From: Microcystaceae cyanobacterium | Lineage (GTDB): Bacteria > Cyanobacteriota > Cyanobacteriia > Cyanobacteriales > Microcystaceae | NCBI GenBank assembly: GCA_041746575.1 | Contig: JBGTGT010000012.1 | Location: 12,943 to 76,942 of the forward strand | Reading direction: 5' to 3' | DNA: 64,000 nucleotides | Shown: positions 1 through 64,000 of the stretch, piece by piece | Position numbering within the stretch: position 1 is the stretch's first letter | Layout of the letters: every line of letters begins with the position of its first letter | Made by a program: the position numbers and the translations under genes | Notes under the pieces: generated by a model | The model's input: only the letters and a program-made list of their open reading frames with translations | Told to the model about the DNA's origin: nothing | The model's database searches: none

Positions 1-1408
1 TTTCTGCTTCATTTAGCCCTAATTCGTCGTATTTTTTCTCAACTGTTTTGGTGACGGTAAAGGGCAAGGCAAATCCGGCGGTGACCATGCCATTAGTCGT
101 GTAATCTTTTGGTTCAGCGTATTTTTGCGCTAATTTTCCTAAATCCACGGTTCTTTGATACCAATTAACGGCAGATGTCGGATCAGTGCCAATTGCATAA
201 AGGTTCTGCATCTTAACCTTTAAATATTCTCTAGTTTTATTGTCTCCCAAGGTTGTCCAATATTTGGCATCTTTGAATTCTGGAGAATCCATCGGCGGAA
301 AGTGACAGCGTTGACAGTATTGAGCGTACAGTTTTTCACCTTTTTGAGCTAGTTCGGTGTCAATTGTCCCCAAAATCTCTTCTGACCACTTAGGTGCTGT
401 TAAACCCGTTTCGATAGACTCTCCTGCTAATAACTGCTCAATTTTATACAGATTTTCGACATTGACGTTAGATTCAAAAACATTAGGGGAATCGGCATCA
501 AAATTTACCCGCGCAAAAACCCCCATGGCTTCTCCTGCATTACGCGTCATTGGTTGCATCACAGACCCATTATATTGTACCCAATCAAACCAAGAGGCAG
601 ACCATAGATGAGGGAAGTTAACCGGCGCATTAATGGCAGTATAATTATCGGGATTGATTTCTGCGCCAAACACAAAATTGCCAATGCGATCAAGGGCATC
701 TAAGCGACCAAATCCTTCAGGTAAAATATCCTTATTAATGGCAGATCGAGCTTTTTTCGCAGTCAAAATTAGGTTATTGAGGTCTTCCTTTAACTTTTTC
801 TTGTTTTCTGAGTTATTTTCTTCACTTAATACATTTTCAGCGAAACGATTGAATCGAAAAGGGTCAATTTTTGTTAAAAGTAGGGCATAGCCGAGGGCAT
901 TTTTGAATTTATCAAGTTCTACCATAGCGGGTCCCCCTTCAATACGAATTCCCTTACCTTTATAATTGACTTGGGCAGTATGACAAGCCGCACAGGTAAA
1001 GCCAATGACAGTGTGGGTTTTTTGGCTCACAGGATCAAAATTATTTTCGGTTTTAGCGAAACCGACAGGTAAATCATCAGGATTGTATTTATTTTTGTAA
1101 TCAGGCAGAAATCCGAACTTAGCAAGATACTGGGGATCAGCAAAGCTTCCTGCCGGCTTAAATAAGCTCAAACTGGGCTTTTCTAAGGACATGAACCATT
1201 TGTAGGGGATAATTGCCTCAAAGCTTGATCCTTGAGAAGCATGATACCACCATTGCCATTGATCTTCTGACCAATTTTGATCCGGCCAAATGACGTCGAC
1301 GGGATCATAGGAAGGGACTTCAATCTTCGCTTTTAATTTTGCAGCAAAAGGTAGAAAAATAGCAACTGCAAGCATAAAAATGGCTAAAATTGCGCCAATA
1401 ATTTTCAT
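1..1408 (-). CDS. Di-heme cytochrome c, RoxA-like / di-heme cytochrome c peroxidase superfamily; 3' end runs off the window
   Basis: Hand translation from ATG at 1408: hydrophobic N-terminus MKIIGAILAIFMLAVAIFLPFAA, then DQNWSEDQWQWWYHASQGS, heme motif CAACH (980-994), GFGRLDALDRIGN, APVNFPHLW, WVQYNGS and second heme motif CQRCH (302-316), all in one frame. Absent from the ORF track because no stop lies in the window. Confidence 0.85.
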   Translation of the reverse strand, partial: MKIIGAILAIFMLAVAIFLPFAAKLKAKIEVPSYDPVDVIWPDQNWSEDQWQWWYHASQGSSFEAIIPYKWFMSLEKPSLSLFKPAGSFADPQYLAKFGFLPDYKNKYNPDDLPVGFAKTENNFDPVSQKTHTVIGFTCAACHTAQVNYKGKGIRIEGGPAMVELDKFKNALGYALLLTKIDPFRFNRFAENVLSEENNSENKKKLKEDLNNLILTAKKARSAINKDILPEGFGRLDALDRIGNFVFGAEINPDNYTAINAPVNFPHLWSASWFDWVQYNGSVMQPMTRNAGEAMGVFARVNFDADSPNVFESNVNVENLYKIEQLLAGESIETGLTAPKWSEEILGTIDTELAQKGEKLYAQYCQRCHFPPMDSPEFKDAKYWTTLGDNKTREYLKVKMQNLYAIGTDPTSAVNWYQRTVDLGKLAQKYAEPKDYTTNGMVTAGFALPFTVTKTVEKKYDELGLNEAE

Positions 1409-1772
1409 TTTACAGATTCTCCAGAGAAAATGTCAAAAGATGGCTATCGATGAAAGTTAGATGAGAGGATCTGACAACGCACCAAAATGATTGACCCATT
1501 GAATCGTTAAACCAATTCACAGTCAGGGGTTTAATTCTTCATTCTACATCCTGCTACGTTCATCCTTGTTTCTACACGCTTGATTATTAATATTCCGTTA
1601 AAAATTCAGTTAATTATGGCAATTATAGCAGTTTGCGACGGGGTGAGGTTTAACGAAACAGGCAACAGAGGATACATTCTCAGCAACATTTATGGAAGTT
1701 AATGGAGTACGGTTTGAAACCCTTGTTGTTCAAGCCATTAAAAAAATACAGATTGTTTTTAGAAAAAATAAC

Positions 1773-1796
1773 AAAAAAGTGGGCATTTCAGCCCAC
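1773..1796 (-). terminator. Intrinsic terminator downstream of acsF
   Basis: GTGGGC-atttca-GCCCAC hairpin next to an A-run that gives a U-tail on the minus strand. Confidence 0.7.
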
Positions 1797-1826
1797 CTAC
1801 ACTCATTGTAATAAGATTCTATCAGT

Positions 1827-2903
1827 TTAGCGTACTGTTCCTTCAAGTAGATCAACCCGAATCGGTTTCATCAGATATAGGTTGAGGAATTGCCAACCAT
1901 TAGAAACAAAGCTAGGAAGCTTACGGAGGGTTTTAACGATGCCAGAGGTATTAGAGGCATCCACCTCTCGTAATTTTCCATTATTTTTAACGCAAATCTC
2001 CAAGCGTTCGTAAAATTTAGGATTTTTAACATCCAAAATCACTGGGAAGACTCTTCCTGCCGTATCATTGGTTTTCTCAATGACTTCCTTATCGTAATCT
2101 CGCGCGTTTAAACCAATAGACTCATAGAAAGCAGACCGTTGCGTATCATTGAGATACATGGTGGCGAAGACCGATAATAGGAAGAAACGACTCCATAAGC
2201 GGGATTTCCAGCCATCAAGCATCTTAGGTGTTGCTCGCATAATCGCATCAAAGAAGTCACCATGACGGTTTTCATCTTGACACCAATTTTCAAAAAAGCG
2301 GAAAATAGGATAAATACAGTCTTCTGGATGCTGTTCTAAGTGACGGTAGATGGTGATATATCGCCAATAACCAATCTTTTCAGAAAGGTAAGTGGCATAA
2401 AAGATAAATTCAGGTTTAAAAAAAGTATAATTGCGACTTTTTGTTAAAAAACCGAGGTCAAGGGTTAAATTAAAGTCAGACATTGCTTTATTTAAGAAAC
2501 CCGCATGACGCGCTTCATCTCGTGACATGAGGAGAAAGCATTCTGCTAAAAGGGGACTTTTGCCTTTCAAACGTCGTCCGAGTTCTTTATAGAGCAGAAA
2601 ACCTGAAAATTCAGCCGTACAGGAACGCTCAAGAAATTCAATGAACAAACGGCGAGTTTCTTCGTCTAAATGATCCCACGTTTGATTAAATTGCTCATCT
2701 CGCACAAAGTGATGACGGTTGTAGTCAACTCGAAATTCCTCTAAAATTGCACGTAGTTCCGCTTCGTTGACTGAGATGTCCATCTGCGCCATCGCTTCAA
2801 AGTCGGTCGTATAAAACCGAGGGGTGAGAATGGTTTCCTTAGCAGGAGATTTAACACCCGGACGGATTTCTTCAAATTCTTGTTTGTTGACGGTTGCTAC
2901 CAT
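1827..2903 (-). CDS. acsF: Mg-protoporphyrin IX monomethyl ester oxidative cyclase
   Basis: [36 protein letters not shown] and DENRHGD di-iron motifs. Confidence 0.97.
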
Positions 2904-3044
2904 GTTTTTATATCAGTTTTTTCTTTTACTTTGATTAGGCGACCCGATGGTGTGGCAATTTTCAGTCGTTTGCTCGCTGATCCATCAGAGACACAGGTTA
3001 CACTTTACAGGATTTAGTAACGGTCGGCTATTGATCGTGGCGGG

Positions 3045-3062
3045 TTTTTAACATTTTGTAAC
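3045..3062 (-). promoter_or_regulatory. HLR1-like (RpaB) direct repeat upstream of acsF
   Basis: Minus strand GTTACAAA-at-GTTAAAAA; candidate -10 TAAAGT at 3007-3002. Confidence 0.5.
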
Positions 3063-3281
3063 GGTATGGCGTAGGGATTCAAGACGGTCACTTATTCAAT
3101 AACCGCAGATTTCATCACTCCCTTAAAAGCACGGATCTAGGACAATAAAATTACAGAATTACGCCTTATGATGCCGAGCGATCGCCCTTTTCATCAGTTC
3201 ATTCAATCGCTAAAATTAGCATGTAAGATTACGTTTATGCCCAATAAAGCAACTCGGCTTAAGATTACACGCTTTTAATCA

Positions 3282-4244
3282 TTATGGATGAATACTGCCA
3301 TCCGGCATAGTGGCCTCCGTTAAATTAATACTGCTGATACTGCTATTACGGAAACTGACATTTCTTAAATCTGCCCCTTTTAAAGTAGCATCAATCAAAT
3401 TTGCGCCCTTAAGTTGGGCTTTGATTAGATAACTATGATAGAGTAAGGCATAAGCCAAATTTGCCCCCTTAAGCTTTGCACCTCTTAACTTAGTTTCTTT
3501 GAGAATCGCTGAACTGAGATCAACACAACTCGACAAAGTGAGCGAACGCAGATTAAATTCAGAAAGCGTCACCAAACTGAGATTCACTTCTCTCAACACT
3601 GCTCCGGCTAGACTTGCGCCTTTGAGGTTTGCTTTCCGTAAATTAGCTCCTTGTAAAAAAGCATTTTGTAAATTACAGTCCCGTAAAATACTCTCACTGA
3701 GATCAGCTTTATAAAAATTCGCATCACTTAAATCTGCTTCTTGAAGATCTGCTTCACTTAAATCTGCTCTTGTTAGATTTCCCCCACTCAAATCCACCCC
3801 ACTTAAATCAGCACCACTCAAATCGGCGCGGCTCAAATTCACTCCACTGAAATTTGCCCCCACTAAATTTGCCCCAATTAAGGTCGTTCCTCTTAAATCT
3901 GCTTGATTGAGGTTAGTTTGCTTGAGATTAGCTTCAGTCAAGTCTGCCCCACTCAGATTTGCTCGCTCTAAGTTTACCCAACTTAGGTCGGCATAACTTA
4001 AATCCGCACCGCTCAAATCGGCTTCCACGAGAGAAGCACTCATCAGACAGGCATGAATCAAATCGCTCCGATTCAAATTTGCCTTTCTCAAATTCGTCCC
4101 ACTCAGATTTGCCCAATCCAGTGCAGTCCGACTTAAATTGATTTCACTTAAATCAACCTGAATCAGCTCAGCTCGTTGTAAATCTAAACGGCAAAAATCC
4201 CGTTTTCCTTGTGAATATTTCCAAACCAGTTCTTCCCCATCCAT
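3282..4244 (-). CDS. Pentapeptide repeat protein
   Basis: Continuous A(D/N)LxX pentapeptide repeats; typical C-terminal MPDGSIHP. Confidence 0.95.
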   Translation of the reverse strand: MDGEELVWKYSQGKRDFCRLDLQRAELIQVDLSEINLSRTALDWANLSGTNLRKANLNRSDLIHACLMSASLVEADLSGADLSYADLSWVNLERANLSGADLTEANLKQTNLNQADLRGTTLIGANLVGANFSGVNLSRADLSGADLSGVDLSGGNLTRADLSEADLQEADLSDANFYKADLSESILRDCNLQNAFLQGANLRKANLKGASLAGAVLREVNLSLVTLSEFNLRSLTLSSCVDLSSAILKETKLRGAKLKGANLAYALLYHSYLIKAQLKGANLIDATLKGADLRNVSFRNSSISSINLTEATMPDGSIHP

Positions 4245-4277
4245 ATATCGTTTTTTAGCTGAATTCAGCTTAATTAT

Positions 4278-4307
4278 AAAAAAAAAGAAGGGTTGCTTTC
4301 CCTTCTT
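4278..4307 (-). terminator. Intrinsic terminator downstream of rpsA
   Basis: AAGAAGGG-ttgcttt-CCCTTCTT hairpin with adjacent A-run (U-tail on the minus strand). Confidence 0.7.
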
Positions 4308-4330
4308 CTATCATAGGCTTTTAACCGATT

Positions 4331-5362
4331 TTATTCTTCTGTTGCTGAGATATCATCATTGTCATTCTCTTCATTATCTGTTGCCGAATCTGTTATCGAG
4401 GGAATTACTTCTTCCGTTTTGGCCTCTTCCTCCTCAGGCGCTTCAAGGGGTTTTCCTTCTAGTTCTGCCAGTAATTTCTGACGGTACTTTTCAGCCATTT
4501 CTTCAGCTTTCTCGAAGACTAACGCCCGATTGCTTAACATGTCTCCCGCTTCTGGCTCCAGTTGCTTCGTAGAGAGGGAAATTCTGCCCCGCTCTGCATC
4601 CAGATCAATAATCATGACTTTGAGTTCATCATTCACCCCGAAAACGCTGTGAGGGGTATCAATATGATTATGGGAAATTTCAGAAATGTGCAGCAGTCCA
4701 CTGACTCCACCAATATCAATAAACGCACCGTAGGGCTTAATACCGCGCACTGAGCCGATGACGACCTGTCCTACTTCTAAACCATTCATCTTCCGTTCTA
4801 CTAAGGCGCGACGATGACTTAGGACGAGACGGTTTCGTTCTTCGTCTACTTCTAAGAATTTTAGCGGTAAATCTTCCCCCACTAAGTCCTCTTTGGCTTC
4901 TTTGGTACTAATGTGAGATCCTGGAATAAACCCTCTTAGTCCCTCAATTCGGACTAATGCGCCCCCTCTATTGGTGGCAAAAACGATGGAGCGTACCGTC
5001 GCATCTTCTTGCTGTAACTGACGTACCCGCTCCCATGCTCGCATATATTCAATACGACGAATCGAAAGGGTTAATTGTCCATCTTCGTTTTCATCAGTTA
5101 GAATGAAAAATTCACGAGTTTCGTTGGACTGTAGCACTTCCTCTGGTGCATCCACCCGATTGATCGACATTTCTTGAATAGGAATGTAAGCAGCAGTTTT
5201 TGCGCCAATATCAATTAATGCGCCTCTGGGTTCCATACTAAAAACAGTCCCTGCCACAATGTCACCGGGGCTGAAATGATAATCATATTTGTCCAGAAGT
5301 CGTTCAAAATCTTCGTGCGTAAAGCCAATGTCTCTAGTGGGTTGTGTTGTTGAACTTACCAT
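4331..5362 (-). CDS. rpsA: 30S ribosomal protein S1 (cyanobacterial, three S1 domains)
   Basis: IGFTHEDF..LLDKYDYHFSPGDIV; S1 repeats GALIDIG, GLRGFIPGSH, GLLHISEIS. Confidence 0.96.
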   Translation of the reverse strand: MVSSTTQPTRDIGFTHEDFERLLDKYDYHFSPGDIVAGTVFSMEPRGALIDIGAKTAAYIPIQEMSINRVDAPEEVLQSNETREFFILTDENEDGQLTLSIRRIEYMRAWERVRQLQQEDATVRSIVFATNRGGALVRIEGLRGFIPGSHISTKEAKEDLVGEDLPLKFLEVDEERNRLVLSHRRALVERKMNGLEVGQVVIGSVRGIKPYGAFIDIGGVSGLLHISEISHNHIDTPHSVFGVNDELKVMIIDLDAERGRISLSTKQLEPEAGDMLSNRALVFEKAEEMAEKYRQKLLAELEGKPLEAPEEEEAKTEEVIPSITDSATDNEENDNDDISATEE

Positions 5363-5392
5363 GTACGTTGTAGATCCTAATCTTTTTTTTAT

Positions 5393-5540
5393 GAGGATTG
5401 CCTCCTAGTCGTTGACCATTGCCTTCTCTGAAAGCAGACTTTCAGGGAACGCCGAGAGACGCTCAATCCTTAACAGGAGAAACGTCTTCTTCAAGGACGA
5501 TCAATGTCCTCTCGCCCGACTCAACCTGCAGGTTGCAGGA
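5393..5540 (-). promoter_or_regulatory. Structured 5' leader of rpsA (several stem-loops)
   Basis: Hairpins at 5393-5404, 5424-5449, about 5456-5487 (nested), 5494-5510 and 5525-5539. Confidence 0.45.
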
Positions 5541-5799
5541 TACCGTATAGGAGTGTGCGTATATTGGAATCAATCTAATTTCAAGATACAGACTCTTTAT
5601 TATAATTTATCATGACCTCCTTGTGGGAAAAATCTCAAGGTGCTACCTCATGGCAAAAGTGGCGACTGACCTGATACGATGATCTGCTTAACTCAGGTTA
5701 TTCGGGGCTGATTGACGATCATCGGTCAGGTTTTCAGGTATCAAAGCTATAAATATCCTTAAATATCATTGATGGTTGAGTCGGTTTCAACTATCAGAT

Positions 5800-7881
5800 C
5801 TAATCAATCGGTTCGTAATCACTGGAAATTGTCGCCCCCGGATCATAATCCGTCGCTTCATCGGGGGTTTCATCGTTTGGAGTAGTTAAATTGAGGGTTT
5901 CTTTCGCATCAAAATCTAAGTTTAAGGTATCTGTACTGTTAAAGGTTGTTTGGGTGGGTTGATCATTGGTATCAGCGACGGGATGTTTTAAGCCAGTCAC
6001 CATCGATTCAAGGGGTTCATAGGACTTAGACTTAGTATAAGAGGAATGGCTTTGAGTTTGAGCATTCGGAGACGCACCTTGGTAAATACGACTGCCAATT
6101 TCCAGAATAATCGAGCGGAAGTCTTCTAGAATTGTTCTGAGTTGTTCTAGGCTAATAGTAGGATTTTGTAGAGATTCTTTAAGTTTGTCTCGTTTTTTAT
6201 CGCTAGCGATCTTGAGGTCTTCGGGAATTAAATCCGCATTTTGTTTCAGCGTATCTTCATAAGTGTAAAAGAGACTATCGGCTTGATTGCGTAGTTCAAC
6301 AATTTGCATCCGACGACGATCTTGATCGGCGTAACGTTCGGCATCCTTCCGCATTCGCTCAATATCACCCCCGCTCAATCCGCCCGTATTACTAATTAAA
6401 ATTCCCTGTTCTTTATTCGTTCCTTGATCTAAGGCACCCACTTTCAAAATACCATTAACATCAATTTCAAAAGAGACCTCAATCTGGGGTACACCCCTAG
6501 GGGCAGGGGGAATGCCCGTCAGCAGAAACTTGCCTAAGCTTTTATTATCTTTGGCCATCGCCCGTTCTCCCTGTAATATATGAATTTCTACAGAGGTTTG
6601 ACCATCGGCCGCTGTAGAGAAGACTTCTGAGCGACTGGTAGGAATCGTGGTATTACGTTCGATAATTTTTGTAAAGACTTCCCCCAAGGTTTCAATGCCT
6701 AAAGATAAGGGAGTGACATCGAGTAGTAACACATCTTCAACATCGCCGCCTAACACGCCACCTTGAATCGCGGCCCCTAAAGCCACCGCCTCGTCTGGAT
6801 TAATCGAGCGATCCATCTGACTGCTGGCAAAACGATCTTTAATCAATTGCTGCACGGCAGGAATGCGAGTTGATCCCCCAACGAAAATCACCCGTTGGAT
6901 TTGACTTGGCTGTAATTCAGCGTCTTTTAAGGCTTGATTAACGGGATTAAGGGTTGCTTGGACAAGATCCTTGCTGAGTTCTTCAAATTTGGAGCGAGTG
7001 AGTTCAATTTCGAGGTGTTTAGGTCCATTTTCGTCTGCTGTAATAAAGGGCAAATTAATACTGGTGGTGACCATACTCGACAGTTCAATTTTGGCTTTTT
7101 CTGCCGCTTCCCGCAGACGTTGCAGAGCCATCTTATCCGCTTTGAGATCAATAGCCTCTTGGGCTTGAAAATTCTCCAAAAGCCACTCAACGATCACATT
7201 ATCAAAATCATCGCCGCCTAAGTGGTTATTGCCCGATGTGCCTTTAACTTCAAAAATGCCTTTGCCCAACTGAAGCACAGAAACATCAAACGTTCCTCCG
7301 CCTAAATCAAATACTAAAATATATTGATCAATATTTTGTTTATCTAAGCCATAGGCTAACGCCGCCGCCGTCGGTTCATTAATAATCCGCAACACGGTTA
7401 AACCCGCGATCGTTCCAGCATCCTTGGTGGCTTGACGTTGGGCATCGGTAAAATAAGCGGGAACCGTAATCACCGCCTCCGCTACAGGTTCATTGAGGTA
7501 ATCTTCAGCATCGGCCTTCAATTTTTGCAGAATCATAGCGGAAATTTCTTGGGATGTAAATTGTCGACCCCGAATATCCACATTTACCGTGTTATCTTGC
7601 CCCTTAACCGTCGTATAGGTTACCCGCGACCGTTCGATCTCCGTTTCATCCCAGCGACGGCCAATAAACCGCTTAATGCTATAGACGGTATTTTCCGCAT
7701 TGGTTACCGCTTGCCGTTTAGCCAATTGACCGACTAAACGCTGGTTCGATTTACCAAAACCGACGATACTGGGGGTGGTTCTGCCCCCTTCCGAGCTTTG
7801 CATAACAACGGGCTGTCCCCCTTCAAGCACGGAGACACAACTGTTCGTGGTTCCGAGATCAATACCGATTACTTTACCCAT
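5800..7881 (-). CDS. dnaK: Chaperone DnaK (cyanobacterial DnaK1-type, grpE-linked, extended C-terminus)
   Basis: [38 protein letters not shown]. Confidence 0.96.
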
Positions 7882-7968
7882 AATTCATCCATCTCATTAA
7901 TCATAAATCGTGAGATTTGGAAGGGAGGGCATTACAACATTACACCCTTTTGCCCTATCCCTGAACGG

Positions 7969-8715
7969 TTACGCCGATGATTCTTCTGTTGTCTCTTGAG
8001 CAGGGACTTCGGTTTCCACCCCACTATCGGATTCTGCGGTTGTTGCTACCTTAACTAGCGCATGGCGTAGGACTTGATCGCCCAATAAGTAGCCTCTGAC
8101 TAGTTGGTCGAGGACAGTCCCTTCGGGGTATTCTGAGGAGGGTTCTTGTAACATCGCTTCATGATAAACGGGATCAAACGGTTCGCCTTTAGGATTCATC
8201 GCCGACACCCCCAAGCGTTTCAGACTATCTACTAGATTTTTGTAAACGCTTTGGTAACTATTATGGATCGCCGCCTCTCCCTCATCATCGGGCTTAATTT
8301 GGGTTCTGGCTCGTTCAAAATTGTCGACTACCCCTAATAATTCCCGCAAGGTTTGACATTTAACTTGGATTTCCAAGTCTTGTTTTTCTTTTTGAGTCCG
8401 TTTACGAAAATTGTCAAACTCCGCAGCAAGGGAAATATAACGCGTTTTGAGGGCATCCCCCTGTTGCCGTTGTTCTGCCAATTCTTGCTGAAGATTGGTG
8501 ATTTCTTGGGATAAGACCATCATAATTTCGTCAGGAGTCCTTTGAGCAGCTGCCTCAGTCGATTCAGCCACGGAAGCATCCGTTTCACTCATTTCAGACG
8601 GGGCGTTCGCCGTATCCGAAGGAGACTCTGAGGGAGAAACCGAGACGGGGAGGTGAGACGCTTCTAATTGTTCCTCTTGTAAGGGTTCTTCTATGCGGTT
8701 GGGCTGCTCAATCAT
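7969..8715 (-). CDS. grpE: Nucleotide exchange factor GrpE
   Basis: [41 protein letters not shown]; adjacent to dnaK. Confidence 0.96.
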
Positions 8716-8948
8716 AATTAAAGTCTAGATGATGCTTTCAAGTCCAATAATCGGAGGGGGTAAACCATTGATTAAAATGGCCTCCCTTACCAGTATAAGA
8801 GACGAATCTGCCGATTTTAGTGGGCGGTTTAAGATCTGTTAGATTGTGGTATTTTTCAAGCCCTTTATAGATTTTTACAAACCCTATTAATTTTTCGAGC
8901 GATTGTGGGAACACTGGGGGAAGTAAGGATGATTCTCTTGATGCTGCT

Positions 8949-10973
8949 ATGACTTCTAGCCCTTCCCAAGCGCGAGCAACCAAGGCACTTGCCCGCCTTA
9001 ATTATTTCTCCCCCTTTGGCAACAAACTGATCAAATCGGGTTATGCCGACCAAGATCAGGTGAAAAAAGCCTTGATGGAAACCCGTAAATCCGGCCGTCC
9101 TTTCGTGGATTTGTTGCAACAAATTACTGGGAGACAACTTCCCCCAGAACTGGTGCGAGAACATAAGAAAAATCATTTATTTGAACTAAAAATCCTCTAT
9201 GGAGTGGATTTTCTCGATCCAGAAGTTCGTCCCGTTGGCAGTCGGGAAATGGCCGACTTGATCAATTCTCTTATTGCCTTGGATCTCTGCCGTCGCTATA
9301 AAGTCATTCCCCTCATCAAACAAGATAGCATCCCCCCTACCCTTTTGGTGGCGATGGTTAATCCCGATGATTTAGATGCGCAAGATGATCTAAATCGGAT
9401 TTTACGGGCCAGAGGATACGAATTGAGGCGAATGGTCATTACAATGGAAGACTATAATAGTCTTTTGGAAAAATATGACGAAATTCAATCAGAAATAAAC
9501 CAAGAAAAAGAACGGCTGGATAAGGAAAAAGCCCTTCAGAAACTAGGAGATATTACCGATATTCTCGGTACAATAGAAGACAATTCCCTACAGTCGGTCG
9601 GTGATGAAAATGCCGATGACCTAGATAGTGGTGATTCCACCAAAGGCCCTGTTATCAAATTAGTCGATAAAATCCTCGCCAAAGCCCTACAGGAACAAGC
9701 CTCAGATATTCACGTTGAACCTCAAGAAGAATCTTTAAGAGTGCGTTTTCGTCGAGATGGAGTACTGCACCCAGCTTTTGATCCTCTTCCCCGACAAGTG
9801 ACCCCTGCAGTGGTCGCTCGCTTTAAAATTATGGCAGATTTAGATATTGCTGAACGAAGATTGCCCCAAGATGGTAAAATTCGCCGTATTTACGAAGGTA
9901 GAAAGGTGGATTTTCGGGTTAATACCCTGCCCAGTCGTTACGGAGAAAAAGTCTGTTTACGGATTTTAGATAACTCTGCGACCCAATTAGGACTGGATTT
10001 TCTGATTACCAATCAAGAAACCCTGCAAATTGTCCGAGACTTAGCCAGTCGTCCCTTTGGTTTGCTTTTGGTGACAGGACCTACGGGATCGGGGAAATCC
10101 ACCAGTCTCTATTCTGTCTTAGCGGAACGAAACCATCCTGGAGTCAATATTAGTACCGCCGAAGATCCTATTGAATATTCTTTGCCCGGTATTACTCAAG
10201 TCCAAGTGATTCGGGAAAAAGGAATGGATTTTGCTTCCATTCTACGGGCATTTATGCGACAAGATCCCGATGTCATTCTAGTAGGAGAAACGCGAGACAA
10301 AGAAACTGCCAAAACCGCTATTGAAGCCGCTTTAACGGGTCACTTGGTCTTAACAACCCTTCATACCAACGATGCGGCAGGCGCGATCGCCCGTCTCGAT
10401 GAAATGGGTGTTGAACCTTTTATGGTATCGGGCTCATTACTCGGTGTCCTTGCCCAACGGCTGATGCGGAAAGTCTGTAGTGAGTGTCGTCAAGCTTACC
10501 AGCCCAGTAAAGAAGAATTAGCCCGTTTTGGACTTTCTGCTTCGGGAGATGAACCGATTACGATTTATCAAGCTAACTCCCTCAATCCCGAACAAATTGC
10601 CGAAGCCAGCCAAAAAGGAACACTTTGTCCAAAATGTAACGGCAGTGGCTACAAAGGTCGGGTCGGGGTTTATGAAGTAATGCGTAATACTGAACGAGTT
10701 CAAAAATTGATCAATGAGGGAGCCACGACGGACTTAATTAAGGATGCGGCTGTTGAAGAAGGCATGGTTACGCTTCTCGCCTACAGCCTCAATCTGGTGC
10801 AGGAAGGTCATACCACCCTCGAAGAAGTAGAACGGGTGACCTTTACCGATACCGGACTAGAAGCCGAGCTTAAAGCAAAACGTAAGACTTCTCTAACCTG
10901 TCGTATCTGTCACGCTGAATTACAACAAGATTGGGTCGATTGTCCTTTCTGTATGACGCCGCGCTTTCAGTAA
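8949..10973 (+). CDS. pilB: Type IV pilus assembly ATPase PilB (PilB1-type)
   Basis: GPTGSGKS, EDPIE, RQDPDVILVGETRD, LTTLHTND, tetra-Cys motif, extra C-terminal CxxC..CPFC; in the pilB-pilT-pilC cluster. Confidence 0.96.
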   Translation: MTSSPSQARATKALARLNYFSPFGNKLIKSGYADQDQVKKALMETRKSGRPFVDLLQQITGRQLPPELVREHKKNHLFELKILYGVDFLDPEVRPVGSREMADLINSLIALDLCRRYKVIPLIKQDSIPPTLLVAMVNPDDLDAQDDLNRILRARGYELRRMVITMEDYNSLLEKYDEIQSEINQEKERLDKEKALQKLGDITDILGTIEDNSLQSVGDENADDLDSGDSTKGPVIKLVDKILAKALQEQASDIHVEPQEESLRVRFRRDGVLHPAFDPLPRQVTPAVVARFKIMADLDIAERRLPQDGKIRRIYEGRKVDFRVNTLPSRYGEKVCLRILDNSATQLGLDFLITNQETLQIVRDLASRPFGLLLVTGPTGSGKSTSLYSVLAERNHPGVNISTAEDPIEYSLPGITQVQVIREKGMDFASILRAFMRQDPDVILVGETRDKETAKTAIEAALTGHLVLTTLHTNDAAGAIARLDEMGVEPFMVSGSLLGVLAQRLMRKVCSECRQAYQPSKEELARFGLSASGDEPITIYQANSLNPEQIAEASQKGTLCPKCNGSGYKGRVGVYEVMRNTERVQKLINEGATTDLIKDAAVEEGMVTLLAYSLNLVQEGHTTLEEVERVTFTDTGLEAELKAKRKTSLTCRICHAELQQDWVDCPFCMTPRFQ

Positions 10974-11045
10974 ACCGTGTTTTTCGTGATCAGTCCTTAA
11001 AAACCTAACCCTACTAAATATCCCAAAAAGGAGCGAAACCTCATA

Positions 11046-12167
11046 ATGCCAATGGAATTAATGATCGAAGACCTTATGGAGCAACTCGTAGAAATGGGCG
11101 GCTCAGATCTGCACATTCAAGCGGGTGCGCCGATTTATTTCCGAATTAGCGGAAAATTAACCCCCATTGATGACGAAGCCCTCGCTCCTCAAGAATGTCA
11201 AAAGCTAATTTTCAGTATGCTCAATAATACCCAACGCAAAGAATTGGAGCAAAACTGGGAGTTAGACTGTTCCTACGGTGTCAAAGGGTTAGCGCGCTTT
11301 CGGGTGAATGTTTATAAAGAAAGAGGATGTTATGCCGCTTGTTTAAGGGCATTATCCTCTAAAATTCCGAATTTTGAACAATTAGGATTACCCCATGTCA
11401 TTCGGGAAATTGCAGAACGCCCCAGAGGCATGATTCTAGTCACAGGGCAAACGGGATCGGGTAAAACCACCACCTTAGCGGCGATTTTAGACTTAATTAA
11501 CCGTACTCGCGCTGAACACATCTTAACCGTCGAAGATCCGATCGAATACGTGTTTCCTAATGTGAAAAGCCTCTTCCACCAACGGCAAAAAGGAGAAGAT
11601 ACCAAGAGTTTTGCCAATGCTCTCAGAGCCGCCTTACGGGAAGACCCCGATATTATTCTAGTCGGTGAAATGCGGGACTTAGAAACGATTTCTTTGGCGA
11701 TTTCGGCGGCAGAAACGGGTCACCTTGTCTTAGGGACGTTACACACCAGTTCGGCGGCAGGAACAGTAGATCGGATGATTGATGTTTTTCCGGCTAATCA
11801 GCAAGCACAAATTCGTACCATGATTTCTAACTCCCTCCTAGCGGTGTTTGCTCAAGTTTTAGTTAAGAAGAAAAACCCTAAACCCGGTGAGTTTGGCCGT
11901 TGTATGGCCCAAGAAATGATGGTTATTACCCCTGCGATCGCCAACTTAATTCGAGAAGGAAAAGCCCCACAAATCTATTCAGCGATTCAAACGGGATCGA
12001 AATTGGGAATGCAAACCATGGAACAAGCCCTAGCCAATTTAGTGGTATCGGGTTCGGTTGCCTTTGAAGAAGCGATCGCTAAAAGTAGTAAACCTGATGA
12101 ATTACAGCGTCTTGTTGCGGGTGCATCGGGAATAGCAACAAATTCTCGGATGAAAGCCAAAGTTTAA
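11046..12167 (+). CDS. pilT: Type IV pilus retraction ATPase PilT
   Basis: GQTGSGKTTT, ALRAALREDPDIILVGEMRD, AIANLIRE. Confidence 0.96.
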   Translation: MPMELMIEDLMEQLVEMGGSDLHIQAGAPIYFRISGKLTPIDDEALAPQECQKLIFSMLNNTQRKELEQNWELDCSYGVKGLARFRVNVYKERGCYAACLRALSSKIPNFEQLGLPHVIREIAERPRGMILVTGQTGSGKTTTLAAILDLINRTRAEHILTVEDPIEYVFPNVKSLFHQRQKGEDTKSFANALRAALREDPDIILVGEMRDLETISLAISAAETGHLVLGTLHTSSAAGTVDRMIDVFPANQQAQIRTMISNSLLAVFAQVLVKKKNPKPGEFGRCMAQEMMVITPAIANLIREGKAPQIYSAIQTGSKLGMQTMEQALANLVVSGSVAFEEAIAKSSKPDELQRLVAGASGIATNSRMKAKV

Positions 12168-12235
12168 TCAGAATTTGCTGAATTCGAAAATACTATCTGA
12201 TGTCCCCATCTAAAATCTAAAATCAAGTTACTGCT

Positions 12236-13450
12236 ATGCCTACATTTATTGCTCAAGTTAAAGATAGTTCGGGAAAAATCTCCAAGACCAAAGTGGAGGC
12301 TACTTCCACCGAACAAGCCCGCGCCATGCTCAAAGCTCAGTATGTCGCTATTGGTAAAATCCAAAAGTCAGGGATGAATATTGACCTCTCTGGCTTAGAA
12401 TCCCTACTCAGTAAAGTATCCGTTAAAGATAAAGCGATTTTTTCGCGACAATTTTCCGTTATGATTAATGCGGGAGTCGCTATTGTTCGTTGTTTAGGGG
12501 TTTTAGCAGATCAGGCGGCTAAACCAAAAATGAAAAAAGCCCTGCTAGCCATTAGTGCAGAAGTGCAACAAGGGATTACCTTGTCAGAGGCGATGGGAAA
12601 ACACCCTGAGTGTTTTGATGATCTCTATGTCAGTATGGTGGAGGCAGGCGAAACGGGAGGAGTTCTCGATGAAGTTCTCAACCGTTTATCTAAGTTATTA
12701 GAAGATATGGCACGACTGCAAAACCAAATTAAGTCGGCCATGGCTTATCCGGTCACTGTTGGTATTTTAGCGGTACTGGTCTTCTTCGGCATGACGATTT
12801 TCTTGATTCCCATTTTTGGCAAAATTTTTGAGGATCTAGGGGCGCAATTACCTGCTTTAACCCGATTTATGTTATTTCTTAGCGGTGTGATGCGGAGTCC
12901 GATGATTTTAGTGCCGATTGGGGTTTCAATGGGGACGGTTTTTGCCATTAAGCAATATTATAAAACTGAAGCAGGTAGATTACAAATTGACGCGTTGATG
13001 TTGAAACTCCCTTTATTTGGCGATTTAAACGAAAAATCAGCAGTTGCTCGCTTCTGTCGGGTTTTCGGGACGCTTACCCGTTCTGGGGTTTCGATTATGC
13101 AAGCCTTGGATATTGTTTGTAATACGGTTGGTAATAAAGTAATTGCTAATGCGATCGCTGGGGCAAAAGAAGAAATTCAACAGGGGGGGATGATGAGTTT
13201 GGCGTTACAAAAAGCGAATGTCTTTCCGGCTTTAGCAATTCAAATGATGAGTATTGGTGAAGAAACGGGAGAATTAGACGCCATGATGATGAAAGTAGCG
13301 GATTTTTATGAAGATGAAGTGGAACAAGCGGTCAAAGCACTCACCAGTATCATTGAACCCTTAATGATGGTGGGAATTGCCGTCATGGTTGCGGTCATTT
13401 TGTTGTCTATGTATTTACCGATGTTCTCGATCTTCGATCAACTGGCTTAA
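12236..13450 (+). CDS. pilC: Type IV pilus platform protein PilC (GspF family)
   Basis: FSRQFSVMINAGV, AGETGG.LDEVL, SAMAYP, IGEETGELD. Confidence 0.96.
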   Translation: MPTFIAQVKDSSGKISKTKVEATSTEQARAMLKAQYVAIGKIQKSGMNIDLSGLESLLSKVSVKDKAIFSRQFSVMINAGVAIVRCLGVLADQAAKPKMKKALLAISAEVQQGITLSEAMGKHPECFDDLYVSMVEAGETGGVLDEVLNRLSKLLEDMARLQNQIKSAMAYPVTVGILAVLVFFGMTIFLIPIFGKIFEDLGAQLPALTRFMLFLSGVMRSPMILVPIGVSMGTVFAIKQYYKTEAGRLQIDALMLKLPLFGDLNEKSAVARFCRVFGTLTRSGVSIMQALDIVCNTVGNKVIANAIAGAKEEIQQGGMMSLALQKANVFPALAIQMMSIGEETGELDAMMMKVADFYEDEVEQAVKALTSIIEPLMMVGIAVMVAVILLSMYLPMFSIFDQLA

Positions 13451-13477
13451 AAGTTACAAGATTTCAGCATTTTACTC

Positions 13478-14065
13478 TTGAAGATCATGACCTTTCATTC
13501 CTCAGATTACGAAAATTTTTTAGCGCAGTATAGCAGTCGAACAGAAGCGATCTCACTTTTACGGCAACATCGCCCCTATTTTGAATTAATTCCTAGTTTG
13601 CGTCGTCCTGAAGATAGTCTAATCACAATTCCGCTTCCGATTGTTCGTTTACGTCATAGTCATCCCTCTGTCAGTGATGCTTTTAAAACGATTTCTACAA
13701 GAGAAACGTTGGCTTTGCCCAGTGATTTAGCGATCATTATGTGTGATCCGGAGTGGAAAATTAGGCTAGGGGCGGAGATTTTTTTGTTTATTCAGCGTCT
13801 GGATGAGGATTTCTCCCACTTACTCAGTCGCTGGCGACGGGTGCAGGTATTGCTCGATCAAGAATATGAATGGGTGATGCCGTTAAAGGAATCCTATATG
13901 TTTAGTGAAGGAGCAGACAAAATTTACCCTTTATTTATCATTTTTGAGGAAAAGCCTTTAAGAATTCGTAAAGGACTATCAGGGGCTTGTCTTCCTTTTA
14001 TTATCCATTCATTTCAAACTTCATCTGTATTAGAGAATCCAGAGGTTACCCTTAATGAGTTTTAA
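13478..14065 (+). CDS. Conserved cyanobacterial hypothetical protein
   Basis: 195-aa ORF after pilC with normal composition (IIMCDPEWKI); start may be the ATG at 13487. Confidence 0.7.
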   Translation: MKIMTFHSSDYENFLAQYSSRTEAISLLRQHRPYFELIPSLRRPEDSLITIPLPIVRLRHSHPSVSDAFKTISTRETLALPSDLAIIMCDPEWKIRLGAEIFLFIQRLDEDFSHLLSRWRRVQVLLDQEYEWVMPLKESYMFSEGADKIYPLFIIFEEKPLRIRKGLSGACLPFIIHSFQTSSVLENPEVTLNEF

Positions 14066-14086
14066 AGATTGAGGACTCAAAAAGCG

Positions 14087-15541
14087 TTATTGACGATACC
14101 AAGTGGTGATTCCTCCCATCTGATCGATTAAGGTAATCCCTTGAGAGGCTAATTCATCGCGAATACGATCGCTTTCTGCATAATTCTTGGCTTCTCTGGC
14201 TTCTGTTCGTTGTTGAATCAATTTTTCAATGGCTTCTTCTTCAATTTGTCCTTTTTTTTCAATTTTTATCGGCTTGTCGAAATCAAGATTAAAGCCTAAA
14301 ACGTCGGCAAGAATCCGTAAGGTTTGCCATTGTTCTTGCAATTGTGTAGCAGAAAGGTCTGTTTTACCTTGATGGGTTAATAAATTGCCTTCTTTGCGTA
14401 GTTCTTTGGCAATTTCAAATAAAATCGCTAACCCTCCGGCAAAGTTAAAGTCATCGTCGACGGACGATTGAAAGCGTTGGGTTAATGAATTGGGCTTCAA
14501 GGGCGGCAAATCGGCTAAATTCCAGCCTATTTTCTCACCATGCTCATAACCAAAGGTCAAGCCTTCTGCTAAGGTATGCCAGCCATTGGTTGCAGCCATT
14601 AAAGCTTCATCGGTGAAATCAACGGGTTTGCGGTAATGGGCTTGTAGAATAAATAATCGGACAGCCATTGGCTGAGCTTTTAGCAATAAATCACGAATTG
14701 TGGTAAAATTCCCTAAGGATTTTGACATTTTCTCACCGTCTACTTTAACCATGCCATTATGTAGCCAATATTTAGCTAAAGCTTGTCCGTTTGCCCCTTC
14801 CGATTGAGCAATTTCATTTTCATGATGGGGGAAAATTAAGTCGCTCCCACCTACATGAAGGTCAATCGTCGTCCCTAAACAGTCTCTAACCATCGCTGAA
14901 CATTCGATGTGCCATCCTGGGCGACCTTTTCCCCAAGGGGAATCCCAAGCGGGTTCATCGGGTTTGGCCGCTTTCCAGAGGGCAAAATCAAAGGGATCTT
15001 GTTTTTTAAGTTCTTCTGGATTAGTTTCTACTCTACCGCTTGCACCTGCTTGTAAATCTTCCAATTTGCGACCTGAAAGTTTACCATATTCCGAAAAACG
15101 ACGGACAGCATAGTAAACATCCCCTTGAGCGGCATAAGCGTATCCTTTTGCTTCCAGTTCGCTCACTAAGCGTTTAATTCCATCAAGAGTATGGGTGGCA
15201 CGAGGATAACTATCGGCCGGCTGAATGGCTAAGCTTTCCATATCTTCGAAATAGGCTTTAATAAAGCGTTCAGATACAGATTCCATGGATGTGCTTTCTG
15301 CTTTTGCACGATTGAGGATTTTATCGTCAATATCAGTAAAATTCTGAATATAACTCACGTCATAACCTCGCCATTGTAGGTAACGACGCACTCCATCCCA
15401 GACTAAACACGTCCGCGCATGACCTAAATGACAATAGTCGTAAACGGTAATCCCACAACAATACATCTTGACTTTGTGCGATTCAAGGGGTTCAAAGGGT
15501 TCTTTGCGGCGGGTTAAAGTGTTATAGACAGTTAAGGTCAT
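14087..15541 (-). CDS. cysS: Cysteine--tRNA ligase
   Basis: [35 protein letters not shown]. Confidence 0.97.
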
Positions 15542-15584
15542 CTTCGACTAGGGAGTTATCGGCTTAGTTTCATGGCTTAATTAT

Positions 15585-15630
15585 ATCGGAATAGGCTGAT
15601 GCTATTAATCGGAATAGGCTGATGCTATTA
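15585..15630. repeat. Perfect 23-bp tandem duplication upstream of cysS
   Basis: ATCGGAATAGGCTGATGCTATTA x2 (15585-15607, 15608-15630). Confidence 0.9.
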
Positions 15631-15830
15631 AAAAGTAACGGTTTTCTGGCAATGATCAGGTTATTTTTCTATCAAATTCCAAAGATCAAATGATCGCTTT
15701 GCCAAAAATAGGGAGAACATTGCTCATTTTTCTCCCTCAAAACTTTAAAAATAAGATATGTCACGATGCTTAGTGAGCGATCGCAGAAACGTTCATTCTT
15801 CGCTCGGCATCTAGGTTGAACGATTTACAG

Positions 15831-17270
15831 TTATGTGTCATCTAAGTTAGTTTGATGATGATCTTTCGGCAATAACCAGTTAAGCAGAATGGCGGCTAAT
15901 CCTCCGGTAGAAATTCCTGAAGAAAATAAGCTTTTAATAATCATCGGTTTATCATTAAAGATTTCAGGCACAAAGGTGACGCCTAAGCCTAATGCTAATG
16001 CCACTGAAACAATTATTAAAGAGCGACGACCGACTTCTTCAGAAGACGCAATGATGTTGATACCTGCCACTGCAATTGAGCCAAAAATTACGATGGTTGC
16101 CCCTCCCAAAACGGGTTGCGGTAATCCTTGAAAGAAGCCACCAATAATCGGAATTAACCCTAAAAAAGCCAAGATGCCAGCAATATAAAACCCAACATAA
16201 CGACTACCCACTCCTGTCATTTGAATTACGCCATTATTTTGACTAAAAGTAGTATTGGGAAAGGTATTAAAACACGCGGCGATAAGAGAATTAAAGCCAT
16301 CGCCTAACACGCCTCCTTTAATGCGACGGATGTAGATACTGCCTTCAATCGGTTCTTTAGAAACGGCGGAGGTTGCTGTTAAGTCGCCAATAGTTTCAAT
16401 GGTAGTAATAATATACAGAAGAATGAAAGGAAGAAAAGCAGACCATTCAAAACTCATGCCAAAGCGAAAGGGAACAGGTAAAGAAAATAGGGGCAAATTA
16501 GCGATACTATTAAAATTTACCATTCCTAAGGCCATTGAAATGAGATAACCAACTATTAACCCGATGAAAATTGCCCCCATTCTTAGATACTTATTTTTAT
16601 TCAAATTCAGCACAATAATAATCAACATGACCAGTCCTCCTAACGCTAAATTCATCGGACTGCCAAATGTTCCATTTTTCTGGGCAATTACCCCCCCTGC
16701 TAAACTGGTCATTCCCACTTTAATTAAAGTTAAGCCAATAATGGTAATGACTGTTCCTGTGACTAGGGGGGTGATAATTTTCTTGGTTAAATGTAAAAAA
16801 CGACTTAAGAAAATTTCGACAAATGATCCCAAAAAGCAACAACCAAAAATTAAGGCTAGGGCTTGTTGCGGGGTTCTTCCTGCTTCAAGATTTGCCGCAC
16901 CAATAGCCAGAATTGGACCTAAAAAGGTAAAACTTGTGCCTTGTAAACTGAGTAATCCAGAACCAATCGGCCCAATTCTTTTAGACTGAATAAACGTCGC
17001 AATCCCCGAAATAAACAGGGACATACTAATAATAAAACTGGTGTCGGCAGCCTCTAAACCAAGGGCGTTACAAATGATCAACGGTGGGGTGATAATACCG
17101 ACAAAAGAAGCCATCACGTGCTGAAAAGCAACTAATAACGCTTCAGGAGGATGGGGTCTATCATTAAGTCCATAAACTAAATCCGCATACACTTTTGGAA
17201 CGGATGGTACGGGAGATTTTGGAGTTACTTCAGGGGTTTCTAAAATTAAATCAGAATTGGTTTGTTCCAT
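15831..17270 (-). CDS. NCS2/NAT-family xanthine/urate permease
   Basis: QH motif in TM1 and NAT signature TTFSQNNGVIQMTG; multi-TM. Confidence 0.93.
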   Translation of the reverse strand: MEQTNSDLILETPEVTPKSPVPSVPKVYADLVYGLNDRPHPPEALLVAFQHVMASFVGIITPPLIICNALGLEAADTSFIISMSLFISGIATFIQSKRIGPIGSGLLSLQGTSFTFLGPILAIGAANLEAGRTPQQALALIFGCCFLGSFVEIFLSRFLHLTKKIITPLVTGTVITIIGLTLIKVGMTSLAGGVIAQKNGTFGSPMNLALGGLVMLIIIVLNLNKNKYLRMGAIFIGLIVGYLISMALGMVNFNSIANLPLFSLPVPFRFGMSFEWSAFLPFILLYIITTIETIGDLTATSAVSKEPIEGSIYIRRIKGGVLGDGFNSLIAACFNTFPNTTFSQNNGVIQMTGVGSRYVGFYIAGILAFLGLIPIIGGFFQGLPQPVLGGATIVIFGSIAVAGINIIASSEEVGRRSLIIVSVALALGLGVTFVPEIFNDKPMIIKSLFSSGISTGGLAAILLNWLLPKDHHQTNLDDT

Positions 17271-17331
17271 GTTTTTAGGTCAATGAAAATGACAATAATT
17301 AAGAATTAATTAACAGTCGAATCGCAAATAT

Positions 17332-18501
17332 TTAGTGCATAGGACCGGCTAAGATAACTTTAGCGATCGCTTCTCTGACTTCGTGAGGATCTTCAACGGC
17401 TAATTGGTCGTACCATCTTTGGGTAACCGTTGGATCTTTTCCATGGATTTGTTCTGCCCGTTTTCGTGCTTTTTGGACGACAGCACCGGTTCTTTCTTTG
17501 CGTTCCTTTTCATAACGCTTTAGGGCGTCTTCAATCCCCAGATTAGTGGTCAACAAGTAGTGAGTAAGCACCACTCCATCTTCCATGGCTTGACATCCTC
17601 CTTGACCGAGGTCTGGGCAGGTAGCATGACCAGAATCGCCAATAAGAGCAACTTTACCTCGTACAAGACTTTTCAAGGGGCCAACGTCGTGAATTTCAGG
17701 GCGTGCAACCTGATAAGGGTCAATTTGTTCAATTAAATTTTGAACCGGTTTTGCCCACCCAGCAAAGTGTTCTTTAAGTTGAGCTTGATAATTTTCAGGT
17801 TCGGCGGCTGTTCCTTTGGGCAGAGGAACGTCAAAAAAGAAATAAAATCGATCTCGTGCCACGGGCATCAGCGATGCTCTTTGATGATCCCCTACATAAA
17901 TTACCCAGCTATTTTTGGGAGCTAAATCCTCATGGGCGGGTACCAGTCCATTCCAGTTGGTGTAACCGCCATATTTAGGCGAAACTTCCTCTCCTAAGAC
18001 ATAGGTTCGCAAAATTGAGTGAATTCCATCAGCCGCTATTATCAGATCCCCTGTTGATTGGTGTCCATTTTCAAAGGTTGCCGTTACGTCTTTTTCGTTT
18101 TCCTCAACACCCATACATTTATGGTTTAAATGAATGTTAACGCCATAGGATTCTAAATGCGTTTGTAACATAGATTGTAAGTCTGCCCTAGCAACGGGAT
18201 AGGGACGTTGACCGACGGTACTAATGAGGGGATAGAGGTCAATCTGACTAAGCAATTGACCGCTCGCATTGCGATATTCCATGTAGTCCATGATTCCGCC
18301 AATTTTAGCCATTTTTTCGCCTAAACCAAGACGATTAAGCACTTTGACGCCGTTTGACCATAGGGAAATCCCTGCGCCGACGGGACGTAATTCCTTAACG
18401 CGATCATAAATCTCGATCTCGAATCCTGCTTGTTTTAGGGCAATTCCGGCGGTTAATCCCCCAATCCCTGCACCAATAATGACGATTTTTAATCCATTCA
18501 T
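17332..18501 (-). CDS. hpxO: FAD-dependent urate hydroxylase
   Basis: GAGIGGL, GAGISLWSNGVK, GQRPYPVARADLQ, ADGIHS, GDSGHATCPDLGQGGCQAMED; next to a purine permease. Confidence 0.88.
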   Translation of the reverse strand: MNGLKIVIIGAGIGGLTAGIALKQAGFEIEIYDRVKELRPVGAGISLWSNGVKVLNRLGLGEKMAKIGGIMDYMEYRNASGQLLSQIDLYPLISTVGQRPYPVARADLQSMLQTHLESYGVNIHLNHKCMGVEENEKDVTATFENGHQSTGDLIIAADGIHSILRTYVLGEEVSPKYGGYTNWNGLVPAHEDLAPKNSWVIYVGDHQRASLMPVARDRFYFFFDVPLPKGTAAEPENYQAQLKEHFAGWAKPVQNLIEQIDPYQVARPEIHDVGPLKSLVRGKVALIGDSGHATCPDLGQGGCQAMEDGVVLTHYLLTTNLGIEDALKRYEKERKERTGAVVQKARKRAEQIHGKDPTVTQRWYDQLAVEDPHEVREAIAKVILAGPMH

Positions 18502-18655
18502 TCGGTTGGTTGAACCTCCTTAGAACCCATCGTTGTAAAATGTATAATTAGTCACCGAAAAGCGACGAAGACTCTTCTTGGTTATTGCTGTTTTTGGGCT
18601 TAGACTCGTCAGGAATCCTGTTAAGCATTCGGTACCCGATCCAGTCCAAAACTTT

Positions 18656-18669
18656 TGTATACTGTATAC
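18656..18669. promoter_or_regulatory. Putative GntR/FadR-type operator between hpxO and the divergent gntR
   Basis: TGTATAC-T-GTATAC dyad in the divergent promoter region. Confidence 0.55.
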
Positions 18670-18805
18670 GGATAACCTTTAAAGAAATGTATTGAGTCAT
18701 ACCATTTTTGGACGCCCGAAGGAGAATTTTCGCTCTGCTTTTTGAGATTCATAAAAGCCGCTAATTAGGAAGCATTTAAGCATAAAGGTTTAAAGGAGAA
18801 CAATT

Positions 18806-19495
18806 TTGTCCCTATCTTCTTATATTGTGCAACGTAATCAATCTTTACAGGAGCAAGCGTACCAAGCACTTCGTACAGCTATTTTATCTGGAGAATTAGC
18901 ACCTGCCGAACGCTTAATTGAAACTCAACTCTCGAAAAAATTGCAGATGAGTCGAACACCGATTCGGGAGGCGTTACGCCAGTTACAGCAGGAAGATTTG
19001 GTGGTTTGTGGGGACAATAACGTCTTACAGGTGGTTCAGTTTTCGAGCAATGATGCCATCCAATTATATGACTGTCGCTTAGCCTTAGAACAGTTAGCGG
19101 TTACCCAAGGGTGTCAGCAGATTACGCCCGCCCAATTGGAGCGTCTTCAGCAAATGTTAGCGCAATCGAAAAAACTCAGTCAAGTTCCTCCGACTTCTCA
19201 ATTAACGGATTTTCAAATGTTGGATCTAGATTATCGTTTTCATCGTTTATTAGCAGAAAGTTCGGGGAATTTGTGGTTGCGATCGCTTCTTGATCAAGTC
19301 TTTGATAAAATGATGGTCATTCGAGTACATACTTTGCAGAAAAATCGTCAAGTTTTGAATATTTATAGCGAGCATCAACGGATTTATGAGGCCATTGCTG
19401 AAGGAAACGTAGAAAAAGCCATTATGACGATTACAGAGCATTTAACAACCGCGAAAGCGCGTGTGGTTGCTGAAATGGCAAAAATCACCGATTAA
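18806..19495 (+). CDS. GntR family (FadR/FCD) transcriptional regulator
   Basis: wHTH SRTPIREAL plus FCD domain (D.RFH, EHQRIYEAI); TTG start. Confidence 0.93.
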   Translation: MSLSSYIVQRNQSLQEQAYQALRTAILSGELAPAERLIETQLSKKLQMSRTPIREALRQLQQEDLVVCGDNNVLQVVQFSSNDAIQLYDCRLALEQLAVTQGCQQITPAQLERLQQMLAQSKKLSQVPPTSQLTDFQMLDLDYRFHRLLAESSGNLWLRSLLDQVFDKMMVIRVHTLQKNRQVLNIYSEHQRIYEAIAEGNVEKAIMTITEHLTTAKARVVAEMAKITD

Positions 19496-19502
19496 TTCAA
19501 AA

Positions 19503-19587
19503 CGGAGAGGGTGGGATTTGAACCCACGGACTGTTGCCAGTCACTCGATTTCAAGTCGAGCGCGATCGACCACTCTGCCACCTCTCC
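19503..19587 (-). tRNA. tRNA-Ser(UGA)
   Basis: Reverse complement GGAGAGGTGGCAGAGTGG...CTCGA-CT-TGA-AA-TCGAG, long variable arm, GGTTCAAATCCCACCCTCTCCG; 85 nt. Confidence 0.96.
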
Positions 19588-19836
19588 TAGCGGATAGCAG
19601 CTTTTATTCTATCAAACGATTTCAAAAATGCGATCATTGCTCGGGGGTTTTCCGATCACCAATTCAATTTCTTAAATAAATCCGTAAACTCAGACCATCC
19701 CCCCTATTTAACTTAATAATAACCATAGACAGCACCATCTATTGTCTTTTTGTCAAAGCAAAAGTCAGGGATCAAAAGAAGAACTGCCGAAAAATCGGTT
19801 AATAGTCACAGATTAGCACTGTAAATGAGGTAAAAA

Positions 19837-21321
19837 ATGGGAAAACCAACGGGATTTATGGAATATCTCCGAGAAGTTGCGGAAGAGATTACCCCTAGCG
19901 ATCGCATTCACAACTGGGACGAATTTCACCTTCCGATGACAGAAGAAGCGATTCGTCAGCAAGGGGCGCGTTGTATGGATTGCGGGACTCCCTTTTGTCA
20001 TACGGGAACAATTATCGGCGGCATGGCCAGTGGTTGTCCGATTAATAACTTAATTCCGGAATGGAATGACCTTGTTTATCGTGGATTATGGCAAGAAGCC
20101 TTAGATCGTCTTCATAAAACCAACAATTTTCCTGAATTTACTAGTCGGGTTTGTCCTGCCCCCTGTGAAGGATCTTGCGTTTTAGGCATTACCAGCCCCC
20201 CTATTACCATCAAAAATATTGAATACTCTATCAGTGAAAAAGGATGGGAATCCGGCTGGATTAAAGCAGATTCCCCTGAAAAGCGAACAGGAAAGCGAGT
20301 TGCCGTTGTGGGTTCAGGCCCAGCCGGTTTATGCGCCGCCGATCAGCTAAATACGGCTGGTCATTGGGTTACCGTGTTTGAACGGGCAGATCGCCCCGGT
20401 GGATTACTGATGTATGGGATTCCCAACATGAAATTAGATAAGCAAAAAGTCGTTTTACGACGTATTCAACTGCTAGAAGAAGAGGGGGTTCAATTTATTT
20501 GTAATACGGAGATTGGTAAAGATTTACCCGCCGAAAAGCTATTAACTGAGTTTGATGCGGTCGTCCTTTGTACAGGGGCAACTCGACCGCGAGATCTAAA
20601 GATTGAAGGGCGAGAATTGAAAGGTATTCACTTTGCCATGGAATTTTTGACTGAAAATACAAAATCGCTTTTGGATGGTAACCGTAACGGTCATTTTATC
20701 TCCGCCGAAGGTAAAGATGTGGTCATTATTGGCGGAGGAGATACGGGAACCGACTGTGTAGGAACTTCCCTGCGACAGGGTTGCCAAAGCGTCACTCAAC
20801 TGGAAATCATGCCCCAACCGCCTTTAGAACGCGCCCCCAATAACCCATGGCCGGAGTGGCCGAAGATTTACCGCATGGATTACGGACAAGAGGAGGCAGC
20901 AAAGAAATTTGGTCAAGATCCTCGCGTTTATTTGACCACAGCGACTAGATTTGAAGGAGACGAACAAGGGGCAGTTACAGCAGTTCATACCGTGGTGGTT
21001 GAGTGGACAAAAGATGAACAAGGGCGATTTATCCCCAATCCTGTGGCTGGAACTGAAAAAGTGATTCCAACCCAGTTAATTCTCTTGGCTATGGGCTTTT
21101 TGGGGCCAGAACAACCCCTCCTTGAAGCATTAAGTTTAGAAACCGATGCCCGCAGTAATATCAAGGCCACCGAAGGCAAGTATCTCACGGGTTTGCCCGG
21201 TGTCTTTGCAGCAGGAGATTGTCGTCGAGGTCAAAGTTTAGTCGTCTGGGCATTTAAAGAAGGTCGAGAGGCGGCCAGAGAATGCGATCGCTATTTGATG
21301 GGTAATACCGATTTGCCTTAA
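19837..21321 (+). CDS. gltD: NADH-dependent glutamate synthase small subunit
   Basis: [57 protein letters not shown]. Confidence 0.96.
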
Positions 21322-21392
21322 CTAGCATGGTCATTAAGGTGTTAGGTGTTAGGTTTTGAATGATTCAATTTAAACCTCGTCCCTTACACCTT

Positions 21393-21911
21393 TTATTGAA
21401 TCAAATAACTTGACCACTGCGGTTCAGCTTGTATATCTTTGACTTCTCGTCGTAAAAGTCGCCATGTTTTCCCTTCTGCTTGGCGTTGCAAATAAATATC
21501 AAAGGGGTTTTGGCGTTGGGTAACTTCTTGATGGGGTAATTTCAGCTTCAGGCGATACGTTCCGGTTAGGTGATAGGCCGCTAAATCTTCAATAAAAACA
21601 GGTTCGTTTTGTTTGACCTGAATTTTACTAATTTCTAGAATGGGAACAGAGGTATTTAACTGTTGACTCAATCGTTCTTCGGTTTTAGATAATTGTAGAG
21701 CGATCGCTTTTTGGACAATTTCCCCATCTGGCGTCAATTCAGTGGGAGGGGTAGCCGTCTGGCAGGCTGTTAACCCTATCGTCAAAACTATCATTAAAAA
21801 GAACGGTATTAAACGATTGAATCTCAATTGACTGAGCACACAGGATTGATCAAAACAGGCAAAAGAAAAAGCGGATAAGTCAATTTTGACCTTCAGATTG
21901 AGGATGGACAT
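21393..21911 (-). CDS. Hypothetical lipoprotein
   Basis: Hydrophobic stretch ending in the lipobox-like LTAC; start uncertain. Confidence 0.65.
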   Translation of the reverse strand: MSILNLKVKIDLSAFSFACFDQSCVLSQLRFNRLIPFFLMIVLTIGLTACQTATPPTELTPDGEIVQKAIALQLSKTEERLSQQLNTSVPILEISKIQVKQNEPVFIEDLAAYHLTGTYRLKLKLPHQEVTQRQNPFDIYLQRQAEGKTWRLLRREVKDIQAEPQWSSYLIQ

Positions 21912-22032
21912 AAATAGAACCGTTATTTAAGGAAAGTTAAAACTTCTGGTGATTTTATTACTTTTAATGTCAAAATTATTATATGGCATTGCGTTCCTTT
22001 TTCTCTCTCTTTTTTGGTCTTGTGTAAACTGT

Positions 22033-22458
22033 ATGAATTATTAGCTTTTTCAAGGAAATTCTAAATATTATCGGATTTTAGATGCCCTTCAGAACTTAGC
22101 AGAAATGCCTTGGTTCGTTACTCGATATCGTGGGGAAGTATCCGTCGGAGATGGGGTCTTGGTGTGGTTTGCGGGGGCAGATGCTGGCATTTATGCCATT
22201 GCTGAGATCATTAAAGAACCACAGATTTTCGCTAAAATTCCTGATTTAAATTATTGGATAGATAGCCAAAACACAAAATAAGATAAACCTCGAGTCCAAC
22301 TCCGTTTTAGGCGTAAATTAATCGGTCAACCTTTACATCATAATGATCTAAAAAATGACCCTATTCTTCAAGGTTTAACGATGATACGCACCCCTAATAG
22401 TACCAATTTTAAAGTTACTTTAGAACAATGACAACGGGTTCAGCAATTAAAAGAATAA
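22033..22458 (+). pseudogene. EVE-domain protein pseudogene with three in-frame stops
   Basis: MNY*LFQGNSKYYRILDA...VGDGVLVW.AG..AGIYAIAEII...NTK*...LKNDPILQGLTMIRTPNSTNFKVTLEQ*QRV; stops at 22042, 22279 and 22429. Confidence 0.8.
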
Positions 22459-22487
22459 AGGTTGTCTATACTGACAAATTCACCCAT

Positions 22488-23582
22488 TTAGTCTTTTAAA
22501 CCGTGCCTACTTGCTAAAAAGTGTTTACCTTGTTTTTCGCCATCTTCGATTAAACGATGAATATTAGTTGGACTGCGATCCAATTTACTTTCATAATTGA
22601 GACTTTCGGCTAATTCTTCTGACATTTTAATCAAGGGGATGTGGTAAGATTTATCAGGATCAGCAGCAAAAATTTTAGGGATTTTAATGGGTTCAAAAAT
22701 GGAAGTTTCTGTCAAAAAGTCTTCTTTAAATGCTCCTCTTAAAAAAAGATCGTTGAGAAATTCAATTTGTCCTAATCCTTGTAGTAAAGATACATTTCCT
22801 TCCAGTTCATTACGACGATCTGCAATATCATCGGGTTGAACTGGAATTTTTTTACAAGTTGTCGGATTTACTTTAATGACCCAAATTTCATGGGGAATAT
22901 TTTCAATTCCAACGTAATCCCGTTTAATCAACACATCAATAGGAGGATTATCAGAAAATAACCCATCCCAATAAGTCATTTCATCAATAGAAACCGCAGG
23001 AAAAATACTCGGAACACAAGCAGATGCTAAGAGGTGTTCAATCCGAATGGGTTCATGATAAGAGTCGAATTTGTGTAGTTTCCCACTCAAAATATTACAA
23101 GCTCCAATTAATAAAATCGGTGGTTCGGGCTGCGCTCCCCAATGATTTAATTCATCAAAATCAACATGGTGCTTTAGTAATACTTCAAGGTCTGTAAAAC
23201 GGCGACGCAATCCCAACGTTGCCAGTTCAAACCATGCCTTAGTTAAGGGAGAGGCAGGACTAAAATTAAACTGAGGAATTAATCCTTTACTGCCCCATTC
23301 GATAGTTTTAATTGCCGCATCGTTGAAGAACTTTTCTGCTACCGTTTGCGCCGTATTATCTTCCCAAAAATCAATGAGTCTCTGCCAAACGGAATTGTCT
23401 CCTTTTTTCAAAGCGTACCATATTAAAAAAGCGCAGATTGCCCCACCAGACGTACCACTTAAACTCACAATTTCAAATTGGTCTTGAATGTTGCTGTCAA
23501 ACAAGGACTTAAGTACACCCGCCGTAAATGCGGTTTGGCTTCCCCCTCCCTGACAAGCAATAGCAACTTTCGGTTTATTCAT
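22488..23582 (-). CDS. Patatin-like phospholipase/esterase
   Basis: ACQGGGS, GTSGG nucleophile motif, ASAC.P, WDG. Confidence 0.92.
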   Translation of the reverse strand: MNKPKVAIACQGGGSQTAFTAGVLKSLFDSNIQDQFEIVSLSGTSGGAICAFLIWYALKKGDNSVWQRLIDFWEDNTAQTVAEKFFNDAAIKTIEWGSKGLIPQFNFSPASPLTKAWFELATLGLRRRFTDLEVLLKHHVDFDELNHWGAQPEPPILLIGACNILSGKLHKFDSYHEPIRIEHLLASACVPSIFPAVSIDEMTYWDGLFSDNPPIDVLIKRDYVGIENIPHEIWVIKVNPTTCKKIPVQPDDIADRRNELEGNVSLLQGLGQIEFLNDLFLRGAFKEDFLTETSIFEPIKIPKIFAADPDKSYHIPLIKMSEELAESLNYESKLDRSPTNIHRLIEDGEKQGKHFLASRHGLKD

Positions 23583-23709
23583 TCTTAAGCCTCCTTTGAC
23601 CTAAAAAAATAGCAAGAAATAATTTAATTTTAATTGAGTTTTGTAGATTGTTACTTATATTTTATAATAAAATTGGCATGACTAATTAAGAATTGATAGA
23701 TCAATAACA

Positions 23710-23891
23710 ATGATAACATTAGCACAGATGAAAAAACGCTATCTGCAAGATTTTGCTTTTTGGATTAAAGAAACAATGAGATAGTCAAGTGAGGGGAATT
23801 TTACTCAAGTGGATTTTGGGAATTTAATTGAGAAAGTGGAATCGTTAGGAATAGTCAGCGCAAAGCAGTGGGGATTTATTTATTACACTAA
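23710..23891 (+). pseudogene. DUF29-family remnant
   Basis: RYLQDFAFWIKETMR*SSEGNFTQVDFGNLIEKVESLG, then a frameshift to SQRKAV; matches the remembered DUF29 N-terminus (YxxDFxxW...NLIEEIExLG). Confidence 0.65.
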
Positions 23892-23943
23892 TAAAAAAAG
23901 AACTTTAGGGAAAATAATACTATTTTAAAAAAATAGTGTAGTA

Positions 23944-24585
23944 TTATCGTTTTTTACCGGGGGGAATAAAGCGAATTTCTATTCTTCTTCTATTAGCATC
24001 GGCATTCCGATTCAGAGGAGACAACTCTCCAGAAGAAAGATACAATTGACCTGCTGAATAAGCTTTAAATTTAACGCTTTTTAGTTGACCCGTTTCTTCA
24101 ATTTTCTGGACAACAGCTAAGGCTCTCATTAAGCCTAAGTCCGTATTTGATCCCGGCTTCAACTTGTTCACCGTTTGTTCATTTTTAGCAACCTTTTCTA
24201 AAATTACATCTAAATTTCCCATTAAGCTAATGACTTGTCCGTCAGTATGACCAATAATTTGTACAAAATCAATTTCGTGTTTTTGGATGGTTTCTTGAAT
24301 GGTTGGAATAACTTGATTGATAATATATTTTTGCAGTTCTGGGGTTAGTTCTGCACTATTAGAAATGAAGCTAAATTGACCCGATTTTTCATCAATGACG
24401 ATAGGAGAGGCACTTTGCAATCTTTGATTAGCTTCCTGTAAGTTCTGATTTAAGCGTTGGGATTCTAACAAAGCAAGTAGAAGAAATAAGCTTAAAATCA
24501 TAAAGGCATTTGACATCAAATCTGTAAAAGCAGGATAGACATCAAGGGAGTTTGAGTTTTCAATATATCGATTTCGTCGTTTCAT
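23944..24585 (-). CDS. MotB/ZorB-like protein: single TM with channel Asp plus OmpA-like peptidoglycan-binding domain
   Basis: YPAFTDLMSNAFMILSLFLLLAL, F..NSAEL, IIGHTD, LGLMRALAV, NRRRIEIRF. Confidence 0.88.
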   Translation of the reverse strand: MKRRNRYIENSNSLDVYPAFTDLMSNAFMILSLFLLLALLESQRLNQNLQEANQRLQSASPIVIDEKSGQFSFISNSAELTPELQKYIINQVIPTIQETIQKHEIDFVQIIGHTDGQVISLMGNLDVILEKVAKNEQTVNKLKPGSNTDLGLMRALAVVQKIEETGQLKSVKFKAYSAGQLYLSSGELSPLNRNADANRRRIEIRFIPPGKKR

Positions 24586-24588
24586 AAG

Positions 24589-26358
24589 TCAAACAAATAA
24601 TCCTCTTTTGTTATTAAACTTTATAGTCTCCTCTAAGATTTGATATTGCTTTTCTAATATCTGCTTATTATTTTGACTAACTGCATCAACTAAGTTGGAT
24701 AACTTAGAATTTATAATTGACAAGTCCTTTAAGTATATTTCAATAGTTTGAAGAATTTGTTGGTTTTCGTCATTTTTAATATTAATCAGATTATTAAGAG
24801 AATCAGATATATTGTTTCCTAAGTTTTGAATATCGGTACTTAAAGTCTCTTGGAAAGTTTCAAAGCTTTCAATGCTCTGAAGCAATTTGTCGCTAAAAGA
24901 GTGGAAATTATTAGTTCCACTTTCTAGTTGTTTTTGATTCAGTTGAATAAAATTAACTAAATTTTTGTTAATATCGCTTATTTGACTTTCTAAATTAACT
25001 ATTTTGTAAATCGAGCTTTGTAAATCTTGTCTAAAAGATGTCATAGGCTTTATAGAGTTAGTAAGGTCTGAAATTGCTTCAGAGAATTGACCATAGGTTG
25101 TCATTAAGCCTTGAGTTGCGCTAAATAGATTATCTGCAAATTGACTTTGTTCAATTTTTTCTGATGCTTCAAGAAAAACCAAAGCACTATCTTGTATTTT
25201 AGTTGTCGAATCTTCAAAAGATAAATAAACTTGTTCAGCTAAATTATTAGTTTTTTTGTTCCCTTCAATCATTTTGCTGATATTTTTATTAAATAAAGCT
25301 GTTGATTCAGTAAATTTCTCTTGTGTCGCTGCCAAACTAGAAGTCAAATTTTCTAGATTATCTGAGAATTTACTTTGTTCTATTTTTTCAGAAGCAGCTT
25401 GAAAAATCAAGGCACTACTTTCGAGCTTTTGAGAAGTTTCTTTAACAGAATCTGTAATTTCAATTGCTCTTTGTATTTGCTGTTCTAAAATGTAAGTAGA
25501 AAGTTGAAAAGTTGTTGCACCATTGGCTAATGTACCACAGGCTTCTGTTAAACGTTCATAGACTTGTTTAGCTAATAAGGCAGATTCTTTATTTCCATCA
25601 GCTATTTGTTGAGCAACACGACCTAATGAAGACTCAACTGCTTTAGTCACATTCTCATGAAATCGAGTTAAAAACTCATTTTGTTGTTCTACCATACGAT
25701 TTACTGATTTATCAAGTCTTGTGTTCCCTTCAATGGTCGGATGAAAAACGTTATCTAAATAATCTTCTAAGGAATTTACTAACTTATTTTTGGCTAATCC
25801 GGTATTATATTTAAGATTAATAAGGGTCAGAAAAGAACTAAAACTTAAGGCAATCAAGCTTGTAAAGAAAGCAATGCCCATATTTTGTAAAGGCTTTTGT
25901 AAATGACCAACTAGATTGCTATTATCAATGCTTCCTTTATGAATAATCCAACCGATATCGTTTAAGTTTAACGTAATTCCTAGAAACGTGCCTAAAAGCC
26001 CAAAGGTGAGTAATAAGTTAGGTAAAATTCTGCTAAAGTAATCCCACTGTTCACAGCGTAAAGAATAAGATAGAAAAGAAAAGGTTTCTTCACTATAGAT
26101 TCCGTCTAGCAATGCTGAGGTATTCACATATTCTAAGTGAAGACTAGCTCGTCGAAATCTGTCCTCTAATTTTCTTACAATTAAGGGTTGCTGTCCATGA
26201 GGATTTCTAGTGAGTAATCTAGTAACTTTCTGACTGGCATCAGCTAGATGATGATAAAGCTTAACTCGTATTCCCCAAACAATGATGGTGGGAAAAATGA
26301 CAAATACCAGAGTAAAGATAATAAGATAAGGGGGGAAAAGTTGAATTAAGTTAACCAT
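24589..26358 (-). CDS. MotA/ZorA-like ion-channel subunit: three TM segments plus long helical tail
   Basis: N-terminal TM, LPNLLLTFGLLGTFLGITL, MGIAFFTSLIAL, then ~400 aa of Ser/Gln/Glu-rich helical sequence with internal repeats; 3 bp from the MotB-like gene. Confidence 0.85.
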   Translation of the reverse strand: MVNLIQLFPPYLIIFTLVFVIFPTIIVWGIRVKLYHHLADASQKVTRLLTRNPHGQQPLIVRKLEDRFRRASLHLEYVNTSALLDGIYSEETFSFLSYSLRCEQWDYFSRILPNLLLTFGLLGTFLGITLNLNDIGWIIHKGSIDNSNLVGHLQKPLQNMGIAFFTSLIALSFSSFLTLINLKYNTGLAKNKLVNSLEDYLDNVFHPTIEGNTRLDKSVNRMVEQQNEFLTRFHENVTKAVESSLGRVAQQIADGNKESALLAKQVYERLTEACGTLANGATTFQLSTYILEQQIQRAIEITDSVKETSQKLESSALIFQAASEKIEQSKFSDNLENLTSSLAATQEKFTESTALFNKNISKMIEGNKKTNNLAEQVYLSFEDSTTKIQDSALVFLEASEKIEQSQFADNLFSATQGLMTTYGQFSEAISDLTNSIKPMTSFRQDLQSSIYKIVNLESQISDINKNLVNFIQLNQKQLESGTNNFHSFSDKLLQSIESFETFQETLSTDIQNLGNNISDSLNNLINIKNDENQQILQTIEIYLKDLSIINSKLSNLVDAVSQNNKQILEKQYQILEETIKFNNKRGLFV

Positions 26359-26380
26359 GAGTAATATCCTCAGATAAAGT

Positions 26381-29300
26381 TTAAAGTCCTAATAGGTTCT
26401 TTTTCGCTACTTCAAATTCTTCTTTGCTTAGTAAGCCCTCTCTATACCCGTCCATCAATTCTTTAAGTTCAGACATTCCATTATTTTCAACTTCAAGAAT
26501 TGGTTCGACTACTTGAGCATCATCTTCAATACTTGGTTCAATGATTGCTTTAGATTTAGGTAAAGATTGCTGATGATTTTTTGACGTAGGAAGAAATTGA
26601 CCAGAAGAGGTATGTAAATTAGGAGGTAAAGATTTCGATTTGATTTCTTCATTAATTTTAGCTATGAAGCGACTAATGATGCCTTCTTTAGCTGTTTCTG
26701 TAGCCGTGGCAACTTCTCCCACGACTTTGGCTTTATAAGAAAAATTTACATCCTTTTCACTAAAGTTTTTAGCAATAGCAGAAAAATTAAGAATTAAGGG
26801 TAAATAGTAAGTTTTCCAACTTGGCGAATTAATTTTTATCTGCGCTACTAGCTTATTATAAATATTGTGTATGATGTCTGTTAAATCTTTTCTTGATGCT
26901 ATTTGCTCTAAAGCCTCTCTCCAATTTAAACTTAATGGGATAATATGCTGTTGATTAAAAAGAGCATCTTGAAAAGGCAATTCGTATTTTTGTAATTCAC
27001 TATTATATTTTATTTCTTTGCAAGCTAAACAAGGATAAAATACATATTCGAGTTCTTCTATTACCTTAGCTTCAATCGGAATAATGTCAGTAAACATTAT
27101 ATTATAATCATTATGAAGAACGGTATTTTGAAGATGAGTTTTATAGTGATTTCTTAGTTGAGATAAGCCAGTAATAATTCTTAAAGGAAATCCTGCATAT
27201 TGTTTCAGAATAACAATTTCATCTTCTGCTTGAATAGCGGTAAAAGAATTTTCAGAAATTCCTATATCTTCGGTAAGAGTTTGTTTAAATTGTTTAACTT
27301 CTGGCTCATTTGTTTGTTTAAAACCAATGAAAAGATTACGTTTTTTGGCATCATCTTTGAAATGAGCATTAGAAAGATTTAAGTGTAAAAGAGGTTCAGA
27401 AGATTGTAAAATCTGTTCTAAGCGTTTAGAACGATCCGCAATAGCATAAGTTTCCATAAAACGCTTAATCGCAGATTGAACTTGTGTCATTCCCACAGAA
27501 CCAAATTGACGTTCAACTGTCATATTAGTTTTACTTTTTAATTCTTGTTCATCGATAAGATTTCTTGTAACTAAACTAAATAAAGATTGTCCTACCCCTA
27601 TCGCTTCAGTAACTTGATGGCTGACAAAAACCAGTTGTTTTGAAGAACCGTGATCGGGAATACAATCGTTTATGCTATCTTCAGGGAACATGGCCTCTCC
27701 ATTCATTTCATCTAGATTAAGCTGCTTGAGTTCTTCTTCTTGTTTTTGATAAGCTATCTGAAGATTATCCAGTAATTTCTTGAATGTTTGAATTTGATTG
27801 AAGCGAAGCGTTAAATGTTGCTGTAATTCCTCAATAATTTTTAGGGATTCTTCATTAACAGCCATTTGAAAGTTATGTTCAATGAGTTTAGCAATTTTTG
27901 GAGCAGCATGACTCATTACTTCTTGAATTTTACTATATTTTTGCTTTTCAAAGAAAGGAAGACTATGTTTTTGTTGCAAATCCTCTATTTCTTGTTTTAT
28001 TTCTAACCAAGCTTGCTCTATCTTGTCGAGATCATACATTTCTTGAAAATCTTGTTTTCTTTCTTCCATATCTCGTTGCTCTTGGTTAAATTGAGTTCGT
28101 AGTGCTTCTAGAAAGTTCAAAGTATTGTCAAGAGAAAAATTAGAATGATTAGGACTGAGTAATTTTTCTAAAAATAAATCAATGTCTTGTTTAAACTTGC
28201 CTAATAAATTAGGTTGAATATTTTGTAAATGAGTCAACCAAATTCCTCTAACTTTTTCACCTTCTCCGGGTTTAACTTTATAAAACTCTTTTTGAAACTT
28301 TTGTCTTAAATTTTCCTTATATTCCTCAATATCTTTTGAGGTTTTACATTCTAAATCTTGGCAAGAATTTCGCCATCTGGTTAAAGCTTGTTTAAAAGTT
28401 TTATTATTGTCTTGTGCCGTTTCTTGTAATTGGCTTCTAAAATAATCTTTAATTCTTTTATCGGCTGTCCATTTTAAAACAAATTGGTCTAATAAATCTC
28501 TGGCATCTGAACTTTGACCGATTCCCTGTAACCAAAAGTTAATTAATTTTCCTCCCAGTCGATTTAAAGACATTTGAACAAGACGATCACGGGTAAAATA
28601 AATAGCTGAAAGTCCGAAAGTTAGATAACGCTGTGACATTTTAAAAGGATGCAAATCATACCCTAAGAGAATATCAGGTTGTATAAAGTTATTTCGATGA
28701 GATTTAATAATCCCTGATAACTCACTCGAAAATGCTAAAAAGATTTTATAAGCAATTAAGTTACACAATTTGCCTTTGTCGCTAATTTTATGATCTCCTA
28801 AAGTTTGTTCGGAAACTAAATAGGTAAAATCAAAAGGAGGACGCTGTTCTTTTACATAAATTTGATTATGTTTACTATAACAGGCTTCAAAAGTTGATTC
28901 ATCATTCGTATAATAATTTAACTCTTTAAGAGCAGCATAAGTATTAGCATTCATCGTAGAAGTATTACCATACAATTTAGGAGAAATAACTAAATAAGCA
29001 ATTACATCAAGATTATTTTTATTTTGATAAAGATGTCTTAAACTATAGGCAACATCTAAAAAAATTCCACTTCCTGTACCACCACAGAGAGAACCTACCA
29101 CAAATATGTCTAATCCTTCTTGAATATAAAATCCTTTTTTTAGCATAAACTGTTCATTTTCATTTCCTCTAGTACGATTCTCAGCTGCTTCTACTGCTTC
29201 TTGAAACTGAAGATAATTATGAAAAAAGGCTAATCTTCCTATAGGACGAATCCCTTGTGCGCCATCTTCAATTGATTTTATTTGCTCTTTGAGTCTTGGA

Positions 29301-29641
29301 TCTAACCAACTTTCAATATGAGAATAAGGACTTTCAAATAAGGTTTTATGATCTAGTTCGTGAACTAAATCATTAACGACTTGCGAATTCATTTTAGCAA
29401 CTACTTTTTCAGATTCTTGAAATAAAATATTTTCTCCATGATAAGTGTTTCCTGTTGGTAAACCACCATGATTAAATGCTCCTTTATCAGTATCAACTTG
29501 AACAAAACTAATAATTGGCATTTCGCTTAATTTCCCATATCGCTCAATAATAAACCGTCGAATTCGCATTAAAACATCTTGACCTGTTCCTCCTAAACCG
29601 ATACAGATTGTTCGTTTGATAGCACGAGTTTGTTGAGTCAT
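26381..29641 (-). CDS. Tubulin/FtsZ-like GTPase (Tubulin_2 / FtsZl type) with coiled-coil middle and C-terminal SHOCT-like helix pair
   Basis: IGLGGTG, VDTD, GAQGIRPIGRLAF, tubulin signature VGSLCGGTGSG, NANTYAALKEL; C-terminal LKELMDGYREGLLSKEEFEVAKKNLLG. Confidence 0.88.
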   Translation of the reverse strand: MTQQTRAIKRTICIGLGGTGQDVLMRIRRFIIERYGKLSEMPIISFVQVDTDKGAFNHGGLPTGNTYHGENILFQESEKVVAKMNSQVVNDLVHELDHKTLFESPYSHIESWLDPRLKEQIKSIEDGAQGIRPIGRLAFFHNYLQFQEAVEAAENRTRGNENEQFMLKKGFYIQEGLDIFVVGSLCGGTGSGIFLDVAYSLRHLYQNKNNLDVIAYLVISPKLYGNTSTMNANTYAALKELNYYTNDESTFEACYSKHNQIYVKEQRPPFDFTYLVSEQTLGDHKISDKGKLCNLIAYKIFLAFSSELSGIIKSHRNNFIQPDILLGYDLHPFKMSQRYLTFGLSAIYFTRDRLVQMSLNRLGGKLINFWLQGIGQSSDARDLLDQFVLKWTADKRIKDYFRSQLQETAQDNNKTFKQALTRWRNSCQDLECKTSKDIEEYKENLRQKFQKEFYKVKPGEGEKVRGIWLTHLQNIQPNLLGKFKQDIDLFLEKLLSPNHSNFSLDNTLNFLEALRTQFNQEQRDMEERKQDFQEMYDLDKIEQAWLEIKQEIEDLQQKHSLPFFEKQKYSKIQEVMSHAAPKIAKLIEHNFQMAVNEESLKIIEELQQHLTLRFNQIQTFKKLLDNLQIAYQKQEEELKQLNLDEMNGEAMFPEDSINDCIPDHGSSKQLVFVSHQVTEAIGVGQSLFSLVTRNLIDEQELKSKTNMTVERQFGSVGMTQVQSAIKRFMETYAIADRSKRLEQILQSSEPLLHLNLSNAHFKDDAKKRNLFIGFKQTNEPEVKQFKQTLTEDIGISENSFTAIQAEDEIVILKQYAGFPLRIITGLSQLRNHYKTHLQNTVLHNDYNIMFTDIIPIEAKVIEELEYVFYPCLACKEIKYNSELQKYELPFQDALFNQQHIIPLSLNWREALEQIASRKDLTDIIHNIYNKLVAQIKINSPSWKTYYLPLILNFSAIAKNFSEKDVNFSYKAKVVGEVATATETAKEGIISRFIAKINEEIKSKSLPPNLHTSSGQFLPTSKNHQQSLPKSKAIIEPSIEDDAQVVEPILEVENNGMSELKELMDGYREGLLSKEEFEVAKKNLLGL

Positions 29642-29656
29642 GATATTGCTCCAAGG

Positions 29657-30802
29657 TTAAGATTTAATAATGTGGATAACAAGTTCAAAATTTTGATCTT
29701 CTTTTAACTGATTAGGACAATTAATTTTAAATACAGACTGGTTAATCGGTATTTTTTTAGTGATTTTAGTTCCTTGAGTATAAAGAGGCGCACAATTAGT
29801 GGGTTTTAAATAAAGTTGGTTGCCTGTTCGTTCTAAATATCCCCTTGTTTCTTCACCCGGACAGTCAATAGTTCTCAAACCCTCTCCTCCAATAGCAATC
29901 TTTTGAAGATTTTTAAGCTTATATTTTTGCTTATCATCATCCTCATCTAAAACGACTTTAACCTCTAGTTTCCAAGGCTTTCTTAGACTTAAGCAATATT
30001 TGATGACCCATCCTCCTGCTATTATTCCTAAGAAAATAATTAATAAAGGAATCCATAGCTGTTGCCATAAATATTCATTGATTAAACAGGTTTGTTTACC
30101 GCCCGGTGCAGGAGTACAAAATTCTTGAGCGGTAGGGGGAATATCAATTACTGAAAGCTGATAAGTGTTATTATTATTCGTAATAATTTTTTGCGATCGC
30201 TGATTTAAGGGTAATGCCCTAATCCAACTTTCTCGTTCTTTGGTTTCAGCAGAATTCTTTTGTCGAAAAGGACTATTAGCTGGTGTTTCGGTCCAAATAT
30301 CTGAAGAAATTCCGGCACTTATTAATAAAGGAGCATCGGTAATCCAAACAGCAGATTGAAATTTAATCGGTTTATTTTCTACTAACCGGCATTGATTCAG
30401 TTGCGCTAATCCTTGATAAACAAATAATTCAGTGCGTTGGATATCTGTATTCTGAATATTTGGATTAGATTCAGCAGGAATTACTGCAAGGATCCTATCA
30501 ATCTCTTCTTTATTTCCTTTAAAAAAAATGGGTTCAGGTAAAGAATGATTTTTAGACGAAAGAGACTTAATTTCTGAAGCAAAGAGAACCACATAAACCC
30601 GATCCTGAGATTGTAAACTATCTTGAACAATCTGGCGTAATCGAGTCCGGCCTTCATCATTAAAATTAACACTTCCTGTCAAGTCAATCGCTAGGGTAAC
30701 ATCTCGACCTTTATGTAAACGTGCGACTAAATCAAGTCCCGTTTTTTGCCAAACTTTAAGGGGTTCACCCAGTGTTACCGATAAACAATTATCAATTTTC
30801 AT
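29657..30802 (-). CDS. vWA-domain membrane protein with C-terminal FHA-like beta domain
   Basis: MIDAS-like IDLTGS, NTDI and WITDAP; TM LWIPLLIIFLGIIAGGWVI; beta-rich tail (KIAIGG...RGYLERTGNQLYLKP). Confidence 0.75.
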   Translation of the reverse strand: MKIDNCLSVTLGEPLKVWQKTGLDLVARLHKGRDVTLAIDLTGSVNFNDEGRTRLRQIVQDSLQSQDRVYVVLFASEIKSLSSKNHSLPEPIFFKGNKEEIDRILAVIPAESNPNIQNTDIQRTELFVYQGLAQLNQCRLVENKPIKFQSAVWITDAPLLISAGISSDIWTETPANSPFRQKNSAETKERESWIRALPLNQRSQKIITNNNNTYQLSVIDIPPTAQEFCTPAPGGKQTCLINEYLWQQLWIPLLIIFLGIIAGGWVIKYCLSLRKPWKLEVKVVLDEDDDKQKYKLKNLQKIAIGGEGLRTIDCPGEETRGYLERTGNQLYLKPTNCAPLYTQGTKITKKIPINQSVFKINCPNQLKEDQNFELVIHIIKS

Positions 30803-30829
30803 TTTTTAACATAATACTTTTATGACTAT

Positions 30830-33061
30830 TTAAGCCCAAGGATCAGGAACTTTAAAAGGATGATGAGGAAAAGATTGAGCTTCCTCTTCTGCAAAATCAA
30901 TAGTAATTGTTTCTTTACTGGGATCGAGTTCCCGTTTAAGCTTATTCCAATCCCCCGGATCGTTCAGTTCTTCATAGAAACCGTCCGGAGAAGCGATTGT
31001 TTCACCATAGGCAATGGTTTTTTCAAAGAACTTAACGCCCTCAGAGGATAAAGGCGGCGAAATAGGAGCAGGAGAAGTTACTTTTAATGGGGACAAGGAA
31101 GTCGGTGACGGGGCGATAGGATATATCTCCTGTTTCAATTGGTCAAATTCGCGGGTTAATTCTGTTAATAGTTCTTCAATCGCTGTCAATCGGCGGACGA
31201 GGTTCGGCTCTCCTCCAGTCGTTGGTTTCTCTAGCGAAGGGGCTACAGCAGTTAAGTCATGACCGAAAAGTCGTTCAATTTCATCGAGAGTGGTTTCTCC
31301 TGCATAAACAAACGTCAAAGCTTGATCGAGAAGCGATGACATACCTGCTTGAGTGGCTGAGGTTAACAGTTGTTCTGCCGTTGCCTTCTGACTAATAAGG
31401 GCTTTTAAAGAAGGGTCGACGTTAAAAACTTCATAAATTCCAACTTGTCCTTGATAACCTTGGCCGTTACAGGTACGACATAAACGACCTTTCACTTGTG
31501 CTTGTTCGATGGCCGTTGGATTTAAGACGTTTGCTTTGTATAGGGAAGTCGGAGAAGGGGAAAGTCCAAATTTAGCCTTTTGTGCCGCATCGGGTTCATG
31601 AATTAAGCGGCAAGTGGGACAAAGGCGACGGATGAGGCGTTGATTAATGATACCGCTCAGGGTGTCTCCTAAGAGCGAAGCTGTCATGCCTAAATCTGCC
31701 AAATGCGTCAGGGCATGAGGAATAGATGGTACATCCAAGCTGGTTAAGATATAACGACCTCGGGCGGCTGCATCGGTCAAATGATGGGCAATTTCTGCAT
31801 CTCCCAAACAGTCGACGAAAATGACATCTACATCTTGTCGAAGCAAAGATTGCAACATCTTGCCGTAGGTTCGCTCTTTCTGAGGATTAACTTGCACTTG
31901 CGTCACGTTTGGCAGGGTGCGTTCAATGGGATCTTCAAGGGATACTAAACTTAACCCTTGTTCACTTTTTTGAGACAGCAAGGTATAGAGTGTCGTCGTT
32001 TTGCCAGAATGGGCGGGGCCGATGATCAACACTAAGCCCGATGATCGTCTAATTAGCCTTTGAACTGCAGAATCTTCGAGGAAGGGGCGGATTTGGGGGA
32101 TGGTACGGCAGTCATCGATGATTTTAATGATTGCTTTTTCGCCTCGCTGACTGGGGAGAATATTGATTAATAAATTCACGGATCTTCCCGCAAAATTACG
32201 CTGAATTTGCCCTTTTTGTAAGTGCTGTCGTTGATTAATATCTATTTCTGCCATCAATTTGAGTCGAGAGAGGATGGCCGGTGCGACTTGGATCGGCAAG
32301 GGATCTAAGGACGGTTGCAACAATCCATCTTGCCGAAAACGAACACTGAGTAAGTTCTCTTGGGGATCGATGTGAATTTCTGAGGCTTTGCTCGTTAAAG
32401 CTTTTTCAAGGATCTTATTGACTAATTTGATAATCGGGGCTTCGGATGCCTGATCCAGTTGGCTGATATCTTCTTCCTCCATAGCGGCCAGAATAGGGGG
32501 CATTTGCTCAAAGATTTCTGTCACGTCTACAATCGTCGGACTGACCATCTCTGTGGCTTGAGAAGCACGGGGATAAATTTGTGACCAAAGCCGTTGATAA
32601 TCTTCGAGGGTAATACCAATACGCTGTAATTCGACCCCTTTCTGTTGAAGACGCTGTTTGAGGGGAGTGAGAAGATGGATTTGACTGGGATCGACCATCG
32701 CTATTCTCAAAATGGCGGGCTTTTGGTTGTTTAAACTTAACGGTAATAGTTGATGCACTCGGCAAAGTTCTGCCATTTCTAATGATTCGATGATTTTTGC
32801 GATTTTTTCGGGATGGATTTCCGTATGGCTTTTAAAATATTCGACGCCGTAGAGAATTTTCAGGCTAAAGAGATGTTGTTTTTTATGTTGATCGAGAACA
32901 GAGGAGGGCAAAGGATGACCCGTAATATTCGGTAAAATTTCCAGCAGGGAACGACCTGTTTTGCGGGATTCGATCAAGGCCTGTTGCATCTGGGGGATAG
33001 TCATATATCCCGATTGAAGCAATTCGTTCGTCAAAGAAGAGTGATCGGATTGGGACGACAT
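30830..33061 (-). CDS. GspE/PilB paralog (PilB2-like) with degenerate ATPase motifs
   Basis: Clear paralog of the PilB at 8949 (ASEIHIDP, RFRQDG, GPAHSGKTTT, EDPIE, tetra-Cys). Walker B reads DVIFVDCLGD and the His box reads LTSLDV. Confidence 0.88.
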   Translation of the reverse strand: MSSQSDHSSLTNELLQSGYMTIPQMQQALIESRKTGRSLLEILPNITGHPLPSSVLDQHKKQHLFSLKILYGVEYFKSHTEIHPEKIAKIIESLEMAELCRVHQLLPLSLNNQKPAILRIAMVDPSQIHLLTPLKQRLQQKGVELQRIGITLEDYQRLWSQIYPRASQATEMVSPTIVDVTEIFEQMPPILAAMEEEDISQLDQASEAPIIKLVNKILEKALTSKASEIHIDPQENLLSVRFRQDGLLQPSLDPLPIQVAPAILSRLKLMAEIDINQRQHLQKGQIQRNFAGRSVNLLINILPSQRGEKAIIKIIDDCRTIPQIRPFLEDSAVQRLIRRSSGLVLIIGPAHSGKTTTLYTLLSQKSEQGLSLVSLEDPIERTLPNVTQVQVNPQKERTYGKMLQSLLRQDVDVIFVDCLGDAEIAHHLTDAAARGRYILTSLDVPSIPHALTHLADLGMTASLLGDTLSGIINQRLIRRLCPTCRLIHEPDAAQKAKFGLSPSPTSLYKANVLNPTAIEQAQVKGRLCRTCNGQGYQGQVGIYEVFNVDPSLKALISQKATAEQLLTSATQAGMSSLLDQALTFVYAGETTLDEIERLFGHDLTAVAPSLEKPTTGGEPNLVRRLTAIEELLTELTREFDQLKQEIYPIAPSPTSLSPLKVTSPAPISPPLSSEGVKFFEKTIAYGETIASPDGFYEELNDPGDWNKLKRELDPSKETITIDFAEEEAQSFPHHPFKVPDPWA

Positions 33062-33196
33062 AGCATAGATGAAGGATGGAGTTGACAGTCAAGCTAACCT
33101 AATGATTAGGTTTCCCAAAATAGGAATTAAAAGTAGCAGGTTACAGGAAATTTGATAAGGTAGAAGTCAGGTTTTTTGAGCGGTGATAAAACGTCC

Positions 33197-33721
33197 ATGT
33201 CAGACCCTTGTTTGTCCACTGAAACCAAAATTCGCGATGGAGTAGCCGAAGATTTAGCTAAAATTGTCGAAATTTACAATGCCAGTATTCCCCAACGCCT
33301 TGCAACTGCCGATTTAGAGCCGATTTCCCTCGAAAGTCGCCAGCTTTGGTTTACCAATCATCATTGCGATCGTTATCCCCTTTGGGTGATGGCTAAGGGA
33401 ACAGATGTGATGGGATGGTTAAGTTTACAACGGTTCTATGGTCGTCCTGCTTATCATAAAACGGCAGAAATTAGCATTTATATTGCCCCCAATTATCAGC
33501 ATCAAGGGGTTGGTCGTCAATTATTACAACATGCAATTGCAGAAAGCCCGCGTTTGGGCCTTCATACCTTAATGGGGCTGATTTTTGCCCATAATCAACC
33601 CAGTTTGAAGTTATTTAAGGGGCTTGATTTCGAGCAATGGGGTTATCTCCCTGAAATTGCTGATTTTGATGATATTAAGCGAGATCTAGTGATTATGGGG
33701 CGGAAAATTGTCATATTATGA
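33197..33721 (+). CDS. GNAT N-acetyltransferase (phosphinothricin/methionine-sulfone acetyltransferase-like)
   Basis: IYNASIP..LATADLEP, RPAYHKTAEISIY, QGVGRQLL, HNQPSLKLF; ATG at 33197 preferred over TTG at 33176. Confidence 0.9.
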   Translation: MSDPCLSTETKIRDGVAEDLAKIVEIYNASIPQRLATADLEPISLESRQLWFTNHHCDRYPLWVMAKGTDVMGWLSLQRFYGRPAYHKTAEISIYIAPNYQHQGVGRQLLQHAIAESPRLGLHTLMGLIFAHNQPSLKLFKGLDFEQWGYLPEIADFDDIKRDLVIMGRKIVIL

Positions 33722-33902
33722 GCTCTAATGATTCATGTAAAAGAAAAGATTGAAATAGGGAGTATTCCTTTGTAATTTCTTGGGGTGATTGAGTCGGTTA
33801 GCCAAACGCTTTATATTTCTTCACAAAGTTACAGCTTAATCCTAATTAAAGAACGGGTATCTTAGAAATAATCATTGTTTTTGAGGTTTTTATTAGGGAA
33901 TT

Positions 33903-34517
33903 ATGCCACTCATAATGATCTTGACCTCTTCCGTTAATCTGATTTCCCAACTTCCGCCCCTTCCTTCTTCAACGGTTAGCTTATCCTCAGATTATTCTAC
34001 AAAATCTGAAGAAAACAACCCAGAAAATTCAATAAACCTCGTCTGCTCTCCTACGACCCTCAAATTTGCGGCTCAAGACGTTCGTCTAGTTATCGAACAA
34101 CAACGACAGCAAAGTTACTTATTAACCACAAAGTTGAATATTCTTTTTGTAGTAAATGGGGCATTAATGACGAGTTTAACTATCTCTCGTTTAATTATGC
34201 AACCGAGTATTTTTAGTTTTGGGGAAGTAATTGGCTTTTTGATCAATTTTACCCTATTGATTAATGCTTTTTTGCCGAGACAGGTCGCAGTGAGTCCGAA
34301 CTTGGAAGATAATAAATTTTTAGAACGGTATCTCTTGCTCGCCCCAGAAGACTATCAAGTAAAAATGATGGTTAATCATGTCGCAACCTATCAAACCAAT
34401 AAACAACGAATTGATGATGTTTCCCAATCGTTAAATTATGCCGCCTATGTGACTTGGGCGATCGCTTTTGTTATTATGTTGCATATAATTGCATCTTATT
34501 TTGCCCAGATCCTCTAA
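33903..34517 (+). CDS. Hypothetical 3-TM membrane protein (possible DUF5706/Pycsar-effector-like topology)
   Basis: Two close TMs ending in AFLPR, soluble loop, C-terminal TM. Confidence 0.65.
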   Translation: MPLIMILTSSVNLISQLPPLPSSTVSLSSDYSTKSEENNPENSINLVCSPTTLKFAAQDVRLVIEQQRQQSYLLTTKLNILFVVNGALMTSLTISRLIMQPSIFSFGEVIGFLINFTLLINAFLPRQVAVSPNLEDNKFLERYLLLAPEDYQVKMMVNHVATYQTNKQRIDDVSQSLNYAAYVTWAIAFVIMLHIIASYFAQIL

Positions 34518-34535
34518 ATATATAGAGAGTGTCTT

Positions 34536-34832
34536 ATGATGATTTCTTCCTCTACCCCTTCTAACCCTGATAGGCAGTTAACCCCTCCCTGTCCTGATTC
34601 TATTACTCCTCACTACGCTGAAGAGGCAGAAAACGCAGTGACGTCACTACCCGAGGAAAATAACGAAATAACATTAGAGTTACCCGAACCAGATTCCGAT
34701 AATATTACTGTTTTGACAGATAAATCGCCGAATAAACCAATTTTGCCTTGGAATCATTATGACTCTCCTTGGGAAGATTCAGAAATAAGGGAAGAACCTT
34801 CATCAACTAACGAAGAAAAAGAAGAGGAATAA
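34536..34832 (+). CDS. Small acidic, probably disordered hypothetical protein
   Basis: 98-aa Pro/Glu/Ser-rich ORF 18 bp after the previous gene, with a short LPWNHYDSPWE motif. Confidence 0.6.
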   Translation: MMISSSTPSNPDRQLTPPCPDSITPHYAEEAENAVTSLPEENNEITLELPEPDSDNITVLTDKSPNKPILPWNHYDSPWEDSEIREEPSSTNEEKEEE

Positions 34833-34889
34833 AAAGGGACGGGACTTAATAGGGAGCATTAAGCGCAATCCAGTCATTTCACGATTAAA

Positions 34890-36047
34890 CTATTGTCCTT
34901 TGGGAAAAAGGAGTTGGAATTGGGTGCGTAATGTCCAATCTGGCCCATTTTCAGGGGTTTCTACATTCCAGTAGGCTTGCAATGTGGCATTAATGGGTTG
35001 TGCGCCGATTTTAAATAAGCGACCGACTCCTCCCCCAATGGGAACTATCCATTTATTTCCCGAAGAAGCATTCCAATTAGCTGTAATAATGGGCGCACTG
35101 ACTAAATACCAGCCATTGGGCAAGTTATAGTTAATAAAAGGTTGTAGCAAAAATTGGCTAACATCGGGACGATCGCTATCACCAGCCACTGACCAAATAT
35201 TATTCGCTAATGCACCGACAACCCAAGGTGCCTCGGTTACCACAATAACTGCCGTAGGGCCAATTCCCCATTTTCCGGTGCCTAAACTTTTATCGGTTGC
35301 GGTGGGTAAGAGAAAAACAGAGCCGACTCCCCATGTTATTTTACTTTGGGTTTTCGGAACAAAAAATAGTTGCGGATTAATATCTCCTAAACCAAAATGA
35401 CTATATTGAGTTTGGGTTAAAGCGGGTTGATAAACAATCGGAAAAATGGTTCGACTCACTAATAACCAGTCATCACTGAGATCAATAGGAACAACGGGTT
35501 GGATGTTGAGAATATTTTGAGTGCGATCCAGTTCCCCAACTCCAAAATTGGTATTATTTTGAAAAGGAAAACTAATTAAACTAGCGATCGGATTTTGAGC
35601 TTTTTCGGCTAAACTTTGCCCCCCAGAAGATTCACCGGTTTCAGGTTCGTTTTTTGGCTCAGCTTCTTCGGGTTCTTCTAAAATGGGTTGAGTTTCTTCG
35701 GGTTCAATTTGAGTCTGAAATTGTAAATCTGAAGCCAGTTGGCTGATATTTTTGGCGTCGGGAGCAGGAACTGCACTTTTCTGGGTATCCTCAAGAGAAG
35801 ATGCTGAGGTCAATAATTCTGAATTTAAAGTATCATTTAATTGGGTTTCTGGATCAAGATTTGATAAATGTATCTCTCCAAAAGTTGAATTAATTTGATA
35901 ATTAGATAAAATAAAATTCGGCTTTATTTGCAAACGATCAAGCTCATTTTTACTGATTTCAATCGTTTGAGTCAATCCTTGTTGAGCTATCCAAGGAGTC
36001 AAAATAACTGGAAAAATAATTGCTATTTTCAAAAAAAGTTTCATCAT
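34890..36047 (-). CDS. Putative outer-membrane beta-barrel transporter ('neuromedin U'-annotated family)
   Basis: Signal peptide; LAEKAQNPIASLISFPFQNN, NIQPVVP, LGTGKWGIGP; C-terminal WTLRTQFQLLFP. Confidence 0.8.
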   Translation of the reverse strand: MMKLFLKIAIIFPVILTPWIAQQGLTQTIEISKNELDRLQIKPNFILSNYQINSTFGEIHLSNLDPETQLNDTLNSELLTSASSLEDTQKSAVPAPDAKNISQLASDLQFQTQIEPEETQPILEEPEEAEPKNEPETGESSGGQSLAEKAQNPIASLISFPFQNNTNFGVGELDRTQNILNIQPVVPIDLSDDWLLVSRTIFPIVYQPALTQTQYSHFGLGDINPQLFFVPKTQSKITWGVGSVFLLPTATDKSLGTGKWGIGPTAVIVVTEAPWVVGALANNIWSVAGDSDRPDVSQFLLQPFINYNLPNGWYLVSAPIITANWNASSGNKWIVPIGGGVGRLFKIGAQPINATLQAYWNVETPENGPDWTLRTQFQLLFPKGQ

Positions 36048-36247
36048 TTTCTCACACCGTAATCAATTCTTAATTAATGTTAGGATAACAGGGAGTGAAA
36101 ATCAATAGTTTTAGGCTCAATAATCTTATTCTTCAAAATATGTCGTTCTCAATCAAAAAAACGAAAATTCTAACTTGTGCTTATCAATTGAAAGACATTA
36201 ACCGTGAGCTTATCTAATCGTTTGTCGGTTTGGTTCAAGATATTCTC

Positions 36248-36466
36248 TTAAAATTTGCCAATAGAGGGAATCCAAGTGGTATCCAAAGAAGATTCCTGTG
36301 AGACAATGACCAAACCAACTCCCAAATACTGACCGTAGTTATCAAATTTATCTTGTTGCGCTGACTGATGGGGACTGGTTAAGGTATCAGTTAAGCCTAA
36401 GCTCATCAGGATGACGGTCACAGCGAGAATAGCGTAATTACGGATAGCGAGAGTGGTATAAGACAT
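36248..36466 (-). CDS. Small hypothetical secreted/membrane protein
   Basis: From the ATG (MSYTTLAIRNYAILAVTVILMSLG) inside track ORF 36248..36547; hydrophobic N-terminus. Confidence 0.45.
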   Translation of the reverse strand: MSYTTLAIRNYAILAVTVILMSLGLTDTLTSPHQSAQQDKFDNYGQYLGVGLVIVSQESSLDTTWIPSIGKF

Positions 36467-36775
36467 TTGTTTTAATTTCTTTTTTAGAGAAACTCGTCCT
36501 CTTAAGGATAGTCCAAGAATCTGTTGCGCTTGAGCAAAAAAACGCAAGTTTTGAAAAGAATCGAACTTTAGATAGACCTCTAGAAATTTATCGTCTAAAT
36601 TTGAAAATTGATATACTGACTATCAGGTCTGAGAGGGTCTTCGTAATTAGCATTGAAGGTATTGAAGGGATTAAAGAAGCCAGTAAGGGTGGATTTATCG
36701 AGTTTATGGCGAGATCAAGCGTTTGGCGTAATAGACCTCTAACCTCATCAAAGATGATAAATTTGACTCGATGAC

Positions 36776-38698
36776 TTAAGGACAGTGAAAACGTTGATAA
36801 TTATAACCATTAATAGCAGGTAATTTCTGGATATCTTTTTGACAGTAGCTATCTAATTTCAGGGTAGAATAATAAAAATTTACTGGCCAAATCTCTAGGG
36901 GATATCGGTCAGGGTAATGACTTTTTTGTAAATAAGAGGGTAAATGATAAACCTTGGTGTTTTCTTCTTTGAGAATCATAAATGAGAGATTTTGTGAGGA
37001 ATTTTGGTGAACGGCTTCCCAAGCAATTCCCATAATTTCCCCTGTTTGAGATAGGCTGATATAAGGCGCAACTACTAAAACGGGGGCGATGGATTGTTGT
37101 TCGATGACTTTGACTAGGCGATTGGGTAAATAATACTTTTGATATCCTAAATTTCCTAAAACGGTTACTGCGCCTAATAATCCTATTATCCAAATAATGC
37201 TAACCGTTAATATTGGTTGATGCTGGCTCATTTTGGGACAAGATTTCAGCCATTTTGACGGCAGTAATTGAGCAGATTTAAAATAAGGATGATCAAGAAT
37301 TGTTGCTAAGATCACACCAATTAACCAGATAATGGGGGGAAAGTAAATAAAACTATATCTTGCACCTCTTGTAATGTCAATTCCTAAGCCATAGGTAATG
37401 GTAAAAGTAACGATTAATAAGCTGCCAATTAATAAAAGTAATCCTTGGATTAAAATTTGAGTTTCAGAATTCAATAAACTTAATTGAATTGCTTTTCTAG
37501 CAATGGGAATCAGCCAAAGAAAGAAGAGCAACATCGCTAACCCTGACAGAATTACAATGAACAAATCGGCAGACTCTACCGGCAATAATGTAAACATGGT
37601 AATCCAAGCCGCTAACAACTGAAAAGGCGGGTTAATCATGCCTAAAATGGGGTAATCATGGCGTTGTATCCACGCAGTCATTTCATTACCATAACCTTCA
37701 GAGAGGGCAAGATTTAACCAAAATAACCCTGTTGTTGCTGTTCCTAAGATAACCCAAATTAATCTCGTCCAAGGAGATAATTTTAGACCCTTAGTACGCC
37801 ATTGATAGACAAATAAACCCAGTAAACTTAATCCTTCAGCAACAAAAATTAAACTCAGAAAATAGTGAATAGAGAGTCCAACACTATTAATAATTAACCA
37901 AAGAAAGATTAAAAAATAAGAAGGCTTTTGGTGCTGAGACAATAACTGAAATGCTTTGAGAAAACAGCCCAAAGAGGCTAAAACAAACAAAATCGCTAGC
38001 GTATAATGTCGAGCTTCTTGGGCAATAAAAATCCCATAAGAAGAGACAGCCATCATCGCCGCACAACTATCGGCAATCAGGATGGACTTGAACAATTTTC
38101 GGCTAATCAAGTAAATTAGGGGAATCGCTAAAACCCCAAAAAGAGCCGGCAGCGATCGCATTCCCCATAAACTTACATATTCACCAGCATTAGAAAACCA
38201 TGTTATCCACCAATGTACTAAAATAAAATACAAAGGTGGATGATTATCTTGATCTAAAATTAAACGAATAATATCAAAAACACTGACTTGATCATTAACC
38301 CTTAGAGAGCTTAAAAATTGTTCTGCTGAAAGGACTTGATTGAAGGGAATTTTTTCAAAAGAATTTCCTAAGCTAAATGCCATGGTGGCAAATTCATCTG
38401 TCCAAGGGGGCTTAGCGGTTAGATTGATAAAACGTAAAGTTGTTCCCAATAAAATCCAAAAACCGAGGCGTAATAAATGAGCGTTTTTCACTGACGCTGA
38501 CAATACCTTCTCTGATAAACAAGGTTTTAAGGCGGACATCTCACACCCCTGAAGAATAGGGTTAATCTTTATGATTATGACAATGTTGATGTTTTCAAGC
38601 AAGAAAGAAAGAGAACAGATAAAATAGGGAAAGCCGCTTTCTAAGGAGAATGTTTCAAGAACTTTTCTGAGAGAGAAAGCGTCTAAAGGGTAGGACAA
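36776..38698 (-). CDS. GT-C (family 39/83-like) membrane glycosyltransferase
   Basis: PWTDE, DNHPPLYF, RSLPALFG, QEARHYTL; many TMs; true start likely near 38539. Confidence 0.85.
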   Translation of the reverse strand: MSYPLDAFSLRKVLETFSLESGFPYFICSLSFLLENINIVIIIKINPILQGCEMSALKPCLSEKVLSASVKNAHLLRLGFWILLGTTLRFINLTAKPPWTDEFATMAFSLGNSFEKIPFNQVLSAEQFLSSLRVNDQVSVFDIIRLILDQDNHPPLYFILVHWWITWFSNAGEYVSLWGMRSLPALFGVLAIPLIYLISRKLFKSILIADSCAAMMAVSSYGIFIAQEARHYTLAILFVLASLGCFLKAFQLLSQHQKPSYFLIFLWLIINSVGLSIHYFLSLIFVAEGLSLLGLFVYQWRTKGLKLSPWTRLIWVILGTATTGLFWLNLALSEGYGNEMTAWIQRHDYPILGMINPPFQLLAAWITMFTLLPVESADLFIVILSGLAMLLFFLWLIPIARKAIQLSLLNSETQILIQGLLLLIGSLLIVTFTITYGLGIDITRGARYSFIYFPPIIWLIGVILATILDHPYFKSAQLLPSKWLKSCPKMSQHQPILTVSIIWIIGLLGAVTVLGNLGYQKYYLPNRLVKVIEQQSIAPVLVVAPYISLSQTGEIMGIAWEAVHQNSSQNLSFMILKEENTKVYHLPSYLQKSHYPDRYPLEIWPVNFYYSTLKLDSYCQKDIQKLPAINGYNYQRFHCP

Positions 38699-38779
38699 AA
38701 TTTGGCATAACTTGATTTTTCTCCACTCAATTGGCTAAAATCTTAGTAATTTTTGAGGTCGCTATTTCAAGCAAAATTT

Positions 38780-39472
38780 ATGGCTAAATTAACGAAATTA
38801 ACGGCAAAAATTGGGACAATCATTTTCCCGATGACCTTATTCTCTATTTATCTACCCACCTCATCGGCTTGGGCATTTAATCAATTTGACGTCTGTGTTG
38901 ATCAGATGGTCGGCAGTGGAGTTACTGCTGAAAAAGCGGGAACAGCTTGCGCTGATGCTCTTATTCCCAAAGAATTAAGCAGATGTGTCGATATGATTCG
39001 CTCTCGCACAGTTATTGACCCTAATAATGCCCTAGCCGCCTGTTATCGAGTGAGACGACCCGTCGATTTAGCGAACTGTGTGGTGGACATTGATCATGAA
39101 CTTCTGCAAAGTAAAGCGACATTAAGCCCAATCAAACAACCCGAATCTCTCCCCTCGTCTGAGCCACCTGTTACACCCGTTAATCCGCCCCGTGAAGGTG
39201 AAGCCCCCATTATTGAAGAAAATCCCCAATCAAAAGGAAATTATTCTATCCTAATCGCACAAGCACCGATTATTGAAGAACCTTCCCCTGATACAACCCC
39301 CATTTTGGTGGCCTTAGATAGCTGTCGGCGCAGTCTGTTGCCGGGACGCTATTCTGAATGTGTTACTGGACTCAGTCGTCGTGCCAATTTATCCCCTATC
39401 CAAGCAATGAATACCTGTCTAGATGCTCAAGCCTATCCCGAAGATATTTTTCCGGTCTATGATCAACAATAA
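38780..39472 (+). CDS. Secreted Cys-patterned hypothetical protein
   Basis: Signal peptide (AWA site), repeated AC...P..L..CV units, Pro-rich insert. Confidence 0.7.
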   Translation: MAKLTKLTAKIGTIIFPMTLFSIYLPTSSAWAFNQFDVCVDQMVGSGVTAEKAGTACADALIPKELSRCVDMIRSRTVIDPNNALAACYRVRRPVDLANCVVDIDHELLQSKATLSPIKQPESLPSSEPPVTPVNPPREGEAPIIEENPQSKGNYSILIAQAPIIEEPSPDTTPILVALDSCRRSLLPGRYSECVTGLSRRANLSPIQAMNTCLDAQAYPEDIFPVYDQQ

Positions 39473-39640
39473 TCGTTATTTATCGAGCGGCCGCTTGGGG
39501 TTATGCAAAATTTTCCTCCATTCTTCGGCATGAGTGCTTTTTTGCCCTCTTATTCCCTGAATTTCGCAAGAAGTCTAATAATAGAGTATAGTGTTTACTG
39601 ATTCGTGCCTGTTGCCGCCTATTTCGAGAAAAACAATTTT

Positions 39641-40447
39641 ATGGATTTATTGCTGAAAAAAAATCTAGATCGTTGGATCAGTCCCCGATATTTAGAGCTT
39701 TTACAAATTTTAGTCACCCGTAACCTCAAAGGACGCTACCGAGGGTCATTTTTGGGGATATACTGGTCATTATTGCATCCTATTTTCATGACGGTGGTTT
39801 ATACGGCAGTTTTTGGTGCAGCTTTTTCCCAATATTACGATAATTCAACCTTAAAATACATTCTCGCTGCTTTTACCGGCTTAACCATCATTCACTTTTT
39901 CTCTGGGGCAACTAATCAAGCGTTAGTTAGCATTGTCGCCAGTGGAGGACTGCTCAATAAAATTAAACTACCGATGAGCGTCTTTCCCCTCTCCATGATT
40001 GTGGCCAATGTATTTCAGTTCAGTATGGGGGTTCTTCCTTTTTTGGCCATTATTACCCTCATTATTTCTAGGAATCCTATAAATGTGGTGGCACTTTGTC
40101 TGCCGCTTCTGGCGTTAACGTTGGTCTGTATGGGAGTTGGCTTTTTAGTCGCTGCTTTATATGTTTTTTTTAGAGATTTACCTTATTTTTATGAATTAGT
40201 AACCTTTCTGCTCTGGATTACTTCTCCTATCTTCTACCCAGCGGAGATTGTCCCAGAAAGCGTTAGACCGTTTTTGCTCCTCAACCCCCTATCTCCCATT
40301 ATCGAAAGTCTTCGTCAAATTTCGCTCTCCGGTGCTTGGCCGGATATGGCTTTGATTGGACACGCTCTCCTCAATGGCGTTATTATTTTGACGCTAGGCT
40401 GGAGTTGTTTTCGGGCTTGGCAGAACCAATTTATGGACTTGCTTTAA
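39641..40447 (+). CDS. wzm: ABC-2 polysaccharide exporter permease (Wzm/RfbA-like)
   Basis: RNLKGRYRGSFLGIYWSLLHP, FFRDL, SPIFYP, LNPL. Confidence 0.88.
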   Translation: MDLLLKKNLDRWISPRYLELLQILVTRNLKGRYRGSFLGIYWSLLHPIFMTVVYTAVFGAAFSQYYDNSTLKYILAAFTGLTIIHFFSGATNQALVSIVASGGLLNKIKLPMSVFPLSMIVANVFQFSMGVLPFLAIITLIISRNPINVVALCLPLLALTLVCMGVGFLVAALYVFFRDLPYFYELVTFLLWITSPIFYPAEIVPESVRPFLLLNPLSPIIESLRQISLSGAWPDMALIGHALLNGVIILTLGWSCFRAWQNQFMDLL

Positions 40448-40464
40448 ACTTAAATAAAAGTTAA

Positions 40465-41238
40465 ATGACGGAAGTTATCAGACTCAATCAAGTATCCCTT
40501 TGGCGGCGCACGCAGGAAGAGTTAACCTACGACCTGAAAAAAACCATTTTTTCGCTGCTGGAAGGCAAATATCGCAAACCCTCCCGCAAACTGATTTTAG
40601 ATTCCCTTGATCTCACCGTTTATGCGGGCGAAAAGGTCGGGATTATTGGTTCTAATGGTTCAGGGAAATCCACCTTACTAAAGATCATTTGTGGTATTTT
40701 ACAACCCACATCGGGCAATTTATGGATAAAAGGCGATATTGCGCCCTTAATTGAACTCGGAGCAGGGTTCGATGGAGAATTACCTGTTATCGATAATATT
40801 ATTCTCTACGGCGTGATGCTCGGTTTTCCTCGTAAAGCTATGCAACAGCGGATTGCCCCTATTCTGGAATTTGCCGAACTAGAAGAATACGCTCATGCCC
40901 CCGTTAAAGCCTTATCATCGGGCATGATGGCTCGTCTGGGGTTTGCCATTGCCACAGATGTCGACCCCGATATTTTGATTCTAGACGAAGTGCTGTCTGT
41001 TGGGGACGAAAGCTTCAAATACAAGAGCCAGCAACGCATGAATCGTCTCTGGGATAATAACAAAACAATTTTGGTGGTTTCCCACAGTTTAGAGTTTGTG
41101 CAGACGGCTTGCGATCGCGTCATTTGGCTAGATCGTGGTAAGATACGCTTTGTTGGAAGGGCTGATGAGGCCATTGCCCACTATTTAGGAACCGTTCAAT
41201 CGGGTTCTGCCGTCGAATTACAGCCAAATATCGTATGA
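40465..41238 (+). CDS. wzt: ABC polysaccharide exporter ATPase (Wzt/RfbB-like)
   Basis: GSNGSGKST, LSSGMMARLGF, ILILDEVLSVGD, VSH. Confidence 0.9.
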   Translation: MTEVIRLNQVSLWRRTQEELTYDLKKTIFSLLEGKYRKPSRKLILDSLDLTVYAGEKVGIIGSNGSGKSTLLKIICGILQPTSGNLWIKGDIAPLIELGAGFDGELPVIDNIILYGVMLGFPRKAMQQRIAPILEFAELEEYAHAPVKALSSGMMARLGFAIATDVDPDILILDEVLSVGDESFKYKSQQRMNRLWDNNKTILVVSHSLEFVQTACDRVIWLDRGKIRFVGRADEAIAHYLGTVQSGSAVELQPNIV

Positions 41239-42167
41239 AAATCTTAATTACTGGAGGGGCGGGTTATATTGGCTCGGTTCTAACCCCTAAACTTCTCGCT
41301 CAGGGTTATCGCGTTACGGTGTTAGACAATTTCATGTTTCGCCAAACCAGTTTAGCGGAGTGCTGTCAATACGAAACCTTTGAGGTGGTGCGGGGTGACA
41401 GTCGCAATCAAGCGTTAATGACCGAATTGCTTAAAGATGCTGATATCATTATCCCCCTTGCGGCCTTAGTGGGTGCGCCCTTGTGCAGTCGAGATGAAAT
41501 GGGTACTCGTAGTATCAATCAAGATGCAGTACAAATGCTCTGCCGCTTAGCCAGTCCGCAACAACGGATTTTAATGCCAGTGACGAATAGCGGTTATGGC
41601 ATCGGTGAGATGGGAAAATACTGCACTGAGGACTCTCCTTTGCGGCCGATTTCTCTTTATGGGGTCACTAAGGTAGAAGCGGAAAAAGCAGTGCTAGAGA
41701 GAGAAAATAGCATCACCTTCCGTCTAGCAACGGTTTTTGGTATGTCTCCTCGGATGCGCGTTGATTTACTGGTTAATGATTTTGTTTATCGTGCTATCCA
41801 TGACCGAGCCGTGGTAATTTTTGAGGGGCATTTTAAACGGAATTATATTCACATTCGGGATGTCGCTAAGGCTTTTCTCCATGGTATCGCCCATTTTGAA
41901 GAGATGAGAGGTAAGCCCTATAATGTAGGGTTAGAGGATGCTAATTTATCTAAGTTAGAACTTTGTGCTGAAATTCAGAAGTATTTACCTAATTTTATTT
42001 ATTTAGAAGCTCCTATTGGCGAAGATCCTGACAAACGAGATTATATTGTCTCAAATCAACGGATTTTGCAAACGGGATATGAACCTGAATGGCCCCTCGG
42101 ACGAGGAATTCGCGAATTAATCAAGGGTTACACAATTTTACGCAATAGTATCTACTCTAACGTTTAA
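41235..42167 (+). CDS. NAD-dependent nucleotide-sugar epimerase/dehydratase
   Basis: GGAGYIG and YGVTK (YxxxK); 4-bp overlap with wzt. Confidence 0.92.
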   Translation: MKILITGGAGYIGSVLTPKLLAQGYRVTVLDNFMFRQTSLAECCQYETFEVVRGDSRNQALMTELLKDADIIIPLAALVGAPLCSRDEMGTRSINQDAVQMLCRLASPQQRILMPVTNSGYGIGEMGKYCTEDSPLRPISLYGVTKVEAEKAVLERENSITFRLATVFGMSPRMRVDLLVNDFVYRAIHDRAVVIFEGHFKRNYIHIRDVAKAFLHGIAHFEEMRGKPYNVGLEDANLSKLELCAEIQKYLPNFIYLEAPIGEDPDKRDYIVSNQRILQTGYEPEWPLGRGIRELIKGYTILRNSIYSNV

Positions 42168-42489
42168 ATCAATCACTTTAGTCTTACTTTCTCCCCGTTC
42201 CTTTCTAAAGAGGGTGCGGGGTTTAACGTAATCGGGTTTTTGCAATAAGTAGGTCATCATCTAGTCAGTATAGAGAAAACCAAATTATTTCTGCTGTCTT
42301 TCGTCTATCATAAGAAGAATAACCCTATATATAATTTATAGAGAGTCTAACTGAGTCGTGAAAATCGGAGAAATTTTTAATAGTCTCTCAAAATTCGTGT
42401 CGGCTTTATTTGCGCTTGTCTTGCCCAATCAGTTCATGATTCAAATAGACTGACGATAGTAAGCCTGCCGAAGCACATCAGCAGTTATA

Positions 42490-43062
42490 ATGAAAAGTCA
42501 CTTTTTAAATCCGACCAATTTTTTACTCCTCATTGTTGATGATATTCCGGCTAATCTCAAGGTTTTACATCGTATTTTAGAACCCATGGGATATCAAATG
42601 ACTTTTGCCAATAGTGAAAAAAAGGCATTAGAAAGAATGACCCAAATCCACCCTGATTTAATTTTAGTAGACTTAATGATGCCAGAGATAGATGGCTTAG
42701 AAGTGGCAGGTATTCTCTCGCAAAATTTGGCGTATCAAGATATTCCAATTATCATCTTTTTAACAGCGAGTCAAGAGACAGAACATTTAACAGAAGCGTT
42801 TGCTAAAGGTGCAGTTGATTATATTACGAAACCGCTACATCAAGGAGAATTATTAGCTTGCCTTAAACCCCATCTGTATCTCAAATATTGTCTGGATCTT
42901 TTAGTCCAACAAATACATCAAGAAAAACGAATTAATCAAATCACCCGAAGTATTTTAAGTTATACGTCTTTTGATATTACGGAATTAATTGCTTGCGTCG
43001 ACCAGTGTTTATATTTTGCGAAACAACGAGGCCAAAATCAATGGCAGACAAAACAAAAATGA
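42490..43062 (+). CDS. Response regulator receiver fused to remnants of GAF and GGDEF domains (internal deletion)
   Basis: Complete REC domain (IVDD, DLMMP, FLTA, DYITKP), then EKRINQITRSI joined directly to ELIACVDQCLYFAKQRGQNQ. Confidence 0.75.
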   Translation: MKSHFLNPTNFLLLIVDDIPANLKVLHRILEPMGYQMTFANSEKKALERMTQIHPDLILVDLMMPEIDGLEVAGILSQNLAYQDIPIIIFLTASQETEHLTEAFAKGAVDYITKPLHQGELLACLKPHLYLKYCLDLLVQQIHQEKRINQITRSILSYTSFDITELIACVDQCLYFAKQRGQNQWQTKQK

Positions 43063-43760
43063 TTTTCTTGTCCTCTTCTAAGGTCAATTTATCTCGTCAG
43101 CTGAACCGGCGCAGATGGAAAAGGCGATTCGTTTTTGCGTTGAGCGGTCTAATTTTAGTAGTTTTGAGTAAAATGGTCTGGAATGTAGCGGTTGTACTTC
43201 CCGCACATGCTGAACAGCCTATTGATGCGATTTTGGTGTTAGGAGGTAGTATTCGACGAGAAATTTATGCCAGTGAATTAGCAAAAAGTTACCCTCATCT
43301 TCCTATCATTATTTCCCGTGGCTCAGACGCCCCTTGTATTTTTCAGATTTTTCAAATAAAACAAGCCCCCATAGAGAATATTTTACTGGAAAATTGTGCT
43401 GACTCAACCTTTGGCAATTTCTTTTTCAATGTGCCACTGTTACGCCAAAAAAAAGTTCAAAAGGTCAAAGTCGTCACCTCACCGACTCATCTGCCAAGAG
43501 CGCAATACCTCGCCTATATTCATCTGGGCGCACAAGGCATTGCCGTGGAAATGGATATCACGGCGGAAAGGGGAAGACCGGGGAATCATGAATCCCCCTC
43601 AAAAACAGCCTTAGATGTGACCAGAAGCGTTATTTGGTCATTTTTTGCCCAAACCCTCTCGCCTCCTTGTACGGATGCTATTCCTCTCAAGGAAATTAAC
43701 TGGGAAAAATGGCAAAAAAGAGGGTATCGTTGTGAACGTCAAAAATACCTCAAGCTCTAG
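43059..43760 (+). CDS. YdcF/DUF218 family protein
   Basis: TM then DAILVLGG, ENCADSTFGN, VVTSPTHLPRA. Confidence 0.85.
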   Translation: MIFLSSSKVNLSRQLNRRRWKRRFVFALSGLILVVLSKMVWNVAVVLPAHAEQPIDAILVLGGSIRREIYASELAKSYPHLPIIISRGSDAPCIFQIFQIKQAPIENILLENCADSTFGNFFFNVPLLRQKKVQKVKVVTSPTHLPRAQYLAYIHLGAQGIAVEMDITAERGRPGNHESPSKTALDVTRSVIWSFFAQTLSPPCTDAIPLKEINWEKWQKRGYRCERQKYLKL

Positions 43761-43772
43761 CGACTATAGCGA

Positions 43773-44411
43773 CTATAAAGAGGCTTGTTGATTATACATT
43801 TCCCGCAAAACAAGCGCAGGATCAACGTATTGACCATTATGCTTCAGTCCCCAATGGAGATGAGGTCCTGTCGTACGTCCTGTCATGCCCACTCGACCCA
43901 TTCGCGCCCCAGCAGGGATTTCTTGTCTTTCTTGCAGGATAATGCCCCCTTCTCGGTCGACGAAGTACTTAAGGTTGCCGTTTTTCTGGACTTGTCCCAT
44001 TAAATGACAGTAAATGTGAGTCCATTGCCCTGACTGAACTTGAATCATTGTACCACAGGCTGTATTGTCTGATACTTCAACAATGTAACCGCTCCACCAA
44101 TTGCGAACGTAACTGCCAATCGGTGCGGCGAGATCTAGACCCCGATGAAACTGAGGTTGGCCACTAACCGGATTTACCCGATAGCCATAGGGAGAGGTAT
44201 AAGCTTGGAAGTTTTCCACGGGAAAAGAGGCATATTGCCAAGGATTTGTCGTAGAAGACCTTGCCGGAACGTACTGCGCTTGAGTGGGTTGTAAAAGACT
44301 AGGGGCTAATTCAAAACCGAGTAACAGCGTCAGCAAACTCAGAAAACCATAGTGGAAACGACGGGAACGAAATCGCCACCCTTTGAGTCCAAGGACTAGA
44401 GATAGATTCAT
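43773..44411 (-). CDS. M23 family peptidase
   Basis: HRGLD, YCHL, GRTTGPHLHW. Confidence 0.92.
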   Translation of the reverse strand: MNLSLVLGLKGWRFRSRRFHYGFLSLLTLLLGFELAPSLLQPTQAQYVPARSSTTNPWQYASFPVENFQAYTSPYGYRVNPVSGQPQFHRGLDLAAPIGSYVRNWWSGYIVEVSDNTACGTMIQVQSGQWTHIYCHLMGQVQKNGNLKYFVDREGGIILQERQEIPAGARMGRVGMTGRTTGPHLHWGLKHNGQYVDPALVLREMYNQQASL

Positions 44412-44527
44412 GATAGCTACTTCTCACACCTAAAATAGGCTGCCTTATCAATACGATGGCAGCTTCAATCCTAACTTGAATCATAGAATAATTTTGCCCA
44501 ATGCGCTACGCCATTAAACTCTAATGC

Positions 44528-44545
44528 GTTACATTACGTTACGTT
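44528..44545 (+). promoter_or_regulatory. HLR1-like direct repeat
   Basis: GTTACATT-ac-GTTACGTT in a divergent intergenic region. Confidence 0.4.
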
Positions 44546-44626
44546 AACCTTAGATGAGAGAAACTTGACTCACGAGCAGGACATTTTGTTAAGATCCATA
44601 AATATTTGTACCTAAAATACTGGATA

Positions 44627-45010
44627 ATGTTGAGCGATCTTTTGCCTTTTAGCTTTCATCTTTCTTCGGCAACCTTTGCTGGGACGTGTCTTTGGTCATT
44701 AGCCTTTTATCTCGGTTTAACCTCATTGAAAAATCTAATTATTGAGGGTTTAAATCGTTGGTTTAATTTTGCAGAACGTTCTCTTTATACTTCTCAAGCA
44801 GAGTTTGAAAGAACCCGAAAAGCGCGAGAATCGCAAAATGCTTTTTATGCGTCGGTATTTAGTATTTTTCCTTTTTTTGTGATGGGTGGACTTTGTAATT
44901 GGGGCGTGGAATGGGGACTCGGTAACAGTTGGGCGATTAGTATGGGCATGATGGCTTGTCTAATTTCAGGCGTTTATGAATTAGGACGGCAGGATAGTTT
45001 AAAACAGTAA
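44627..45010 (+). CDS. Conserved cyanobacterial small membrane protein
   Basis: RWFNFAERSLYTS..EFERTRKARESQNAFYAS, GVYELGR; three hydrophobic segments. Confidence 0.8.
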   Translation: MLSDLLPFSFHLSSATFAGTCLWSLAFYLGLTSLKNLIIEGLNRWFNFAERSLYTSQAEFERTRKARESQNAFYASVFSIFPFFVMGGLCNWGVEWGLGNSWAISMGMMACLISGVYELGRQDSLKQ

Positions 45011-45055
45011 TTGTAAGCAACAAACAATTTTTTTTGATAATATCAACTGGGTTTA

Positions 45056-46843
45056 ATGATGATTTTAAAACAGCGATTATCGAGTTTTATTTATATTATT
45101 TTAATTGGACTTCTGAGCCTTTTTTTCAGTGCTTGCGCTTCGACTCAAAGTGAAAATCAAGTGATTCAATCAGTGGTCGGAGATCCTAAAACCTTTAATG
45201 CGGTTTTGTCGGCTGAGTCTCCGAATGTTTTTGGTCTAATTTACGAAGGCTTAATTACCGAAAATCCGATTACGGGGGAAAAAGAGCCGGCTTTAGCTAA
45301 ATCGTGGGAAATTTCGGAAGATAAACTCACAATTATTTTTACATTAAGGGATAACTTAAAATGGTCGGATGGTCAACCATTGACGGCTAACGATGTGGTT
45401 TTTACTTATAACGATTTGTATCTAAATCCAAAGATTCCTAATAATGTTCGAGACAGCTTATTAGTGGGAGAAAAACGGCTACCACCGACGATTACAAAGC
45501 TCGATGATCGACGTATTAAGTTCCAAATTTCTGAACCCTACGCCCCTTTTTTGGAAAGTACAGGTCTTGGCATTTTACCCTCTCATGTATTGCGAAAATA
45601 TGTTGAAGAAACTGATCAAAAAGGTAATCCTAAATTTCTCTCCGTTTGGGGAACTGCAACTCCTCCTTCTAAAATTATTGGCAATGGAGCTTATCGCCTT
45701 AAAGAATATGTAACCAGTCAACGAGTTATTTTTGAAAAAAACCCTTATTATTGGAAAAAAGATGCACAGGGTAACCCTTTACCTTATATCAATGAAGTAG
45801 TCTGGGCAATTGTTGAAAATACGGATACTTCTTTGTTACAATTTCGCTCGGGAAGCTTAGATTTAATTAGCATTAATCCTGAGTATTTTTCTCTCCTTAA
45901 GCAAGAAGAAGAGCGAGGAAACTTTACGATTTATAATGGAGGTCCCGCTTATGGGGTGACCTTTATTTCGTTTAATTTAAATCAGGGAAAGCGGCAAGGC
46001 AAACCTTTAGTGAATTCCATTAAATCCGCATGGTTTAATAATGTTAATTTCCGTCGTGCGATCGCTTATGCTATTGATAGACCTCGAATTATTAATAACA
46101 TTTATCGCGGCTTGGGCGAACCGCAAAAAACCCAGATTTCAATCCAATCTCCTTACTATAACCAAAATATTCAAGGGTATAATTATAATCCTCAAAAAGC
46201 AAAAGAATTACTTCAACAAGAAGGATTTAAATATAATGCTCAAGGTCAATTATTAGATCAAAAAGGAAATCTCGTCGAATTTAGTTTAATTACTAATGCA
46301 GGGAACAAAACTCGAGAAGCAATGGGGGCGCAAATTAAGGAAGATTTAGGCAAGATTGGCATCAAGGTCAATTTTACACCGATTGCTTTTAATGTCTTAG
46401 TCGATAAACTGAGTAAAAGTTTAGATTGGGAAGCTCACCTGCTGGGTTTTACGGGGGGAAATGAACCCCATTCACCTAATATTTGGTATACGGATGGACA
46501 TCTTCATTCTTTTAATCAAAAGTCCTTACAAGAGCCATTGGAAGGTCGAGTGATTGCTGATTGGGAAAGGGAAATTGAACAATTATATATCGAAGGTGTT
46601 AAGGAATACAGTATTGAAAAACGCAAACTTTATTATGATCAAGCACAACAATTGGTGTCTGATTATTTACCTTTCATTTATCTGGTAAATCCTTATTCTT
46701 TATCGGCAATAAGAAACTGTTTTGATCCCATTCAATATTCAGCGTTGGGAGGTGCATTTTGGAATATCGAAAAGATTCATAATACTTGTTATCAAACGAC
46801 TGAAACAGCGAATCAAAAAGATAATTATGTCTGGCAAAAATAA
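45056..46843 (+). CDS. ABC transporter substrate-binding lipoprotein (family 5, peptide/nickel)
   Basis: Lipobox FSAC, DPKTFN, PALAKSW, LRDNLKWSDGQPLTANDVVFT. Confidence 0.92.
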   Translation: MMILKQRLSSFIYIILIGLLSLFFSACASTQSENQVIQSVVGDPKTFNAVLSAESPNVFGLIYEGLITENPITGEKEPALAKSWEISEDKLTIIFTLRDNLKWSDGQPLTANDVVFTYNDLYLNPKIPNNVRDSLLVGEKRLPPTITKLDDRRIKFQISEPYAPFLESTGLGILPSHVLRKYVEETDQKGNPKFLSVWGTATPPSKIIGNGAYRLKEYVTSQRVIFEKNPYYWKKDAQGNPLPYINEVVWAIVENTDTSLLQFRSGSLDLISINPEYFSLLKQEEERGNFTIYNGGPAYGVTFISFNLNQGKRQGKPLVNSIKSAWFNNVNFRRAIAYAIDRPRIINNIYRGLGEPQKTQISIQSPYYNQNIQGYNYNPQKAKELLQQEGFKYNAQGQLLDQKGNLVEFSLITNAGNKTREAMGAQIKEDLGKIGIKVNFTPIAFNVLVDKLSKSLDWEAHLLGFTGGNEPHSPNIWYTDGHLHSFNQKSLQEPLEGRVIADWEREIEQLYIEGVKEYSIEKRKLYYDQAQQLVSDYLPFIYLVNPYSLSAIRNCFDPIQYSALGGAFWNIEKIHNTCYQTTETANQKDNYVWQK

Positions 46844-46905
46844 TTTAATATGGCAGCTTTCTATAAAACCTAAATTACAATCCAAACCAAAAAAGAATCA
46901 AAATC

Positions 46906-47697
46906 ATGTCTCAAAAAATTCTCGTGTTAATTGCTAATCCTCAAGGGACACAAAGTCTCAACCTTTTACCTGAAATTCGTCGCTTAAAAGAAGCATTACG
47001 ACAGTCTGAATTGAACAGTCATTATCGAGTCGAATGGGAAATTGTTAAAACGGAAAAAGATTTCAGAAAATATATTATTAATCACAAACCTCAACTTCTC
47101 CATTTTGCAGGTCATGGCACAATGAAAGGATTATTATTAGAAGATCAAGAAGGTAATCCTAAAATACTCAATCACGTTTATATTGTTAGTCTCTTAAAAA
47201 TTTACAGCGATCGCCTTAATTGCGTGATTCTTAATGCTTGTGAGACCGCCAATTTAGCAGAAGTATTAAGCCAAGAAATCAACAATGTGATTGGCATGAA
47301 TCAGGAAGTAAAAGATGAGGTAGCTATTGTTTTTGCGGAAGGATTTTATGAAGCGTTAGGCGCAGGAGAAACGGTAGAGAATGCCTTTGAAGTTGGAAAA
47401 ATGGCAGTATTAGAATTATCAGAAGTCAAAGATAGTCAAGGTCGAAAATTCATGATTGAGCAGGGTAAAATCTTAGATGAAAAAGGTCAAGAAATTATAA
47501 ATTGCGAGCATTTAATTCCTGTTTTGAAAAAAAAAGATGATGCCAAAGCAATAGAAATTCCCTCTTCAAAATCTTCGCAAGGAAACAGAAATATAACACA
47601 AAGTCATAGCGGGAAAGGAGATAATATTGCAGGAGATAAAACGGTGACGAATACCCGCATGATTAACCTAAAAAAAGGGGATTATTTAGAATCGTGA
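46906..47697 (+). CDS. CHAT (caspase-like) domain protein
   Basis: ILVLIANP, LHFAGHG (His), VILNAC (Cys), VIGMN, FAEGFY. Confidence 0.88.
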   Translation: MSQKILVLIANPQGTQSLNLLPEIRRLKEALRQSELNSHYRVEWEIVKTEKDFRKYIINHKPQLLHFAGHGTMKGLLLEDQEGNPKILNHVYIVSLLKIYSDRLNCVILNACETANLAEVLSQEINNVIGMNQEVKDEVAIVFAEGFYEALGAGETVENAFEVGKMAVLELSEVKDSQGRKFMIEQGKILDEKGQEIINCEHLIPVLKKKDDAKAIEIPSSKSSQGNRNITQSHSGKGDNIAGDKTVTNTRMINLKKGDYLES

Positions 47698-47753
47698 TTA
47701 AGAAGTGACTGTTCTATAATAATAAAACGAGTGATGGATTTCGATTAATTAAA

Positions 47754-50204
47754 ATGAAGCCGGACTGGGTAAGATTACAAAAAGCACTCTCTGTCGAAGC
47801 AGAACGGGGTTATGATGACTTACAGGGCCATCAATACCGTTTTAGTGAGTTTTTGTGCCTAACCTTGGCAGAAAAACCCCCAATAGGGACACCTATCAGC
47901 GATCGCCGCAAATGGCAAGCATTAGCGGTACAATATGCTGAGTATTCCCATCTTGATAAAGGGCAACGTCAAGGCTTAATTAACCAAACTCGGCAATTTC
48001 TCCACGATTTACGCCAAACTCTTGAACAATCGACTGAACTACCCTTGCCGAAAACACCGAAAACGGCTAATATTCTCGTCGAATCAAATACTTTTATCAA
48101 AATTACGCTAGAAACCTCCTTGAGTCAGCTTCGGGAATTGGGTTATGCAAGGGGACAACAGCTTAAACGCTTAGGGTTAAACACAGTTAGGGATATTCTC
48201 TTCTATTATCCGCGAGATCATCTGGATTATGCTCGACAGGTGGCGATTGAACACTTAGTCGCCGGGGAAACTGTGACAGTGGTAGGGACGGCAAAACGCT
48301 GTAATTGCTTCACCAGTCCGAAAAATCAGAAACTTTGTATTTTTGAATTGATTATTCGCGACCATACGGGACAAATTAAGCTCAATCGCTTCTTTGCGGG
48401 GACTCGCTTTGCTAATCGAGGTTGGCAAGAAAGACAAAAACGGATGTACCCTGTGGGTTCAACGGTAGCCGCCTCTGGATTGGTTAAGCAGAATAAATTT
48501 GGGGTAACGTTAGATAATCCAGAGATTGAATTACTCGAAAGTACGACCTCTCAGATTGAATCTTTGAATATTGGGCGAGTTTTACCTGTTTATTCCTTAA
48601 CAGAAGGAGTTACTGCTGATGTTGTCAGAAAAGGCGTAATTGCGGCCTTACCTGCCGTTAAACAAGTTAAAGATCCCTTACCTGCCGTTATTCGGGAACA
48701 ATATGGTCTAATTAAGCTAAAAGAGGCGATTAATAAGATTCATTTTCCAGAAAACTCTGAAATACTCACTCAAGCAAGACGACGCTTAGTTTTTGATGAA
48801 TTTTTCTACCTACAATTAGGATTTTTACACCGTCGCCAACAGCAAAAACAACAGGAAAAGAGCGCACCTTTTAGTCCTAAAGGTCAATTGATCGAGAATT
48901 TTCAAAAAATCTTGCCTTTTTCCTTGACAAATGCACAAGAACGTGTCATTAATGAAATTTTTGAAGATTTGAATGCCGAAACCCCGATGAATCGCCTTGT
49001 ACAGGGGGATGTGGGGTCTGGTAAAACCATTGTTGCCGTTTTTGCCATTTTAGCGGCCTTACAATCAGGTTATCAGGCGGCTTTGATGGCACCGACAGAG
49101 GTCTTAGCAGAACAACATTACCGAAAATTAGTACAATGGTTTAATTTGCTGCATCTTCCCGTCGAATTACTGACAGGTTCGACCAAAACCGTTAAACGGC
49201 GTGAAATTCATGCCCAATTAGGCACAGGAGAGTTACCCTTATTAGTGGGGACGCATGCCTTAATTCAAGACCCTGTGAATTTTCAACGGTTGGGGTTAGT
49301 GGTGATTGATGAACAGCATCGTTTTGGGGTACATCAACGGGCTAAATTACTTGCTAAAGGTCAATCTCCCCACGTTTTAACGATGACGGCAACCCCCATT
49401 CCTCGAACGTTAGCGTTAACCTTACACGGGGATTTAGAGGTGAGTCAAATTGATGAATTACCCCCCGGTCGTCGGGCGATTCAAACCACTGCTTTATCCG
49501 GAAAAGAACGTCTTCAAGCTTATGATTTAATTAGACGGGAAATCGTGCAAGGTCGTCAAGCTTATATTATTTTTCCCTTAGTAGAAGAATCAGAAAAACT
49601 AGACTTAAAAGCGGCAGTAGAAGAACATCAACGGTTCTCAGAAATTATCTTTCCTGAGTTTAATGTGGGGTTACTGCATGGTCGTATGAATTCGGCGGAT
49701 AAAGAGGAGACATTGACCCATTTTCGGGATAATAAAACTCAGATTATTGTTTCAACAACGGTGATAGAAGTAGGGGTAGATGTTCCTAATGCAACGGTGA
49801 TGTTAATTGAACACGCTGAACGCTTTGGCTTGTCTCAATTGCATCAACTACGGGGACGAGTGGGACGGGGTTCTCATCAGTCTTACTGTATCTTAATGAG
49901 TAATAGTAAAACCCCCGATTCTCAGCAACGCTTAAAGGTTTTAGAACAGTCTCAAGATGGCTTTTTTATCTCAGAAATGGATTTGAGATTAAGGGGGCCG
50001 GGGGAAGTCTTAGGAACGCGTCAATCGGGTTTGCCTGACTTTGCGTTGGCCAGTTTAGTAGAAGACCAAGAAGTTCTAAATTTAGCAAGAGAGGCGGCGG
50101 AAAAGATATTATTATTAGATAAAAATTTACAAGGAATGCCTTCTTTAAAACGAGAATTAGACGAGCGGTATCAACGAATGTTAGGGATAGAAATTTTAAC
50201 TTAA
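47754..50204 (+). CDS. recG: ATP-dependent DNA helicase RecG
   Basis: QGDVGSGKT, DEQHRFG, MTATPIPRTL, QLHQLRGRVGRG. Confidence 0.97.
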   Translation: MKPDWVRLQKALSVEAERGYDDLQGHQYRFSEFLCLTLAEKPPIGTPISDRRKWQALAVQYAEYSHLDKGQRQGLINQTRQFLHDLRQTLEQSTELPLPKTPKTANILVESNTFIKITLETSLSQLRELGYARGQQLKRLGLNTVRDILFYYPRDHLDYARQVAIEHLVAGETVTVVGTAKRCNCFTSPKNQKLCIFELIIRDHTGQIKLNRFFAGTRFANRGWQERQKRMYPVGSTVAASGLVKQNKFGVTLDNPEIELLESTTSQIESLNIGRVLPVYSLTEGVTADVVRKGVIAALPAVKQVKDPLPAVIREQYGLIKLKEAINKIHFPENSEILTQARRRLVFDEFFYLQLGFLHRRQQQKQQEKSAPFSPKGQLIENFQKILPFSLTNAQERVINEIFEDLNAETPMNRLVQGDVGSGKTIVAVFAILAALQSGYQAALMAPTEVLAEQHYRKLVQWFNLLHLPVELLTGSTKTVKRREIHAQLGTGELPLLVGTHALIQDPVNFQRLGLVVIDEQHRFGVHQRAKLLAKGQSPHVLTMTATPIPRTLALTLHGDLEVSQIDELPPGRRAIQTTALSGKERLQAYDLIRREIVQGRQAYIIFPLVEESEKLDLKAAVEEHQRFSEIIFPEFNVGLLHGRMNSADKEETLTHFRDNKTQIIVSTTVIEVGVDVPNATVMLIEHAERFGLSQLHQLRGRVGRGSHQSYCILMSNSKTPDSQQRLKVLEQSQDGFFISEMDLRLRGPGEVLGTRQSGLPDFALASLVEDQEVLNLAREAAEKILLLDKNLQGMPSLKRELDERYQRMLGIEILT

Positions 50205-50296
50205 TTCTCAATTTATAATGACCTCTTTTGATTCAATACTCAGACTCATTAAAACTTGAGGTCTGGGTAACAGGATTATTTTGAGTGGCACCATTT

Positions 50297-50311
50297 ATTA
50301 GATTTTCTTAT
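50297..50311. promoter_or_regulatory. Possible LysR (NdhR/CcmR) T-N11-A site upstream of ndhF3
   Basis: ATTAG-atttt-CTTAT imperfect dyad; this operon is NdhR-regulated in model cyanobacteria. Confidence 0.35.
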
Positions 50312-50429
50312 ATTTTTAAATATCTATCTTGATAATTAAACCATTGCTTTTTGTGTATCTACAGGGTAGGATACCGATTATAGATCAGGGTTTTGTCTAT
50401 TTTTTTACATGAACCATTGAAAAAAGACT

Positions 50430-52268
50430 ATGTTTGAACTATTCAGCCAGTCTGTCTGGTTTGTTCCCTTATATGCTTTAATTGGCGCATTACTCGCCAT
50501 TCCGTGGTCACCCGGCATTATACGAGAAACAGGTCCCCGTCCGGCAGGTTACTTCAATATTTTGATGACTTTTACGGCATTTGTGCATAGTTTAATGGCA
50601 CTTGTTGGCGTTTGGCAGGAATCGCCCCATTATTTCTCTACTTCTTGGCTTCAGGCGGCAAATTTAAATATTACCTTTGATATCGTTATTTCACCCTTAA
50701 CGGTTGGTGCATTAGTTCTAATCACAGGATTAAACTTACTGGCGCAAATTTATGCCGTTGGTTACCTCGAAATGGATTGGGGATGGGCGCGCTTTTTTTC
50801 GTTGATGGCACTTTTTGAAGGAGGAATGTGTACGCTTGTAATTTGCAATTCTCTCTTTTTTAGCTATGTTGTGCTAGAAATTTTAACATTAGGGACTTAT
50901 CTACTGATTGGGTTTTGGTTTAATCAATCTCTTGTGGTTACTGGGGCTAGAGATGCTTTTCTGACGAAACGGGTAGGGGATTTAATTCTTTTAATGGGAG
51001 TTGTTGCTTTGTTGCCTTTGGCGGGAACATGGAATTATACTGAACTTGCACAATGGGCGCAAACTGTCAATCTTGACCCTAAAATTGCCACCTTACTTTG
51101 TTTAGCTTTAATTGCCGGACCTCTGGGTAAATGCGCTCAATTTCCCTTACATTTATGGTTAGATGAAGCCATGGAAGGGCCAATGCCAGCCACGATTTTA
51201 CGGAATACTATTGTGGTGTCAACTGGGGCGTGGGTTTTAGTGAGATTAGAACCGGTTTTATCTTTATCCTCTACTGCCTTAAATACAATGATTTGGGTGG
51301 GTTCAATTACAGCTATTGGTGCTTCTTTAATTGCCATTGCTCAAATTGATGTTAAACGATCTTTGTCCTATTCTGTTAGTGCTTATATGGGCTTAGTTTT
51401 TATGGCTGTAGGAACAGGATTGACCTCAGAAGCGTTAACTTTATTATTTACTTATGCTATTGCAATGGCACTATTAGTAATGAGTATTGGAGGCATTATT
51501 TTAAATAATATTACTCAGGATCTAACTCAATACGGCGGCTTATGGTCACGTCGTCCAATTTCGGGAATTTGTTATTTAATTGGGGCAGTTTCTTTGGTGG
51601 GCTTTCCCCCCTTTGGTGGCTTTTGGGCTTTAAGTCAAATTGCTGAGAAATGGGGAGTGGTTTCTCCTCTATTAGTTGGCGTTTTATTAATTGTAAATAG
51701 CTTAACTGCCTTTGGTCTTACTCGCGAATTTTGTTTAATTTTTCTGGGGAACTCGAAACCAATGACCATTCGTTCCCCTGAAGGATTATGGGCTTTAGTA
51801 TTACCCATGACTGGGTTAATGGGATTTGCTCTTCATGTGCCGATTTTATTGAGTCAATGGCAATTATTACCAAAGGGAAATGAGTTGGATTTTACAGTAA
51901 TAAGTTTGCTAACTGCTTCCACCTTTGTGGGCCTTATTACAGCTTCATTTCTTTATCTCAATCAAGGCATTGCTAAACCCATTCAATTGCCGTTTCAATC
52001 CTTGCAAGATTTTTTTGCCTACGATTTATATACCGCTAAGTTTTATAAAATTACCATTGTAGGTGCCGTTGGCTTCGTCTCGAAAGCAATTGATTGGTTT
52101 GACCGTTTTATCATTGATGGTGCTGTCAATTTAGTGGGGTTAGTCGCAGTGTTTGGGGGACAAACCTTAAAATACAATGTATCTGGACAAACACAATTTT
52201 ATGTGCTAACAATTATTACAGGAATTACCCTTTTGTTTGTGGCTTTATTTGTGGCTTTTTTGACTTAA
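50430..52268 (+). CDS. ndhF3: NDH-1(3) CO2-uptake subunit NdhF3
   Basis: TGPRPAGY, YLEMDWGWARF, LWLDEAMEGP; operon with ndhD, cupA and a fasciclin gene. Confidence 0.93.
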   Translation: MFELFSQSVWFVPLYALIGALLAIPWSPGIIRETGPRPAGYFNILMTFTAFVHSLMALVGVWQESPHYFSTSWLQAANLNITFDIVISPLTVGALVLITGLNLLAQIYAVGYLEMDWGWARFFSLMALFEGGMCTLVICNSLFFSYVVLEILTLGTYLLIGFWFNQSLVVTGARDAFLTKRVGDLILLMGVVALLPLAGTWNYTELAQWAQTVNLDPKIATLLCLALIAGPLGKCAQFPLHLWLDEAMEGPMPATILRNTIVVSTGAWVLVRLEPVLSLSSTALNTMIWVGSITAIGASLIAIAQIDVKRSLSYSVSAYMGLVFMAVGTGLTSEALTLLFTYAIAMALLVMSIGGIILNNITQDLTQYGGLWSRRPISGICYLIGAVSLVGFPPFGGFWALSQIAEKWGVVSPLLVGVLLIVNSLTAFGLTREFCLIFLGNSKPMTIRSPEGLWALVLPMTGLMGFALHVPILLSQWQLLPKGNELDFTVISLLTASTFVGLITASFLYLNQGIAKPIQLPFQSLQDFFAYDLYTAKFYKITIVGAVGFVSKAIDWFDRFIIDGAVNLVGLVAVFGGQTLKYNVSGQTQFYVLTIITGITLLFVALFVAFLT

Positions 52269-52302
52269 ACCCTCTTGTTGTTAACTCTTCTTCTTTGCTA
52301 AA

Positions 52303-53802
52303 ATGTTAAGCATTCTTTTAATTTTACCTTTAATCGGCATAGGAATTATTGCCCTATTACCGGCTTCCGTTTCTTCGGCTCGACTCCGTAATATTACGAC
52401 CTTTATCTCTGTCGTGATTTTGGGCTGGACGCTGTTGTTGCTAACCCATTTTGATCTCCATATTATTGAATTTCAAATACAGGAATATATACCTTGGGCA
52501 GAGGTCATTGGTTTAAGCTACAGTGTCGGCATAGATGGTTTATCGTTACCCTTAATTATCCTCAATGCGTTGTTAACTATTATTGCGATTTATGGAATGG
52601 GAGAAAAGCTAGAGCGACCTCGCTTTTATTATTCTCTTTTGCTACTAATTAATGCAGGAATTTCGGGAGCATTGATCGCTGAAAATTTATTACTGTTTAT
52701 CATTTTTTATGAACTTGAACTCATTCCTTTTTATCTGATGATTGCCATCTGGGGAGGCGAAAAACGAGGCTATGCTTCTATTAAATTCTTACTTTATACT
52801 GCCGTTTCTGGCTTGTTAGTTTTAGCATCTTTTCTCGGCATGGCATTCTTAAGCAATTCAGCGAGTTTTGACTATCAATCTATTCATTTGGCTGAGCTTT
52901 CTCTAAATACGCGCTTAATTTTACTTACCTTACTTCTGGTTGGATTTGGCATTAAAATTCCCCTCGTCCCTCTGCATACTTGGCTACCTGATGCTTATAC
53001 TGAAGCTTCTTCGGCAACCGCTATTCTCTTAGGAGGAATTCTTGCAAAACTAGGGACTTATGGCTTAATTCGCTTTGGATTACAGTTATTTCCCGAAGCA
53101 TGGTCAGTCATTGCCCCTGGTTTAGCGATTATTGGCACGATTACAGTATTATATGGTGCATTAAGTGCGATCGCTCAAAAAGACATTAAACGTATGGTTG
53201 CCTATAGTTCCATCGGTCACATGGGATATATTCTCGTGGCGGCTTCGGCAGGAACTGCATTAAGCGTATTAGGTGCGGTGACACAAATGGTCAGTCATGG
53301 CTTAATCTTAGCCTTATTGTTTTATTTAGTGGGTATTGTGGAACGCAAGGCGGGAACAAGAGATTTAGACGTTCTCAATGGCTTAATGAACCCCATACGA
53401 GGTCTTCCGTTAGTGAGTGCCTTACTGATTACCGCCGGGATGGCTAGTGCTGGAATTCCGGGGTTAGTAGGGTTTGCGGCAGAATTCATCGTTTTTCAGG
53501 GCAGTTTTCCCACATTTCCTATTCCCACCCTTCTCTGTATTATTGCTTCAGGATTGACGGCGGTTTATTTCGTAATTTTGCTTAACCGTACCTGTTTTGG
53601 TAAATTAGACAATCGGCGCGCCTACTATCCCAAGGTGTTACCTTCAGAAACCATCCCAGCTTTAGTCTTAACGGCAATTATCCTTTTCTTAGGGATTCAA
53701 CCCAATTATTTAGTCCGTTGGATTGAACCAAGCACTGATGCTATGGTGGCGAATTTATCAATTATTGAACGAACCCCAATTGCGGTCAATTCTCATTGGT
53801 AA
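52303..53802 (+). CDS. ndhD3: NDH-1(3) subunit NdhD3
   Basis: FYELELIP, PLHTWLPDAY, KRMVAYSSIGHMG, LLNRTCFG. Confidence 0.93.
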   Translation: MLSILLILPLIGIGIIALLPASVSSARLRNITTFISVVILGWTLLLLTHFDLHIIEFQIQEYIPWAEVIGLSYSVGIDGLSLPLIILNALLTIIAIYGMGEKLERPRFYYSLLLLINAGISGALIAENLLLFIIFYELELIPFYLMIAIWGGEKRGYASIKFLLYTAVSGLLVLASFLGMAFLSNSASFDYQSIHLAELSLNTRLILLTLLLVGFGIKIPLVPLHTWLPDAYTEASSATAILLGGILAKLGTYGLIRFGLQLFPEAWSVIAPGLAIIGTITVLYGALSAIAQKDIKRMVAYSSIGHMGYILVAASAGTALSVLGAVTQMVSHGLILALLFYLVGIVERKAGTRDLDVLNGLMNPIRGLPLVSALLITAGMASAGIPGLVGFAAEFIVFQGSFPTFPIPTLLCIIASGLTAVYFVILLNRTCFGKLDNRRAYYPKVLPSETIPALVLTAIILFLGIQPNYLVRWIEPSTDAMVANLSIIERTPIAVNSHW

Positions 53803-53935
53803 ATGCTTAAAAAATTTCTTTCCTTAGAAGCGTTGCCATGAGGTTTAAATGCCTGAAAATCATTGGTAACTCAAAGGTATTCTTGTTGATCTATTCTATT
53901 GATTGTTGTTAAGCTTAATTGAGCAATTTTATATC

Positions 53936-55231
53936 ATGCCTACAACCTTATCTCAAACAAAACTTCCCCCTTCCACTCACGAATTTGCTGATATTATTCA
54001 TCGCCTCGAAGCGGGAGGTTCGATGTTACCTAATACGCCAGAAAACTTGATGCAAATTATCGGTATTTATAAAGCTTACGCAGTACCGATGGACTTTTAC
54101 TGGCGGGATTTACTCTATATTGCAGAACGAGTTTTTTTAGAACCGTTACCCTTTTTCAAATACTTTCTCCCTCAAGACTATTTAGACCTCAAAAATCACT
54201 ATGCAGGAGATGATGCTGACTTACGAATTTGGCGAGGAAAGGCAACAGCGCATCCTGAATTACTAGAATTCATGGAGAACGGAAAAATAGGCAAAATGCC
54301 TAAACTGTTCCATCACCTTAATCATGACCGCATTAATATGGAATTTGCTGAAGCTTGTATGCGTGCTATGTTATGGCATGGGCGAGATATGGGATGGGGA
54401 AAATTTGATGCTTATTTAGATACCGAAGAATATAAAACGAATGCAGATAGGGCTATTAAAGCCTTTTTTAAAAAGAATCCTGCAATGTTAGGTTTATATA
54501 AACTTTTTCCTGATATGTTTTTAGAACAAGTGCGTCAATTGTCCTATTATTCTAATCTGGGATTATTTTGGGAAGTAATGGCACCCGTCTTTTTTGAAAT
54601 GTCTGACATTTACGATGAAGGTGGCTTTAAAGGTGTTCCTGATGCCATGAATTTTCTGGTTAATGGGATTTTTGCTATGGCGGGAAGACCTATTTATCAT
54701 CATGTTTATGTTGAGGGTAAATGCTACGAAATTATTCCAAAATCTCAAGGATTTACTTGGCTTTATGAAGCCGCATTACCCTATGTCGAAGCAGTATTTT
54801 ATCGGACTTCTCCCTTCCGAGGCACAAAGTCTTATAACGCACAAGCAAAACAAGTTCCCGATCAGCAGAAAGACTTTCACTATGGTATTTTATACGCTGA
54901 TGTTTTTCCTGTAGGAACAGCTGGAATTCCGCCGACCTTGTTAATGGATGATATGTCTCATTTTTTACCTGATTATTTAATTGAATACTACCAAAAACAT
55001 TGTCGAGGTGAAGATGATATACTAATCCAATTAGGCATTACTTTTCAACGCTCGATGTATAATGTTACCTCGGCAGTAATACAAGCTTTAAGAACAGCTT
55101 TGCTCTACCCTTTAAATGACCCAAACCCAAGACATTTGTTAAAAAATCGTCAATTTTTCGAGCAACAATTAGACCGCTTTAAACGTCCGGAAGCCCGACT
55201 AAGGGATATTCAAAGACAAGATTACCGTTAA
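53936..55231 (+). CDS. cupA: CO2 hydration protein CupA/ChpY
   Basis: [45 protein letters not shown]. Confidence 0.95.
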
Positions 55232-55265
55232 ACATTTAATTATTCCTTATTTCTTCATTACAACC

Positions 55266-55667
55266 ATGTCAGATATTGTTGATATTGCCATTAGTGCTGA
55301 TAATTTCCAAACCCTTGTTACAGCCGTTAAAGCCGCTAATTTAGTAGATGCTTTGAAAAGTTCTGGCCCCTTTACTGTTTTTGCACCAACCGATGAAGCC
55401 TTTGCCAAATTACCCGATGGAACAATTACAACGCTTTTGCAAAATGTACCTCAACTTGCTCGAATCTTAACTTATCACGTCGTTTCTGGTAAGTATAAGA
55501 AGGAGGATTTAGTTAATATTAATTCTCTAATTTCTTTGGAAGGTTCACCTATAAGTATTGATCTTTCGGATGCGTTCGAGGTCAAAAATGCCACGGTTAT
55601 TACAGCAGATATCGAAGCAGAAAATGGCATCATTCATGTGATTGATAATATCATTTTGATGGGGTAA
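55266..55667 (+). CDS. cupS: Fasciclin-domain protein CupS
   Basis: [28 protein letters not shown]; follows cupA. Confidence 0.9.
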
Positions 55668-55672
55668 ACTTA

Positions 55673-55693
55673 AGGTGGGGTTTTTCCTCACCT
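55673..55693 (+). terminator. Stem-loop after cupS (possible terminator)
   Basis: AGGTGGGG-ttttt-CCTCACCT; no strong U-tail. Confidence 0.4.
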
Positions 55694-55717
55694 CATTGAT
55701 AGAAGTCAAACTATTCC

Positions 55718-58120
55718 ATGAATTTTTTAGTCATCGATACAGAAGGGAAAGAATACTTACGAGAAATTGCGATTATTAATGACCAAGGTAAACTCGTTTA
55801 TGAAGCGTTTGCAAAAGAACATATAGAAAGTGATACGATTCACCTAAATGTTAAGCCTTTAGAAGAAATTATTCAAGATTTCAGCCAAATTATAAATAAT
55901 CAGTTACTTATTTTTCATTTAGCTACTCATGATCTCCAAGTCTTAAAAAATAGTTACCAAAGTGTCGGCATTGTCTGGTATCCGTTACGATATGATTGTA
56001 CTTTTCGACTAGCGCAACAATATTATCCCTATTTACAAAATTACTCCTTAGAGTATCTTAGCCGTAAACGAAATCTAAAAGTTAATCATCAACATTTTAA
56101 CCCCAGTCAAGCTCATTCTGCTCGCTATGATGCCGCTTTTACTTATCAATTGTATCTGGATATTCAGAAGACAAAGGAAAATATGAACACAACAACAATA
56201 GCCAATCCTTTTAGTAGCAACAGAGTCGATAATCCCTTTCAAGATCATGTTGATTTTAAAACTCTTTACCAAACCGAATTTAATTATTTAAAGTCTATCA
56301 TTGCAGACATTAAAGCCGATCCTAATCACCAAAGTCAAGGAGTAATTATTATTGGAGAAGCAGGAAGCGGCAAAACTCATCTAATTATGCGTTTAGCTAA
56401 AGAATTACTTAAAGTAAATCGTTTGCTCTTTATTCGCCATCCTAATAATTTAAACACAATTCTTTATCATATTTATAGCCGAATTTTAGATTCTTTTATT
56501 AAAGAAGTTCCTGAAACAGGCTATACTCAATTAGAACACCTATTATCTCATAGTTTTGTAAAATTAATTAGTCAAAGTACGTTTATTAGATTAACCCAGA
56601 AAGATAGTGATATTCAAACTATTGCTAAGAATGAGCCTTTAGAACTTTATGAAAAGTTAGGCAAAGAAGATACTCAAAGAAAACGGGATTATTGGCAACA
56701 TATTGAGAAAAGAGCGAGTGAATGGTGGATGGATGAATATGGAATCGGAGGATATGCGCCTAAGATTTTGAAAGGAATTATTAAGTTTTGTAGTTATACT
56801 CGTCGTAAAGAAAAAAGTTTAGTTTCTCGATGGTTATCGGCTGAAGAACTAACTGAAGAAGATATTAGCTCGATTGGTTTGAATAATTGGGATCAAGAAA
56901 TGAGCAAAGAGGAATTTTCCTTAGAAGCTATCTCTGTTTTTAGTAAACTATCTTTGCTGGATGAACCTCTAATTATTGTTTTTGATCAATTAGAATCTTT
57001 AGGATTACCGCATAATGAAGCCCTACTTTTAAGCTTTGGTGAGGCTGTCAAAGAGATATTTACTCATGTTCCTCATAGTTTAATTATTTTAAATCTATTT
57101 CCAGAGCGGTGGCAACAATTTCAAACCCTTTTCAACCCTGCTGTCATTGATAGAGCATCCCAACATAAAATTGCCCTAAATCGTCCATCCAATGAACAAT
57201 TATTATCAATTTTAAATTTAAAAACACAACCGTTTAATCTTAACTTAGCCAGCCTTTTTACCTCTCAAGAACTGACAGAAATTTTGCAAGGTACTTCAAT
57301 TCGTGAGGTTATTAATAATGCAAATCGATATTTTTATCAAAAGCGATTACCTACCGTTGATTCTGCCGTCATCATATCCTCTAAAATAACAACGGAAAGC
57401 CGACTTAGTACGTTAGAAAAAGAAGTGACTCAATTGCGAAATTTATTACAAACTATTGGTCAAAGCATTACGGATTTGTTAATAACAATTCCTTCAGCAA
57501 CCACACCGATAGAGCATAACCATTCTATTGAAAGTAGTATAACCCCCCATCCTGTTTCTAATCTTATCAAACACTATTTACAAGAAAATCGTCAGTTGCT
57601 TGAACAAGATTACCAACAATTACAAATTATTACTGATTCCGATGATTTAGGCAAACTAATAACGATTGCTGAAAGTTTTAAAATGTTATATCCTTATCCT
57701 TTTGAAATTGATCATCTCAGATTAGGAAGAAAGAAATTACCTGACCATCTCTTAATACAAAAATCTCCTCAAAGTTTGGTTATTGGATTTTTGCACGCAG
57801 ATGGAAGTACATTTAGCTCTCGAATTAAAAACTTTAACGAATTAGTCATCATTTACAAAAATCATCAATTTCAACTTTGGAGAGATGAAAGAAAATCGGA
57901 CATTACAGGAAAAGTCGGACAAGAAAATATGATGATGTTAAATAATGCGCCTAATGGACAATTTCAACTGATGGAAAAAGAGCAAAGAATCGAATTTGAA
58001 CTCATCTATAAAATGATTATAGATATTCAAAATCAAGATTTAAACTTACCAATGGAAGAAGCCTTAAAAGCGTTAATTTTAGCAGTGCCTAACAGCTGGA
58101 TTATTCAGATTTTTCAGTAA
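55718..58120 (+). CDS. DEDDh 3'-5' exonuclease fused to a P-loop ATPase
   Basis: VIDTEG, FHLATHD, DCT, AHSARYDA; then NPF, GEAGSGKT, IIVFDQLE. Confidence 0.85.
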   Translation: MNFLVIDTEGKEYLREIAIINDQGKLVYEAFAKEHIESDTIHLNVKPLEEIIQDFSQIINNQLLIFHLATHDLQVLKNSYQSVGIVWYPLRYDCTFRLAQQYYPYLQNYSLEYLSRKRNLKVNHQHFNPSQAHSARYDAAFTYQLYLDIQKTKENMNTTTIANPFSSNRVDNPFQDHVDFKTLYQTEFNYLKSIIADIKADPNHQSQGVIIIGEAGSGKTHLIMRLAKELLKVNRLLFIRHPNNLNTILYHIYSRILDSFIKEVPETGYTQLEHLLSHSFVKLISQSTFIRLTQKDSDIQTIAKNEPLELYEKLGKEDTQRKRDYWQHIEKRASEWWMDEYGIGGYAPKILKGIIKFCSYTRRKEKSLVSRWLSAEELTEEDISSIGLNNWDQEMSKEEFSLEAISVFSKLSLLDEPLIIVFDQLESLGLPHNEALLLSFGEAVKEIFTHVPHSLIILNLFPERWQQFQTLFNPAVIDRASQHKIALNRPSNEQLLSILNLKTQPFNLNLASLFTSQELTEILQGTSIREVINNANRYFYQKRLPTVDSAVIISSKITTESRLSTLEKEVTQLRNLLQTIGQSITDLLITIPSATTPIEHNHSIESSITPHPVSNLIKHYLQENRQLLEQDYQQLQIITDSDDLGKLITIAESFKMLYPYPFEIDHLRLGRKKLPDHLLIQKSPQSLVIGFLHADGSTFSSRIKNFNELVIIYKNHQFQLWRDERKSDITGKVGQENMMMLNNAPNGQFQLMEKEQRIEFELIYKMIIDIQNQDLNLPMEEALKALILAVPNSWIIQIFQ

Positions 58121-58863
58121 TTTTCAGTAGTTGAAAGACAAGATTGCATCCCCCAAAAAATTAAATGTTCGTCGTAACGAAATGCCAAGGTTAATATCTC
58201 ATCGTACACTTGTAAATAAGACAAAAGATGTTGACCATCCCCTCCTGTAAAGAGGATAACACTATCGGGAAATTTTTCTAACCAATTGACAATAAATTCC
58301 CGAATTCCAGCTATCAGTGTATAAATAATTCCACTTTCAATCGCCGTATCCGTATTCATCCCCCATCGAGACGGTAAATGCTGAGGTAAAGTTAAATGGG
58401 GCAAAACCGCAGTAGAATTAGATAATGCGACAAATTGCTGAGACAGTCCTGCCAAAATAGCCCCTCCAACTAAATTTCGTTGTTTATCAACCCCTGTCAA
58501 CGTCAAAGCCGTTCCTCCATCAATTACTAAGCAGGGAAACCCATATTTCTCGCCTGCGCCGCAGACAGCTAATGCCCGGTCAATGCCTAAGCTAGGATAT
58601 CGTTTTTTTAAGGGAATATCCGCTAATGTCATCAATTTTGACGGCTGATAGTTTTGCCAAAGAAGGGTTTGAGAGGGTACAACTGAGGCAAAATATAAAG
58701 GGAGCGGAAAATTATTTTTAAGATTAAACGGCAGTGAGACAGTGTAATTTTTAGTATGTTCGCTTTTCCAAACAGATTTTAATCGTTCATGTTTAAAATA
58801 AGCCCAATGAAGCCGAGAATTGCCGATCATCAAACCTAACCAATGGGAAGAAAAAATCATCAT
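58114..58863 (-). CDS. coaX: Type III pantothenate kinase
   Basis: MIGNSRLHW, ASVVP, LGIDR, VIDGGTALT, GGAIL.G, TGGDG. Confidence 0.92.
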   Translation of the reverse strand: MMIFSSHWLGLMIGNSRLHWAYFKHERLKSVWKSEHTKNYTVSLPFNLKNNFPLPLYFASVVPSQTLLWQNYQPSKLMTLADIPLKKRYPSLGIDRALAVCGAGEKYGFPCLVIDGGTALTLTGVDKQRNLVGGAILAGLSQQFVALSNSTAVLPHLTLPQHLPSRWGMNTDTAIESGIIYTLIAGIREFIVNWLEKFPDSVILFTGGDGQHLLSYLQVYDEILTLAFRYDEHLIFWGMQSCLSTTENY

Positions 58864-59103
58864 TAAATTGATTAAATTGCCATTATCGCAACGTAAATCC
58901 CTTTTCTGACGGTTAAGGATTAAACGTAACCGCTAGGGAGATTAACTTTATTATGAGTTAGTTATGTTATTCGGCTCAAATGCTGTTTTAAGCAGTTCAG
59001 GGATAACCGCTAACCTGTCACAATAAAGGTGTGTTAAATTTGACTACGTTTATATAAACCTATTCTAAAATAATAAGGATAAAATAAGACCCATTATCAA
59101 AAT

Positions 59104-60159
59104 ATGACCCAGAAAAATACATTTTTCGATACTGTTATTATAGGTGCAGGGTTAGCAGGACTCATGTGCGCTCAATTATTACAGAACAAAGGATATTCTG
59201 TCTTAATTTTAGAAAAATCGAGGAGATTGGGAGGAAGATTAGCCACTCGACGCATTGGTAAAACCACCGTTGATCATGGTTTATCTTACTTTTTAAAACA
59301 AGGAAACTATAGTCAGCAACTACTAGAGAAATTGAAGCTTCACAATATTCTTGAAGTCAAAAATCCTCAATATTATCAAGTAGAAAACACCTTAGAAAAA
59401 ATTACTGTTCAACCTCAATATTTTGCTTCTAAAGGAATTAACATTATCGCTAAGTATTTAGCTGAAGATATAACCATCTGGCGTAGCTGTCGAGTCACGA
59501 ACATTCTGCCCATCCTTCAACAATATTGGTATATTAATTATGAATCCTCTCCCGATGAAAGTACCCATTTTGTGCAAGCCAAAATCGTAGTAAGTGCGAT
59601 TCCTGCACCTCAACTCTTATTAATCTTACAAACCTCTCATTTAGATAATTTTTCTGATCACTTTTTGTCAAATATTCAAAAAGTTACTTATCACCCTTGC
59701 TTGTCAATAATAGCAGGATATAGCCAATTTTCGCCGACAGATATCCCTTGGGAGCAAGTCAAAATCTTGACCGATTCCGATTTAGCATGGGTAGGGATTG
59801 AAAGTGTGAAACGAGAAACTCCCTCAGAAACCGCCGTTGTTTTCCATAGTACCCCCGATTATGCTCAACAATTTTTAGAATATACTGACTTAAAACCGGT
59901 AGGAAAAGCCTTAATTGATCGAGCCTCAGACCTCCTTTTTTCCCCCTTCAAATCTCCAAATTGGTATCAAGTCCATCGCTGGCGATACGCAATTCCTGAA
60001 CAATCGGTAGAAACGGCTTATCTAGAGACACAAACCCCTTTACCTCTAGTCGCTTGTGGCGATTGGTGTTTAGGTAATATTAACCCCGAAAAATCGTGGC
60101 ATCTCGAAAAAGCAATGGCTTCAGGAATAGCGGCGGCTAAGCAAATTCTTAGTTATTGA
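59104..60159 (+). CDS. FAD-dependent oxidoreductase (renalase-like)
   Basis: IIGAGLAGL, EKSR..GGRLATRR, DHG, HRWRYA, CGDWC. Confidence 0.9.
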   Translation: MTQKNTFFDTVIIGAGLAGLMCAQLLQNKGYSVLILEKSRRLGGRLATRRIGKTTVDHGLSYFLKQGNYSQQLLEKLKLHNILEVKNPQYYQVENTLEKITVQPQYFASKGINIIAKYLAEDITIWRSCRVTNILPILQQYWYINYESSPDESTHFVQAKIVVSAIPAPQLLLILQTSHLDNFSDHFLSNIQKVTYHPCLSIIAGYSQFSPTDIPWEQVKILTDSDLAWVGIESVKRETPSETAVVFHSTPDYAQQFLEYTDLKPVGKALIDRASDLLFSPFKSPNWYQVHRWRYAIPEQSVETAYLETQTPLPLVACGDWCLGNINPEKSWHLEKAMASGIAAAKQILSY

Positions 60160-60411
60160 TGCCGTTAATTGTAATTATTCTATGTCCCTTCCAGCATTTT
60201 GACCCTTTCTAGCGTTACGCCATTTCCTAAATCCTTTACAAAAAATTCTACCTCTTTAGCGATCGCTCAATGACCCTCTGTAAATCCCGTATTTCCCCAT
60301 CGAGATTCAAGAAACTGCCTCAGAATCCAGAAATTTTTTAGATTCAGTAGGAGCGCGTCTAACCTCTAATCGACGGCACTTAACGCTATCATCATAAATT
60401 ATTACGAAAAA

Positions 60412-60749
60412 CGGGACTGGCCGGAATCGAACCGGCGACCGAGTGCTTCAGATTTGTGTGAGTTTCCCCACTCTCTGGACTATTCCTTCACCGTAGGTTA
60501 ATCCCCCGTAGGTGGTGGCCGTTATGTTATCGGTGTATTTTAAGTTTGAGATTCCCTTAACCGATAACCAGTCTCTGCACCTTCTCTATGCGAGAATAAC
60601 ATAGAGCTTGGCTCAAGATTACCCTATCTAGATTGAGACAACATAGACTTAGGCTTCCTTGAGTTTGACCACATTCATCACTGACGTTTCCGTACAGGAT
60701 GCCCGATGTTTCAGGAGGCACTTGCTCTATCCTACTGAGCTACAGCCCC
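60412..60749 (-). tRNA. tRNA-Arg(CCU) split by a group I intron (exons 60749-60713 and 60448-60412)
   Basis: Joined exons give a 74-nt cloverleaf: GGGGCTGTAGCTCAGTAGGATAGAGCA-AGTGC-CT-CCT|AA-GCACT-CGGTCGCCGGTTCGATTCCGGCCAGTCCCG. Confidence 0.93.
60449..60712 (-). ncRNA. Group I intron (264 nt, tRNA anticodon-loop type, no homing endonuclease)
   Basis: P1 CCU|GA-aaca-UCGGG with U.G at the splice site; P AAACTCAAGGAA, Q AATCTTGAGC, R GTGCAGAGACT, S AAGGAATAGTCC; terminal omega-G at 60449. Confidence 0.92.
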
Positions 60750-60916
60750 AAATTGGTAATAATACCAAACTAACCTTAGTTTAAGTCTTATTTTTGCATT
60801 GTCTAGTCGTAATTTTACGGATATATCAGTATTTTGTGTTCAAGCTCCTCGGTAATCGTAGCGATCGCGCGTAATCTTTTACAATAAATTCAGTCACGTT
60901 AGGAGTCCTCAGCAGA

Positions 60917-61504
60917 ATGGATGCAATGACCTTTTTTGAGAAAAGCGCGGGTAAATGGCGATCGCAACGTACAACCCATCATTTAGCCTTCAGACGGGCA
61001 GAATTAGGCAGTTCTGAGATTTTTGTAGAAGCATTAGCAGCCGATCATCCCAAAGTCATTGAAATCTGCCAAATACATGATGTTGATCCCGCTCTCACGG
61101 TAGGAGGTGCGTTCGTGAGTTGGGATGGAGCGATGGCATGGGATAAGGAGAATGAAAACCATGAAGGCTCAACGGTTTTTGCCTTAATTCCTGACCCTGC
61201 TGATCCCCAGAAAGGAACGCTTCTTAGAGAACGGGGTTATGCTGAAATTGTTCCCATTTCCGGACAGTATGTTATCGATGAAGATGAAGCCCTCGCGTTA
61301 ACCACAGAATATGAAACCATGAGTACCGTCGAACGATTCTGGTTTGCCGCACCCAATGTTCGGATGAGAACCAGTACAGTGCAACGGTTTGGCGGTTTTA
61401 ATAGTGCCACCTTTTGTACAGAAATTCGGGTTGAATCCCTAAAAGCACCTGAAAAGAACGATAACCTTCCCAAAAATTCGGTGTATTCTGTCAGTGGATG
61501 GTAG
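60917..61504 (+). CDS. cpcS: Phycobiliprotein lyase, CpcS/CpeS family
   Basis: SAGKWRSQRTTHHL, LLRERGYAE, ERFWF..PNVRMR, ATFCTEIR. Confidence 0.9.
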   Translation: MDAMTFFEKSAGKWRSQRTTHHLAFRRAELGSSEIFVEALAADHPKVIEICQIHDVDPALTVGGAFVSWDGAMAWDKENENHEGSTVFALIPDPADPQKGTLLRERGYAEIVPISGQYVIDEDEALALTTEYETMSTVERFWFAAPNVRMRTSTVQRFGGFNSATFCTEIRVESLKAPEKNDNLPKNSVYSVSGW

Positions 61505-61540
61505 TCTCGGATACCTTGTTCGGCGATCGCTAAGTTAACA

Positions 61541-61558
61541 TTTGTAAGAATTTTTAAC
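61541..61558 (-). promoter_or_regulatory. HLR1-like (RpaB) repeat upstream of cpcG
   Basis: Minus strand GTTAAAAA-tt-CTTACAAA; candidate -10 TATGAT at 61588-61593. Confidence 0.4.
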
Positions 61559-61640
61559 ATTTCTCAGCGTAGCGGCCCCGACTCCTTTATGATCAGGATG
61601 ATTTACTGTACAAACCTGTGAAGACCACGGAGGTTAACCC

Positions 61641-62393
61641 TTGGCTATTCCCCTTTTAGAATATGCTCCAAAGAGCCAAAACGTTCGCGTTGCTGGCTAT
61701 GAAGTTCCAGGAGACGAAAAACCCACTATTTACTGTACCGAAAATATTCTCTCTTCCGGTGACATGGGAAATCTGATTGAGGCGGCTTATCGTCAAATCT
61801 TCTTCCATGCCTTTAAATGGGATCGGGAAGTAACGCTGGAATCTCAATTGCGTAATGGTCAAATTACGGTGCGGGACTTCATTCGCGGCTTATTACTCTC
61901 TAAAACCTATATCAATAGCTTTTATGAAAAGAACAGTAACTATCGTTTTGTCGAACAGACTGTTCAACGGGTTTTAGGTCGGGATGTGTATAGCGAACGG
62001 GAAAAAATCGCTTGGTCGATTGTTATTGCGACCAAAGGGTATCAAGGTTTCGTTAATGCTTTGTTAGAAAGTGAAGAATACCTCTCTAGCTTTGGTTATG
62101 ATACCGTTCCCTATCAACGCCGTCGGATTTTACCCGGACGCACTCAAGGGGAAACTCCCTTTAATATTAAATCGCCCCGTTATGACGGTTACTATCGCGC
62201 CGTTTTGGGCTTCCCTCAAGTTGTTTGGCAAAATCAAGTCCGTCGTTATGTTCCTCAAGAACAGAAACCCAAAGAGGGCGATCCTTCTCGCTATTTACAG
62301 ATGGCGCAAAGCCTCTCCAGCGCAAGAGGGTCAGTCACCCCCACCATATCTGCGATGAACATTGACTATAATAATCTTGTTCCTCGTCGTTAA
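61641..62393 (+). CDS. cpcG: Phycobilisome rod-core linker CpcG (hydrophilic C-terminus, so CpcG1-type rather than CpcL)
   Basis: [43 protein letters not shown] start after GGAGG. Confidence 0.95.
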
Positions 62394-62954
62394 TATCTTT
62401 TGTTGACCAATAATAGCCATTGGCTAACTTCAGAGGGAAAGTTGCAGATAAGCAAGATGATTTTCGGTTGAGTTATTTTGTTGATCGGTGACTTTCCCTT
62501 AATTAATCATCACTTGAATTAGAAAGATTAAGATCAAACCTGTCTATTTTTGAGTGAAAATCCTGAACGATCTTCTCCTCATTTTATTACTAATATAGGA
62601 AAAGGGATCTCTTTAATCTATTCAGCACAAGAGATACTGCTCAAACTTCAGACAATCAAGCAACTAAAACTGAGTAAACTCTTGAAAAAAGGAATTTTAG
62701 CTAGTCTCGGTAAGAAAACGTGATTTAGTAGCATTGAGAAAATAATTCTGTGAGAAATCGAGGATTTTTACATTGGGGAAGTCATTATAAGGACTCAGTA
62801 AAAACTCTAATCTGTATCCGTTATTTTACGGATATAAATCTCAAATTTGAGGAAAAAATCGCCATAATTACATAGTCCGAAAAATGGCATAGAAGGGAAC
62901 GCTGGGGAAAGAAATCCAGATAAAAGTTGACGTTTTCCCTTTATGGTTGCTGTT

Positions 62955-63196
62955 CTATCCTATCAAACTAAAGACTGTAGCGAGATTATTGGACAATTGG
63001 GTTATCTTTAACAGTCCCCCTAAGTAATGCCTAAATTCTGTTTTCTGCGCTTTAGTTTTGAAGCAATCATCAAATCGTTTGCACCCTTTCTTGAAGCATG
63101 GGGGCATAGCCGCAGGAGTCGTTTCTCTCATGATAGTCAATCTAGCGTAAAACGCTTATGCAATAACTATTATACCCCTATCTCGTTTAAGTCCCA
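62955..63196 (-). mobile_element. Truncated IS701-family remnant (left end and transposase N-terminus)
   Basis: MRETTPAAMPPCFKKGCKRFDDCFKTKAQKTEFRHYLGGLL from ATG 63131 resembles cyanobacterial IS701 transposase N-termini; possible terminus TGGGACTTAAAC at 63196-63185. Confidence 0.7.
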
Positions 63197-63363
63197 TTAA
63201 CTCACACTTTTAGGAAAATCAGTGATATCGTAGCTTATTATCTAGAATAAGCAATTCATTTTCTTTATCGAACTAATGTACTTTCTAGATCCTTAAATTT
63301 CGGCAAAGTGTTATCCGACTTTGAACATCGCCTCCCCTTACACTTAAATAGGAGTTCATTTCA

Positions 63364-63876
63364 ATGATCACAGGTGAGATTAAAGCCAAGGTAGATAAGC
63401 TTTGGACAACATTTTGGAATAACGGCATCAGTAATCCCCTCTCTGTGATCGAACAAATATCCTATTTACTGTTTATTAAAAGGCTCGACGATCTGGAGTT
63501 AGCCAAGGAAAGGAAAGCCCAGCGATTAGGGCAGCCAGTTAAGAATCCTATCTTTTCAGCAGAACAACAACGAATTCCCTACGGAAACGCTTCGCGAGCG
63601 CGCTGGTCGCATTTTAAGAACCTCACCGATGCCGAGGAAATGCTCAAGATTGTCCGCGATGAAGCTTTTCCTTTTATTAAGAACCTGGGTGGTACGGCAG
63701 CCGAAACAGCATACGCCCGACATATGAAGGATGCGGTGTTTTTAATTGCCAGTCCTGCCCTATTGACCAATGTGGTGACGCAAATTGAGCAGATTCCGAT
63801 GGAAGATCGGGATACCAAGGGCGACCTTTATGAGTATATGCTTTCCAAGCTGACTACCGCAGCTCTACAGTTGTAG
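63364..63876 (+). pseudogene. hsdM: Type I R-M methyltransferase HsdM, N-terminal part, interrupted at about 63862
   Basis: MITGEIKAKVDKLW..FWNNGISNPLSVIEQISYLLFIKRLD...DTKGDLYEYMLSKLTTA; the expected G..GQFRTP continuation is replaced by ALQL*. Confidence 0.85.
63574..63597 (+). repeat. Probable 24-nt small dispersed repeat inserted in frame in hsdM
   Basis: CGA-ATTCCCTACGGAAACGCTTCG-CGA with two mini-hairpins; adds IPYGNASR. Confidence 0.5.
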
Positions 63877-64000
63877 ATAGAAATTAGGGGGCTTGGGCAC
63901 GTTTGCAGTAGTGATAATAGCGAGCTACAGCCTGATGGGTTCTGCGCCAAAATGACCAATGCAAGATCGACTCTAAAGACCAGATGCGGGGAAACAGTAA
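63863..64000 (-). mobile_element. IS701-family element (right end and transposase C-terminus) inserted in hsdM; continues beyond the window
   Basis: Minus-strand frame 64000-63884 reads LLFPRIWSLESILHWSFWRRTHQAVARYYHYCKRAQAP* (WSxWRRxHQxxARxxHY motif), followed by ATCTACAACTGTAGAG at the hsdM breakpoint. Confidence 0.8.

Follow-up and report, generated by a model that had tools for sequence, protein, structure and literature searches.

The locus raises the question of what a MotAB-like pair, a tubulin-like GTPase, and a vWA membrane protein do side by side, and whether their combination is new. In the window, i.e., the 64,000-nucleotide stretch of DNA from a Microcystaceae cyanobacterium analyzed here, four co-oriented genes lie on the minus strand in the order vWA-TM-FHA (gene 1, 29657–30802, 381 aa), FtsZl1/Tubulin_2 (gene 2, 26381–29641, 1086 aa), ZorA-like (gene 3, 24589–26358, 589 aa), and ZorB/MotB-like (gene 4, 23944–24585, 213 aa). 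The ORF list and the translations gave the same layout as the initial annotation, with spacings of 15, 22, and 3 bp between consecutive genes. The cassette is preceded, at a distance of 27 bp, by the end of a type II/IV secretion ATPase gene.

Earlier record of the gene cluster

The gene cluster itself was known before. Makarova and Koonin (2010, Biol Direct 5:33, PMC2875224) catalogued it gene for gene in their Additional files 5 and 6, under the labels vWA (COG2304), FtsZl1, family B7, and COG1360 "flagellar motor protein". The organisms in this supplement include Anabaena variabilis (Ava_1847-1850), Trichodesmium (Tery_1705-1709), Cyanothece 8802 (Cyan8802_4287-4290), Microcystis NIES-843 (MAE_58760-58800), and Nodularia, and a MotA/OmpA version of the cluster is given for Deinococcus. 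The Anabaena variabilis row comprises proteins of 381 aa (COG2304), 1085 aa (FtsZl1), 524 aa (B7), and 215 aa (COG1360), and the B7/COG1360 genes form the downstream pair (Ava_1849/1850, Tery_1706/1705). Indeed, a match in one of our related loci (L028, 10001–11692) falls on NC_008312 2594470–2596161, which are exactly the coordinates of Tery_1706. The window cassette is orthologous to the 2010 operon, with the same genes in the same order: a Tubulin_2 protein, an adjacent vWA gene with a MIDAS, and B7 and COG1360 genes downstream. This shows that it is the cyanobacterial form of the FtsZl1-centered operon.

The initial annotation had presented the locus as a candidate new system and had named a full match to an already catalogued system as one of the findings that would speak against this. 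The cluster was indeed catalogued in 2010, but its reading as a ZorAB motor was not, and this reading is the new part. The 2010 paper predicted a membrane-remodeling system; its main text treats OmpA-like proteins as β-barrel/porin-like membrane proteins and B7 as a "membrane-associated protein", and the term MotA has 0 occurrences there. Here, by contrast, B7 and COG1360 are read as a ZorAB-type stator, a reading that was not found in the literature.

Genes 3 and 4 resemble the ZorAB motor

The PADLOC ZorA and ZorB profiles are the best matches for genes 3 and 4, which supports their assignment as ZorA/ZorB-like by the initial annotation. Gene 3 matched ZorA1 with an E-value of 4e-18 over aa 13–345, along with six further ZorA/LmuB PADLOC rows. 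The TM scan identified three hydrophobic segments, TM1 (aa 1–35), TM2 (aa 111–130; 25969–26028; LPNLLLTFGLLGTFLGI, with invariant P113 and T124), and TM3 (aa 160–182), which are followed by a helical tail of about 385 aa (aa ~205–589; 24592–25746). The curated family models were not reached: NCBIfam antiphage_ZorA_4 (6.8e-5) scored 21.9 bits where 500 are required, far too few, and Pfam MotA_ExbB (E 0.022) 14.9 bits where 22.9 are required; the comparison with ZorA in the PDB (8vvn_C) gave an E-value of 0.018. In the alignment to 8qyh, T124 falls on ZorA Thr147, and the Pro/Thr motif of TM2 lines up with ZorA P136/T147. Hu et al. describe a contact of Thr147 with ZorB Asp26.

Gene 4 matched ZorB1 (7.6e-8) and ZorB3 (6.1e-7) in PADLOC and OmpA in Pfam (0.008), with MotB-type NCBIfam rows far below their cut-offs. 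As originally described, it combines a TM segment (aa 19–45) bearing an Asp within an FTDLMS motif with an OmpA-like peptidoglycan-binding domain (aa 73–207; 23965–24369; GHTD, R154, R201). In an alignment of gene 4 and 23 homologs, two of them Deinococcus proteins, this Asp, D22 (24520–24522), is invariant in 24/24 sequences, as are GHT and R154.

Gene 3 thus shares with Zorya ZorA (E. coli type I, 8QYD; Shewanella, 8VVN), as described in PMC11946911 and PMC11890865, a three-TM MotA/ExbB-like body and a long helical tail, and gene 4 shares with ZorB a MotB-like build that includes the channel Asp and a domain for peptidoglycan binding. By homology, B7 and COG1360 would form a ZorAB-type 5:2 ion-driven stator, in which peptidoglycan-anchored ZorB-like dimers would carry the channel Asp D22 and ZorA-like pentamers the TM2 Thr T124 and a cytoplasmic coiled-coil tail of ~385 residues. 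Neither gene reaches the MotA_ExbB or MotB family cut-offs of a flagellar MotAB stator. There are also clear differences from Zorya. Gene 3 lies far under the curated ZorA cut-off, and the cassette has no clear defense-island context. ZorC/D, ZorE, and ZorF/G are missing from it, in agreement with the initial annotation (PADLOC gave 0 families for genes 1 and 2), and the motor pair is instead accompanied by the tubulin-like GTPase and the vWA-TM-FHA protein.

Gene 2 encodes a tubulin-like GTPase with a probable large helical insertion

The tubulin-like nature of gene 2, claimed at the outset, was borne out by a Pfam Tubulin_2 match of 3.8e-98 (aa 12–367; 28541–29608). In the AF2 model (pLDDT 80.6), this domain is followed by a helical region (aa 373–767; 27341–28525) with long helices at aa 435–747, one of them of 78 residues, an α/β region (aa 768–1004), a disordered stretch (aa 1008–1053; 26483–26620), and two SHOCT-like helices (aa 1054–1086; 26384–26482; weak Pfam SHOCT match, 0.014). 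FtsZl1 was described in 2010 as an N-terminal FtsZ-like GTPase domain, a long coiled-coil region, and a helical C-terminal part, in which the authors could not find a tubulin C-terminal domain (PMC2875224). The gene 2 model matched tubulins and CetZ with a Foldseek probability of 1.0 and with VIA-align Z values of 24.1 for CetZ and 19–20 for tubulins, over model residues 8 to ~855. Alignment to whole tubulin, CetZ, and TubZ chains covers model residues 8 to ~840–893, at the level of the fold, and suggests that the tubulin fold may resume after the helical insertion of ~400 aa.

Among 29 aligned sequences, the T1 loop (G15–G20), the T4 loop (G187–G192, GGTGSG; aa 187–192, 29066–29083), and E307 (28721–28723) are invariant, and invariant columns are spread over the whole length of the protein. 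E307 lies between helices 289–304 and 309–320 of the AF2 model and, by homology, would be the invariant acidic residue at the place where the T7/H8 catalytic residue would sit; on the same basis, gene 2 is predicted to have a tubulin/FtsZ GTPase fold with intact T1 and T4 loops.

In FtsZ, a tubulin-fold GTPase leads through a disordered linker to a short helix, conserved at the C-terminus; the membrane anchors of FtsZ are FtsA and ZipA. Gene 2 appears to be arranged similarly, in that its GTPase and large helical insertion are followed by a probably disordered linker and, at the C-terminus, a short helical motif, and it adjoins a gene for a membrane protein, a potential anchor. Yet, the insertion itself, the total length of 1086 aa, the SHOCT-like end, and the vWA partner set it apart: the gene 2 protein is not the division FtsZ.

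Gene 1 is a membrane protein with vWA-like and FHA-fold domains

The gene 1 protein had no sequence-family match in Pfam, PADLOC, or NCBIfam, and the vWA-TM-FHA organization originally proposed for it was supported by its AF2 model (pLDDT 86) and alignment. The C-terminal domain (aa 276–381; 29660–29977) matched many FHA domains with a Foldseek probability of 1.0 and TMt values of 0.6–0.72. The N-terminal domain (aa 1–243) gave weak Foldseek matches to vWA-bearing proteins; its MIDAS-like residues D40xT42xS44...T119 D120...D156 are invariant or nearly so among 29 sequences, with D40, T42, S44, D120, and D156 strictly invariant (DLTGS, 30671–30685). A single hydrophobic segment forms the TM helix (aa 244–273; 29984–30073). 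By homology, gene 1 would be a membrane partner that crosses the bilayer once and has its MIDAS intact. FHA domains usually bind phosphothreonine through Arg and Ser-x-x-His residues, and these usual Arg, Ser, and His residues were not evident in the gene 1 FHA domain in an alignment judged by eye.

The topology of gene 1 bears on an improbable alternative, in which the vWA protein would be an arm of the TolA/TonB kind, driven by the motor. Should its N-terminal domain lie in the periplasm, this protein would work on the wall or outer membrane through its vWA head, in adhesion, secretion, or surface movement, and the GTPase would regulate from the cytoplasm. Positive residues (KYCLSLRKPWK) come after the TM in the translation, which, by the positive-inside rule, would put the FHA domain in the cytoplasm and the vWA domain on the outer side; in addition, the Cys pair C229 and C239, invariant in the alignment, adjoins the TM from the vWA side. 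However, the translation has no signal peptide, and export of a 243-aa N-terminal domain without one is unusual. The secretion ATPase gene just upstream in the window would suit this alternative, but it is no conserved neighbor, its family being absent among those found in at least 5 of 80 related loci. Precedent comes from inner-membrane-tethered vWA proteins syntenic with TolQR-like motors, which have been proposed as force transducers (Mol Biol Evol 2025, PMC12204202) and, like gene 1, are encoded with a 5:2-type motor pair. The proteins described there, however, carry their TM at the N-terminus and a periplasmic vWA domain at the C-terminus, whereas gene 1 has an N-terminal vWA domain and an FHA domain behind the TM, which lacks the SHLS/His motif of TolA/TonB-like transducers; a tubulin-like gene has 0 occurrences in that paper. 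Such an arm leaves the 1086-aa GTPase, the best-conserved partner, without a role.

The cassette is conserved as a unit and patchily distributed

Of 80 related loci in cyanobacteria, 59 had all four genes, and these complete loci shared one order and strand (59/59), with median gaps of 17, 72, and 56 bp. The four families occurred in 77, 71, 67, and 64 of the 80 loci and the next family in only 18, so that no fifth gene was conserved with the cassette in this set. In a phylum sample, the ZorA-like gene was present wherever there was a full-length FtsZl1 ortholog (38 of 38 genomes), and adjacent to it in 37. The neighborhood survey proposed in the initial annotation thus found the motor pair and the tubulin/vWA pair to be conserved neighbors, and the four-gene arrangement is far beyond chance. 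The cassette GC content is below that of the flanks in 53 of 55 loci, GC3 is 0.19–0.28 vs. 0.29–0.41 in neighbors, all four genes lie in one compositional island, and the flanks vary from lineage to lineage. The cassette moves and is retained as one four-gene unit.

It is very improbable that two unrelated modules with separate functions, a ZorAB-like pair and a vWA-FtsZl1 pair, merely lie side by side, although each pair does occur by itself. At least nine genomes have a ZorA/ZorB-like pair of this family with neither a vWA nor an FtsZl1 gene next to it, mostly amid housekeeping genes; vWA-tubulin pairs without the motor are present on Nostoc and Meiothermus plasmids; solitary Tubulin_2 paralogs occur, one of them in the same genome as the window; and in one genome (G074), the two pairs are 2 Mb apart. 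The stand-alone motor pairs and the G074 split indicate that the motor can do without the GTPase in cis. Against separate functions stand the adjacency within this orthologous group, the uniform order, strand, and short gaps, the shared compositional island, and the recurrence of the linkage in Deinococcus. Indeed, plasmids of Deinococcus deserti and D. radiophilus carry tubulin-like, ZorA-like (1.6e-7, 7.1e-7), and ZorB-like-OmpA genes, and the cyanobacterial profile aligned to the Deinococcus protein with an hhalign probability of 93.4%.

The distribution also bears on a third alternative, possible but rather unlikely, namely a physiological membrane-remodeling or envelope-maintenance machine in which the wall-anchored ion motor would power or position a tubulin-like polymer for shaping or repairing the cytoplasmic membrane in normal growth or stress, with no role in phage conflict. 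This is close to the original prediction of Makarova and Koonin (PMC2875224) and accords with the high prevalence in some lineages (25/45 in family f6, 8/9 in genus g21), with the conservation of all four proteins along their full length (mean column identity of 51–56%), and with the housekeeping synteny of stand-alone ZorAB-like pairs, which in two loci (L105/L106) lie with phycobilisome and FtsJ-like genes. Relatives were not found in viral contigs, and the defense-island enrichment that had been put forward for checking did not appear clearly: 22 of 144 flanking ORFs were PADLOC-positive vs. 14 of 129 controls (Fisher p 0.37), in a rough test that counted model matches at E<=1e-8, many of them to generic families. 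On the other hand, the cassette was found in only 59 of 401 cyanobacterial genomes (40 of 156 genera) and not in the other 342, it varies within genera (2/5, 2/5, 2/19, 3/8), it is AT-rich compared with its flanks, which vary between lineages, and its Deinococcus version is plasmid-borne. Moreover, the only long-tailed MotAB relatives characterized in the literature drawn on here serve phage defense.

A proposed mechanism: a motor-controlled GTPase polymer

Our best guess, offered tentatively, is that the motor senses the envelope and controls a GTPase polymer bound to the membrane. An envelope disturbance, most probably the entry of phage or foreign DNA, would switch on the wall-anchored motor, as in Zorya; ion flow would turn ZorA around ZorB, and the ZorA-like tail would relay the signal inward. 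In place of nuclease recruitment, the tail would control the GTP-dependent assembly of FtsZl1 at the membrane, for which the vWA protein may be the anchor or nucleator, and the output would be local membrane or cytoskeletal remodeling (sealing, exclusion, or growth arrest) without DNA cutting. The initial annotation had likewise put forward a tail that would recruit a polymerizing GTPase, possibly for defense.

The ZorA1/ZorB1 matches, T124 on Thr147, the invariant D22, and the Deinococcus recurrence were weighed in favor of the motor. An accessory nature is suggested by the patchy spread, the low GC content, and the neighbors of related vWA-tubulin pairs, which are BrxL-like protease and HEPN genes on a Meiothermus plasmid and CHAT/caspase genes on Nostoc and Azospirillum plasmids. 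Weighed against the preferred mechanism were the flanks without clear defense enrichment, the stand-alone ZorAB-like pairs, the scores far below cut-offs, the mixed topology signals of gene 1, the usual pThr-binding residues not evident in its FHA domain, and the frequency in some lineages; since the latter is joined by a cyanobacterial pattern that the 2010 paper considered largely vertical (PMC2875224), a cell-biological role would also fit.

A bolder form of the proposal, which we regard as doubtful, is a fourth kind of Zorya-like system whose effector arm would be a cytoskeletal module instead of a nuclease. The ~55-nm tail of a peptidoglycan-anchored 5:2 rotary ion motor would trigger or mechanically organize the assembly of the tubulin-superfamily GTPase on the vWA membrane anchor, in a design that recurs in Deinococcus. 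If true, it would have no known precedent as a coupling between an ion-driven stator and a tubulin-like polymer. If the link between motor and GTPase holds, it would widen the range of things that 5:2 ion motors drive and extend Zorya-type sensing past nuclease effectors; if it fails, the cassette would still be a widespread and conserved putative envelope machine in cyanobacteria that form blooms or fix nitrogen (Microcystis, Trichodesmium, Nostoc, and Anabaena). The view that FtsZl1 is partnered in cyanobacteria and Deinococcus by a ZorAB-type motor offers the first concrete mechanism for it since its description in 2010. Within the tubulin/FtsZ superfamily, the FtsZl1 proteins themselves count among the most divergent.

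Organization of the four-gene cassette

The cassette occupies positions 23944–30802 of the minus strand and, according to the ORF list and the translations, consists of four ORFs of 381 residues (gene 1, a vWA-TM-FHA protein), 1086 residues (gene 2, a tubulin-like GTPase of the FtsZl1/Tubulin_2 type), 589 residues (gene 3, ZorA-like), and 213 residues (gene 4, ZorB-like), separated by gaps of 15, 22, and 3 bp. The co-oriented, tightly packed layout described in the initial annotation is thus confirmed. In composition, the four genes stand out as an island, with a GC content of 0.28–0.36, compared with 0.41–0.47 for the upstream neighbor and 0.40 for the genome; their GC3 values are 0.19–0.28 versus 0.29–0.41 for neighboring genes. 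Recent horizontal transfer was rejected as the sole reason for this low GC content: in 53 of 55 genomic loci, the cassette has a higher AT content than the flanking sequence, with a mean difference of 0.049.

The upstream gene (30830–33061, minus strand) encodes a co-oriented type II/IV secretion ATPase of 743 residues (T2SSE, 1.1e-75; MshEN, 1.9e-6) whose long C-terminal extension is rich in Pro and Ser. It ends 27 bp upstream of gene 1, and transcriptional read-through into the cassette is possible. A patatin-like phospholipase gene (22488–23582, minus strand; PF01734, 1.5e-17) of intermediate GC content (0.33–0.43) is located 361 bp downstream. Both were considered as members of the system and excluded, since neither recurs as a conserved neighbor in the 80 related loci. 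A scan for promoters and terminators gave counts no higher than those for shuffled sequence. Immediately after the stop codon of gene 4, an AT-rich inverted repeat with T runs behind it (23905–23945, minus strand), which is absent from the consensus scan list, may act as a weak terminator.

The ZorA- and ZorB-like proteins

Gene 3 encodes a protein with three hydrophobic segments, as judged by a TM scan. It matches the PADLOC model ZorA1 (4e-18, residues 13–345) and further ZorA models, while the Pfam family MotA_ExbB reaches only 0.022 and NCBIfam ZorA_4 only 21.9 bits (cut-off, 500). Its N-terminal 300 residues gave weak ZorA matches among PDB sequences (8vvn_C, E 0.018), and alignment with 8qyh places P113 and T124 at ZorA P136 and T147, respectively. 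According to Hu et al., T147 is in contact with the essential Asp26 of ZorB. P113 and T124 are both invariant in 22 close relatives; across 49 relatives, T124 remains invariant and P113 nearly so. The gene 4 product matches ZorB1 (7.6e-8) and ZorB3 (6.1e-7) in PADLOC and no PDB sequence, and F20, D22, L23, M24, N26, the GHT motif, R154, and R201 are kept in all 24 aligned sequences, including two from Deinococcus. For both genes, profile similarity and key residues lend good support to the ZorAB-type reading.

In complete loci, the ZorA-like homologs are 500–817 residues long; those of Microcystis reach 932 residues. In the tail encoded by gene 3 (24589–26358), the motif ASEKIEQS occurs twice (residues 322 and 398), 76 residues apart, within similar stretches of ~38 residues, and self-BLAST of the tail detected no internal repeat. 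The length range and the doubled stretch together suggest that the tail varies in length by repeat-like segments. Tail length and GTPase length were not correlated over 55 loci (Spearman 0.15, p 0.27), which leaves a ruler-type relation unsupported. Matches of the full-length ZorA-like profile to PDB sequences were mostly coiled coils, recovered by composition, and were set aside.

The tubulin-like GTPase and the vWA-TM-FHA protein

The gene 2 product matches Pfam Tubulin_2 (3.8e-98, residues 12–367) and, weakly, SHOCT at its C-terminal end. Its AlphaFold model, based on a 29-sequence alignment, has a pLDDT of 80.6 and resembles tubulins and CetZ with a Foldseek probability of 1.0; VIA-align gave Z values of 24.1 for CetZ (307 residues aligned), 20.3 for TubZ, 20.0 for both BtubA and an Asgard tubulin, and 19.6 for FtsZ. 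These alignments extend from residue 8 to about residues 840–893, and the model shows strands and helices at residues 768–855. The latter suggest that the predicted protein keeps the tubulin C-terminal domain, split from the GTPase domain by a helical insertion of ~400 residues (373–767). All 29 orthologs share G15–G20, the GGTGSG motif (187–192), and E307, and conservation among them extends over the whole protein. Disorder is predicted for residues 1008–1053, after which come two short helices, a layout that recalls the linker and C-terminal peptide of FtsZ. Searches of PDB sequences with the FtsZl1 profile gave nothing useful, and the only ESM Atlas match for the C-terminal part of the GTPase (0.76, to a Tubulin_2 cluster) provided no new lead.

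The gene 1 product matches no sequence family in Pfam, PADLOC, or NCBIfam, and the vWA profile found nothing useful among PDB sequences. In its model (pLDDT 86), the C-terminal region adopts an FHA fold (Foldseek probability 1.0, TMt up to 0.72) and vWA-bearing proteins are weak structural matches for the N-terminal domain. D40xT42xS44, D120, and D156 show no variation and T119 almost none, which is a MIDAS-like pattern. The membrane topology is ambiguous because the single TM segment (residues 244–273) is followed by positive charges, yet the protein has no signal peptide. Complex prediction of this protein with the GTPase domain (residues 1–372) and the C-terminal peptide (residues 1040–1086) of gene 2 gave a score of 0.00, which is uninformative both ways.

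Conservation among cyanobacteria

A word-indexed search revealed 659 relatives of the ZorA-like protein at E<=1e-3, mostly Microcystis proteins misnamed "methyl-accepting chemotaxis protein", and an exhaustive search gave 362 representative clusters. A profile of 22 relatives identified 363 encoding stretches in species-representative genomes, and the best 80 of these loci, all cyanobacterial, were analyzed. The complete cassette is present in 59 of the 80, with the same order and strand in every case and median gaps of 17, 72, and 56 bp; most of the remaining 21 are cut at contig ends or contain broken genes. The vWA-tubulin-motA-motB order proposed in the initial annotation is thus conserved. 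When flanking ORFs were clustered, the four cassette families occurred in 77, 71, 67, and 64 loci. The cassette has no fifth member and its flanks are variable, since the next commonest family reaches just 18 of the 80 loci.

Among 401 evenly sampled cyanobacterial genomes, 59 genomes from 40 of 156 genera gave a match to the ZorA-like profile. The distribution is patchy inside genera (2/5, 2/5, 2/19, and 3/8 genomes, with 8/9 in one genus), and none of 225 genomes from twelve cyanobacterial families gave a match. Full-length GTPase orthologs were found in 38 genomes of this sample; all 38 have a ZorA-like match, which is adjacent in 37, so that the motor pair and the tubulin/vWA pair are indeed conserved neighbors. 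That the genes merely happen to adjoin one another is accordingly a very improbable account. The cassette itself is real, conserved, and ancient; a link between motor and GTPase is inferred from this tight, recurrent gene linkage only. A distant ZorA-like relative (P0236 and its cluster members, 26% identity) occurs in Synechococcus elongatus PCC 11802 and IITB strains, which are laboratory strains that grow fast.

Relationship to known systems

The initial annotation had proposed a candidate new system, a claim that is not supported. FtsZl1 was defined by Makarova and Koonin in 2010 (PMC2875224), who described its operons as containing vWA, OmpA-like, GTPase, and kinase genes together with the uncharacterized families A1–A2 and B1–B9, and who proposed membrane remodeling. 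Additional file 5 of that paper lists the quartet vWA/FtsZl1/B7/COG1360 in Anabaena variabilis (Ava_1847–1850), Trichodesmium, Cyanothece 8802, and Microcystis NIES-843, a MotA/OmpA version in Deinococcus, and a COG1360 row for Nodularia (N9414); Additional file 6 gives Ava_1849, a "membrane-associated protein", as the B7 representative. The coordinates of Tery_1706 are exactly those of our match in locus L028. The cassette is thus an FtsZl1 operon listed in the literature as uncharacterized. The main text of that paper, which predates Zorya, never mentions MotA, and no paper linking Zorya/ZorAB to FtsZl1/Tubulin_2 was found in a literature search that mainly covered journals open to read. The ZorAB-type reading of genes 3 and 4 therefore appears to be unpublished. 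A role as a vWA force transducer is improbable. Such proteins are proposed, beside TolQR-like motors, in a 2025 paper (PMC12204202), where the domains are ordered differently and no tubulin is mentioned.

Plasmid-borne and viral relatives

The Tubulin_2 domain search matched 15 plasmid records, whereas a plasmid search with the ZorA-like protein gave no match at E<=1e-5. On Deinococcus deserti plasmid 2, two hypothetical genes are followed by a tubulin-like gene, a ZorA-like gene (411 residues, 1.6e-7), and an OmpA/ZorB-like gene (8.7e-6), and D. radiophilus shows the same order plus an IS630 insertion. The cyanobacterial ZorA-like profile aligns with the Deinococcus protein at an hhalign probability of 93.4%. 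On Meiothermus taiwanensis pMtWR-220 (L083, 6318–14395), genes for a vWA protein, a tubulin-like protein, a 679-residue hypothetical protein, and a BrxL-like Lon protease (PADLOC BrxL, 2.7e-105) run in one direction, with DUF1156, Swt1-HEPN, and ATP-binding genes as neighbors; this FtsZl1-vWA pair thus sits in an apparent defense island. Tubulin-like genes lie beside CHAT/caspase-family genes on the conjugative Nostoc punctiforme plasmid pNPUN01 (L086) and on Azospirillum plasmid p2 (L085), the latter with several OmpA-family, PEGA, and DUF4384 genes. In viral contigs, neither the ZorA-like nor the FtsZl1 profile yielded a confirmed relative.

Functional implications

In Zorya, the ZorAB tail is described as relaying a phage-invasion signal to effectors. 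A role in conflict or defense is argued for by the homology to ZorAB, the patchy distribution, the persistent AT-richness (53/55 loci), the plasmid-borne Deinococcus version, and the gene company of related vWA-tubulin pairs. We tentatively favor Zorya-like sensing with a cytoskeletal output, which we consider quite conceivable. Against a defense role stands a rough test of the six nearest flanking ORFs at 24 loci, each representing a different genus, in which the defense-island enrichment raised in the initial annotation did not clearly emerge; it covered 144 of the 156 ORFs selected in 26 loci. PADLOC matches at E<=1e-8 were found for 22/144 flanking ORFs versus 14/129 control ORFs from 14 regions 400 kb from the ZorA-like match in carrier genomes (odds ratio 1.48, Fisher p 0.37), and in both sets many belong to generic families (Uma2-like PDC-S03, kinases, and ABC-type ATPases).

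At least nine genomes contain ZorA/ZorB-like pairs from this family that have neither a vWA nor an FtsZl1 gene beside them, which argues against strict coupling of motor and GTPase. These pairs lie mostly amid housekeeping genes (His-tRNA synthetase, FtsJ-like methyltransferase, phycobilisome protein, ResB/DsbD, and PhoH), a synteny that fits a physiological membrane or envelope role; we regard such a role as rather unlikely for the cassette. In the one exception to adjacency among the 38 genomes (contig G074:C1), the vWA and FtsZl1 genes (L111, 2.18 Mb) and a 607-residue ZorA-like gene with no recognizable ZorB-like gene (L112, 0.02 Mb) are 2 Mb apart, and both halves are adjacent in the genus-mate G200.

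Some 25 of the 401 cyanobacterial genomes, including small-genome lineages, carry a solitary Tubulin_2 paralog that matches over the N-terminal 430 residues only (E about 1e-80). A paralog of this class is also present in this genome outside the window (G000 C84:29864–33133, L001); its 1089-residue product is 24.5% identical to that of gene 2, and no vWA or motor gene adjoins it. Finally, a variant cassette on one strand of another genome (L103, G218:C189, 1188–12098) encodes a 528-residue protein with a weak Tubulin_2 match (1e-4), a Uma2 nuclease, a 1090-residue protein with a weak FtsA/actin-like match (1.2e-4), as well as proteins of 413 and 450 residues that have no clear family match, the larger showing only a weak, below-cut-off match to DUF5339. 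It ends in ZorA-like (682 residues) and ZorB-like (208 residues) genes and may represent another set of cytoskeletal partners for this motor family.
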